64,000 nucleotides of DNA from Tubulanus polymorphus (Eukaryota; Animalia; Nemertea): NCBI RefSeq assembly GCF_964204645.1, contig NC_134035.1, forward strand, positions 6,781,101-6,845,100. Reading direction: 5' to 3'. This document shows, piece by piece, positions 1 to 64,000 of this stretch. The number at the start of each line of letters is the position of its first letter. Within the stretch, counting starts at the first letter, position 1. A program made the translations under genes and the position numbers. The notes under the pieces are model-generated. The model saw only the letters and a program-made list of their open reading frames with translations. It searched no databases and was not told where the DNA came from.

Positions 1-661
1 TCTCTTTTCTCCTAGCTAGGAACCCCTCTCAATGCAGAGTTTTTGGATATCCTTCAATGCAGTTTAAATTGGATTAAAAAACGATATTTTAGGTCCACTG
101 ACCTAGGTTGAAATAGACATTAGTCTCCAACTTAACTGCTCGATTAAACGTTTACATGTATATTATTTTTGCTAAAACATCGATGCTTTATTTAAGCTTA
201 TTCATAATATCGAACTGTGCAGTCATAATACATTCTTGTACATGTAGATAGGCATGTAAGGCATAATAAGTCGAAATATGGAATAAAAATTTTCATGTGG
301 CCGCAATTCTCTTTCGTAGTAGATCTCCATCACACAACTGCATGATGATTCATCATGAATACATGGTATTGGTGGTGGGTTTTCCCCACTGACTCAATAG
401 GCACGTGTGCGAGTTCACTTATTTCATACACTGTAGTGTACAAAGTTTGTTAAACAATTTATTTTCGTAGATTGAACAATTTCTAAGTATCACTTCCCCT
501 TTCCCAATTTCAGTGCCCGACTATAAAATTCACTGCTTTTCACAGCGCCCGCGACAAACCGTGGCAGTCAGTAGTTGAATGGCTATTTTAACTACTACGC
601 GCGCTTTTCATACATGCGCAGATCAATAAATACCACGTAGCAGCGGAGTACCGAGTAGAGC

Positions 662-701
662 CAAACAAACAAACAAAACAACAAACAAACAAACAAACAC
701 A
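662..701 (+). repeat. (CAAA)n microsatellite, probably a retroposon 3' tail
   Basis: CAAACAAACAAACAAAACAACAAACAAACAAACAAACAC, preceded by AATAAA at about 625. Confidence 0.6.
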
Positions 702-790
702 AAGTGAGATTATACCGACCGTAAAGTCTCCGTTTAACGGTTGCGCATTAAGTGCTGGGAATCCGTAGACTGGTTCCCAGTCTCTACGTG

Positions 791-2074
791 GCAAAAGGTA
801 GAAAGTTTCTTTTGTCCAATGTCGTATAGCGCCGCCGCGGTCGAAAATCGAACTAATCTGTCAAGTCGATAATTTTTTAAGTGAGAAGACGCCGCGTTCA
901 GTTCGCGGTACACTGTACGTACAGTTTTTCGATACACTGCTGTTCAACAAATTTGTTTTGTAGTTGAAGTTCACAGCGCGCTATTCAGTTTTCAGAAGTA
1001 GAGGGCTAAAATAACATCATTCGTAAGATCTCAGATTGAATATTTTCATCAGATTCAGAGCTCAGTTCATTGTATAAAATGTGTCATTTCATGTATAAGA
1101 CAGTTACTTCTATTACTCTGACAGAAGTTTTTATGTCATAATTTTTTTACCTCATGTGTAACTCAATTATAGCAGAGTTATCAATTATTCATTTATAAAT
1201 AAATTAGTATTATTAATTTAATTATTTGATTGATTATTATTAAGAGATATGACATTATAAACATATATATAATGCACAGATATGGATGTTATATATAATG
1301 CAAAGATATGGATGTTATAATGATAATGTATTTCTACTCGCATAGAAATGAGACTAAAGTTTTCCTGTTTGGATATTCTAAAAGCCTATAAGTCCTTTGC
1401 CAAGGATATGAATGGTTTGTGATGATATTATGTTAACTAAATTCATTTGTTGGTTGAACGATTTCAATTAATATCGCAATATTTAGCATTCGTGATATAA
1501 TTAATATGATAGAGATATGGCCATTTGTCTATTGTTTATGTTAGCAAAAGTTTGCATTTGATATAGAAGGCTTTAATGTTTTGATGTATGGTTGAGATTT
1601 TCAAAATAAATGTTATGCTTACATGAGATAATTGGAACTAGATGTTTTATTTCATTTTTATCAAGTATCGATGGATGAGAAGTCTTTCGACGATGTGCAG
1701 TTAGCCCATTAGAGTTTGCCTTAAAATACTTTACTCTCAGTCTAAGCTGAATTTAATTCATACCGCCGTTACAGTACCATAAAATTCACACAAAATCTTT
1801 AGCGTAATTGGAATAGGACGTCCCCTGTTTCACATCCGGCAGGTGTGTTGACGGTGGGTAAGTTTATTAAGGTACACCAAATCTATTAAAACGATCGCTA
1901 TTTTAAAATCAAATCATCCCGAAGAAATTGGGGATTCGTACCTATCGGATATATACTGGTACTCGGCGTCTTTCCACTTAACAAAACATCGTCAATAACA
2001 TTAGTTCTTATTATTGTTAAGTAGCGGCGCTACCGGTACTGTCGATCGGACATTAGAAACTTTCTACCTTTTGC
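791..2074. mobile_element. Non-autonomous TIR element (MULE/Merlin-like) with 9-bp TSD
   Basis: TIR GCAAAAGGTAGAAAGTTTCT (791-810) matches AGAAACTTTCTACCTTTTGC (2055-2074), with weaker inverted similarity for about 100 bp further. CTCTACGTG flanks both sides (782-790, 2075-2083). AT-rich non-coding interior. Confidence 0.8.
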
Positions 2075-2290
2075 CTCTACGTGTTATGCGCCAAGTGGGA
2101 ATATCGTGCCAAGTAAGAATTATCGGCGGAAGTGCATGCCAGAGTATGAATCAAAATGCAAACAACATCCTATACTGAAACGTTGGCAATAGTAGGAGGC
2201 GCCACGGATACTTGCGCCAAGTTGGAATAACTTTTTCGACAAGTTTCGACTCAGCGATTTAACAGTTTTTTTCAGTTTTCAACATACAAT

Positions 2291-5200
2291 ATGATGTTCT
2301 TAGGTTCTACTGCTTGGGCATATTCTAAGAGGCCTTCAAAATACACTCGTGGTCTTGCTAATTATGGGCAGTCTTGTTATATGAACAGCGTTATTCAATC
2401 GGTTAAGTGTGTAGCAGAACATTTCAAACTGTTCTCTAAAAAGTCCGCAGAAAGCCAGAATTCAATGGAGCTTTTCAATAGATGTCGTAAGTATATATAA
2501 AGCCCATTTTGAAGGCTTTAAAGAATGGAAGTGGATATTTTGCCAATAATGCAGCATTATTTTAGTAAACCAAGTGGCTATTCGTACAGACACGTACGAA
2601 TAATTCCGTAGGCTATTCGTACGCGCCCGTATGAATAATTCCGTAGGCTATTCGTACGCACTCGTACGGATTACTGTGGAATTATTCATACGGTCAGGCT
2701 AGTCAAAACATTCGGCTGACTGTCAGTGAGCTCAGTGGTCTAGTGGTATGATGCTGTGCTAGTTATTTACTGGCCCAGGTTCGAGTCTCGCTTGATCCAC
2801 TCTATTGTTCTCTAACTATATTCTCCACACTTTCCTTGAATGGCGGGCGTTTATCGGCCAATCAGCGACAGTTATTAGCGTACAGATCCTTCACCCACTG
2901 GCAGTGGTTGTCTCCACCAGTGATCTCCGTCGCTCTACGATCCTAGTGTAACCAATCCTGTGGTACATCAGACACTAAGATTCTTGGTGAAACAGATCCT
3001 AGTTCCGTATGAATAGCCTCCAGGGTAATCCGTACGGGTCCGTACGAGTAGCCACAGCGATATGCTATTTTGCCAATGCACAATGGCTATGAAATGTAAC
3101 AATAAAATCGCGCCGGTTAGGGTGAGGTTTAGCCACTTAAGTGTCCGTTATTACCCATAGAGTTTTGGTAAAGGTGAGGCTGTAGTGAAAAATTACGGGT
3201 AGTTGTCAGTGAGCCAAGTGGTCTAGTCTAGTGGAAAGACGTTAGGCCAGTAATCTGGTGGTCCGGGTTCGAATCCCACTCTAGTCTATGCTCTTATTTT
3301 GTCTAGGCTAACTCTGTTCTCCAAACTTTCCTATGCAGCCGCAATTAGTCATTCAGAACGCGCCATTGGCAAAATAGTGTTAAGAGGAATAATACCGCAT
3401 TGGCAAAATATTGGCTGCCTTTCTTATTATTAGACTATGTCATTTTTCCAATGACTTGTTTTGATTGCCTAATTGATGCTGCGCAAATGCAAAACTTTGA
3501 AAATTCAAGAAAATTTGAACAGATTTAGAGAAAATAGAGCGGGATTCGAACCCGGACCAGTGTATATATCCTCTAAATATAAATATAAAATACGTTCTTG
3601 CAAACTGGCTGTAAGTTTTCAATTCATATAGCATTCAACGTATCGTATCTCAACCTTACCCTAACCCTTTCATCTCTCTAAGTGTAAAACGGACCCTTAA
3701 ACTAACCCTAACTCCCTGGGCCCGGTTTTACATACAGGGATTAAGCCTCTAATTTGGGTTAGTTGCCCAATTCGAATAAAAATTTTTAGGTTAATTTTCG
3801 ATGCCCATTTCAAAAATGCAAATTAAGATATTTATCATATATCACCTACACATTTTTAGATTTAGGGCCTATTGAAAATCTCATTGGAGAAAGAATTGCA
3901 AAGAAAATACGGAACGATCAATTATACAATTTCATTGTACAACCAAAAAATCCTACGATATTTATGAATGAAACCTTGTTCATGTTATAGGACTAATGCA
4001 TTATGGGCAACTAATTCAGAATTATCTGAGATAATTTGAATTGGTTAATTTTTCGCTAATTTGCGTTAGTGAAACAGATTTAATCATCAAATGATCTATG
4101 CCTAATTCGAAGAATTTTTGATTATCACCTTCGAATTCGAAGTTAACTGGCGTTCGTGAAACGACCACCGGTATTCAGACTAACTATAGATACCATATAG
4201 CCTATGCTATTATGATATATCTAACTGAAATATTTATCATCATCTATATATATTATTTTAAGTATCGCTACTTTTCAGCTGCACCAAAATATACGGCCCC
4301 GTGACTTGACTTGGATGTCATTTGGGGCAGAGCCCTGTGAATATCAATGCCTGAGGAATAGCCTAATGCATATCGGTTCAATTTTAGTCAAGTTACCTAG
4401 GCATATTTTTACCACAATTGCAAAATTGTCACCACTTTGCAAAATTGTAGCTCATGATGAGTTCTATGATTGGATATATAGGCCTAATCATCATCATCAA
4501 ATTTCGGTGAGGAGCCATAATTTGACTTTATGCTTAGCCCATATAAAGGATGGGTACCGGTATATATGTTATCCTATGTGTATGACAACCTCCCTCTCCT
4601 GACTTGACGCGATGGAACTGAGCGCAGGAATACCAGCCAATTAGAGACCGAATGATCATAGTACAAATTTTGATTGCTACATTAGTGTCATTTGTATCAT
4701 GTCACAAATATTTACCGGTAATTTCAAGTAGTTTCAAACGCAAACCAAACGTCCAGCATTGCAGTTGACTGGACTAAAGATCTAGAAACGAAATTGGTAG
4801 AATTACGTAGTGAGCGGCCATCTTTATATGATGTCGCTTACACATTGTATTCAAAACAGAATCAGAAAGATAAAAGTCTTAACGAAATTGCTTTTCAACT
4901 GGAAATATATTTCGCAATTCAAAATAATTTAAATCTATCCTCAAAATGCTCATGACCATGTGATCCAGTGCAGTTGCCAGTAATCGGAACCGGACAAAAG
5001 CAGGGAAGCAACTGGGAGGATCTCATATCCCGCTAATCAGCCTCAAGCCAGCCTTAAGGGTGGGATGATAGTTAATTTGTCTAATCGTCTCACAGCCAAG
5101 CATTCCTATTGTTCATAGAATTGACACATAACATCTTTGATTTAGAGGTAAAGCAGGATAATTTCACCCAGACACTGGAGGATCTGTGTCTAGTTCTGCG

Positions 5201-8200
5201 AAGTACATCAGCAAATATTAGTCATGTAGTGAATCCTAGTGCCATGAAATGTCTTTTGCCTAGTAAGTATTTACTTTGATCAAAATTTCTCATTATACTG
5301 CAATTTTTAGTCCTTTGAAATAAAATATCTCTAATTCATAAACTAGATTAGTTGTGTAATTTGATAATTAAAGTGTTTTTGACCTAATGTTTATATTTCA
5401 ATTTCCTTTTCCTGACAGAATAATGGCAAAATGGTTGGTATATTATATAATCTTCCTATTTGTTTTTCATCAATTTTCTTTGCTTCACATTGTCTATGTA
5501 AATACTCTACACATATAGGCTTCATCTCAGGGTATTAAGTATTAAGTAATCCACATGATTATGTCTCATTACAATGCAAATGCTTTTTAACCCACTTGGG
5601 ACTTAAATCCTAGCGGGCCTAATTTGTTCACTTTTCATTCATTGTTTGTAGACAGGCCCCAGTAATTTGTGGAAAATTGAACTGTAATTGATGCTTCAAT
5701 GGTTTGTTTTGATATTAGGTTAATAGCTACTTTAGATGCATCTGGAGCCAAAAACTGGCCTGATCAAATTCCAGATGGCTGGCTGGGAAATCTTGAATAT
5801 GCTTCAATGAAGTTCCTTGATATTTTGACAAAAAAAGGTCACTTGTGCCCTGAATTCTGAGACCTGTAGCTTCCTAATGGTAGTGATTATGGTTTGCCAT
5901 TATAATGTGCTGAAATTCGTGCTGGGTGAGTTTCAAGGTACATAATTCGTTTCTGAGTATGATCACCAGGCGAATAACGGAATAATGTGGTATTTGATTA
6001 TTTTCAGATTGTCAAGCATTTCGCCAGTAGGCGTGGTGTCCTAGTTGTGTGGTTGCACCAAAAGTCTTTTTTCACCTTATTGCAGCGATTTAGGAAAACA
6101 TTTTATGTGCCTATCTCAGGAAAAGTGATCAGATGGGCTTATACTAGGAATAGCCTGTATCAAACACTTTTGATATGATATTTAATTATAGTATGATTTC
6201 TTGCCAAACCAATGACAGTCACATAGGCGTTATTTTCTTGGAAATTCCATAGGTATCCCCTAATTTTGAGTAGGGTCTTAAATGACTAATGTCTATTTAT
6301 TAATTGATGAGACCTGTTTTTCTGGGATATTTTGCTTACTTTTTGGGGTACATACCTCATTTATGTCTTATCAGAATGCCAAAAATCGCGGACAACAACT
6401 GAATATCCGATATATTTCCAGTTCTGTACCAATTAGATGGATTGGCAAAAAGACTCCTTAAGTCCAATTGAATGAGAGAGAAAATCCTCCATTTTGTCAA
6501 ATTTCTTGGATTTGAACATTGTTACCATGCCTACGCCACCCTGATTTAGTTGTTGAGACCCCACAAGAAAAATAACTTCATTTCGTAGGCATGGTGACAA
6601 TGTGAAAATTCAAGAAATTTCACAAAATGGAGGATTTTCTCTCTCATTCAATTGGACTTAAGGAGTCTTTTTGCCAATCCATCTAATTGGTACAGAACTG
6701 GAAATATATCGGATATTCAGTTGTTGTCCGCGATTTTTGGCATTCTGTTAAGACATAAATGAGGTATGTACCCCAAAAAGTAAGCAAAATATCCCAGAAA
6801 AACAGGTCTCATCAATTAATAAATAGACATTAGAGCCTCATTGCCACTTGCTTCTGTATCTGAAGACTTTGAGGTGACCACAATGACCAGTGCAAATTGA
6901 ATATTTCACTCCTATTTCATCTGTTTTCTGTTTTATATATGTTGCTTCGCTTCATGACTTTTATGCTATTCATGTATGTTATACACTACTATGATCAAAA
7001 TATGTAGGTGATGTCTCGAGGAATGAGACCCTTGCCTATCTGTTCTATAATGAAGAGCTGGATGGTTTGGTGTTCATACACAACCGTGGTGAACTGGAAA
7101 AAAATGTGGTTTTGCTTCTTTCTCACTTCTTTCTTCAACTTTCCTTTACTGAACCAAACTGATTTTCACCCCATTTTATCTTAGATATAGGGCTCTACTC
7201 AAGACGTCAGTGTGATGCCCATGAGTTCTTCATTCGTTGGATGAGTAAAATTGAAGATGAAAATTCAAGGTAAACAAAATGAATGAAGCAACGAGCGAAT
7301 GAACGAATGCAATTATGTTTATACTTATCAAAAAATTGAGGCTAGATAGATGATGAATATAATGTGTGTTTATTTTTTCAGTTCTGATTTTAAACAGATT
7401 GTTAAGTTTTCCATGGTTCTCTTCAAACAAAAGGTATTTTAAGTAGCAAAGCTTTTCAAGCAATGATTCATTCATTTTTACTACACTTAATTTTCACATC
7501 AGTAAGCCCTGTTTGAATATTTTATGACTTTCTCTTTCAGTCATCTGTAGATCCTGTTCTACTGAATCAACACTAACTGATGGATTCACAAACCTCAGTC
7601 TATCACTTGGGGTGTGTAGCTGTGTTTTTGGTCCCTTAAACCGCTGAATATTTCTATATGTTTCCTATAAATAGTTCCTATATGACATTTGAGATTTTCT
7701 TTGTATTTCAGAAGGATAAAGGAAAAGGAGTCACAACCCTTGTCTCGTTACTTAATTCATATTTTTGTAGTGAGGAACTGGATGACTATGAGTGTTCCCA
7801 GTGAGTTTGTTATGTTTATTTCATGTAGTGATCATAAGTACTGATTCCATATTTATAGGTATTATCTTTTAGCTATGATTTCATTTCCATCGTTTTTCAT
7901 TGAAGTTGCAAATTAAAGGTTGCAAGGAAATCTACTAAACCTTTGAAGGCTCCTGAATGTTTAGCTATTCAAATTAACAGGTAAATACTTAATCTGTCAA
8001 TTTGCTTAAACTGCTTTTGTGTAACTGAAAACACATTTTTTGAGGCACCCTGTAGAATGATATTTTACGCATGGCATACGGTATGAACAGTATCTCTAGA
8101 ATTGATTGGTGGAGTTATAACTAATAGACTGTCTTGTCCTTTTAAGATTCAGTAAGACATTGGAAAAAAGAAATGATTTTGTGAGATTTGATGAAGTTCT

Positions 8201-8865
8201 TAGCTTCCACAACGAGGTATGCTCATTTACTGAAGATATTCTAGTTTTTTAGGAATACTGCACATAAATAACACTGTCACATATTTTTCAGAATTTTAAA
8301 CTTTGCAGTGTTGTGGTTCATCAAGGCTCTTCTTTGGAAGGAGGACATTATATATCTTTTGTTTGCGATATTGATGGTAAATGGTTTGAAACAAATGACA
8401 GTAAGGTACTGTAAATCCATTGATCATTTGCAACCAGGAATATTTTATCATTTATTGATTATTCATCAGACACCTGGCAGCTATGTCTTGAACATGAGTC
8501 AGATAACTAAGGCGAATCACCATTCTGACGCAGCACCTAATTCTTTAATCTGGTTCATGCCCATTCTGTCACATTATATAACAAAAACCAATGCAAAATG
8601 TGCAATTACAGGCAAAAGTGACTCAAAAGTTTTATTATCATAAAATAATCGCTGCGGACAAACCCTTTGGAACCACAGGAGCTCTATATGAAAAACAAGC
8701 ATACATCCTGTATATTTTTGTCATAATATCAAATGAGGACAGAGAAGTTAGTTCCGTTCATTTGCACAATATAACGTAACTTAATCTTTATTTTAGGTAT
8801 TGAGAGCCAATAAGGATTGGGTCCTATCCCAGAATGCTTACATGCTATTTTATATAAAAGTACCA
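2291..8865 (+). CDS. Ubiquitin-specific protease (peptidase C19/USP) catalytic domain, multi-exon; N-terminal part of a probable USP-integrase fusion
   Basis: Manual GT-AG exons: 2291-2401 (Cys box RGLANYGQSCYMNSVIQS), 4279-4300 (tentative), 5146-5262 (VVNPSAM), 7185-7269 (RQCDAHEFF), 7382-7433 (FHGSLQTK, needs +1 nt at T-run 7407-7410), 7541-7611 (CRSC...FTNLSL), 7712-7800 (EELDDYEC), 7906-7980 (PECLAIQINR), 8147-8216, 8292-8405 (His box VVVHQGSSLEGGHY...WFETNDS), 8797-8865 (NAYMLFY). All USP boxes are in the correct order. The true start is uncertain. Confidence 0.88.
2727..2798 (+). repeat. tRNA-derived (SINE-head-like) sequence
   Basis: A-box TGGTCTAGTGG and B-box GGTTCGAGTC at tRNA spacing. 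No convincing cloverleaf. Related copy at 3205-3290. Confidence 0.55.
3205..3290 (+). repeat. tRNA-derived (SINE-head-like) sequence
   Basis: GTCAGTGAGCCAAGTGGTCTAG...GGGTTCGAATCCC, homologous to 2727-2798. Confidence 0.55.
6286..6833. mobile_element. Foldback (palindromic) non-autonomous DNA element, about 250-bp arms
   Basis: CTAATGTCTATTTATTAATTGATGAGACC... is a near-perfect inverted copy of ...GGTCTCATCAATTAATAAATAGACATTAG, with an about 48-bp spacer. Near-identical copy at 39833-40384. Confidence 0.9.
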
Positions 8866-8916
8866 GTATGTGTTCTTTCTTATTTTGTCATATAATATTC
8901 AACTTTATGTAGTTAA

Positions 8917-9214
8917 CCCTTAACTTGCTGCAGGCTACTGAGTCGACACACTGGGGATCTGCCGTAGGCAACTGTAGTCAATAGCCCGGCCTATCTCGCA
9001 TTAAAAGATTGTTTTTATGTCACAAGCGCCTCGCAGCGCGTTGAGCCTCTTAAGACATGGCAACTGCCTATACTCGTGAATCCGAACCCGGAAGTGATTT
9101 CACTTTTCGCGCTGGGCCCCCAAAAATGACCCCACCCAGTGTACCCCCTCTTTCAAAAATCGGAAGTTTAATTTCATCAACATGCAAATGATCTTGCTGC
9201 CAGAAGGTTAAGGG
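8917..9214. mobile_element. piggyBac-type MITE
   Basis: TTAA|CCCTTAACTTGCTG ... CAGAAGGTTAAGGG|TTAA: TTAA TSD and CCC/GGG termini. Confidence 0.85.
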
Positions 9215-9249
9215 TTAAACTCGCCAGTAATGCAGGATACAACGGTAAT

Positions 9250-9797
9250 TAGGATTTAGGATGTAATATATATTTTCAATGAGTCTAAATATTATTTTTC
9301 AGACAAGGACAACGGCAGATAATTCACACCAACCCGATCCTCAGGTATGTGAAACATTTTACACGTTGATTTTTCTTAAAATGTGTCATTACTTGGAATT
9401 TAGGATGCAGTATATATTTGTAATGAGTCTAAATATTATTTTTCAGACAAGGACTACGGCACATAATTCACACCAACCCGATCCTCAGGTATGTGAAACA
9501 TTTTACACGTTGATTTTTCTAAAAATTTGTCATAACTTGGAATTTAGGATGCAGTATATATTTGTAATGAGTCTTAATATTATTTTTCAGACAAGGACTA
9601 CGGCACATAATTCACACCAACCCGATCTTGAGGTATGTGAAACATTTTACACGTTGATTTTTCTAAAAATGTGTCATAACTTGGAATTTAGGATGCAATA
9701 TATATTTGTAATGAGTCTAAATATTATTTTTCAGACAAGGACTACAGCAGATAATTCACACCAACCCGATCCTCAGGTATGTGAAACATTTTACACG
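9250..9797 (+). repeat. 144-bp tandem repeat (about 3.8 copies); each unit is a 42-nt phase-0 exon plus a 102-nt intron
   Basis: TTTCAG|ACAAGGAC...GATCCTCAG|GTATGT at 9303-9344, 9447-9488, 9591-9632 and 9735-9776. Each encodes a TRTTADNSHQPDPQ-like peptide. Confidence 0.85.
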
Positions 9798-10432
9798 TCG
9801 CCCAGCCGCCCCTGTATGTGTTTATGAGTTGTAGGTTTAGATGTTGTATTTTGGGTGTCGGAAAATGGTCGGTTTCATGTGGAGATCAGTGTGACTTGTT
9901 TGAATCTTGAATCTTGCAATGGAGTCTGATCATTTTCACACCTTTAGATTATTGTATCGCTATGAAATTGTATGTGATGGCTAAGGATTAGAATGTTATT
10001 ACCGGGTACGTATATTTCTAATTATTCCATCCATCTGGGGCCCAGTTTCACAAAAAGGATTAAAGCCAAAATCGATCAAAAAAAGATAAACTGAATTAAT
10101 GAAGAAATTAAATCGATTTAAGAGTTAAAACTTTTTGTGGAACTTGGCGGCCCATTTTACTCTACTTTATTAGTGCGAGGATGTAGTGTATCATGCTAAA
10201 TTTCAGTAGGCTAGGCCTACTTGTATCCAGTCATGTGCAATATGTACATAGGATTATTAAACTAAGATGAATGTATAGTTCTCTACTCATTTATGAATTG
10301 TATTCTTTTTTATTCGCATATTTTATTTGTAAAATTGTAAAATGAACAAGTTAACTATGAAATAATAATCGATATATGTTAAGTTTATAATTCTTCTCGT
10401 TTTCACTGTCAGGAGAGGAGGAAGCCAATGCC

Positions 10433-10612
10433 TAACGAGAGAAATCCCAGAATAGAATCAGCCCAAAATGAAAAGTTCTATAGCAAAGTGGTATATATTT
10501 TGAGCAACATATATGCTAAATACTATTAGCCATAGATTATACCGATGTATATAGAATTTTACTCAAGAACTTAACATTTTTGGCTGAATCTATTGTGGGA
10601 TTTCTCTCATTA
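10433..10612. mobile_element. Short MITE-like inverted-repeat element
   Basis: AACGAGAGAAATCCCAGAATAGAATCAGCC is an imperfect inverse of GGCTGAATCTATTGTGGGATTTCTCTCATT. TA at both ends. Confidence 0.5.
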
Positions 10613-11233
10613 TTCATATTGTTTATCTTTCAAGACTAAGTCTCTTTTGATTTGCTTATTTTATGTGTGAGACCATAGTAAGTGAGGGCAAGTCAAAGAG
10701 GCTGGTTGCAGTAGTGATGTGCTGGAGGCATTTGGAATGACACTACACCTCCGAGGACCAGAGAAGTAGGAGCCGGTGTTTGGATGACTGATCTCGTATC
10801 TTGTCAAGGACCCTGACTTGATTGAGTACCTGGCAGACAGTCGTCCTGATTGGTCAAGTGACTTCATTTAGATAATGTAGTCACCTGGGAAAGATTTCGC
10901 ACTCATCTCGGACACTAGTTTACCCCTTTTAGACCTTTTATTCCTGGAGTCGGCCATTATTCATTCATCAACCTTCAGAGGATGACATTTTCCCTTTTCA
11001 CTACCAGTCCTCTAGTTCATGGAGTTTCATCGATGTTCATTGCTGCATTTGGTTGAATGACTGGACTGGTTCCAGACGTACTCTGATTGCGCACCTAGTT
11101 TTTAAAGATTATAGCCCTTGATTTTTTTCCTCTTACACTCGCTTGTGTGCATCCATATTGAACTCACTTGTGTGCATCCATATTTGAATGTAGTTTATAG
11201 TTTTGTCAACCCTCTACATTTTATATTTGATAG

Positions 11234-14200
11234 GCCTCAAACAGTCGCACTAAAGCTTCTGTGTCATGTGATCACATGCCAGATGATGATAAGTATGTTT
11301 TGAGAAATGACGTTTCCACTGAGACATGCTCATTAGAAAACTAGAATTTCATCCCATGTTAATGATAGATTTTCAGATACAAATCCTATAGATCATTCAG
11401 AGAAAGCACATGACTCTGCTAAGAAAGCATCATCTAAGTAAGTCTATCTATGAAACTTATTATATTCTAAAAGGTTTTTCAGGAAAAATTTCAACAGGTC
11501 TTGATAGTCTTAATGTTTAATAATTGACTGCATTATCGTAGGATACATCTCCTTGCTCGGAATTGTGGTCTTTTGTTCTCTCCCCACCACGGATAGTTTG
11601 ATATTAAATTTAATATTTTCCCTTTATATTGGTACGTATGCATATTTTGTTAACCCAATCAATTGCACATTGGTAGCCCATGATATGGTATGGTTATGTT
11701 GAGTTAGAAGGCGATGGCTTCTGCTATATGTTAACCATGGAATATTATGGTATATATGCTCAATTGATTGGCACTATGGCATTTAAAAGTCAGTGTCATT
11801 CATCTATTGCTGTATTTGTTCATCAGGGGGTGTTGAATATTGAAATTTTGGCTGTCAAATATTTTTCGAAGTTGTCAGTTTAACTAGTTTAACCAAGAAA
11901 ACTTTATTGATTAAAAAAAGAGCACAATTGGTACAAAATATTATTCAATGCCCACAAATGCTGGTGGTTAAACCTAAGAATGGCTTATGGTTCAGTTTGT
12001 TTTAGGATACAAAATTGTTCATTTTATTACGTAAGATACTTGAGACTAAAAGCTGGCCAATTTATTCGCTACAATAAATTTTCATTCATTTTATAACAGA
12101 ATTACAGATGATGTGAAAAGATCTGATGTGAAAAAAAGAGGTAAGCTAAGATAGCATGGGTTATTCAGATACATTCTCACCTTTGTTTTATAAAATACCT
12201 TTGTTTTATAAAATCAGAAATGATTTCCTGGTGGGAATGAATCTTTTTCCTTACTGCTAGGCCACAAATTAAAATGATTGGTTTCATAAGGCATTAGGCC
12301 TATGTATGAATGTGAATAGAGGTGTTTCATTTTTTAGTCAAAAAAAGCTCGGTTATGGATAAAGAATATCTGGATGTTGTCGAACAGTTTCTTGAAAACC
12401 CAATGCATCCAGATGTTAAGAATTATTTTCCCAACAGCCAAAGCTTAGCCAAATTCCGACATCAGGTAAATGTTCTCGTTGTGAATGCTTGACGACTTGT
12501 ATCACTACAATTTTCTCATAATAGAACTGATTTATGAAGTGATGCTTCGTCTTATTTTGCAGGTCAAAACCAAAGGTTTTACTTTAAAAGAGGAGGAAAA
12601 CGGTGATAAGAATGTAGTTGCACCATGCAAAAGTGATGTACGTATCTTACATGGAAAATATCATTTTATTGCAGTATGTACAGAAGTTATTCATTAGCTC
12701 CAAATGGGTTGTTTCAGGTTTCAAGGAAACTCAGAGTTATCCCTTTGGAAGATTTTGATCAAATCATATTATCCTGTCACGAGGCTATTGGGCATGGTGG
12801 AGAGAATGCTACATTTAAAAAGGTAAAATTATTCCCTGAGGTTTTAGTTAATCATATCTTTAATCACTTATTCAAAAGATCAACTTTCAGGTTCAAGAAA
12901 ACTACTTCGGTGTCATTCGAATTCATGTAAGGAATACCTTGAAAAAATGCAAAGTGTGCACACTGAAATCATCGCAAACTGGCAGAGCCCCAGTCATTCC
13001 GATCATTAGCCAAAATGTATTCGAAAGAATTCAGGTAAGACATAACTTTTATTTAAGGTCTGAGTACTATTATCGTTAATTCATACATGTATATTCATTT
13101 CAGGTTGACTTGATTGATATGCAACGTCAAGAAACAGAAGGTTATCGCTTCATATTGCATGCTATTGACCATGCCTCCAAATTTCATTTTCTGTGGCCCT
13201 TGAAGGGAAAATTTGCGACTGATGTGAAAGATGCTCTCAGGATCCTATTCAGTTTTACTGGGCTACCCAAAATTCTTCAATGTGATAATGGAGGTGAATT
13301 TTCTGACCGGGAACTGGGTGATCTTCTGTCTGAATGGCCCTCCAGCTGTAAAATTGTCCATGGTAGACCTCGTCATCCCCAGAGCCAGGGCTTAGTAGAA
13401 CGGGGTCATCGTATCGTGGCTGATAAAATTGCCTCATTCAAAGCGTCTTTCACTGGAAAAGGAGAATTTCCATGGCATCATTATTTACCACGAATTATGT
13501 GTAAGTAAAATTGAACACGATATCTTGATTAATTCATAATATGCTTCCCCTATATGCTCAATGTTTTTTGCTTCTTTAGATATGATCAACACTACGTATT
13601 CCACACGAATAAAATGTACCCCCTATGAATGTGTGTATGGGCAAAAACCCCCAAATATTGCACTTCAGGTAAAATTTGTAGTTACTTCAGCAAATGGTAT
13701 TTATATCATTATTCAGTCCTTATAAGAAATTGTATTTGATTTCAGTCAAATGAACATAATGACGAAGAGGAGGGCAATGCAGAAGTATGTACTAATACTC
13801 ACTAAAATCTATTTTAGGGCAGGGCTGTAGGAACCGGGGAGCCATGCCCCCCCCCCCATTTTCTGACTCTTGCCTATGACTTCCTACATGCCTAGGGTAG
13901 GTCTCCATAGTACCTAGTGGCAGAAATGGTGAAACTGTGAGCTTATATCATTCCTAATTTCAACCAGGAAGTACTCAGAATGTACCTAAATGATATAATT
14001 TTTCAAAATTTTATGACCATTTAGTGCTTTGTGCCTGCTACGCCGTCATTATGGGCCACAATTCGTTCCTATGGCCCTGTAGGGTGTAGTAAGAAATTAA
14101 GTTTCAAATACAGTAGTATCACAAAGTCAAAATACCTTTCAAAATTAATCAACATCTTGTAAACAGAGCCAGGCTGTAGATATTATCTTTATGCATGTTT

Positions 14201-15007
14201 TTTTTATAATACTTACCAAGTATCAGTAATCCATATTCTTTTTCATAGGACATAACAATTCAGAGTGATGAAGATATTACGGTGTGTACATGCTTGATTG
14301 ATTATCTTGTGTATATATTCGATTTAATTTTAAATACAAATATGTCTATCTCATCTCCTGCAGAATAAGGCTCATTGAAATCTTGTCCTGAGAAAAGATA
14401 ACTGCCAACTTGCATTTTATAAAGAGATACTTACAGTATTTCATTAATGTAAACTTTGTGGCATTTCTAAGAGATGTATATTTAAAAAATTAACAATTTT
14501 TCAAGTGTCAGAAAATCGACATTTATTGCAAGTGCAGTGTTTACCAATTTTCATATCTGTATATCACTCAACTTTTTTCAGATGGAACCAAATGCCTCAA
14601 CCACTTCGCAAGTAAGCCTTTTTAACAATGCACAAAACTTGTCACTTTGCTATAACCTAAACTCTACTTACTACATTTGGCCTTATTTTAAGCTGGCTAA
14701 CCAATGCACCACTTCCATTCTAGGGATTTGATTTTAGTGAGCTGCCAATAAAGAGAGTTAAGGTTGCTAATGAGCTAGCAACTAAGGAAGCTCACCAAAA
14801 AATTAGGATGGCTGCTAACCTTGCCTCCTTAAAAGGCGCAAAAAGGATGTTGAAAAGGGGATACAAAGAACAACTAATATTCAAAGTTGGGGATTTTGTA
14901 ACGGTGAAAATTCCTGAGCAAGACCGCCACAAAATAGATCTACGTAGACTCCCTGGTGTGGTAGTCCAAGTGAAAAAGTTTAAGAATGGAAACTTTTATA
15001 TAATACG
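11234..15007 (+). CDS. Intron-containing DDE integrase/transposase, Ginger2/TDD (KRBA2/SCAND3-like): H2C2 Zn finger + rve core + C-terminal domain; 3' end truncated
   Basis: Phase-consistent exons 11234-11292, 11369-11437, 12100-12140, 12338-12465, 12563-12637, 12718-12822 (CHEAIGHGG), 12891-13034 (CKVC), 13104-13500 (VDLID...QCDNGGEF...GRPRHPQSQGLVER), 13580-13668 (TPYECVYG), 13746-13784, 14249-14281, 14582-14611, 14724-15007 (FKVGDFVTVKIP..DR). No stops in the assembled frame. No RT, gag or LTR nearby. Confidence 0.88.
13820..14079. mobile_element. Short non-autonomous TIR element in an integrase intron
   Basis: CAGGGCTGTAGGAAC ... GTTCCTATGGCCCTG, flanked by TAGGG on both sides. Confidence 0.55.
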
Positions 15008-16955
15008 GTTTGTCAGATAATTTCATAAATCGTAAAGCAAAAATGGTTGATTTTATGTTGATATCTTACGTTGATATGTTAAGAAAATATATAAGTCGAC
15101 GTCAACATCATTTCAACGTAGAAACAATGTGACAAATTTCTCAACGTTTTTCCAACGTTGAATTAAGGTTGTGTGCTAGCTGGGTATGCAGAATTGGATT
15201 CATTGTTATTATAGGATGATAGTTCATGGGCATCAAAAGTGCTACAACATGCCCTTGATATGAAGCTTTTTAAAGTTTATCAGACACGTGTTTTGGAGTA
15301 AACCGAATAGCCCTTAAAATACCGATTCCACATGGTTTAACGGTCAGTGTCTATGCTCTGCGAGACAGTAGTCATATATTTTTCACGACAAACGCACGAT
15401 TTAAATTGGTCTCCTAAGGTATCTATTATACTTTCTTTCACTTCTCTATTATATTACATAACTGAGTAATTCTTACATTGGATTGCCTAATTACAGGTGG
15501 AAAGAGGTCAGATGGCATGAAAATCGACTGTGGCTGATTAATTGGCGCGTGTATATAAAGCGTCGAGGTTTCAAAAGGTGTAGCCAAAACGCTTCTATCA
15601 TCAAGGGTTGACAAATTATCCGAAGATAAATGAAAACTTCACCTTAGTTGTTGATCGTCAGTTGATTTTGTTGTAATTATTTCGTCTGGATAAATCGACA
15701 CATAATTCATTTCAAAATCTGTGTTCAGTAGATATTCTTTCAATAAAATAAAGATCTATTTGACTAATTTCTGACTAATGTATTCAAGAGTGGATTCGAA
15801 TTGATCTCAAAACCAGAGAAAGCATTCTTCAAAAAATTAGAAGATCCTAGACTCATATATATAGCCAGTAAAAATTGTCTTGAACTCATCTCGATAATCT
15901 ATAAGATAGATCACACAAATTCTTATAAATCAGGTATATTCCTAATTCATTTTAAGTTCATAATTGCCACTGAATTTTACCAATACCGGTATACCACTTG
16001 GAACGTGCATAAATACAAATAGTTATTATTCATCAATGAATTGTTCACCAATTAACTTTTTCTCTGTGGAAAGAACAAAGGCGAACCTCTGAACCTGTGA
16101 GCAAATAAGAACATAAATGATTACCCATATTATAAGCTGAAAGCATCATTAGGTAACCTTGATAAAATAAGGAAGTTTGCTTACCAGGAAAGATGGATTC
16201 AACAGCATTAATTTAACAGCATTAATTGCCCTTGAAAAATCGGTCAGAAAATCACTTGGATGCCATTCAGGATTCCATTTAGTGAACACACCAACAGGAT
16301 GCTTGATTCGTTACTCGGAAAATCGCGGATAAAAAGGATTCGGTGCCCAAGTTGACTTTTCATAAGTGTTCGACATGTGAAAAAATGTTTGTTTCCGTAG
16401 AGCTGATAAAAAAACATAAATGTTATGGTGAGTCCTTATATAAGACAAAGCTAAATACGTGCAGAGTGGTTGTGACACGTATCCACGTATAGTCTTTGAA
16501 AATTGTCATGTCGTCTTAATCACAATCTACCTTTCAAGGCTTGGCCTGGCTTATCTCTTCTATTTTGCTGTCAAACAAATATGACATTTAATGTATTACA
16601 TTTCATTATAATTCTTCTTTTTTTCTTTCATTAAGCAGTTGCCTCACGCGCTCAACTTCAATCAAGATTACAAGCCAAAGCAGCTACATTTGCAGTGCCT
16701 TCTCAACAAGGAACAAAGCCGGAAATAGAATTACAGTTCCAACAAGAATCTGAAAGACCGGCACGGTCTGGCATGAGCAGTAATGAATCCGAAAATGGCC
16801 AGGTTCCAATTGACAATAAGCCTATATGTTCTTATGATTACAACAGTGTTGGTTGTGGTATGTAGGTCTATCTAGGCTTTGCTTCTCTCCCTGACCCTTC
16901 CATATCCGACATCTTGATCTTTACATGATTTTAACAAATTTCTTATTCCATTTCA

Positions 16956-17368
16956 GATGACATTGCTACATGGAAAAGAACAGAGTCACTTCTTCTGATT
17001 GACATATATCGAGAATGGGAGCCAAAAATCAAGAAAAAATGGCCCTGTGGGAAAAAATAGCACAATTGATGTTGGCCAAAGGTTATAAATTTACTTGCGC
17101 ACAAATAGAAAACAGATGGAAGACCCTTGTGTGAGGTTTGAAAAAAGTAAGTGACCACAATTCAAAAAGTCACGTATGCCCGACACACCCATTCGAAAAT
17201 GAAATGGAATTTGTGTTCAAACGTCAAGCCTCAGCCTCATTATGTTGCAGGTTCAACCATAGACGAAGAAACTTTTGCCTCAGAAATCAGCGAGTCGAGG
17301 ACTGAGCGAGATGAGACCCCCACCACCAAAGAAGAGAAAATTGAACGTCTCCCAGGTATAAGATGTAC
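16956..17368 (+). pseudogene. Myb/SANT (trihelix) DNA-binding protein of a Harbinger transposon, disrupted
   Basis: After acceptor TTCAG: ATWKRTESLLLIDIYREWE...(frameshift)...ALWEKIAQLMLAKGYKFTCAQIENRWKTLV*GLKKVSDHN...PFENEM, the typical W...W...W trihelix pattern. Convergent with the transposase. Confidence 0.75.
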
Positions 17369-18785
17369 TCAATGAGCACATGACAAGAAGTCATTTATAT
17401 CGTCATTGATACAGATATTATGGAATATGCAACAGACTATTATTGCATCAACTGCAGTTTTATTTGACTTGGTGTCTATGATTTTAAGTCTTCGAAATCT
17501 ACCCTTCAATAAACCAAATGCTCTTTCGATGGGAACCCTTGCCGAAGAAAGTCTATGATTAAAACGACGCTGTCTACGAGTTAGGTGTCCATTGTCACGA
17601 AAAGGTTTCATAAGACTCTTTCTTAATGGATAAGCACCGTCTCCAACTAGATAATTGTTCTCACCACAGTAGTTGGGTGCAATGTCAAACACATCTGAGT
17701 TTCTAAAAATTCGGGCATCATTCACACTTCCAGGCCAGCCAGCAAGGACATGAATAAATGATAAGTTAGCAGTACAAACACCTTGCAAAACAAGGTTTGT
17801 GTTCTTATATTTAGGATTGTTTCAATTAATAAATTCTCGATTTATTATCTTATCATCCGTTCACCACGTTTGAGTGTGGTTGTCGTACCACCTTGCAAAA
17901 CAATGGAATGATATTTCTTTCGATTAACATACACTTGTGCATGCTCATGTGGAGCTATAATGCTGAAGTGTGTTCCATCTAAAGCCCCAAGTATATTCGG
18001 AAATTGAGAACTTATGAGAAATTCATCTTTTATTTTGTTCTTCGCAAATCATCGAAAGGTAATTGTATGAACTTTTTCTTCAAATGCGTCATAACAACAT
18101 TAGACACACGATTACTTGATTTAAGAATGGTAGAATCAGTAACACCAAAGCGATCAGCCATTCTATGTATTGTTTCCTGATGGGAAATATACCATATAGT
18201 TATAAGTAACTGTTTTTTGATCGTAATTGGTTTTCTTCCACCACAGTCCTCATTAGGCCTTTGTCTTAAATATGGTCCTATATTCCGCATAATCACTTCA
18301 TATGTAGCTTTAGATATTCGGAAGAATCTGCTAAAATCATCTGCGGTATCGTGGAATTACATTCTCGACGTAGTTTCTACATTATTCCCTATCTTCTGTT
18401 GTTCTAAAAAAAGAAACAAAACATATATTATTGCACACGTAACAATTTAAGGTCTTAGTGATAGAGCTTTAGTGAAAAAATCCGATCGCAAAACTTAACC
18501 ACAGCAAAGTGACAGAACTTACTGCCTAATCTTACTGAATGGAATGAGCCTCTGTTGATGAGGCTGGGAGGAGGTATAGTAGTAGTGTCTTAAAGACGAT
18601 CATTGGCATGTTAGAAGAGATAAGTACGCAAGAATTAGCTCGTAGACTAACATTACTTACATGGTAATAAGCAAACAGCACATGCTAAATGTGTAGCTAT
18701 TAACTTCTGTGTAGAAGGCTTCCTCCGTACATTCTTCCAACAATAATGGGATGAACGATCGAAATAATGCCGCCTTGTCCATCAT
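17369..18785 (-). pseudogene. PIF/Harbinger transposase (HARBI1-like, DDE_Tnp_4), disrupted
   Basis: Motifs KQLLITIWY...DRFGV, FPNILGALDGTH, YVNRKKYHSIVLQGVC, GWPGSVNDARIF, LVGDGAYP, FNHRLSSARVPIERAFGLLKGRFRRL, CCIFHN. Contains frameshifts and an internal insertion. Confidence 0.9.
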
Positions 18786-18895
18786 ATTTGTTACTCTGAT
18801 AACACGGATACCGCTTGTTTCCGCTGTGCTCCAGAGTAACATTCGGAGTACTCCGAATCGTCGAATCAAGCATGTCTGCAAGTGCCTCTCTTATG

Positions 18896-19593
18896 CTATG
18901 CTGAAGCGAATCCTATGAAACCCCGAACTTCACTTACGGATGTAGGGGTTTTAGTATTTTCAGGATCAGGCTCGATACCCGCCTCAGAAACTACGTGGGC
19001 AACGTAAAGAACTTTCTCCTGGAAGAACGAACAATTCGACGGTTTAAGTTTCAGGCCAGCATTTTTCAGCTTCTGGAAAACATTGTCCAACCGCACTAGA
19101 AGTTGTTCAATCGAGTTCGAAAATACGATGATGTCATCGATATAAACGAGACACTCTTTCAACGAAAGATCACAGAGGCTACGCTCCATTAAGCGTTGGA
19201 ATGTAGACGGAGCTCCGGTAAGTCAAAAGGCATTACCTCACACTCATAAAATCCTAAACCTGTGCCTACGTTGAAAGCAGTGTACTGCTTACTCTCCTTG
19301 TCCATTTGAACTTGCCAATAGCCGGATTTTAGATCCAGGCAAGAAAAATATCGGGAACCATAGAGGGCGTTAAGTTGCTCGTCATTGCGAGGCAAACAAT
19401 AGCGATCTGGGATAGTACGTTTATTTAACTCCCGGTAGTAGATACAAAATCGCAACTCACCGGTCTTCTTTCTGACTAAGACTAAAACTACCAGTGACGC
19501 GAACGCGCTGGATGACGGTTTTATAACCCCAATCTCGAGCATCATACGGAGATGGTCCCCAACCTCATCCACCATACCAGGCGGAATTCTCAT
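18896..19593 (-). pseudogene. Gypsy (Metaviridae) reverse transcriptase fragment
   Basis: RIPP...IKPSSS...RKKTGELRFC.YYRELN, FSCLDLKSGYWQ, MPF, CLVYIDDIIVFS, GLKLKPSNC. Frameshifted. Continues upstream at 26455. Confidence 0.92.
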
Positions 19594-19775
19594 AAAAAAT
19601 CAAAGAATAAATTCTCGCACGCTCGAATTTATTTTTTCATTTTTTACTCACTCGCCCCTTCAACCTTTGATATGAACCCCCATATTCCCTATTACTCTTA
19701 AAATATTCATATATATGAAGAACATATAAATGAATAACTTCTAAAATCAATTTTAATAAAAAATTTAGTATTAAA

Positions 19776-20659
19776 ATGGAAGCAAATAAGAAGTACTACT
19801 GTCCAACATGTAAAATCAATATAGATAAATCCCAAAAAGCAAGACACAATAAAATTAAAACACATTTAGAAAATAAATTTAAGTGAGAATATAAAGATGA
19901 TATATTAGAAACTAAATTAGATGAATTAAAGAATGAAAAAGAAACATACAAATTTGATACATGTAATCAATCATTCAGTGATAAAAGATATTATAAAGAA
20001 CATTTAAAATCTAAAAGTCATATTAGAAATATGGATAATGATAACTTATTTTCATTATTTAACATTAAAAATATATTAACATTTATATTGAAAATTATAT
20101 CTCAGCAACAAATTTAGTGTATGGAAGACAATATAAAATTGATAATATTTCTATAATCAATCAAGTATTATCAAATGAAGCATATTTAATTATTGAACTG
20201 ATAGATAATGGAATCAAAAACCCTAACATATTTAATACAGTTTTAAATCATAAAGGAACTTTAGATGAAAAAATTATAAATATTCTTGAAACTCCTTTCA
20301 ATGAAAAAAATGATGATTTAATACTTTCTAGAGGTTACAATAATTTGATTAACTTAAGAATTGAAAAAAGACAATTATATTTTTCAAATTTTGATGATAA
20401 ACCAATTATCTATAATGAAAATTCATCAAATATTGGTATTCAATGTGAATTAGATAATGAAAAATCATTTAAAGATGTTGGAACTCAATGTAACTCAGAT
20501 AATGAAATTGTCACGCCAAAATATAATCCTAATGAAAGCGTTTTATGTAATATTGTGGAAAATATTATACTCGAAGCAATAAATCACACCATCTTCAATC
20601 AAAATATCATAACTCCAAATATGGAAATCAATTTTAATAAAAATATGTATTATAAATGA
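19776..20659 (+). pseudogene. Zn-finger-containing uncharacterised protein of the Polinton-like element (stops/frameshift)
   Basis: CPTC...RHNKIKTH and TC...EHLKSKSH C2H2-like motifs, then ORF 20117-20659. Homologous to 37628-38150 (NLRIEKRQLY...IIYNENSSNIGIQCE). Confidence 0.55.
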
Positions 20660-20859
20660 AGCCAGAACAATCACAAACTATAAATATTCACCATAAGAAA
20701 TGTTCAAAATGTGAATTAGATAAATCATTATCAGAATATTATAAAGATAAAAAGACTAAAGATGATAAAGGTTATTATTGCAAAACTTGTAATAAACTAA
20801 ATTATAAAAAATTCCATAAAAATAATCCAGATTATTATATAGATAATAGTGAAATATAA
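20656..20859 (+). CDS. Zn-ribbon protein fragment (CxxC...CxxC), truncated by the Penelope insertion
   Basis: KKCSKCELDKSLSEYYKDKKTKDDKGYYCKTC; starts at TAAATG. Confidence 0.45.
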   Translation: MKPEQSQTINIHHKKCSKCELDKSLSEYYKDKKTKDDKGYYCKTCNKLNYKKFHKNNPDYYIDNSEI

Positions 20860-20861
20860 TT

Positions 20862-21800
20862 TCGGAAGAGTATCCAGATAGTTAAATAATAATAAGAACG
20901 CAACTATCACAATCTTCATGATGATAATGAGTTTATTTACATGTTCAAACGTTTCGATCGATTTCGACTTATCTCTTCGAGTCCTTTTCAAGAAATGACA
21001 TGAAAAGATACAAACTATGTATAGTATACTGTTACTAATTACAGAGAATATCATGCAGGCGTGAAGTGGCCTAGTTTACAAAGTACAAATGGATTATAAA
21101 TATATCAAAATACGTTCAGTAAAAATGAGACACCATGTGTAGGAAGTTGTTTCTACAAATGTCGCATTGTTTTACCAATGTATGTGTTATTTGCATCACG
21201 CAAACATTTGAATTTATAAATAACATTGGCCAACAAGGGTGAAGGAGTATGGGACTTGAGTGAAAAGTAGTTCCTAATTTTGAAAGAAGTAAAGACAATA
21301 CGAATATCCACGTTGTAATATTGTTTGAATAGACTCTTGAGTTTTCTGCCAAATATAATCGAAGGGAGGCCTATGTAAGGAACGAAAAAAAAGTGTTTCG
21401 ACCTTATCTTCCCTGACCATACTAGCGGTAGTATCATCACTACATTTGCTATTCAAAAATCTTCTAAGACACGAATTAAACAAATCTTGTGGGTAGCCAT
21501 TTTTGTGGAAAACGTTTTTTAGGAAATCAATTTCTTGTGAGAAAACAAACCAACTACTGCTTATGGTATATGCTCTATGGAGCAGACATTGGATTAAAAC
21601 AAATTTCCATTTTTGAGGACACATAGCTGAAAAGTTTAGAATCAAGCTAGTGTAAGTTGATTTTCTAAATACATGAGAAGTGAAGGTACCATCATCCGTT
21701 GTTGGGAGCGAAATATACGTATCTAGAAATGGAAGTGTAGACGGTCCTATTTCTGAAGTAAATTTAAGATTAGGGTGTAGTGCAATTAGTTTCTCCGGAG
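20862..21800 (-). mobile_element. Penelope-like retroelement fragment (RT thumb + GIY-YIG endonuclease)
   Basis: PFLDTYI...VFRKSTYTSLILNF...CLLHRAYTISS...KNGYP, then VPYIG...NVIYKFKC...YIGKTMRHL (GIY-YIG). Frameshifted. Confidence 0.85.
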
Positions 21801-22267
21801 AAAAAACTTCTAGATGATTCTAAATTACTCAAAGTTGATTCCGCTAATATTTTGTTTTGATTTTTATAAGTGATATTAATATAATAATCATCTTTCAAAT
21901 GATAATAATATTCACCATCTAAAGATTTTAATTCTGTTACTAAAAGTCAGGCGCCTCTATCATTTATATTATACCCAGACCTTTCAAATACAGGTTTGAA
22001 TTTATAAATATATTCATTATATTCTAAATTTTGTTTAACTAAATCTGGATTTTCATTTTCAGGATTTATTCTCGATTTAGTTCTTCTATCAAATTCATCC
22101 GTTGATGGGGCTTTAGAACCACTATCTGCTAAATTAGAATTATATGATCATGGATCATCATTATCAATATTAGTTTCATTAAAATCAGGTTGTGGTTCAT
22201 CACTTATACCGGGGGCGTCACCAAAAGTATCCATTGGAATATCTTCTTCCATTTATATAATAAAAAA

Positions 22268-23436
22268 TTAAAATTCAAAATATATTATTCCTCCTATTAC
22301 AATTCCTATACAAGTTATAGCTAATTTAGCATTTTCATGGGATTTATTATCATTATCAGTTTTAGATATGTCATGTTGAATATTATCAGTTTTTATATCA
22401 CCGTGTGGGTGCCGTACGGCACTATTTTCTGATGTATTATAATCTTTTATTTTAGAATCATTATCCAATTTAATATTCTTAGTTTTAGTTTCTGTTGATT
22501 GAATATGTTTTTTAATGTTTTCATCTTCCATTAATTTTGGAGCAGTAATAATCTTTTTATTCATATCATTCAATCCAAATGAATTATTTATTGTTGTAGT
22601 CTTAATTAAATTATTATAACCAATTATATTTCCCATTTTCAATACTAAATCATTAGAAATAATTAATAGATTAGGCCTATACAATAATTTAATCTAATAT
22701 GTGATTTATCTAAATAATTTTGGTACCTAACTATGTTTTCTGGAATCGATCTATTTTTATCATTATGAATGGAATCTTCAAATAAAACTTTGAATTGTTT
22801 TTGTGTATCAAATGAAGTATTATCATTTCCAACTATTGGTGATCTTGTTTCAACTTGAGCGCCTAGAATACATATCAAATAAGTTCTAATTGATTGTATT
22901 CTTCGTATGCCTGATTTTGTAAAACCTTCACTATTTTCTAAAATAAAATTAATCCAACCATTATTATTATCAATTTTATAATTATGATAAGCTCCAATTC
23001 TATGCATATAATCAATTCTTTTTATTTCATACTGTTCACCAATACCTTGCAATTTACCATGCGCTCTAAAATCGGAATTAATGTTTATATTAAATTCATT
23101 ACATATTTCATAAAACTTAAATAGATAACTATTATTGTCCAATTCTTTAAAATATTTAGATCCGGGTAAAGGACATTCTAATCCATTTAATATTATTCTG
23201 ATTTGAAAATATGTGTGAAATCTAAATATTGTGTGAACTAATTTTGAATCAGAATAATTCAAATTTTTATCTAAGTTATTTAAATGATCATTCCAACTTA
23301 TACCACAACCAATTGTTGCACAATAAACAGCAACATTTAATTGATTCTGCCAATATTTCATATTAGATTTTACTTTATATATATGATATTCATCTCGAGT
23401 AAAAGTAACTTCATATGTATTAAATATATTTTCCAT
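22268..23436 (-). pseudogene. Uncharacterised Polinton-like protein with C-terminal TM helix (frameshifted at about 22670)
   Basis: The 257-aa and 138-aa ORFs overlap. Motifs YWQNQLN.AVYCAT.GCG, FRFHTYFQIR, CILGAQV.TRS; hydrophobic C-terminus. Assignment is from context and recalled similarity only. Confidence 0.5.
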
Positions 23437-24064
23437 TTTAGAAATAAAAAACTGTGTTTCAGTAACATAAATCTCTAAATTAGTTAATGAATTTAAAACT
23501 AAATTTTATATGTAATATTTTTGTTAAAATGTACTGCAGGCATATTATATTTAATTGATTTATTATATTGGAAAGCTTTTGGAAACCCCATTTATTTAAT
23601 TAAAAAATTAATAATTTATTAATTCTTTTAATAATTTATCTTGTTCTTCCACTGTTATATTACCATTTAAACTTATTATATAATCTAGTGTATTTTTTAA
23701 TTCATTAATTTCTTTTATATTAGTTTTAATTTTTTCTTCATTACTTTTTATATTTAATTTTGAACTTATACCAGTTAAAACACTTGATGATAATCCTAGC
23801 ACGCCAATTGATATAGCTAAAGGTGTTAATGGACTGAATATTGCTAGAAATGTTATTACAGAACTAATTGTAACTGAACCACTAATAATAAAATAATATA
23901 TAATTTTACTTTTTAAATATTTTTTCTTTTTTATCTTTAAGTCATTTTCAAATTCTAATATTTGTTTTTCTAAACATGTTTTTAATTTAGTTTTATTTAT
24001 ATCATGAGGAATAATATCAATATTATCAACTTAATCATCCATTTATTTAGCAAAAAAAAAATTA

Positions 24065-24487
24065 CTAATTAGTAAATTTATATGCTACAAATATAACAAT
24101 AACTGTTCCACCTAAAATCCAAATTATTTCATATTTCTGTTGTTCTTTACTTGGGGTATAATAATCTGATAATTTAGATTTGTATAGATGTAATTTTTCT
24201 TCATTTGTTACTGCGTTATATAAACTCATTGCATCATCAACTGATTGAAAATCTCTATGTGAAATCTTCTGATCATATAATTCCTTGTTAATATAATCCA
24301 TATAATTGTGTCTCTTTTCTCTATATTCTTCTGCTGCTTTATTATATTTTTCAAACGCTCAGTTATGTCTTTTTTGTTCTGATAACGATCCATTTTTATC
24401 AATATGCTTAAATAAATAACCACCACCAGTAAATGCTAAAGCGTTAACTATTGCTGACCCTATTATAGTTATAATTGCAGAAGCCAT
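24065..24487 (-). pseudogene. Small membrane/coiled-coil protein of the Polinton-like element (frameshifted)
   Basis: MASAIITIIGSAIVNALAFTGGGYLF, then a coiled-coil-like segment, then C-terminal TM IIWILGGTVIVIFVAYKF. Starts at TAAATG. Confidence 0.5.
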
Positions 24488-24511
24488 TTATTTAGTAAAA
24501 TAATTACGCAT

Positions 24512-24733
24512 TTATATAGGAGGAATATATTTTTGTTTTTCCAAATAATCAATAGTTAAATTAGATAAAGTAACTGCTAACGTTAATTTTAAAATATCAT
24601 TTATATCAAATCTATCAACATTAACACTTTCCATTTTAAATACTTTTTTTAATACCATTGAATAACCAACAGTTCCAACTGATAATAATGCTCCATTATA
24701 TAATTCAGTTATTATCCACTTATTATCACTCAT
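24512..24733 (-). CDS. 73-aa putative two-TM small protein of the Polinton-like element
   Basis: Intact ORF with two hydrophobic segments, a TAAATG start and tight packing against its neighbours. Confidence 0.55.
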   Translation of the reverse strand: MSDNKWIITELYNGALLSVGTVGYSMVLKKVFKMESVNVDRFDINDILKLTLAVTLSNLTIDYLEKQKYIPPI

Positions 24734-25075
24734 TTATTTATCAAAAAACTCACTATCTTCAAAATATTTAGTTATCTTAGTTATAATTATTCCAACATTT
24801 ATTTCATTACTACTTTTATGATTATCATATATTTTAGATAATATATCTTTAATATCATCGATAATTCCATCTTCATTCAATTCATAATATTCTAAATGTG
24901 TTTTAATTAAATCGATTACTTTTTCTATATTATAATTTTCTTTATTAATCATTGATGCATTGTTAAATGATTTACTTTTTATATCAGAAATTACATCATT
25001 TAGTTTAATTCTCATTTCTTTACCATGTTTAAAATCAAACCCAAAACATATACTCGGTCCTACTGTTATATTCAT
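24734..25075 (-). CDS. 113-aa hypothetical protein of the Polinton-like element
   Basis: Intact ORF with a TAAATG start; its stop abuts the next ATG. Confidence 0.5.
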   Translation of the reverse strand: MNITVGPSICFGFDFKHGKEMRIKLNDVISDIKSKSFNNASMINKENYNIEKVIDLIKTHLEYYELNEDGIIDDIKDILSKIYDNHKSSNEINVGIIITKITKYFEDSEFFDK

Positions 25076-25091
25076 TTATATAGTGAAAAAA

Positions 25092-25852
25092 TCATTCTTT
25101 ACATCTTATAACTAATTCATAAGTTACAGGGAAATTATTCAAATCAATTAAGTATCCATTATGATTTCTAATTTCTAATCTAAAATTATTAAATTTAGGA
25201 ATGCATGGTTTGAAATCACACTCAGCTAAATTATAATTTATTTGCGTTCCAAATTCTTTAACATTCTTCAATGGTAAAATGTTTAATAAACCAGAATTAC
25301 AAGTTGTATCTTTAGTTGCTTCGAATGTTTTTGTTGGATCGATTAAATTGCAATAAATATAAAAGTGTGTAAAAGGTATTAAGTTTGGTGTAGCTTCAAT
25401 ATTTGTAAAAGATTTATCTGGAGGAATTCCTAACAGTTTAGCTATAGGTTTTTTAACCATAAATTTATGTTTTTCAATATCAGCCAACCTTATCTTTATT
25501 TTGTTAGAACTCTCACTTTTTAAAAATCTAATATTAAACCCGGAATTATTACCTGACTTGTGCCAGGCTTTTCTATTAATTTCTTGTACCAATGTATCTA
25601 GATTATATAACCCTGGTTTTGAATATATATATAGGCCCATTCATTTTTATTTTTATTAAAAATAAAAAAGGCTCTATGTTCAACAGTTTTATTCGATATA
25701 TTGTAAAATGAGTTACATAAACTTATATTAACTAATTTTAAATGTACACAATTCTTAAATTCTCTATCTAATTGTACTGATAAGTTATGTGATTTATAAT
25801 TAGTAAGTCTTCTTGAATCAACAAATATTCTGTATTCTTTTAATTCTACCAT
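25092..25852 (-). pseudogene. Minor capsid (penton, single jelly-roll)-like protein, frameshifted
   Basis: IFVDSR...LSVQLDREF...LKLVNISLCNSFYNIS / GLYNLDTL...FYIYCNLID...LLNILPL...FNNFRLEIRNHNGYLIDLNNFPVTYELVIR resembles Polinton/virophage-type mCP. Split over the 84-aa and 182-aa ORFs. Confidence 0.7.
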
Positions 25853-26454
25853 TTATTTTACATATTTTCTTATTCGAAATCTATTTCATGGTGTTCTTTT
25901 CATTCTTACCTTTGTATATGAAATAGAAATCACCTGAACATAATTCTTCTAAATCTTCACTTGATAATCTATGAAATCTATCTGGTAAATATGTTCTGAA
26001 TTTATATGTATTTCCCTTTAATCCTTCATATTCTAATTGGATAACTAATTTACTATCATATCTATAGTAACTGTATCAATATTTGTAATTAGATATTTCT
26101 TATGAATTGTTAATTCTGTTAACTTCTTAAATTTATAATCTACTGATTTGACATTTGAAGTATCTTTTATTCTATCTAGATATGATTTGTTGTTCTCACT
26201 GTGTACTTGTTTGTGATTGTTCTGGTTCCATTTCAAATTTTTTTACTAAATTGATTTTAGAAGTTATTCATTTATATGTTATTCATATATATGAATATTT
26301 TAAGAGTAATAGGGAATATGGGGGTTCATATCAAAGGTTGAAGGGGCGAGTGAGTAAAAAATGAAAAAATAAATTCGAGCGAGAATTTATTTTTTCATTT
26401 TTTATGAGCTCGACCGTTCGACCTTTGGTATGAACCCCCATATTCCCTATTACT

Positions 26455-27871
26455 TCTACGTCAAAATCACTAATTGAGAAAATAGAATGCCATGCCCACA
26501 AGAGATTCTTAAGCCTCTCCCTGGCTTCGTCCACAACCGATTCCAATTTAAACAAAGCGAGGAACTGATCCTTTGAGATCGAAGCGGGAGCAGCACTCGA
26601 CGAAACAGGATTCCCTGCCTCAGACGAAGGACGCTAGCTGCACTGAAAATTGTTTACAGATATACTAGGATTAAAAACATTATCATCATTTAATTCTCTA
26701 TTTACACATTCACGTTTTACATCAATATCGCGATTCAAACTACACAGACTAACAAAGGACAGCACCGACCGGAACATTACGGCCTTCAACGTAGGGTTTT
26801 TAACACGCACAGATATTCGTCTTACTGACGCTCCTCCAGACTCCTGGGCGGAGGGAATAACCATTAAGCCTGACGGCAATTCATTGCCGAAAGAAGATGT
26901 CATAAGAAGGGACTCATAGTCGACATTTTTCTATTTTACGAGCCCACTGATGGTGGTTTCTACTCCGCTGGGAATAAAGACGGATTTGGTGGTCTCAACA
27001 ACATCCCGAAGCTCCCGAATTCGAAGATCGTGGGGTTTGCTCCTCTCGGGTGGCAGAGAAGAAAAATCTGTGATCCGGTCCAAAAAGTTGGTGCCCAAAA
27101 GTAAAAGAACCTTACGATGAAATTCAGTCGACGATAATATACAAGAGCCGGAATATCAAGATTCAAAGTGTTACATGGCACCGAAACCACCACGTAACCC
27201 GTATACGACAAAGACGAGCCATCCACCGTGGTGACTTCAATTAGATCAGTTAAAGGGTATATATGTTTCTCAGGAAGATAAGTATATACAAAGTCGTGCG
27301 ACCGGGTAGTAACCTGAGAGGCACTATCATTCAAAGCTCTACAAGTAGCGTTATTGCACTGAACCTCCACTATGTTAGCGGATCCTACAATCCGACACGA
27401 GAACTCTACTTTCTGCATCGGACGCCTGCCCTGTGGGACCACTGCCTGCCCGTTTCCCGACTCTTCTCGAAACGTTTGGTTCTTTCCTGGTGGTAAAACG
27501 AGGCTCGAACATGCCCTCCGCATATGACCATAACCACCACAATTGTGACAGTTTCCTCTGAACGACTGATGAGCGGAGAACCGTCGGACCAGATCCATAC
27601 GATCCCCTAAACTGATTTCGTCCAGCTAGGCGCGGAGTGGGAACCCCATTCCGATAGACATGTCTTTCCGCAACCTGTTTCACAGTTTTGGAAAGCTTTT
27701 CCATTTCAGCCGACAACTTTGCAAAAGCCTCCTCCCATCCCGGAGAAACCGAACCTGGAGGTTGAGGCTTTTGAACTGGAGCCTGAACTGAAGCGATGGT
27801 TTTCCTTCCAGAAACGACCTTACTGGACTCCTGTTAACATTCAGCCTTCCACGCTTCCGTGACCACGTCAT
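26455..27871 (-). pseudogene. Gypsy gag-protease region, same element as 18896-19593
   Basis: Zinc knuckle CHNCGGYGHMRRAC, degenerate protease motif CRALNDSASQVT, pre-RT segment LLWAWHSIFSISDFDV ending at the Polinton-like terminus. Confidence 0.85.
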
Positions 27872-28495
27872 AATACGAAGCTTTTGTCTGAAAAAGATAG
27901 CGGCTGGCCAGTTTCACCAGGTTAGACCTATTTCCTAGACGTGGGTCCGAGGTGTCATGGCGTCATGGGTCTGATGACATCATCAATGATTTTCAAGGTC
28001 GTGTGGAGCATCTCTACACAAATACCTAGTAAAACACCGGCATACTCTCTGTACCGCCAAAATCGATCTGCACCGATGTGGGCGGTATATCGGGGAGGGT
28101 GACTGTATCTTTTTGGTGAAATGAATTGTATTTATAAAACTACACATTGTACCTGTAATTTTATTCTATCTAAGAAAATAACTTGAAATATTTTTATTGT
28201 TAATATACATGGTCGGCATATTTGCACTTGGTACGTACATGGTATCACACTTTGTCTTCACTTTGATAATACTATTTTGACAGAAGAATATGCATTTACA
28301 TGCACATAATCAAATTTTTACCTACTGGTATGTTTTAGGTCCAAAATCGGCTCAAGGATTTCTTGTCTAAAGTCATGCATATTCTCCTGTGCAATGCGTA
28401 TTCAACAAATAGCACGAAATATGATTTGTTATTTCACCATTTTTCTGTCGTGGTCAAGTACTCTTGATCTTAAATGATGAACCAATCTCCAGAAC

Positions 28496-28680
28496 CCAGT
28501 TCTACAGTTGTCAGAGTTAACTCATTGAAAATTAACTCATTTTAGAGTTAAATCTAATTCGCAACTGTAGAACTGGACCCAGTTCCACAGTTGTGTTTTA
28601 GAGTTAACTCTGAGTTAAAGTTAGTTCATTTTCAATGACTTAACTCAGAGTTAAATCTTAGCTGGGAACTGTGGAACTGG
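28496..28680. repeat. Two adjacent short palindromic MITE-like units
   Basis: CCAGTTCTACAGTTG...CAACTGTAGAACTGG and CCAGTTCCACAG...CTGTGGAACTGG, with internal GAGTTAACTC palindromes. Confidence 0.6.
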
Positions 28681-31068
28681 ACCCCGATCCCTTAACTTGT
28701 TCCATTTATTTCATGTCACTATTTTATGCAATGATCTCAAGTATTCTTGATCCTTTCTGACCTATAGAGATGCACTATTTAGTGTTCATGGGAGAACTAA
28801 TCTACTATGCAGAACGATTTCCTATAGAGATTTGATTATTAAAATAAATTAAATATGAAATGTACGATAAATTATTTTTTCTTTGTAATTGATTGATTGG
28901 TGCCACTGTTTTTGTTTTGGGTTCTTCAAAATAAGCCCCTCGATCCACCTGAAATTCTTGTTGGAATTACCCCCTCCATATACCCCTCCCCCAAGTGGTA
29001 GCCCAAGAGCGGTAGGAGCTTGCTGAGAGGATGTTAACGGATCATTAGACAAAACAATCATTCTCACAAAATCATCTTGACAAAACAAAACATTGACAAA
29101 TTGCATTCAATTGACGCTTGCTCAACGGAAACACGTTCTCTCGGTTCACAGGGACTCATATAAGAAACAAACATGCAAACAAAACACGCTCACGCCCCAA
29201 AATTCACCAGAAACGTTGGTAGGACACAAATCCCGGGCCCCAGTTACCACGAAAATAATCGGATATCAAATTTCACAACACAGAAACAACGTACGCGAAT
29301 AAATCGTGTTACACACGGCTAAGCCAAAAATACAAAACATAACCAAATGAATATAAAGCAAGGATGGCAACTGCCACTATACAAGATTATTCGTACAAAT
29401 AACAAGAACACAAGCGAAGAAAAAATAATAATCATGCAAATAACTAAACAAATTACAGTAAATAAGAATCAATAATCGTGTCAAGCGGAGCGGACAAACT
29501 GTCGGCAAAATTCGAACAAACACCGCAACTGAACCGCTCACCTTTATTCAGGTTTACCGCACCGCCGCGCCTGAACGAACACAGGCATTCAGACTGAAAC
29601 GATTTCGCGATTTGAGACAGATGACGTCCGTAATACGGATGGCATGCATGTGAACAATTTTAAAATTTCGGCCGATATTCTTAAAACAAGATGGTACAGC
29701 ACGACCAAACTTAAAACGATATTTGCGATTCGCGACGAACGATATTTTACGATTTATATGCACACGACTGAAACTTTCACATACGTAGAACTCGCGTACC
29801 GTTACCGGATTTTCTTCACGATGCGCGCGTTTCGGCTAACTTATTGGATTTCGCTCCAATAAGCTTCAATTTCAACCCTAACGTTTTTTTAAATCTTAAA
29901 TAGGGATTGTCCCTGTTATTTAGTTGGTTGGTAGATTTTGTTTGATTTTCTGATTGAGTGTCCCTTAAAGACCCACCACACCTGCCGGGAGCGAAACAGG
30001 GGATTTGATTTTGAAATCGGAAATCGAAGTACAGAAATAGTTGTGTGATCGGCGGTCGAGTTTACATGTTTTTTGTTTTTTTTTTCGTTTAAATCGAAGT
30101 ACATGATTGGGAAATTCGGTTCCGGTTCATTCAAACAATCTTCCAACCAGTCTGAACCGGCAAGCGGCTGATTGGGGTGAAATTTTCCTGGCTGCCTAAT
30201 TTAATACATCGAAATTTTGGAATAGTTATATTACAAGGTTGAAGATCATTTGTCCATTTTTATATTTTTTTGGTCGTTTTCTGCGTGTAAATAGTCCGAT
30301 AATTTAGTTTTTTTCTGGTAGATGTTGATATAGAAAGTCCTCTAAGTTGATTGTCCCGCGTGTTGACTAGATAGAAAGGAAGCACATTTCAAAACGCAAA
30401 TTTTCCAGATGAGAATATGGTCCTTGGGTATCAGAAGTGTAGTTGTATGACATCGACGGTGCAGCTCCGATGAGGATGGGTTTCTCCGTCAAGGGGTCCG
30501 CGATCGGTACTTCACATGTGGTGCTGAGTTTGCCTAAAAGTTTTTACACGGAGAGCAGTTTTGTGTTTCTAATATACAGTGCATGGTTAGGTCTGCCGGT
30601 GCGTCGCAATCGAAGGGAGAGTACTATGCGCATTGATAGACCGTCAGTAAGAAAGCGGCACAGGCACGTGAATATTGAATACATATTTGTACACTAACGT
30701 ATATACAGTCTTGATCGGGTTTTATTTACAGTCACAATTATGTTTTTGGCAGTTTTTAATGAGGCCGACGTCAAGAGGCAACTTTTCAGTCATCATTGCG
30801 CGCAAATAGACTGAGCTATCCTGAAGCCAAAAAGGAGGCAGCTTTCCAGCTATCGCGGCAATGAGACTGAGTTTACAGTCAAAACATCAGAAACAGTAAA
30901 TTAATGCGTATGTGGTGATATAAAACAAAAAGTGGTCAGACAGTTCTATGCATATTGATAGACCGTCATCCCGGTTCGATCTAAACATAGAACATAGCTC
31001 AGGTGTCAAAGTCGGGTATGTAGGTGTATGGCCTTGGGTTTAATCATGGACGTACGTCCATGGTTTAA

Positions 31069-34000
31069 TTAATAGACTACGCTAATGGTGTCGATTGTGA
31101 ATCTGTTTACTGAATTCAGTCCGCTTGTGTCCGGATGTATAAGTATATTGTTAAGACTCCAAATATGAAGGTTTTGTTGAAGCATGATTTCTTGGTGTAG
31201 GCGATCTTTAAGTGAGTTTTTGAAATATATTATAGTGTTAATGCGGCCAGAGCCTTGGCCAGAGATTTTTGTACAAAATGGATTGTGCGAGAAATAAAAG
31301 ATAGTTTTAAGTGTGCGTTTGAAGAAATCTCTTTCTATTGTTTTAGTAATTCCTGTGTTGACGATATCCTGAGTGATATTTATAGGTGTGTTAAGTATGC
31401 GTTGAAAGATTGGTTGTATACGTGAATGTAATTGCCGTGCTTCAGTGCATGAATATACTACATGGTCATTTGTAGCCCCGCGTCCACAAATTTTACAATT
31501 TGGATCAGTTTTAATTTTCCAAAGTGAAACTGGTTTCTTGTTGAGCTTAATTTTTGGGTTGCCAAAAATAGGTTTTTGCAGAATTTCGGTAATGGTCTCA
31601 GTTGGAACTAGATTTTGTTGAAAAACTGTCCATGATTTTAATAAAATGTCTGTAATAGTCATTCATAATATTTGGTATTTCATTGTGAGTGATGTTTGAA
31701 ATATTCCAGCCTGGGCCTAGATATTTTTGCAGGTTGTAGTTGATTAGTGGTTTCCAGTGTGTAGGTTTTAAAGCGTGGTTAATGATCGTCTTAAATGCCT
31801 GTGTTTGTTGTCTGTATTTGATGCTGTGTATGTCAAGGCAGAATCCGCGTCATAATACCTCCGCCCAAAATACCTCCACCCAAATATCCCGCACCCAGAA
31901 TCCCTCCGCCCAGAATACCCTCATATGTTTCCAAAATACCTCCAGGCCCTAGATCTAATGGGTTTATGCCTGAAGGACAAAAATTAGGAACCCATTAGTA
32001 ATATAATCTTTTATAATTTGTCACCATCAAAGTTTGAATTTACAGGCCATATTCAAATAAACCAAAGTTCTGTAGTTTAAAAGTAGTTAGTTGAGCGAAA
32101 CAAAGTATAATGTTAATTTCAGTATATTGTTCGAAGATCATTGTTGCAGTTAAATGGAAATGAACTGAACTGGTGTGTATACCGAAATGTAGTACATTGT
32201 TTTCTTAGATTATAGGACTAATTAATATTCTATATTCGAAATATTGAATTTTTTCCAGAGAAATCTCGTTGTTTGTTCAAATTGGGTCGATTTGTAAATT
32301 TCCCAGCCATAACTAATTGGAAGTGAACATTGGCATTAATTGTTATTCAATTATTATTCAGTATAGGCTTATATATACCGTAATACATTATATATGATCC
32401 CATACATGTATAATAGTCAATATTGGTGGTACTTTATACATCTCAATAATAGAATTATAGTATTTCTTTTAATTCTTGGTGGAGGTATTTTGCACACATA
32501 TGAGGGTATTCTGGGTGGAGGGATTCTGGGTGTGGGATTTAGGACGGAGGTATTTTGGGCGGAGGTATTATGGGCGTATCCTGTCGAGGCCTCCATGTTC
32601 GATTTTTTGTGTCTTATGTCTTTACCGACAAGGCGTTTCCCATTGTCCCATAGGAAGTTGGTGATTTTTGGAAAAATTTCGGAAGTGTACCACAATAGAG
32701 GTAGTATAGAGAGTATATGTAAAGATAATTTAGTTTGGCGCCAAAGATTTATGATATTTTGAATTTTATTTATTTTCGGATTCCAGTTTAAATCATCAGT
32801 ATTTTCATTGCCGAAATGAATTCCATAAATTTTCATTGATTTCTTCCAATTTGAGTCTAAAGTTTTATCGTTTCTAGCTTTCCAAGATCCTATCCACATA
32901 CACTCAGTTTTATCTTTATTAATTTTTGCACCCGATGCTCTTTCAAACAGAGTTGAATTTGTAAAGACTTGATTCAATGATTCTACGTCGGTTAGACATA
33001 ATGTAGTGTCATCTGCATATTGTTTGATTTTAATTTCTGTGTCATCTGGTAGTTTTACTCCTTTGATATTTTTGTTTTCGCGTATTTTAATTGCTAATGG
33101 TTCCGCTGCTATTATGTAGAGTATTGCGCTCATGGGACATCCCTGTCTTACGCCTCTTTCTAAGGTGAAGGGTTTAGTTAAGAAGCCGTTACTTTTAATT
33201 CTGGATTTTGGATTTGAATAGCAAGTTTTGATGTATCGAAGTTTCAAACATATATTGCAAGTCAACACGATCAAAAGCTTTCATTTGATCGATGGTCACT
33301 AGAAATGCTACTAAATTATCATTATTAACGTAATCAATTAAGTCTCTTATTATATGACCATTGTCTTGAATTCGACGTCCCTTTACGCCACATGTCTGGT
33401 CTGGGTGTATTATGTCTGTTAGACAGTTAATTAATCTGTTAGCGAGAACTTTTGTGAATATTTTGTAATCTGTACATAGTAATGAGATTGGTCTCCAATT
33501 TTTCAAGTCTGTTTTGTCATTTTTCTTATGAATTAATGAAATAATACCAGTTTGCATTGATTTAGAAAGTCTATTTTCTTGTATACACGCATGTACTAAT
33601 TGTAGAAAGTCATTTTGGAGAGTATGCCAAAATATTCTATAAAATTCAATAGGTAGTCCGTCTATACCAGGGGATTTATTATTTTGGCAAGATTTGACTG
33701 AATTTGTTAATTCATCGATATCTATTTCGCAGTCATGTTGGAGTTTCTTTTGATTAGAAATTTTAGGTAGATTAGTCAGGAATAGATTTTGGGTTTCTAA
33801 ATCCGTTTCTTATTTTCTATGTAAGTCGTTATAGAATTTTAGTTGAATTTTTTCAATGTCTTTTTGACCAGTTTTAATTTCACCCAGATTATTTTTGAGA
33901 GTCCTGATGTGATTCTTTTTAGTGCGCTGTTTTTCATAATTTGCAAAGAAGGTACTTGTTTTCTCTCCAAATTCTCTCCACTCAATTTTAGATCTTATCA

Positions 34001-35760
34001 TTGCACTTCTTGCTTTTTCAATGTCGAAGTCACAGATACGCTTAGTAAGATATTCAATTTGATTTTGGTTAGTGTTTACTCCTAAATCAGAGGGTTTTTC
34101 GAGAATTAATAATTCAGATTCTAATGATTGCTTAAGATTGTTTTTAATTCTCCGGAGTTCTAATGCAAATTTTATAGATCTTTGTTTTATTTGAATTTTG
34201 CCCTCTTCCCACGATTCAATAATGGATTCATAAAACTGTTTGTGATTTTGTCATTGATTCCAAAAGTCTTTTATCATAGTGATGTAATTAGGGTTCTTAA
34301 GTACATGTCTTCGTTGAGATGCCAGTATCCCTTGCCTCGTTTGACTTGGGAAGTGTTTATTGTCAATTCGACGATCTTGTGATCGGAATGAAAAGAGTTG
34401 ATATGTTTTACCTGTTCTATGTCTGGCTGTAAAGTGTCTGATACATAGAATCGATCTATTCTTGTTTTAATGGCATTGTTATTGCGTTTTGCTACTCGAG
34501 AGAAAGCTGGTGTGTCTGGGTTTTTAAGTCTGTAAGCGTCCGCTGATCTGTTTTGTTGACATAAATTAGCTAATTGTTCCGAACCACTACGTATTGATGA
34601 ATTGACGGATGTTGAATCACGATCTATGGGACTTTCTATACAATTAAAGTCTCCAGCTATTATTGTATGCTCATTAGGGTTTATATTAAGATAATTACTG
34701 ATATTGCTTATGAAAATTTTCTTATCACGTTCCTTATTTGGGGCATATAATATGTTAACGATATTGTAAATTTGGCTGAACAGGGATATTTTCAAGGATA
34801 TCAATCTCCCTTGTCTATCTATAGTCTTATCTAAAATTGTATAGTCTAAAGATTTTCGAATACCAATGGTTACCCCACATTTTCTTTCGTTTATTATTAG
34901 ATATAATTTCAAAATCTTTCCCCAAGGGCTTAAATATTTTTTGAACTTCATAGTCATTCGATATGTGAGTTTCTTGAAGTAAAATGATATCATAGTTTTT
35001 AAGTCTTTCAAAAATGCCAAAAATTCGAGCATTCGAGTAAACTAAGCCATTTAGTGATAGTAATCTAATGCATTCTAACACATCCGCCATTTTATGTCTC
35101 ATTTGCCTACATTAGTAAAACGTTATGAATACTTCACCTTAAGTAGTTTTTTTGGTCTTTGGTTTAGTTCCATTCTTTGTTTGATTCTTTTTCTGCATTC
35201 GGACTGGTGCTGATGGTGCAGTGCTTGGTTTCACATTCTTCGTGTTCGTTTTTTGTTGGCTTCTGTACGTCGAGTATTGGTGAGCTTTCTCCTTCCGAGG
35301 GCGGCTTTGCTTTTTGTGATTTTTTTCGGAGTTTGTACCAGTTCAGTTGGGGAGGGTGGCCTCTTCCTCGACTCCTCAGTGACAACGTCCACTTTTGTCG
35401 TCGCTTCATCCTTCTCCTCCGTTGCCTCCACTGGTGTTGGGTTTCTTTTTTTCATTGATTGTAAAGAAAAAGCCTGCCGAAAGTGGAGTTGACGGCATCG
35501 ATCTGGTGTGTGGGTTGGGTGGGTACATGTAACATTGCACTCAACCCAGGTATGGTTAAATTGTCCGCATAAAGCGCAATTTTTGGGCTGTCCGTTATAG
35601 TAGACCCGTACAAGGAGTAAACCATAACGTTTGGAATCCAGAGTTATGTTTCTCGGGATTGGCGATGTAATTGCCACCTCCAGTGCGCGTTTCTCCCCGT
35701 TCTGGAAAGTTGTTTTTCCTATCGTTGGATGATAGGATCCCGTAAGAATGTTTCCATATG
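31069..35760 (-). mobile_element. Tx1/L1-clade LINE, 5'-truncated and decayed (ORF1 Zn knuckle; ORF2 APE endonuclease + RT + C-terminal Zn finger)
   Basis: ORF1 VYYNGQPKNCALCGQFNHTWVEC (35231-35760). EN ILLQETH, IIAGDFN, RIDRFY, SDH (34274-35090). RT NWRPISLLCTDYKI, DQMKAFDRV, RGVRQGCPMS, QYADD (32600-33700). CKICG...HVVYSC at about 31450. Many frameshifts. Confidence 0.93.
31840..32581. mobile_element. MULE-like MITE with 15-bp subterminal repeats inserted in LINE ORF2
   Basis: CATAATACCTCCGCCCAAAATACCTCC / GGAGGTATTTTGGGCGGAGGTATTATG inverted arrays. 9-bp TSD TGTCAAGGC/TGTCGAGGC. The LINE frame (GGLD|IHSI) resumes across it. Confidence 0.8.
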
Positions 35761-38699
35761 GTTAGGTATTAAGGTATCTAATATGTATCTAATACGTATT
35801 TAAGTATTAACGAAAATGAATTATTATTTATAAAATACATTTTACATTTTCAACTAATATATTTTTATTTTTCAACTAATATATGAATAAGTTTGAAAAT
35901 AATAAAGGTTATATAAATTAATACATATTAGATACCTCAATACCTAAAACCCCCTTTTTTATTAACTATTATTTTACACAATTTCCAACCAATATATTAT
36001 GTGAGATAATTATATGTTTTCAATTAATAAAATAAAAATAGATTATATTATAACTATTTCTATACTAAGATTAATAATTTATATTTATAATTTTTATGAA
36101 AACTAATTTATATATCTATGTACTAGAGGTACGAGTAAGAATCCAAGAATTCTTACTTCCTTACTTTCTTGGCAAGAATCTTGGTTTCTTACTCGTACGT
36201 CTCGTACCTGTCTTACTTTGATATATTATGTGACATAATTATATGTTTTCACTTAATAAAAATTAAAAATAGATTATATTACAACTATTTATATACTTAA
36301 ATTAATAATTTATTCATTTTTATATGATCTAAACTAATTTATATATGTATGTACTATGTAGGTACGAGCAAGAAAGTAAGAAAGTAAGAATTCTTGGATT
36401 CTTACTCGTACGTCTCGTACCTGTCTTACTTTCTTGGATTCTAGACACAGGGGGGCCTTATATTCAAATAACCCCTATGTCTTCACAGATTTATCATATT
36501 ATATATTTTTAACTAATATAACTTATATTTCAACACTGTAAAGGTACAAATTATATTCAAATATATATTTTATTTTCATAGTAACTCTATGAATCTATCA
36601 GATAAATATTATATTCTTTACGCAGCACTAGATTATGATATAATTCTAGTTATTGTTTCTATTTGCTCACTGGGTTAAAAATAATATTTTGAATAGATTC
36701 AATTAGAAAAACAATACAATTGAATAAGTTAGTGTTGTTAAAGTAACTTATTGTTTTTCTAATGTTTTTCTAATATTTCTTATTAATATTAAATTACTTT
36801 ACATTTGACTAGAATTCAACTACAAAAACAATAAACCAATTAGCTTAGTATTAGATAAAGAAACCATTGTTTTTTTATTGTTTTTTTAAAATTCAATTCT
36901 TGTTTACTTTACATTTGACTAGAATAATACTAGAAAAACTTACATTGAATAAGTTAGTATATCATCTTGTATTATCCTAGTCAAATGTAAAGAATTAAAA
37001 TATCATATATGAATAACTTAATTTGAATTATACAGTTTATTGTTAAGCTCATAAATATATCTATGATTTCTCAAACTCTTTTTATTTTTATATTTTTTAT
37101 TGCATATTTCACAGCATTTAATATTATTAATTCTATCTGAAATATACTCAATGTTTTCTTTTAATTCCACGTATCTAATTTTACAAGAATCATAGAATTC
37201 TAACAACTGTTTTATACTATAAATTGAAAAAGAAAATAAACCTGTAAGCACAATAATAGATTTAATATTTCGTTGATTTTTATATATTAGATGTAATAAA
37301 TTTAATATATTTTTACTCATTTATTTATTTAATTAATTCACTAATCTGATTCAATAACTTTTTTATTTCGATGATTGTTTCCATTTAACTTCTTTAACTT
37401 TTTACTCAATTAAATATTTTCATAGTAAAAGAAAAGCGCAGCCAATATTAAACCTCCTGCTATAAGATAATGTTTTAAATCATTTTTCCCAGTTGGAATG
37501 ACACTATCCATTTATTTAAGAAAAAAAATTAAAAGTAATTTAAAATATCTTATTTTGAATATTAATATTTAGAGTTGAATTATTATTTTTGAGTTATGAT
37601 ATTTGAAACATACAGCTTAATCTTTTTTCAATTCGTTTCATATTCGATATGTTTAACTGTTTGATAATGTGTTGATTTATGTGATTTTAAATATTTACCT
37701 CCACAATAACAATACACTTTTTCATTAGGATTGAATTTTCTAAATTCATCATCTAAATTACATTGAACTGCAATATCATTATAAGAATTATTATTAACTG
37801 ATTCACATTGAATACCAATATTTGAAGAATTTTCATTATAGATAATTTGTTTATTATCAAAATTGAAATAATATAATTGTCGTTTTTCAATTTTTAAGTT
37901 AATCAAATCATTGTAATCTTTTGAAAGTATTATATCACTTTTTCTTTCATTGAAAGGAATTTTAATAATATTTATTATGTTTTCATCTAAAGTTCCTTTA
38001 AAATTTAAAACTGTATTAAATATTTTATGACTTTTGATTCCATTATCAAAAGTATCTACTAGTTCAGTAATTCAATATGTTTCATTTGATAATATTTGAT
38101 TAATTATCAGTAATGTTATCAATTTTATTATGTCTTGCGGACACTAAATTTGTTGCTGAAATATAATTTCTAATGTTAAACTGTGAAAATAATTTATTGG
38201 TTTCATTGATTTCGATTTTGAAGTTGGGTTCTTCTTCTTTCTTCATTTTTATAACAAAATTTTTATTAAAAGTCATTCAAATATAGATATTCAATGTTAA
38301 AATATGAATTATTTCACTCACACTTTACTCACACTTTTTATGCTTAAAGATAAGAATTTAACTCATATAAATATAAATATTCGCTGTTTTAAATATGAAT
38401 TATTTCACTCACACTTTACTTACACTTTCTATGTTAAAATTGATTTTTTATCATTCGAAATCTATATTTGGTCTTATTTTCTAGATTATTATGTTAACAT
38501 TTCACTCTCACTTTTAAAACAAGTACTTGGGAATATGTTGTTTCAGGTCAAAGGTTAAAGGGGCGAGTGAGTAGAAAATGGTCGAAGGGGCGAGCTCGTA
38601 AAAAATGAAAAATAAATTCTCGCACGCTCTGATTTATTTTCATTCTTTACGAGCTCGACCCTTCGACCTTTGGCCTGAAACAACATATTCCCAATTACT
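35761..38699 (-). mobile_element. Second Polinton-like remnant (one terminus, related family)
   Basis: Terminal hairpin 38522-38699 ending ...CCCAATTACT. The inward-reading ORF 37628-38150 is homologous to 20117-20659. Small ORFs with TAAATG starts (37018-37320, about 37510). Extreme AT content. Confidence 0.7.
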
Positions 38700-39832
38700 G
38701 CTATCCCACGTCTGCGTTCAAAACGCTCAGTGAAATGGCGCTTGCGCTTGCGCTTTCCGAACATTTTCGATGCACCGCGATGTAGTTCGAACCCCACACG
38801 TGGGAAAAAATTCGTTTTGCAGAAAAAAGCTTTCTTTTTGTTATACAACCTTGTTTCTGTATAATTTTTCCAAAGAATATATAAATCCCATCAGATTATA
38901 TTATTCTATCCACTGTCAGTAACGTTTTCGGGTTACCAGCAGCGTTAAATCAACGTTGTAGCCTACTTGAACTGTAAACGAACGTTTTGGGTAAAACCAC
39001 CATCAAATTTTCCAATTACGTTATTCTAGCAACATAACCATAATCGAACCTATCAAAACGTTATAAAAGTTGTATAAACGTCATGAGTTGCCTGGAGGAG
39101 TGAGTGATTCCCTCCGATACGCCAATTACGGAGTGAGTGATTCCTTCCATTTGATACGCCAATTACGGAGTGAGTGCGGATTCCTTCCAAAATGCAATGA
39201 TCATAAAAATTAGTTTTCAATTAGTGAACGATTTCAAATTACTTTAAGGCTAACCAAGTTGTAGGCCTACTCAATTTGAACTTGTTTTGATTCTTCGTCA
39301 TCCGGCGATGCAAAAAACTATTTGATCATTTTACTTTTTAAATGTATTGTCTTATTTTTGGTCGGTATATCATATTCTTTGTTGGTTGTCACAATTTTGG
39401 TCGGTACTAATTTTACTTTTGATCGGTAGGCCTATTGGACGGCTTTTGGTCGGTATCAGACGGTTTTGGTCAGTATTGGACTGTTTTGGTCGGTACTTAG
39501 AACCACCGACGTCACTAATTTTGCGAAGAAGTTTTGAAATTTTGACGCGAGACACGGAGAAGTGTAGTAGTAGGTGTAGTACGTCGACGCTTGACTCTTA
39601 CTACACCCGTAATACAAGAGACATTGCCTGTGCTCCATCACAATTTGACTTAAGAGCACATCAGGTAGCCTAGCTCAGTCAGTATTGATCTGGACGGTAC
39701 ATAGGCCTAGTTAGTTAGTAAGTTACCAATCGTTGGCGGTAAGCTTTTTATCTAATCCAATCGGATGGGCTTACCAAAATGTGGTTTGTGAAAATATCCG
39801 ATCGTGAAACTAAACCACAGACAGGTAACTGA

Positions 39833-40384
39833 CTAATGTCTATTTATTAATTGATGAGACCTGTTTTTCTGGGATATTTTGCTTACTTTTTGGGGTACAT
39901 ACCTCATTTATGTCTTAACAGAATGCCAAAAACCGCGGACAACAACTGAATATCCGATATATTTCCAGTTCTGTACCAATTAGATGGATTGGCAAAAAGA
40001 CTCCTTAAGTCCAGTTGAATGAGAGAGAAAATCCTCCATTTTGTCAAATTTCTTGGATTTGAACATTGTTAGGTACCATGCCTACGCCACCCTGATTTAG
40101 TTGTTGAGACCCCACGAGAAAAATAACTTCATTTCGTAGGCATGGTGACAATGTAAAAATTCAAGAAATTTGACAAAATGGGGGATTTTCTCTCTCATTC
40201 AATTGGACTTAAGGAGTCTTTTTGCCAATCCATCTAATTGGTACAGAACTGGAAATATATCGGATATTCAGTTGTTGTCCGCGATTTTTGGCATTCTGTT
40301 AAGACATAAATGAGGTATGTACCCCAAAAAGTAAGCAAAATATCCCAGAAAAACAGGTCTCATCAATTAATAAATAGACATTAG
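39833..40384. mobile_element. Foldback element, second copy of 6286-6833
   Basis: Same orientation and near-identical sequence, about 250-bp inverted arms. Confidence 0.9.
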
Positions 40385-40421
40385 CTACATAGGCCTACCT
40401 GATAAAAAGTCTTACTAGGAC

Positions 40422-40735
40422 CATTGGCAGTCGACCTAATTCATAGGTTTTTAATAATTCACTTTATTGTTGAAGGATATCCGAAAATGTCTGCATTGTT
40501 GAAAGGGAGAAAAGAGACTCCATGATTTGGAAGTTTAACAATATGTTTCCACGCCTACATACTAAACTTCAGTTGGTAGGCATGGAGACATATTGTAATT
40601 GTTAACCTTCAAATCATGGAGTCTCTTTTCTCTCATAAACCCCTTTTAATGCAGACTCTTCGGATATCCTTCAATACAGTTTAAAGTGGATTAACAAACG
40701 AGATTACAAACAATATTTTAGGTCAGCTGCCAATG
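40422..40735. mobile_element. Diverged foldback element; a related half-copy lies at 1-128
   Basis: CATTGGCAGTCGACCTAA ... TTAGGTCAGCTGCCAATG with inverted TTGAAGGATATCCGAA / TTCGGATATCCTTCAA. The right arm resembles window positions 1-100. Confidence 0.65.
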
Positions 40736-43163
40736 CATTCTGGTCCTAAGGCTAAAAAAGATTAATACCTTGTTGTTTCTCCGCTCTGCTGAGCTTGAAA
40801 GTTGACCCGGCCGGCCGCCTATCTACCCTTAGTCTAGTACCTAGCCATCATTCTGTAAACAATGTCTAGGGCGAAAGTGCTCATAGGCCTATAAGGTTAA
40901 TTTTCGTCCCTCATTTTGAGGGACGAGGTTTGAGCGTCTATTTCACCCCTCAAAACACCATCAACTTACCTCAAACTGACTGTTCTGTAATCAGGCGGAA
41001 GTTAACTATTCTTTGTGCATAAATTTGTAATCTTAAGTAGCTTTTGACGATCGTAGTAGCTCAAAACTTTTGACTAGTCGCCTCAAAAAATAGTTGAAGT
41101 GAAGCAACATAACAAATATGGCGGCTTTTGGACTGACATTGATGCCAATGCGGGTTTTATTCTTGTTTCAAATTCTTAAGGTTAAAATTGATCAAAATTT
41201 AGGCCTATGCGTTTTATCAACAAAAATTAACATTTAGAGAAATTTTAGAGACATTGAATTTTCACATTTTATTAATTTAGTCCGTATTGGAAATCCCGAT
41301 TGTGGCAATCAATTCAATTCAAATCAAATCAATAAATTCTCCGGTTCGCGATTTAAATAATCAAAAATATTATTAGAAAAAACGTTTTCAAAGTCAACGA
41401 GGTAACTGATTAATTTATTTTAGTACAAAGGTATGATTTGACACCAAAATCAGTTGTTGCATTGCAATTTACAGGATTTAACCTCTATATGATATTTTAG
41501 CAACAGACGTTGTAGGGAACCGTAACAATGACTGGTATTCAGACTAATCTATCCTATAGGCCAACTACAAGTACCAGACTGCATGCTGATGTGTTATGTT
41601 TACCACAGAGAGCGGGGCCTATAGGCCTATTACTTTTTGACAAACCGTAGGTTTGCCTATGTAAATGGTCTGATGAAGCAGTTTTCATTGAAAATGAATA
41701 GAGTACCGGTGTGTCAACAAGGCACAAACAATAGTGTTGATTTTTTGTGTCATGGTTTGGCTTAATGAGTTCTCGAGCCCACAAAAATTTCATAGTGATC
41801 GAGTTATGTTTAGGGGACTTATTCTTGAAAAACACGCAAAAGCCCCGCTTTTTAGCACTAAGTAATGGCACGTTTTTACATATGACAATTTGCATGCTTG
41901 GAATTGAAATTTATAAAAGTTCAATCCTTCCTGAAAGTGTCGCCATTTTAAGTTCGACTGATCTCAATGTACTTCTCGACCTACAGGCCCTCACTTTATA
42001 AACCCCCTAAATTTCCTCGCTTCTATTTATTTGAGTTGACCTTGTAACCTGAACTACAATGAATGTGATTGGCTGTTTGTGGGATATACGGGAAATTCCG
42101 GGAATTTCGGCGTTTCTGATGTAATTGGTAAAGCCCATTGGGAAAGCCTAATGTGAAACCCAAAACAAAATTACGAGCATTTCATTCGACTAGGTATCGT
42201 ACGTTTGCTTATAATTTGTTCGTTGTCACGAATATAAGCGAGTAGGCTATTTAATTCATTATCTGAACTAGCAAGTACGATGATACCAATGGCAGGGGTC
42301 TTCCAAGTCGGTAGCGGTATTTATTTGTATATTTAAGAAAAAAATCATAGCCGGTTAGGGTATTTGTTTTGATTTCTAGAAAAAAAAGTCTGTATATGTT
42401 TGTATTTTTTGACATTTTGTCGATGGGTGGATTCTGACTTGTGAAATTGCGGTCAATCTAATACATATACTGCGTTGCTAGTACTTTTGTATATGTACGC
42501 GCGTTAGCAGTCAGCCGCGTGTGTGCGAATATAGGTTACAGTATGTGTGTTAGTAATCACCTGAGCGAGTCTATATATAGGCAATTATGGTATAGCCTAC
42601 ACAGCACTCACACATCCGCAGGCGCATATATTGTCAGCCTCATACATCTCTAATCCAAATTAATTCATATTTAGAATAATAGTTTTTACAATATATGCAC
42701 TCAATGATTTAATGGTGAGCCACAGGGCCATTGGACCTTTATTTGAAAATTGTGATCAATTTTACCATAACAGACCCAGCCGCTATAGAAATGAACTGTT
42801 TACAAATTTTATCATATTTTACAAGAATGACCCTGCTGCTGCGGATAAACAAGGTATCATTTTTGTTAAGCCTAAGAAGACTTTTATCAGGCAGGCCTAT
42901 GTACTACCAAAACTGATTGAGCTAGGCCACTCGGTATGCTTTTAAGTCAGGTTGAAATAGACATTAGTCTCGTATCTATTACTTATCCGTTGTCCCCAAA
43001 GGGAGCCGGTAGATCGTCTGGTGTAGGCTATTCTTCAAAATACACTTGACGGACTGCGTCACGCAAACCTGTCGTTGGGCGTAACTGTGGTGTGGCCCTT
43101 CCTTGCGAATATTGGCTCATTTCTGAGAATCGACAGTGACAGTTGAGTTGAGAACTGGTTGTC

Positions 43164-46100
43164 ATGTTTATGCCTAAAATGAGAACGATGAAAACGTTAC
43201 CTCGTTATGCCGTGTTATTCATTTTACTTCTTATGACAACAATTATTATAATTATCACGATGTCTAGAATTCGTCATAATCGTCGAAGTCGTGAGAATTT
43301 GGTATCTTTCAAAAATGGTCTCCCGATGTTTACTAATTCAGAGACAAGTGTTTTACGAGTAGGAGCTGAAAGTTTCCTTTTGAATAAGAAACCGTTTCGA
43401 ATATTTGGCGGTTCAATACATTACTTCCGGGTTCCTCCGGAATACTGGCGTGATCGCCTGATAAAACTGAAAGCCTGTGGCATGAACACATTGGACACGT
43501 AAGTAAAGCAGTACAATAATAATAATAATGATATATTTTTCTTTCAATATATGTACAAGATTTTTAGCCCTCCTGGGACTTTAGTCCGTCCGTCCGTCCA
43601 TGCGTAGACAGAATCCAGTTATTTTGGGAAGTTTTGAAGACGCTTCAATGTAATGTCTTGATATTTGGGTTACACCTGTATCTACCCTAGACACATCTTC
43701 AGCCCAAAAACTGGCCCTGTCAGAATCAAGATGGCCGACTGGCAGCCATTGTTGTTTGCCAAAATCAACACTTTTTACACATTTTTGAACTTTTTGAGGG
43801 AAATTTTGAAGACGCTTTGATCAATCTATGTGAATCCCCCCAGGGCCCATCAGCATAACAAAAATTGGGTCGATCGGACTCAAGATGACCGTCCTATGAC
43901 CTTTTTTAGTGCTCAAAAATGTCAATTTTGGCCCTGTAGCTCCCTACTGGTTTACCATTTCTCATTGCAATTTGTGATGGGTATTCTTTGAAAAGGGATG
44001 TTTTATACCTGAGACAGGTATTTTTGATCAGCCAATTATGACGCAATTGGCGGCCATCTTGGTGTCATCAGAACTCATTGGTAGGTGGGAAAAAGTTTTT
44101 CCATATAATATTGATACCTAAGCGTATTTTGTTACCACAATCAATTAGAAACTTGTAGCCCATAACGTGTTCTATGATTGTGGTGAGTTTCAAGGTCATT
44201 GGTTTTGTATATGGCCACCTGGGGGCGTTGAATAATACAATATCTTAGTATTTCTATATTATATTCGTATCAATGCATATTTTGTAACCACAATCAATTG
44301 CAAAGTTGTAGCTCATGACATCATCTATGATTGTGGCAAGTTTTAAGGCCATTAGTTATTCTATATGGTCACCAGGGCATTGAATAACTTAGTATTTCCT
44401 TATTATATTGGTACCTAGGCATATTTTGTTACCATGATCAATTACAAAGTTATAGTTCGTGACATGTTCTATGATTGTGGTGAGTTTCAAGGTCATTGGG
44501 ATTTGAATATGGTCACCAGGGGGCGTTGAATAGTAGAATAACTTAGTATTTCCATTTTAAATTGGTAACGAGGCATATTTTGTTATACCAATCAATTACA
44601 AAATCATAGCTGCTGACATGTTCTATGGTTGTGGTGAGTTTCCAGGTCATTGGTTTTTGTATATGGTCATCAGGGGGCGTTGAATATTGAAATTGTTAGA
44701 TTGTTGAGCATTTGAAACCACTTCCCAAGTGGGCATGGTGTCCCTAGACCCCTAGTTTACTGACATTTTTAGGGTGGAGCACATGCCCCAGTGCTCCCCC
44801 TAAATCTGCCCCTGCAATGTAAAGTCTTTATGTTTGCGTTACACATGTATCTACCCTAGACACATCTTCAACCCAAAAACAAACCCTCCTCTCAGATTCA
44901 AGAAGGCCGACTGGCAGCCATTGTTGTTCGCCAAAATCAGCACTTTTTACACATTTTGAAGTTTTCGAGGGAAATTTTGAAGAAGCTTTAATCAATAACT
45001 TTGATCTTTCGTATATATTTGAATCCCCCAAGCAGTGCTTCATCTAGCATTAAAAAAGGGCAGGGTGCTGATTTCAAATAAGGGCATTTTTGTGCGTGAT
45101 TCCATCGGAGCAAGGGCACATAATAACGCGCTCACGTTTAGGGGCAAACTGCAATGTTCCCTATTGCATAGAATCGAGGTACCCCCTACTACGATTGAGG
45201 ACTAGAAACTATGTTTAACTCTGATTTTGCCATGAGTGACACACTTGACCACAGTACATCCTTACACCTATGTCTGTCAATGAACAAAAGTTAATCTAGA
45301 TAGGGCTTTCAAAATGATTTGGAAAACCAGTTGCAGACAAAAAATTGCAGAAAAAGTAGCTCAAGTAGCAAATACAGCGAAAAAGAGCCAGCAATAGTGT
45401 ATAGGCCTACATGAAATTGCATATTTTTAATCTTAGAAATATCAAATTAATTGATTTAAATTGATAGTGTTAGTGATTGGCAAGTAACTGTTGATAATTG
45501 GTAAGCAGCCAGCTTAAGAACACATTATTGCTATTAGGCTACTCAAACTAATTGTCTGTGAGAGTCTCTCTGTGGGTTCACCGGACGAAGTTTTTCACCT
45601 TGTATATATAAAATTTGTCTAATAGTCTAGATAAAAAGATCTAGAGCATCACGATGTGTTCAAAACGAAACAATCCATCGAATATACACTACCAGCTTTA
45701 CAACGGCAGTCGCTAGAATGATTGGCAGTAGTTTGGAAGTCAGCCAATTTCCTGGAAACTTAAACTAGGCCACGCGTCTGAGGCATGTTTTCACACGATG
45801 CACACTGACTGCAGTACATTTGAATATAACCACTGATCACATGAGCTACTATTGTTGATATCATACGAGATATTTCATAGCCGTCGCAGGAAACTTACTA
45901 ACAGTCGGATGCGTCGGCTTATTTTGGAAGCCCTGACTCATTACTCGTGACTGACTAGGGCAGGATGGCGGACCTACGACAAGTGATGAGGGCGAGCATG
46001 GGACACTTCTGAAGGGCACAAGGGCGGCTATTTTCGGGGGTGGGGCGGACTGCCCTTCTATTTTTGGCTAGATGAAGCACTGCCCAAGGGCCAATCAGCA

Positions 46101-49100
46101 TAAGAAAAATTGGGTCTGTCGGACTCAAGGTGTCCTGTGACCTTTTTTTGTGATCGAAAATATCAATTTTGGCCCGAATTCTGAGTCCTCTAGCTTCCTA
46201 CTGGTTTGCCATCTTTCATTGAAGTTTGTGATATTTATTCTATAGAAAGGGATCTTTATTTCCAGACAGCTATTTTTGATCAACCAATTATGACGCAATC
46301 GGCGGCCATTTTGGTGTCATCAGTACTCATTCGTGGGTGGAAAAAAATTTACCACATCTTCATACCTAAGCATATTTTGTTACCACAATCAATTGGAAAG
46401 TTGTAGCTCATGACATGGTCGATGATTTTGGTGAGGTTCAAGGTCATTAGTTATTCTATATGGTCACCAGGGGGCATTGAATAGTAGAATAACTTAGTAT
46501 TTCATTGTCATATTGGTACCTAGACATAATTTGTTACCATAATCAATTGCAAAATTGTAGCTCATGACAAGTTCAGGATTGTGGTGAGCTACAGGGTCAT
46601 TGGGTTTTGCATATGGTCACCAGGTTGCAGACATAGAAATAGGCAAAAACCTTTCTGACTTCCAGTAACATAGCATGGCACAATATTGAGTTATAGCAAG
46701 GTTAAAAAGCCTTTTTAGCCCGCTTGGGACTTGAGTCCCAGCGGGCTATTGCGTTCACCCGTCAGTCTGTAGATGGAATCCAGTTATTTTGGGAAGTTTT
46801 GAAGACGCTTCAAGGTAATATCTTGATATTTGGTTTATACATGTATCTACCCTAGACACATCTTCAGCCCAAAAAACTGGCTCAGAATCGAGATGGCCAA
46901 AAATGTCAATTTTGGCCCAAATTCTGAATCCTGTAGCTTCCTACTGGTTTGCCATTTCTCATTGCAATTTGTGAAGGGTATTCTTTGGAAAGGGATGTTT
47001 TATACCTGAGCCAGGTATTTTTGATCGGCCAATTATGACGCAATTGGCGGCCATCTTGGTATCATCAGTGCTCATTCGTAGGTGGGAAAAAGTTTTTCCA
47101 CATTATATTGATACCTAAGCATATTTTGTTACCACAATCAATTGCTAAGTTGTAGCTCATGACATTGTCTATGATTGTGGTTCTATGATTGTGGTCAGTT
47201 TTTAGTTAATTATTCTATATGGTCACCAGGGGGCGTTGAATAGTAGAAAAGCTTAGTATTTCCTTATTAGGTATGTACCTAGGCATATTTTGTTACCATG
47301 ATCAATTGCACAGTTGTAGTTTATGACATGTTCTACTATTGTGGTGAGTTTCAAGGTCATTGGGTTTTGCATATGATCACTAGGGGGCATTGAATAGTAG
47401 AATTACTTAGTATTTTCATATTAAATTGGTAACGAGGCATATTTTGTTATCACAATCAATTACAAAATCGTAGCTGCTGACATGTTCTATGATCGTGGTG
47501 AGTTTCAAGGTCATTGGTTTTTGTATATGGTCACCAGGGGGTGTTGAATATTGAAATTGTTAGAATGTTGAGCATTTGAAACCACTTCCCAAGTGGGCAT
47601 GGTGTCCCTCGACCCTTAGTTTCATTATGCATTTGCATGGTCATGTCCTTGTCTATTTTACGTGGTGTGTCGGCCCTTTCTGCCATGGCCCCCAAATATT
47701 CAATTACTGTTGAAGCTGATGATTTTTTTGACTTTCTACATTTATCTGATGGAGAGATTTCATGATGCTTTCGTTTTTTAACAATAGGTGATAATTCACT
47801 GTCATCATCAGTAGATGAATCATGAAGAGGATTACTATCTACTACTGAAAGTAATTGGATTTATGTTTGCCGATTTTACACCGACAGCGTCATCCAAATC
47901 ATTTTCATACACATAATCTTTGACATAGCCTGAACCTGATTTATTTATTGCATCTTTTACATTTTTATACCCTGTATTAATAGCAGCATTAAAAACAAAA
48001 TCATCATTCTGCATTTCTTATGCAATCTTCATCCACAACATGGACTTATGCATCTTCCCTCCATTTACTTTATCAATATTTTTACGATATAAATCAAACA
48101 ACTTAAGGGTTGACTGTTTTGTCCATTTTCCACTTGCAGTACCAGCCTCATCCACTATTACACTCTGAGTTTTGGAATCAGTTAGATTTTCAATAGACCC
48201 TGAAAAATACCTAGTCTAATAACTTTGGAAGAATAAACCATCACATGTTTTTAAATGATAATTTGCAACCAAATCCTTTGCAAATTAAAAAAAAAAAAAA
48301 TAGCTGCAAGCAGCGATAACAGGTTTCTGCCTTTCTGGATAGAATGTCGTTCAGGGATGCAAGGAAAGATTTCACCCGAAATCAGTTCGCTACATTCCGT
48401 TTTTTTTAAAAAGTGCCAACTAGGCAAAGTACTAATGCGTCAGGTTTTGGGGGAATAACATCGAGAAGAATGAAGCTACGGTTTTTTTACCATTCCCTAG
48501 TGACAGTTTAAGCGCATATTCGGTTATAGTTCTGATAAAAAGTCGACTAGATAAGAAAACCGAATTTGGCCCAAAGCACAAATTTGGCCTATAGGGTAAA
48601 CTATGCAGGAGGGAAGGCCTTATAGTGTTACTGTTGATTTTTCGAAGTTTGATATCCACGAACAAAAATATACTATTATAGGTTGTTAAAAAGTAACTGC
48701 TTTTAATAACAGTATGAATAAACTTACTTCACAAACAAGGAAGTACATTTTTAAGTTGTGAATGGTCGCACCCCAGTTATTCACAGTAACCTGTGATTTG
48801 GATATTCTCGGAGCCTTCCTTCTTTATTTATTTATGAAATGAAGTCACAAACTTTCAGATTCGCGCCAGTATGCGCGCAATGATTGATGATTGCTATTTC
48901 CACCGGTGTGATCTTTAAATAACTTCAAGTTTAAAATAGGAAGCACAGTACACCCATAGAAACTACGCGCAGAAAGAGACAGTTATATTATTATCAGAGT
49001 TTAACATTTCGTTTCAAAGATGTTAGTAGTCGAATCTAATAGAAGATGATTTTTATGTGACAAAACTCAGTGGAAAATATGTTAAAATAATAATCAGCAG

Positions 49101-52100
49101 GAATCCAATAGGGTTTCTGCCGAGGCAGCAGAAACCCTTATAATGTTTTGTTGATTTTCTGCGGTGTTGCAATGTCAATGCTTCTTGACTTCCTTATTGC
49201 CTACTGCCAAATGAATCTACTAAAATATAAAATTTGGCCACGATGCCTCCTGAAATATATGTTAATTATGCAGTTAGATAGAAAACATTCGATTATGATG
49301 CATATATACATACCTGAAGTTGATGCTTCTTTATTTTCAAAAGTTGATACTACTTTATTTTCAATGTGAAATGCTGCATCGGTATCTTGCGTTTCTCCTA
49401 TAATTTAATCAAGCGAATAAATTTAAAACTGGAATTTGACACGTACAACTTACAAAACCGTTCAAAAAGTGAAAAGGGGCCTATAGCCAATGTAGAGTGA
49501 TTTTTCTGACGCCTTATAAAACGTTACCATTATGAAACCTAAACAATGTTAACCATTCAGCGTCATTTTACAAACGACAGCCGTAAATCGATGTGCAAAA
49601 CGTCACAGGTCTATGTGTACACAAACAAGCTATCTGGCAAAATATTATTGACATAGATGTAGAATGGCTTCCTGTGATTATATAATGACCTATATTTGAA
49701 CGTCGAAATGTTATATTGCATTGAATATCATTAGAAGAGGTATTGTAATAGTAAAGGATGTATGATTATATCAGAAGCGGCAGGCATAAATAGAAATGAT
49801 AAGTAAATCGGATTATTCGGTTAAATCGCGGATGTATACACGATTTGGAAGTATGATATAAAAGTCAGACCCTGACGTGGGCATGCCGGTGGAATGACGA
49901 AGCTATCTACGATGTGTGTAGGGCCAGCGTGAATTAATTCAGCGGCTACAAAAGCGGTCAATATGAAAATGCGTAAACATATAATTTCAATATTCAAACG
50001 TTTTAGAAAATATGTTTGATATTAGTAGAAAATATGTTTGATATTAGGAGTATGCAGGTTTCGTGAGATTAGCAATTTATAATAGCATAGCTGTCATATA
50101 CAGCTCCGCGTCCTCTGATGGCATGTGTATTAGGTGACAATTCAATTCTTTATTGATCCTTATTACATTGAAATTCCGGGATAAAATTCCCAAATTCAAT
50201 AAATACAAATTTTAAAATAAATTAATACAACATACATGACACACGGGTAATTCATACAGAACAACATAAGCATGTTATTTTAAATGACAATGTCTACTTC
50301 AACCCACCCAGACTCAAGACTCTAGGATATCTAGTGACAGCCAAACCCGTGGCCAGGGGACCGGGCCGGCTGGCTAGGCCACACGATATGCTCGAAGTCA
50401 TGATGAAGCAGACATCAGAAGAGCTCTTTCTTCAACCATGGAGGCAATGAAGTTGCAGACAAGCTTAGAGGCATAAGTAAATGAAGTCGGTCGCAAGTTT
50501 GCGATCAATTATTGAGAATTTTCAATAAGAAAATTTAAACCACTACTAGAGTCGAAGACCTGTATCATCTACCCAATCGCCAAATCTCATCATTCCCCAA
50601 ATTTCTTAAAACTTCGATTTCAAATTTGCAATTCCACATTAGCTTAGCCCAGAAATTCTACATTTTTTTCGCAGGCGTCAAATAATTTTCTAAAATTAAT
50701 TTTCTTGTTATAAATATGCTAACCAGTGCCACCCTGTGCACAAAATGTATCATAATTTTGTAGCAGATTTTTCAGAATACATGTATCTAAAAATGTATCT
50801 AAAAATATTACATAAACAAGAATTCAACATCTACTGAGTGGAAGTATTACGAGATAATGAAGCTTAGAGTTTATTACAAAACTCCATGAATTAAAAAGTC
50901 ATGTAAATATTTAAATCATCAGTTGAAAAAGGCAAGTCATGAATTAACATAAATTACCATATTCATTGTGGCACAGTTAAGTCGACTAATTATGAAAAGT
51001 TACACTAAACACAAGTAAAGATATGACACTGAATTGATTCTGCATTCATTCTAATGAGGTTCAGTATGCCGCCACAGCTTATGCCTTACCTCTTTGATGA
51101 ATTATTCTATTATAGACATCATTTTCGATGACAAGTGTTATCGTCTGACCATTCCTGTCAATCGTTAAGGCTTTGTTGAACCAAGGTTGTCCTGGCCAAA
51201 AGGTGCTCTGTAAATATAAATTAATCCTACAAAATTAATTTAATTTTTTGAAGCTACTATTTAAAAAAACTTAAACCTTCGGCCTTTAGATACATAAACC
51301 TATTTTTTTCCAATTGCCATGTTATAAAGAAGCAACTTAGACCTTCCCTTAGGAGGTTACGTGATCTGTAAATGGAATACAACGACTCGTGATTTTTTAT
51401 TTAATGAATGAAATTGCATTGAATTTGTTTAATTACAGACTAAGTTGAAAAAACGTCGCCGATGGACGGATGAGGTGCATACATTATTGTGCCTCGGATG
51501 TCTATGATCAATAGAATGCAAACCTGGATAACAACATACAAATATGTCTTCCAACAAGAAAATAGAGAGGATAGATAGAAAATAATAGGATTCTTACCGC
51601 ACTATCACATGTTCGGTCGCCATGTTGGCTTCACAAAAATCGGAGTTACACCACCTCGACAGAAGGGAGGTTTAAGACTCTCCAAAAGGTCGCGTGACCT
51701 GTGACGGCCGGAGCCATCCTATTGTTATTATTGTAGGCGCACCGTACTGGTGTGCCACCCAGGATCTTTAGTTCTATTGTTCTTCCTTCTTGTTGTGTCC
51801 ATCGTGGAATAAAGAGGTATTGTCTTGTAACACAGATCTTTTGTGTAGTTATTTCGTGGGTTCACAGGAATCTTCGGGCCCTCTTGTCCTACCAAACTGA
51901 GGATACCCCAAATCATTACATTGGTGGCAGCGTAATGGGATTTTTAGCGATTTTGATTGAGTTAGAACAAGTTGAAGTGAACCCACATTTTGTGTAACTT
52001 AGTCTGTGCATCGTGCGCTCAGTTTTTTCACTGGTTTTTGAGTATTTTGTACATGTCCATACTGTATTCCACTTGAAGTAGTAAGGATCGGTAAGGCACT

Positions 52101-55100
52101 AATTATACAAAAACAAATACGTGAAATTATTTGCGGTTTACCCTTAGTAGGCCTATTATTATAATTATCGAATATTTATTGTGTGTTGGTATCTGACACA
52201 CTGTCCAAGTAAAACTAGGAGACATGCTCTTTGAACTGCCAATGATAATAGCAGACAAATTAACCCAGGATTGTTTGCTCGGCAGTGGCTTCTTCAGTAA
52301 ATACGGGTGCAAGATTTACTATGCGACGAGAGAGCTACATCTTGGATCTACGAGTGTTCGTCTTAGACAATCTTTGAGGAGAAGTAGTTGTTGCAGGATT
52401 TTTGCTCGGAAAAATGTCTGTATCCCCGCTAGCACAGAGCTCTTTCTCCCTGGTTATGTGAAGCGAAAAAAGCAATATTTCTCTGACTCCCCAGGAATGG
52501 TTAGCCATGCAAGGGGTGCAGCAGTGTCAACGGCGAGGTTAACAGATTTTGGTCACACAATCACACCACATCGAAGTTAGAGTTGCCAATTTCAGTGACG
52601 AACCAGTCCTCATCCATCGAGGCGAACAGATTGGACTGTTCCATCAGTTCTCTATACATGAGGGTAATCAGGTTAGCGACACTGAGAGTTCAACACACTC
52701 AATGAGTTCCAACAGTTTTGACTCTGAAAAATTAATGTATGTATGTGAGGCCTTAAAGGTAAATGAACTAGATATTCCCGACAAGACCAGGGCAGAACTT
52801 ATCGAGACGGTCTCGCAAAACCTCAACATATTCTCGACAGATGACTTTGATATCGGTCAGACTTCTATGATGGAGCACACCATTGACACCTGTTCAAGTC
52901 GATCGATTAAACAACCACCACGTAGGGTACCGCCACACTGACAGTTGTTTGTAGAAACCTCTACAAACCAGCTCTTAGAACATGGCCTCATTCGGAAATC
53001 GAGTGGAGCCTGGTCAAGCCCCATCATGATGGCTAGGAAAGCGGATGGTAGCCTTCGGCTATGTGTTGATTATAGGCAGCTAAATGATGTCACGACCAAG
53101 GATGCCCACCCACTCCCAAGGGTTGATGCCACGCTTGAGTCCCTCTCTGGTGCTGCGTGGTTCTCATCACTGGACATGGCGAGTGGGTACTGGCAGGTGC
53201 CTGTACGTGAAGAGGACAAGCCAAAATCTGCCTTTGTGACGGAGCGAGGAATATTCGATTGGAACATAATGCCATTTGGGCTTACGAATGCTACTGCCAC
53301 ATTTTCGTGGCTCATGTCGCTGGTTCTAGACAAGGTTGCTTGAAAAACACGTTTACTGTATCCCGATGACATTATTGTTTTCAGTCCCGACCTGGAAAGT
53401 CACCTGGGACGTCTGAAAGAAGTGTTTGCCTGTTTCCTTGCTGCAAACTTGAAGTTGAAGCCACGTAAGTGCCATTTATTTCAATGACAAGTTGCATTCC
53501 TGGGCCATGTCGTCTGCGAAAATGGACTCCAGACAGATCCGCAGAAATGTGGTCGTGTCAGCGATTGGCCGAAACCTTGTAATTTAACTGAGCTCCGCAG
53601 CTTCATCGGATTAGTTTCATACTACTCAAAATTCATCAAAGGGTATTCTAATATCGTGGTGCCACTGTACCAACTTATGAAGAAAGGTGTCACTTATAAC
53701 TGGACCACTGAGCATCAGATGGCCTTCGACAGTTTGAAACAAAGTCTGATGAATCCGCCCGTCCTCAGTTTTCCGGATTTCAGGGAGACGGCAAGTTCTT
53801 TCATCCTTGACACGGACGCGAGTGATTTTGCGATAGGTGGTGTTCTCTCTCAAGCGGATAAGGATGGTATTGAGCAGGTAATCGCTTATGCGTTTCGTTC
53901 TTTGAAAGGTGGGGAGAATTACTGCGCTACTCGCAGGGAAATGCTGGCACTAGTTGACATGATTCAACACTTGGCACTATCTGCTTGGCAAGAAAGTTCT
54001 CTTGAGAACAGACCATGTGGCGTTAAAATGGTTACGTAATTTCAAGGAACAGGAAGGTCAAATCGCTCGATGGAATAAACGACTGGCAGAATATGACTTC
54101 AAAATCCAACACAGACAAGGAAAACTTAATGGAAATGCGGATGGTCTGTCTCGGCAACCTAAACGCAAGCATGGTATCTGTCCAACATGTGGCCCCACTG
54201 ATGTGAAGAAGAGTCGAGATCCAATCATCGAGAAATGTGATGCAACAAATCTCCATTTCACGGGATGCAATTGCTAAGGCTCAACGGTCTGACCTGGAAA
54301 TTGCTATTTTACATCAAAAGTCCATGCTGTCTGCTGCTGTTGATGAGAAAGGCTCTGACTGGGATGAACACTTGCCGGCTTGTTTAATGGCTTACCGCTC
54401 TGCTATACAGGAGTCACCCGCTGAGACTCCATTCTTCCTGACTTTTGGTGAAGAGATGAGCATCCCGTTGGATGTGATGATTGGTGCACCAGCACCGAGA
54501 TTGTCTTCTGCTGAGCTTGCCAATAAACTCGTATCTCAATTAGAGTCAGCCAATGAGACAGTAAGGGAGAAGTTGGACTTGGCCCAGAGACGACAGGGGA
54601 TACATATGACCGTTTTGCCCATCGTGGGGGGTACATGACAGGAGAGATTTGGTCACCCAGATGGCAAAATATCTGGTTGACTTCATCCTCTATGGAAAGA
54701 ATGTGTCACGTCTGAAAACAGTGGAACTCGTGGATCAATGCAATGCCTTCTTTGTGCCACCTGGCCCAGAGGTTACTGGCACTGCAATATCTGCGATTGA
54801 GCTGTTTTCTCTTGAGAGCCAGGAAGAAGTCTGCTGCTGAAGACCGCATGACTGCAGCGGTTGAAGAAATCCGAGCCATGGACGAGGCTGCTGGAGTGAA
54901 AGTTCGAGACATTGAGGAACATTGGCGTGGAGTACAAGGAAAGTTGAGATCCAAATGTAGCCCCCGAATCCTACTCGTTTCAGACTCTTTGTTCTCGCGA
55001 ACCAAAGTTTCGCCCCAACTTTTCCCGATCGCTAACTCTGGTGAGACTTTAGAACAGCTGCTGGTAATGTTAAAAGGATGTGTGGTCCCCTGCCAAGCAG

Positions 55101-57578
55101 TAGTGGTTAACCATGGTACTAACCACAAACAAGGTTTCGCGGAAGCGGAAAAGGCCATGGTTGAGGCGTATGGACTCTTATCCAAACGTTATCCCGGGTG
55201 CAAACTTCTCCACCTGGAGGTCCCAATACGCCCGTGTATTCACGAAAACCCTGATGCAGTTCGATGTTCACACCAGGTAAACGTAGCAGCAGAGCGGGCG
55301 GGGTTCATCCACCTGGAGCATCCCGACCTAACAGACCGTATGTACCATGGGGTCCACTATACATTGGTAGGGCTTAGAATTGTGGAGGCCGACATTATCC
55401 GTCAGGTGATGAGCATGTTATAAGTAGCCTCAACTCAATTTGGCACTTCAAGTAGTTTTCCTTATTGCGCGATATCTTGCATAATCTAACCACATCCCAT
55501 ACGACCCTGTAGGGAATCAACTAGAGCTCAGCTCTTTTGTTTTCGTTTCATTTTCTGCTGGCTGTCCTTTAATTTTTCAGGTCAATTGCTCGACAGGTGT
55601 GCATCAATTACCAACCAGGATGACCGACTCGACCAATGGACCATCAAATCCATCTGCTGGACTACGCTGGGGCACCAGAATAATTTTCTAACTTAAGTGG
55701 TTTGGATTTTAGTGCTGACACAAATCGTCCCCACTGCTACTTGTACATATGTGTATATATGACTGTGAAATGGAATTGCGCAAATGAACAATGAACTTTC
55801 AGGGGATTTTGTGTATAAGAGTTTACCCAGGATCTTTTGTTCTATTGTTCTTTTTTCTTGTTGTGTCCGTCATGGAATAAAGAGGTATTGTCTTTAACAC
55901 AGATCTTGTGTGTAGTTATTTTCTGGGTTCACAGGAATCTTCGGGCCATCTTTTGTGCTACCAAACTGAGGATACCCCAAATCATTACAGACCAATAATA
56001 GAGTACGATTGGAGGCAAACGGATTCTCCGATCTGATAAAGAGTTCGCCCATAGTTGTGGTAAATTTCAAGGTCTTTGGATTTGTATATAGTCACCAGGG
56101 GGTGTTGAATAGTAGAATAACTATGTATTTCTATGATTGTGGTAAGTTTCAAGGTCATTGGTTGTGTATGGTAAAATATAAAATTGTTCGATTGTTGAGC
56201 GTTTGAAACGGTATTCTAAGCTGACATGGTGTCCCTAGCTAGACCCCTAGTTTGTTACGCTTCTCTGAGCCCTTAACAGTTTTCTGGTATTGTTTATAAA
56301 ACACAAAATTGAATTTTGAATTAAATCTAAACTCTAACAGCATGTACATTGTATGTGAAAGCTATCAAAATGAATGTGATAATGGTATGTTCATGTAGGT
56401 GCTAAAAAAGTAAATTTAGGCTTAACAGTTAATGGTGTTTAGACAGACAGCATCATTCAAAAACCCTGTCGTGGTATCAAATTATAACTTCGTTTTCGGT
56501 ATCAGCATAAGTTAGGTTTTGGTTTGATCATTGTTGTTTATAATTTGATCTGCACTCAAGATGGCGTCGCCAAAAGATATCTAGTTCATCCCACTGCTTA
56601 TAAAGAGTGCTCAATTGATAGGTATCGCACTCGCATAGAGTGCTGGTATTACTGGGCTCTTGGGTTCATAGGTTTCAAATTCTCTCCCTTTGGAAAAAAG
56701 ATACATGGATCCTGCTAATAATACCCCGATTAACATTCAGTAAGTTGAAAATAAACCTCGATCCTGAATGCTTTGAATGGCCATTCTTTTATTTTACAGA
56801 TACGTAGCTTGGAATCTTCATGAAGAAGTGCGCGGAGAATTCAACTTCAAGGGTTGGCTCAATATAAGGTTACTTAAGTCAATGTTTACTGATGATTGAT
56901 TGTGATTTTTTTCGAATTAGATATATTTTTAAAATTTTGATGTCTATGCTATCTTTAGAAAATTCCTAAAACTTGCGCAAGAAGTTGGTTTATACGTAAT
57001 CTTACGACCTGGACCCTATATCTGCTCAGAATGGGAATATGGTGGTTTACCAAGGTTGGTAGCCATCAAAATATTTCTAAGGCCCCTACACTTTTTTCTT
57101 AAGTTTATTCATTCGTTTTCTGGCTCGTTTTCAGTTGGTTACTCAGTGACCCTGAAATGAAAATAAGATCCATGTATACGCCATATATGAAAGCAGTAAA
57201 TAATTACTTAGTCCATTTATTAGAAGAATTACATGAAATGCAGGTAAAATCCTCACCGTTTCGGCTTACCTCAAATCCTCATTTGACCTGATTCATTCAA
57301 TGAGTTTGATTTTTTTCACTCAGTACAGAGATGGTGGTCCGATCATCGGTTACCAGATTGAGAATGAATTTGGAATCTTCAACGAAGATTTTCGATATTT
57401 GGACACTCTTAAACAGGTACAAATTCAAATTATTTCATTTTCTGTGTCTTTGCTGATTATTTTCTTTTCGACCTTGTTAATTTCCGTAACTTTCAGATAT
57501 ATTTAAAGAATGGAATCGTCGAATTTCTCTTCACATCAGACAACAAAGATGGATTACAATATGGTCGCCTTCCAAAAG
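43164..57578 (+). CDS. GLB1L2: Beta-galactosidase, glycoside hydrolase family 35 (GLB1L2-like), exons 1-6; the gene probably continues past the window
   Basis: Exons 43164-43498 (N-terminal TM; [32 protein letters not shown]), 56800-56868 (YVAWNLHE), 56959-57054 ([18 protein letters not shown]), 57135-57243, 57324-57416 ([14 protein letters not shown], acid/base Glu), 57497-57578 (LFTSD). All GT-AG and phase-consistent. The symbol means best-matching subfamily, not proven orthology. Confidence 0.93.
43562..44757 (+). mobile_element. Helentron/HINE (DINE-1-like) non-autonomous element with internal ~150-bp tandem repeats
   Basis: 5' TTTTAGCCC..GGGAC palindrome, (GTCC)n microsatellite, about four ~150-bp units (44120-44690), 3' CTAGTTT in a T-rich site. 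Other copies or fragments at 46712-47622, 46080-46625, 44832-45045, 5584-6045, 4370-4500 and 56010-56253. Confidence 0.7.
46712..47622 (+). mobile_element. Helentron/HINE-like element, second long copy
   Basis: TTTTTAGCCCGCTTGGGACTTGAGTCCCAGCGGGCTA 5' hairpin, three ~155-bp units, same 3' end as 43562-44757. Confidence 0.7.
51700..55989 (+). mobile_element. Gypsy LTR retrotransposon (decayed, gag and part of integrase deleted) in GH35 intron 1
   Basis: 5' LTR 51700-51920 (TG...CA). 3' LTR about 55825-55989, lacking its 5' part. 4-bp TSD GACC (51696-51699, 55990-55993). PBS TGGTGGCAGCG at 51922 (tRNA-Leu-like). [13 protein letters not shown]...LDMASGYWQ...MPFGL; RNase [19 protein letters not shown]. 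In-frame stops. Confidence 0.93.
54743..55423 (+). CDS. SGNH/GDSL hydrolase-fold extra ORF inside the Gypsy element
   Basis: Block I ILLVSDSL, block II SG, block III VNHGTNH and block V HGVHY in the correct order. Lies between the integrase remnant and the 3' LTR. True N-terminus uncertain. Confidence 0.7.
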   Translation: MPSLCHLAQRLLALQYLRLSCFLLRARKKSAAEDRMTAAVEEIRAMDEAAGVKVRDIEEHWRGVQGKLRSKCSPRILLVSDSLFSRTKVSPQLFPIANSGETLEQLLVMLKGCVVPCQAVVVNHGTNHKQGFAEAEKAMVEAYGLLSKRYPGCKLLHLEVPIRPCIHENPDAVRCSHQVNVAAERAGFIHLEHPDLTDRMYHGVHYTLVGLRIVEADIIRQVMSML

Positions 57579-57678
57579 GTAGGAAACATTCATTTCAACG
57601 GAAGCTCTTTGGCGTACCATAAGATTAAGTTAGGTGAATATTTTTTGGTTTCAAACAGGGCTTTTAAAATGATTTTAA

Positions 57679-58245
57679 CACGTTCGCTGCCACCTAGTGG
57701 TTTAAGGTCCGGTCGCCATTGCCAACGCTAATTTTTGACATTATACAATTTATATGCTGCCAGCACTATTTGTACATTGATAAATCAATACACTGATCAA
57801 TTTTAGTATAAAAAACCACATGACGAGATAGCTCGTCACTGGCAATGGTGAAGAGATTCCCAATTTTTTCTTGTCCCCATTGCCAGTGAAAAGTGTGAAA
57901 AATCAAATAGAAATCTAAAACAATAAAGGTTTTATTGTAAAAATGATATAGAATGATTTTAGCCGTTATATTCTCTCTAAGTATTGGCCGGAATAGAAGC
58001 TAAAATTCATTGCTTTCTGAAGATTCTTTTGAAAAAATTTCAAGTGTGCACCAGACTTAAATTACCCCCATAAATAATATCAGCAGTCTCTCCGTACTGC
58101 CAGACTATTGTTAGCTGTTTTCTCGCCTCTGCCAGGTCATTCATAACGCTATGAAATGATGTTGAATCGATGACGATATAACTCGTCATGGCAAACTGCG
58201 GTGCACCCACCATGACGATTTATCTCGTCAGCGGCAGCGAACGTG
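57679..58245. mobile_element. piggyBac-type MITE
   Basis: TTAA|CACGTTCGCTGCC ... GGCAGCGAACGTG|TTAA: perfect 13-bp TIR and TTAA TSD. Confidence 0.88.
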
Positions 58246-58896
58246 TTAAGTACCAGTTGCAGATAGAGAAATAGGCAAAAACTTTTCTGACTTCCAGCAA
58301 CATAGCATGGAACAATATTATAGTAACCGCAAGGTTAAAAAGCCTATTTATTTCAAGGTTCTTCTATGCGCAGCTTAGTAAATCGAATTTTCCATCTTAA
58401 TAACCTCAAAAAGACAGTGAAAATTTGCTACTAGTGCTTCAGTTGTGCTTCAGTTGTTTAAGATCTTGATTGACCAAACTTGGTAAAAATCTGATATGGG
58501 CCAAGTGTTAAAAAGTTATGAGAGGCTTTTCCCAATTTGGCCTTTAGGGGTCACTGTACAGGTGGCGCTTGTAAAATCTTTTAATCACTACTTGTCTTGC
58601 AATCATTATCCGATTTTGACGAAATTTGGTGTGTAGATACTATGGTCCAAGGGCTAAAAATCTGTAGGCCCTAAAGGCCTTTCCCAGTTTGACCTCTAGG
58701 GGACGCTCTACAGGTCAGCTTGTAAAATCTTTAAATCACTATTAGTCCTACAATCACTATCCGATCTTGACGAAACTTGGTATATACATACTACGGTCCA
58801 AGGGCTAAAAAGTTAAAGAGACGCTTTCTGGATTTGAACACTAGGGCGCGTTGTGCAGGTTGTTGAACCCGTCTAGAAAGATAGGGGCCAGGGTAC

Positions 58897-59945
58897 CAGG
58901 GCTCGAATTTCAAATTTGGACACTTATGTCCTTGGGAAATGAGTTCAAAATAGGCTACCCTAGTACATTTCTTAATATGCAAGGCCAAAAGTTTTATTGA
59001 CCAGAGAAAGACAAATTAAGCCAAATGTCATGAAACTGTTATTTATTCATAAAACAAAGGATAACAAAAACTTTGTTTCGGCAGAATAACCACTCCACTT
59101 ATTTTTTCTCAGCCATTTATTCTAGGAAATAATACTTATGTGACTTATGTCCAGATGTACAATATCTGAAGCCTATGTTGCACAAATTTTTTTTTAACGA
59201 GTAATTAGGAACATTTACAACACATAAGGCATAATACAACATTTATGATTGCATAAGTGCGTGCGGTTGTGCGCTATCAATAGAATATATACACGGCGGG
59301 ACCACACACATACACAGAGTATATGTATATATACAACGCAGTGAATGAATCACCGCGAGATGTGCATTCATATACTGCGAGTTCATACACTCGCTTATGC
59401 GCAGCAAATCTGATGTTTCACACGTGTTTGAATAAAAGAAGTTTATTTTGTGAATAATTGCATTTATTTATCAAGAATAATCATTTAACATATAGCGGTG
59501 ATAGAAGATACGCAAAGGTATTTAGTATTGTCTATTTTCATTTCGTGGAATTTGTAATATAACTTTGTCAACCAATATTTCTTTTGACCTTAAAATATAT
59601 ACTAAGTAGAAAACTGTACTGGGCACCGGCTCGTGGCTTTGTTTAAGTAGAAAACTATACAATGCGCTTCGACATGGTAGTACTACACTCCCTGGTATGG
59701 TGCGTGACTTGTTTACATAGCATAAAGCCGAGATCGGCGCTGCGGTAAAGTCTGACTCGTTCATTCCGTGCAGTACCGATCGTATTGATAATTGGCCCAG
59801 ACTCAAATGCTGACGACTTGTCGGACATATTCATATATATATGGCGAAAAGTGGCCAGAAAAAATAAACCCATTTTGCTTACTGCGGACATCATAACCGA
59901 TTCGGCAGACTTGTCCGCGGTGTCCGCGATGAAATTCGAGCCCTG
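58897..59945. mobile_element. hAT-like non-autonomous element
   Basis: Perfect TIR CAGGGCTCGAATTTCA / TGAAATTCGAGCCCTG. Flanking GGGTAC duplicated (6 bp visible, against the canonical 8). Confidence 0.7.
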
Positions 59946-61442
59946 GGGTACACCAGAGTCCTCTGTGAGACAGGTCAAATCCAAAACCACGTCTAACACC
60001 GTAGGTTACTATAAGATGAACTGAACTACCTTTATTACTTAGTATCTGGTTACAGCCTTTAGGATATACAGAGACGCACATCTGTATTATATGAGCTAGG
60101 TCTGTATGAAATAAACATTTTCACGAATTAAAATCTATATTATAACTTTCATCTTAGTACAAAGAATCGTATTACCTCCTTATACACCTTATACACATAT
60201 ACACGGATAAACAGTGTATACACTCATGACCAAACATATATCTTCTTAAATATTTTATGTTAATAACAAATTCTGGCAATTGAAGTTCATAGTCTATTGT
60301 TGATGTCTGGCACCTGTTACATCTTCTGAGTAGCCCCTATTCGCCGGGCCAGCTCATCGCCCTGGTCGCCGCTGGTGAAGATATCTTAACGGGATCTAGA
60401 TCATCATGTCTAGGCCCATCTCTGCTACATGTAATACTCATTAAGATATTTTAACGGGACTAGATCATCCTGTCTAGGTCCATCTTAAATGACCGTACTT
60501 TCTTGTGAAGATACCTTAAGAAGATACCCATCTTCACTGACCATAATTTTTAGCATTGGTTGACGTCTATGACGTCATGCCTATGCTAGTAAAATGGATC
60601 GAAAATAGTAGTACGAAAAAATAGCGCCAACTCTTCTCATTTTCATAGTAACTTCAAATTGTCACTCCGTTCACGTAAAACATTAGAAACAGCTGAAAAT
60701 GACTAAAAAAATTTCAATGTTATCTGGTAGATGAGAGTGGGTTAAACAATCGCGTAGCGATATGTCCACATTGACATTGGCAGTAAAGAATGGGGAACAG
60801 CCTCTTCTGAATGATGTACCTCCGGTTTATAAATATCACAGTGTTTGGATATCACTGTTACTCCAATTATCAGTATCCATGGGATTATTTGGGATTAATT
60901 CTCAGCGTCAGAATACGTATTTCTAGAGCAGTGGAACGGCAGCCTACTCGTGACTGAAACCCGTATGTGATCGTGCGGGAACGCCTTTACTAAAGTTAAA
61001 ACCATTTCATGATGACACGAAACATCAAACAGTAAACGGTAGGCTACCACCATGATACGATATCACCAATAAAGATAGATCATTTTATTCAATTTTACCA
61101 GAGTTGTTTATTGGAGGAAAATATCATTGTTAAGTACGCCGAGAACAACTAAGTTGTATCATCAATCAGTTGACTGACATTGTAAAATTCGATTCGGCTA
61201 TATTCTAATATAAGTTTTCACTTTAGGACGCCCTACCCGCCTGCTGCGCACTCATAAGGCGGTAGCACCCTCTTACGCACTCGGCAGAGATTCGCTTTGT
61301 AATGCGCGCCAGGAAAAAATACCTTTTATTATCTTTTCCATGCGTTAAACAACAGTGATTGAATTTACGCGTTGTTTGTCGTAAATTACAATATTGCGAT
61401 GGTTATTTGCCGCTGCTGTAGTTTTTTGGAATTGAATCGAGC

Positions 61443-61668
61443 GGCCTCCGTAGCTCAGTGAGATAAGGCGTGATGCTGTTGAATCCACGATCAATGCTGA
61501 GTGACAAGTGGGTTCGAGTCCTGCTGGCTGCGAACAGTGTGCGGGCAACACTTCGAAGGCTGTACCGTCGTGAGGTTAAATGAACAATCCAATGGGAATA
61601 GTCTTGGGAAACCAAGATCCAAACGACGTACGTAAAGCCAATCAAACAAAAAGACAAACAAACAATCA
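61443..61668 (+). mobile_element. tRNA-derived SINE
   Basis: A-box TAGCTCAGTGAG, B-box GGTTCGAGTCC, body of about 120 bp, (CAAA)n-like tail at 61640-61665. Confidence 0.65.
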
Positions 61669-62125
61669 TCAGCCGGCCTCAGTGACACCAACGCCGGCAT
61701 CGCTCTCTGCGACGTTTTGCAAGCGTACATGCATCAGAGCTTGGAGCTCTAGGATCAGAGGGTCTTGCAATTGCATTCAGAAAAATCGTTCTGTTTTTTT
61801 TTTCATTATTCAGTGGGGCCTAACAGTTCATGCGTAAAAATGGGTTTTTGTATCCAAATCTTTATTGATATAAATATCTTGGCTGGGACAAGATGGAAAA
61901 CATCAGAATAAACTAGTTTCGTCTTTTTAACAGAATCGCATTAATGAGGTTTAACAGTACAAATAGCCTAGGCTAAATCGTTCGGCAGAAAATAAATTCA
62001 TTTTCAGGAATAAAATCGAACTAGACAAATAGACCTTTAAGTCTGTGGTCCCCCATATCAACATTGTCATAGAAGATTTGCCGGCAGATGTAAAACATTA
62101 TAACCACTTAATACCTCAGTATAAT

Positions 62126-63100
62126 CTACCAATGCTTCAAGGCCCACGGGCCTCTTGTTTGCAAATTTTGTGTTGTCGATGATGCGGCCGCATGGACACT
62201 CTGCGTACTTAAGCACGTAATAATCATGCAACGTGCTACTATGCCTGTGGTCACAAGTTCATGGCATTGGACACTGGTTACAGATTCCATATCAGACGAG
62301 ATATTTAGCGATTCCATTCTTTCGCCGATATTATTTAGCTGCTCGGTAAAGCCCTACATGAACAGTGTTAGATCCAATTTCTCTCTAAACGACGCAGGGA
62401 GTTTACATTCGGTGATCGGAGTAATGAACGCTGAGCATTCAGCTGAGTCTACTCCAAGATTTTGTAACGATCGGATATCGGCGTTGACTTAATTATAAAA
62501 CTCGCTAATCTGAATTCGTTCATGGGCGCTATGATAGCTAGCAAGCTATTTAGCTAGCGACCCGAGGTTCCCATCTGATGCATATATCCCTTGGACTGCT
62601 TCCACCGCATTACCTGACAGCTGACCCATGATGTAGTTAGATTTGGTGATATCAGCATAGGGTCCGTTTAATATATCCACTACCATAGCGTGCCAAAAGG
62701 CTGACCATTCGGAAAAGATTACGTCGAAAACGAGCTTCAACTTCCGCAGTTGAGCTGTTTGTTGCATTCAGAAGTGGTCGGTTTTGCCTCATCGGTTATA
62801 GATCCGGAGGTTAAGCTGTATTGAAATTTCTTGAACTTCAACAATTTCAATCGCTCTTGATTTGATTGAGAGTTCAGCTTTAAACTCGACTGGCTGTTCT
62901 TCCTGCCTCCAGTTTGTCTGTTCCCACTCTTGGTACGCAGATTTCATCCCTGCAAGACCGACTTCGATTAGTACAGGGATGAAAATCTTCTGACCATAGA
63001 CGGATTTCCGACCGTTTCTGACATTTTCTTTATTCCTGAGAACAGTGTAAATCACCTCAATCGCTTTAATTATAGCAACTTGTTGTTTTGTTTAGAAATG
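62126..63100 (-). pseudogene. Bel/Pao LTR retrotransposon gag remnant (DUF1759-like)
   Basis: LRKLKLVFD..FSEWSAFW......I...YADITKSNYIMGQLSGNAVEAVQG resembles the Pao gag core; preceded by a coiled-coil-like ORF. Broken by stops. Confidence 0.6.
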
Positions 63101-64000
63101 TATTTGTTAGTCGTGTTTGTAAAGTAATTAGTCATATGTTCTTTCTGTCTTTGTTTATGGCATGTTGTTGCTCAAATTGTCTACTCACTGTCTGTCACCT
63201 TTGTTTTTCATACCTAAGTTTTTGTTACTATGCAAATAGTATATATATAGATGGAATATATATATATAGATATAAGAGTCAGTTGAAACAGAATGAGGGA
63301 CACAACACACACTTTTAGTTGGCAGTTTGTACTGAGCAGTTGTTGTTGCGGTCGGTCAGAAGCCGACCAAGCATTTGAATAAAAGATTTTATCAAGATGG
63401 AATTGATGACTTTGGATTTATTTTGACGAGCTAGTTCCCGAGTGCACTGAAAATTCCAGTTGTTACATAATCATCTAAATCGCGGGCGTCACATCGGAGC
63501 GCTCCGTAGTTAGGAGTGCTCCTTAAGACGGTTTTCGGCAGTTGTTATCGCTACTGTGGAGTCGGAGAAACCAATATGGCATCTCATTCAAAAAGCGGTC
63601 CAATTCAGGCCCAAACTATTAACATTTTGACCAAAAGGAAGTAAGTTTTTTGGCTAAAAGTTACTGATTTTTGTTCCCCAAAAAAATTCTTTTTTTTTGA
63701 AAATATTTTCTGACTTTTTCTATATGGGCAGTTTTCATCCCTGTTAGTAACAGCTCTTCGGAGATATGAGAAACTTGTTCCATGATTTTCTCGGCAATAT
63801 TCCACTGCTCGTCGAATCCCTCTTTAAACGTGGTTGTTTTTATCTCGGGCAAAGCCCGAGATGTTGTAATGGGTCCAAAAATCGAAATGTTGGAAATGGA
63901 ATTTTGAATATCGCGTACATTTAAGAGAAATCGACGAATTTGTGGCGATTTTTCAAGAAATTTCAAGGAGCATTTTGTTTCATAAAACGGCTAGAAGGCC

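What the first reader, a model, noticed from the sequence alone, without database searches (positions are those of the whole stretch)
2291..15007. Spliced deubiquitinase-transposase fusion: a USP (C19) domain joined in frame to a Ginger2-type DDE integrase
Seen in sequence: about 28 same-strand GT-AG exons chain with compatible phases. The order is the USP Cys box (GLANYGQSCYMNS), QCDAHEF, Zn-fingers, His box (HQG...GGHY...NDS) and AYMLFY, with no stop before the donor at 8866. Phase-0 micro-exons (9303-9776) follow, then bridge exons 11234-11292 (phase 0 to 2) and 11369-11437 (2 to 2), then 12100-12140, H2C2, an intact D-D-E core and a C-terminal domain. Established knowledge: Ginger transposases contain introns, and Ginger1, some MULEs, Zisupton and Helitrons have captured OTU or Ulp1 Ub/SUMO proteases. 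I do not recall an N-terminal USP-family DUB on a Ginger2/KRBA2-like transposase. Inference: this is either a DNA transposon whose transposase carries its own deubiquitinase (protecting itself from degradation, or removing H2A/H2B ubiquitin at target chromatin) or a domesticated chimeric host gene.
Basis: partly seen in the sequence, partly recalled or inferred. Interest (0 to 1): 0.88.

Follow-up and report, generated by a model that had tools for sequence, protein, structure and literature searches.

The report
Jumping gene carrying its own deubiquitinase
The window holds a truncated copy of a very young, roughly 23.5-kb Ginger2-type DNA transposon of the ribbon worm Tubulanus polymorphus that carries a ubiquitin-specific protease gene just upstream of its integrase-like transposase gene. 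The available RNA contigs and the public annotation point to two neighbouring genes, not one fused protein.

Summary
The USP (C19) and integrase (H2C2 + rve) exons are real. The 42-nt micro-exons are real exons, one in each unit of a 144-bp tandem array.

The locus is a mobile element, not a host gene. It has TGTT...AACA imperfect inverted ends, exact 4-bp target duplications at four copies, and at least 7 copies or fragments that are 93-100% identical. Full copies measure 23.5 kb. The window copy is cut at 15041: it lacks the last three integrase exons, the right arm and the right end. It also lacks a 328-bp segment that in four other copies holds the integrase's own first coding exon (MSAADPG).

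The in-frame fusion is not supported:
- No contig joins 9776 to 11234.
- An RNA contig reads unspliced past 9776 to a stop at 9825-9827.
- RefSeq models of five copies are integrase-only. The "bridge" exons belong to the integrase gene.

None of 75 long integrase relatives carries a USP domain, and I found no report of a USP on a Ginger2 element. A second, divergent family in this genome has the same USP-then-integrase layout. The scan noted this USP-integrase pairing before on other DNA (s1-487458).

Verdict: a new variant of a known kind, of moderate interest.

The parts
2082..15041 (+). Left 12.96 kb of a Ginger2-type DNA transposon ('family 1'). This copy is truncated at 15041. Intact copies run about 8.7 kb further.
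   Evidence: Similarity to copies on C1, C5, C7, C4 and C8 starts at 2082-2083. C1, C5, C7 and C77 stay 99% alike for another 8.7 kb that is absent from the window.
2078..2081 (.). Flanking TACG, the presumed left half of a 4-bp target-site duplication. The right half is lost with the truncation.
   Evidence: Four copies with both ends have exact 4-bp duplications: GTGG, CCTG, GTGA, TATT.
2082..2126 (+). Left terminal inverted repeat, about 45 bp and imperfect, starting TGTTA.
   Evidence: Global alignment with the reverse complement of the right end of the C1 copy (L050:5538-5607), which starts TGTTG.
2291..2497 (+). First USP coding stretch: the ATG and the Cys box (GLANYGQSCYMNS). The donor position was not determined.
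   Evidence: Pfam UCH, profile positions 1-40, 25.5 bits. The UCH HMM also hits window 2348-2470.
7163..7801 (+). Middle USP exons: the QCDAHEF box (7163-7270) and the Cys-rich finger stretches (7528-7801). Boundaries are approximate.
   Evidence: The motifs are seen in the open frames. They fall below Pfam's reach as single pieces.
8268..8405 (+). USP His-box exon (HQG...GGHY...NDS). The 3' boundary at 8405 is RNA-supported.
   Evidence: Pfam UCH, profile positions 196-235, 38.9 bits. Joint 8405>8797 in X4.
8797..8865 (+). Last exon of the USP domain (…AYMLFYIKVP), phase 0 at both ends.
   Evidence: Joints 8405>8797 and 8865>9303 in X4. Sequence.
9254..9798 (+). 144-bp tandem array (3.8 units). 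Each unit holds one 42-nt exon encoding TRTTA(D/H)NSHQPD(PQ/LE), at 9303-9344, 9447-9488, 9591-9632 and 9735-9776.
   Evidence: TRF output. Sequence and splice sites. Joints 8865>9303 and 9632>9735, plus exon-exon loose ends, in X4. Unit number differs between copies: 4, 4, 4, 5 and about 3.
9777..10111 (+). Read-through past the last micro-exon: a 16-codon tail (VCETFYTSPSRPCMCL), a stop at 9825-9827, and the probable 3' UTR of the USP mRNA. ATTAAA occurs at 10059 and 10107.
   Evidence: X4 contig 18 is colinear over 9747-10111 at depth 26. X4 depth is zero at 10200-10399. Sequence.
11005..11010 (.). Site where the C1, C4, C5 and C7 copies carry a 328-bp segment that the window lacks. The segment holds the integrase's first coding exon (ATG...MSAADPG|gt).
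   Evidence: X1 and X2 loose ends and X2 contig 12. Alignment of the C7 and C5 copies, and the location of MSAADPG. RefSeq model P0243.
11234..11292 (+). Integrase coding exon 2 (ASNSRTKASVSCDHMPDDD-).
   Evidence: Present in RefSeq models P0243 and P0239. No X4 contig lies on it.
11369..11437 (+). Integrase coding exon 3 (-FSDTNPIDHSEKAHDSAKKASS-).
   Evidence: RefSeq models P0243 and P0239. The donor at 11437 is used in X4, whose contig 19 ends at 11409.
12100..12140 (+). Integrase coding exon 4 (ITDDVKRSDVKKR).
   Evidence: Joints 11437>12100 and 12140>12338 in X4. RefSeq models.
12338..13784 (+). Integrase exons with the N-terminal region, the H2C2 finger and the D-D-E core: 12338-12465, 12563-12637, 12718-12822, 12891-13034, 13104-13500, 13580-13668 and about 13746-13784.
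   Evidence: X4 joints. Pfam rve and H2C2. Mapping of P0244 and P0243 onto the window.
14249..15014 (+). Integrase exons at about 14249-14281, 14582-14611 and 14724-15014 (C-terminal domain …VGDFVTVKIPEQDRHKIDLRRLPGVV…). The donor is at 15015 and the following intron is cut by the truncation.
   Evidence: Mapping of RefSeq model P0244. Integrase relatives align to 14703-15005, and also to the next exon, which is present only in other copies.

Best explanation
Window 2082-15041 is the left 13 kb of a cut-and-paste DNA transposon of the Ginger2 (KRBA2/SCAND3-like integrase) group in the nemertean Tubulanus polymorphus.

Structure (shown). Intact copies are about 23.5 kb. They have imperfect inverted ends of about 45 bp (5'-TGTT...AACA-3') and make 4-bp target duplications. 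Reading from the left end on one strand, the element carries:
1. A multi-exon USP/C19 deubiquitinase gene. Its catalytic Cys, His and Asn/Asp boxes are intact. Its C-terminal tail is built from 14-residue repeats, each encoded by a 42-nt exon in one unit of a 144-bp tandem array.
2. About 1.2 kb further on, a multi-exon integrase-type transposase gene (H2C2 finger, D-D-E core, C-terminal Cys-rich region; 561 aa in the RefSeq model of the C5 copy).
3. A right arm of about 7 kb of unknown content, with a weak PHD-like stretch.

Expression (most likely). The two genes are expressed as separate mRNAs. The USP mRNA reads through the last micro-exon donor and ends near 10.1-10.2 kb.

State of the window copy (shown). 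It is a dead copy. It lacks the last three integrase exons, the right arm and the right inverted end, and it lacks the 328-bp segment with the integrase's first exon.

Function of the USP (inferred, not shown). It acts in trans for the element. It may keep the transposase from ubiquitin-dependent degradation, or remove ubiquitin marks at chromatin or repair factors during excision and integration. Bao et al. proposed the same for the OTU and Ulp1 domains of Ginger1.
For: - Mobile element. Sharp shared boundaries with unrelated flanks in 6 copies. The right end was located in 5 copies. Exact 4-bp duplications are GTGG, CCTG, GTGA and TATT. The inverted ends are TGTTA/TGTTG. Copies are 93-100% identical, and internally deleted derivatives lie on C8, C4 and C1b.
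- USP always travels with the integrase. The His-box exon lies 4.8-5.6 kb upstream of the integrase core, on the same strand, in 5 copies.
- Domains.
- Ginger2 affinity. The closest named relatives are KRBA2-like and SCAND3-like proteins. Five relatives carry Znf_SCAND3. There is no GPY/F or YPYY motif. TGTNR ends and 4-bp TSDs match Bao et al. 2010 (PMC2836005).
- Separate genes. X4 contig 18 is unspliced across 9776 at depth 26, against 39 for the 8865>9303 joint and about 7 for a retained intron. X4 depth is zero at 10200-10399 and 10800-11399, and contig 19 ends at 11409.
- RefSeq models. The window's own model XP_074660506.1 starts at MDKEY (12358). It is the only model with the window-specific VVEQF. 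The C1 model does the same. The C5 model starts at MAFK (11776). The C7 model starts at MSAADPG, in the 328-bp segment, and runs through 11234-11292 and 11369-11437.
- Relatives. Several begin at the position equivalent to MDKEY.
Against: - The chain USP > micro-exons > 11234-11292 > 11369-11437 > 12100 stays in one frame, and all micro-exon donors are identical. A splice 9776>11234 would therefore give an intact fusion.
- One joint and 63 loose ends of the reads table were not shown.
- The RNA evidence is assembled contigs of a single run, of unrecorded library type, drawn from several near-identical copies. Contigs can miss rare isoforms.
- The RefSeq models of the five copies disagree at their 5' ends, as expected when reads map to many identical copies.
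- The USP exon chain between 2500 and 8200 was not verified.
- The role of the USP is pure inference.
- The observed target duplications are not the AT-rich RTATAY targets reported for Ginger2.
Confidence: 0.62

Rival explanations
1. One spliced mRNA joins the USP to the integrase. The donor of the last micro-exon (9776) splices to 11234, giving a USP-linker-integrase polyprotein, either as the main product or as a regular alternative isoform beside the integrase-only mRNA.
For: - All junction phases fit: 8865, the micro-exons and 11234 are all phase 0.
- 8865>9303 and 11437>12100 are used in RNA.
- The MSAADPG exon also ends in phase 0, so 11234 can accept either upstream exon.
- A Mutator element in the same genome is reported by an earlier follow-up to make a spliced USP-transposase mRNA (s1-506667).
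- Ginger1 transposases carry OTU or Ulp1 in the same ORF.
Against: - No contig shows 9776>11234. X4 contig 18 passes the donor without a branch, which a spliced path of any depth would have caused.
- No X4 contig lies on 11234-11408.
- All four 5'-complete RefSeq models are integrase-only with their own ATG. This includes the intact C5 copy, where a fused ORF would be open.
- The C7 copy has a stop inside micro-exon 2.
- None of 75 relatives of 300 aa or more, and none of the 90 hits of a profile search, has a UCH domain.
Confidence: 0.15
2. The USP is a passenger: a host gene picked up by the element and carried along without any role in transposition.
For: - DNA transposons do capture host genes.
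- The nearest integrase relatives elsewhere have no USP.
- The copies are too young (99-100% identical) to show purifying selection.
Against: - No close host paralogue exists. The best non-element match to the His-box exon in the genome is 41% identical.
- A second element family has the same left-end, USP, integrase order. Its integrase core is only 39% identical, its USP Cys box 38% and its His box 26%.
- Ubiquitin or SUMO proteases recur on Ginger1, MULE and Helitron-like elements. One metagenomic integrase relative carries Josephin plus Ulp1.
Confidence: 0.2
3. A domesticated, single-copy chimeric host gene derived from a Ginger2 transposase, like KRBA2 or SCAND3.
For: RefSeq names the integrase models 'SCAN domain-containing protein 3-like' and 'KRAB-A domain-containing protein 2-like'.
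Against: There are at least 7 copies or fragments on 6 chromosome-scale contigs plus one unplaced contig. They have inverted ends, exact target duplications and 93-100% identity, and they include deletion derivatives.
Confidence: 0.02

Closest known systems
Ginger2/TDD DNA transposons (Bao, Kapitonov & Jurka 2010, PMC2836005)
   Same: - Integrase-like DDE transposase with an H2C2 finger and no GPY/F or YPYY motifs.
- TGTNR termini.
- 4-bp target duplications, as in the metazoan members.
- Introns in the transposase gene.
- The nearest named proteins are KRBA2/SCAND3-like, which PMC3575427 derives from the Ginger2 clade.
   Different: - Described Ginger2 elements are 2.7-6.7 kb and encode only the transposase. 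This one is 23.5 kb and also carries a USP gene and a long right arm.
- The inverted ends are short (about 45 bp) and imperfect.
- The five target sites seen (GTGG, CCTG, GTGA, TATT, TACG) do not show the reported RTATAY preference.
Ginger1 transposons with C-terminal OTU or Ulp1 protease domains (PMC2836005)
   Same: An integrase-type cut-and-paste element that brings along a cysteine protease of the ubiquitin/SUMO system. It also has TGTNR ends and a 4-bp TSD.
   Different: - The protease here is a USP (C19), not OTU or Ulp1.
- It lies upstream of the integrase, and most likely as a separate gene.
- The integrase lacks the Ginger1 hallmarks (GPY/F, YPYY).
- The targets are not CCGG/CCGT.
Helitron-like elements (HLE2/Helentron) with a UCH domain (HELIANO, PMC11417382), and the Trichomonas vaginalis transposase_11 + Peptidase C19 protein cited in PMC2836005
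   Same: A USP/UCH-family deubiquitinase stably associated with a transposon.
   Different: The transposition enzymes are unrelated: a rolling-circle Rep/helicase in one case and an IS5-like DDE in the other. I found no report of a USP on a Ginger element in the searched library.
Mutator element with spliced USP-transposase in the same genome (earlier scan finding s1-506667)
   Same: Same host, with a USP-family domain on a young DNA transposon.
   Different: It belongs to a different superfamily. There the follow-up reported one mRNA joining both parts; here the evidence favours two mRNAs. I did not test whether the two USPs are related.

Membership tests
Ginger2 DNA transposons | Transposase related to Gypsy-type integrase, with an H2C2 zinc finger and a DDE core | tested here: met
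   Pfam rve and Integrase_H2C2 score above their cut-offs on RefSeq models P0001, P0243 and P0244, and rve on window 13080-13505. D, D and E lie in the conserved columns of the alignment.
Ginger2 DNA transposons | No GPY/F and no YPYY motif, unlike Ginger1 | tested here: met
   A string search of the five RefSeq models found none. This was a motif search only; there was no alignment to Ginger1.
Ginger2 DNA transposons | Terminal inverted repeats with TGTNR termini | tested here: met
   The left end is TGTTA and the right end (reverse complement) is TGTTG, in an imperfect inverted repeat of about 45 bp. The published range is 45-297 bp.
Ginger2 DNA transposons | 4-bp target-site duplication (metazoan members) | tested here: met
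   GTGG, CCTG, GTGA and TATT are exact at four copies.
Ginger2 DNA transposons | Preference for AT-rich RTATAY targets | tested here: inconclusive
   Only 4-5 sites were seen, and none fits RTATAY well.
Ginger2 DNA transposons | Phylogenetic placement with Ginger2 reference transposases | not tested
   No Repbase reference sequences were at hand. Placement rests on named relatives (KRBA2-like and SCAND3-like, including one from Littorina saxatilis) and on PMC3575427.
USP / peptidase C19 deubiquitinases | Cys box, His box and Asp/Asn box in order, with a Pfam UCH match | tested here: met
   UCH profile positions 1-40 and 196-235 match above the cut-off. The sequence shows GQSCYMNS, GGHY, NDS and QCDAHEF. 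The whole-domain fold was not tested, because the spliced product was not joined.
USP / peptidase C19 deubiquitinases | Deubiquitinating activity | not testable with these tools
   This needs a Ub-AMC or Ub-probe assay.
Domesticated integrase genes (KRBA2/SCAND3 type) | Single syntenic copy without transposon ends | tested here: not met
   There are multiple copies with inverted ends and target duplications.

The most novel reading that the evidence does not exclude
Besides the separate mRNAs, the element makes an alternatively spliced mRNA (last micro-exon 9776 joined to exon 11234) that tethers an active USP to the integrase through a repeat linker. USP carriage would then be an old, functional trait of a Ginger2 sub-lineage, shared by the two divergent families in this genome.
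Probability: 0.15. Interest if true: 0.7.

Novelty: new variant of a known kind. Interest (0 to 1): 0.5.

Why it matters
Transposons of several unrelated superfamilies have picked up proteases of the ubiquitin/SUMO system: OTU and Ulp1 on Ginger1, Ulp1 on MULEs, and OTU and UCH on Helitron-like elements. Nobody has shown what these proteases do.

This element adds a USP to the Ginger2 group and is a good test case. It is very young, has several intact copies, and shows both genes spliced in RNA-like contigs. A second, divergent family with the same layout sits in the same genome, and an earlier scan note reports a Mutator-USP there too. That makes the ribbon worm a natural system for asking whether a transposon-borne deubiquitinase stabilises the transposase or edits chromatin or repair marks.

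For annotation, the locus should be masked as a transposon and not listed as a USP or 'SCAND3-like' host gene.

Tried and rejected
- Joined product left out. Phases were checked exon by exon.
- UCH + rve architecture. The 150 best representatives for the integrase core were collected. A Pfam scan of the 75 that are 300 aa or longer found no UCH. A profile search gave 90 hits, none with PF00443. An alignment of all 150 was over the size limit.
- The look-up of encoding contigs for P0001 and P0244 returned no record. Records of this genome seem to be withheld, so the RefSeq USP model and its neighbours could not be seen.
- PDB sequence search. The His-box exon gave only generic USP matches (Ubp6/USP14, USP36, Ubp8, USP47, USP18). 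The Cys-box exon gave none.
- Right arm. Pfam on ten open stretches of the right arm gave only a weak PHD-like hit.
- Family comparison. Comparing the two families exon by exon found only the Cys box, the His box and the integrase core. It says nothing about the linker.
- The right end of the second family was not reached.
- RNA run X5 held nothing of the stretch.
- The idea that the micro-exons are merely a minisatellite was rejected once the RNA joints were seen.
Full report
**What is in the window.** The + strand between 2291 and 15014 carries exons of two protein families.
- Pfam UCH matches the Cys-box stretch 2291-2497 and the His-box stretch 8268-8411, both above the family cut-off. The UCH model run over the whole genome marks the same two places.
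- Pfam rve matches 13080-13505. The H2C2 finger is weak on a single exon but clear on the public gene models.
My first guess was a minisatellite, but each unit holds a 42-nt segment flanked by ...TTTTTCAG and GTATGT.

**Organism.** A near-identical protein in the public collection is XP_074647573.1 of the nemertean Tubulanus polymorphus, on a contig of 32,063,560 bp. That is the length of contig C1 of this assembly.

**It is a transposon, and the window copy is broken.**
- The integrase core exon and the USP His-box exon each occur in several 98-100% identical copies. In five places they lie 4.8-5.6 kb apart, in the same order and on the same strand.
- All copies start to be alike at window 2082-2083, after unrelated flanks.
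- On the right the window diverges at 15041. The copies on C1, C5, C7 and C77 continue together at 99% identity for another 8.7 kb, of which nothing is found in the window.
- The common right end is ...GGCACGCAACA.
- The two ends form an imperfect inverted repeat of about 45 bp, beginning TGTTA and TGTTG.
- Four copies are flanked by exact 4-bp duplications: GTGG, CCTG, GTGA and TATT.
- Full copies measure 23,522 bp (C1) and 23,635 bp (C5). Copies on C8 (14.3 kb), C4 (16.0 kb) and a 93%-identical one on C1 carry internal deletions.
- These features match the metazoan Ginger2 group: TGTNR ends, a 4-bp duplication, and an integrase with H2C2 and DDE but no GPY/F or YPYY motif.
- The size and the extra gene do not match. 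Described Ginger2 elements are 2.7-6.7 kb and encode only the transposase.

**RNA evidence.** One run, X4, behaves as RNA. Its contigs are spliced at GT-AG sites and leave introns empty.
- Joints seen: 8405>8797, 8865>9303, 9632>9735, 11437>12100, 12140>12338 and five more inside the integrase. Loose ends correspond to the other micro-exon junctions.
- The third junction, 9776>11234, was not seen.
- Instead, a 365-nt contig runs colinear with the genome from inside the last micro-exon to 10111 at depth 26. The 8865>9303 joint has depth 39 and a retained intron about 7.
- In that reading the frame ends after 16 more codons, at 9825-9827. ATTAAA signals follow at 10059 and 10107.
- X4 has no depth at 10200-10399 or 10800-11399.
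- The 1689-nt integrase contig ends exactly 29 nt upstream of the 11437 donor.
- A spliced branch at 9776 of any appreciable depth should have broken the read-through contig.

**Public gene models.** The integrase models of five copies could be retrieved.
- The model of the window itself, XP_074660506.1, is recognisable by the window-specific VVEQF. It starts at MDKEY (12358) and is integrase-only.
- The C1 model starts at the same Met.
- The C5 model (561 aa, complete) starts at MAFK, an exon at window 11776-11788.
- The C77 model is 5'-partial at 11234, because the contig ends there.
- The MSAADPG exon lies in a 328-bp segment that the C1, C4, C5 and C7 copies carry at window 11005-11010 and that the window lacks. 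DNA runs show the same segment as loose ends.
- The "bridge" exons are therefore coding exons of the integrase gene, which has its own start. This also explains why the frame is open upstream of MDKEY. By chance that would happen about 12% of the time over 30 codons and 2% over 54 codons.
- The C5 model also shows that the gene continues past the window's break with three more exons (TKYGVL..., a Cys-rich region...KYGA). Integrase relatives align to that missing part.

**Weighing fusion against two genes.**
- For a fusion: every phase fits, and either the micro-exon donor or the MSAADPG exon could feed exon 11234 in frame.
- Against a fusion: the read-through contig, the empty stretch, the 5' end of the integrase contig, and four complete integrase-only models, including that of the intact C5 copy.
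- Limits: contigs from one run and computed models on multi-copy DNA are not proof. One joint of the table was not shown.
- I put a regularly made fusion at about 0.15.

**How unusual is it.**
- None of 75 long integrase relatives and none of 90 profile hits has a UCH domain. One metagenomic relative has Josephin plus Ulp1.
- Published cases: OTU and Ulp1 on Ginger1, a C19 peptidase on an IS5-like transposase of Trichomonas, and UCH on Helitron-like elements.
- I found no report of a USP on a Ginger2 element.
- The genome search with the UCH model led to a second family (C5, C31, C3 and a deleted copy on C1). Its left end is TGTTGGAG, followed by USP exons and then an integrase whose core is 39% identical to this one. 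So the layout is not a one-off.
- Earlier notes of this scan list the same USP-integrase pairing on another piece (s1-487458) and a Mutator-USP in the same genome (s1-506667).

**Function.** Nothing here shows what the USP does. The catalytic boxes are intact. There is no close host paralogue: the best other match to the His-box exon is 41% identical. The association recurs in a second family. From this I infer a role for the element, most simply protection of the transposase or removal of ubiquitin marks during excision and repair, as proposed for Ginger1 proteases. A passenger role remains possible.

The USP exon chain between 2500 and 8200 is unverified.

Noticed in passing
L056:1856 to beyond L060 (G000:C5:12456856-12476000); copies on C31, C3 and C1:7639401-7651328: A second, divergent family of large elements with the same layout. 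The left end is TGTTGGAG. The USP Cys box is at L056:3434-3658 and the His box at L056:6731-6841. The integrase open frame is at L057:3803-4564, and its core is 39% identical to the window's. The element is longer than 19 kb, and its right end was not reached.
   Followed up: partly
window 11005-11010, versus L061:577-904 (C7): The window copy lacks a 328-bp segment present in four other copies. The segment holds the integrase's first coding exon. The site is flanked by a 6-bp overlap. The second half of the segment resembles a dispersed repeat (75-94% identity at many loci).
   Followed up: yes
window 790-2075: A 1.28-kb repeat with 30 or more copies at 92-99% identity, ending 6 bp before the transposon's left end.
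   Followed up: no
window 6285-6527 and 6592-6833: A pair of inverted arms of about 240 bp (MITE-like) inside a USP intron. They are also present in the C8 copy and at C10:2042500.
   Followed up: no
window 10038-10136: A very high-copy short repeat. Its DNA-run depth is about 60 times that of its neighbours. It also breaks the RNA contigs.
   Followed up: no
window 17015-17788: A Harbinger/PIF-type element: DDE_Tnp_4 on the minus strand (17369-17788, E = 1e-26) and a Myb/SANT-like stretch on the plus strand (17015-17134).
   Followed up: no
window 15173-15400: A high-copy repeat (86-93% identical at 35 or more loci) just past the truncation point of the transposon.
   Followed up: no
C7 copy (L033, reverse strand, unit 2 of the array): One micro-exon of the C7 copy has CCTTAG in place of CCTCAG. 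That is an in-frame stop in the USP tail.
   Followed up: yes
G000:C4:26324953-26325882 and C2:24203117-24204046: Two identical intronless open frames of 1758 aa, each with a full UCH domain. This may be another USP-bearing mobile element.
   Followed up: no
P0206 (1278 aa, ENA metagenome): An integrase relative that carries both Josephin and Ulp1 (Peptidase_C48) domains after H2C2 + rve. This is another deubiquitinase type on an integrase-type protein.
   Followed up: partly
L048:2955-3329 (C1 copy, right arm): A weak PHD-like open stretch about 1.8 kb beyond the stop of the RefSeq integrase model. The 7-kb right arm is otherwise unassigned.
   Followed up: partly
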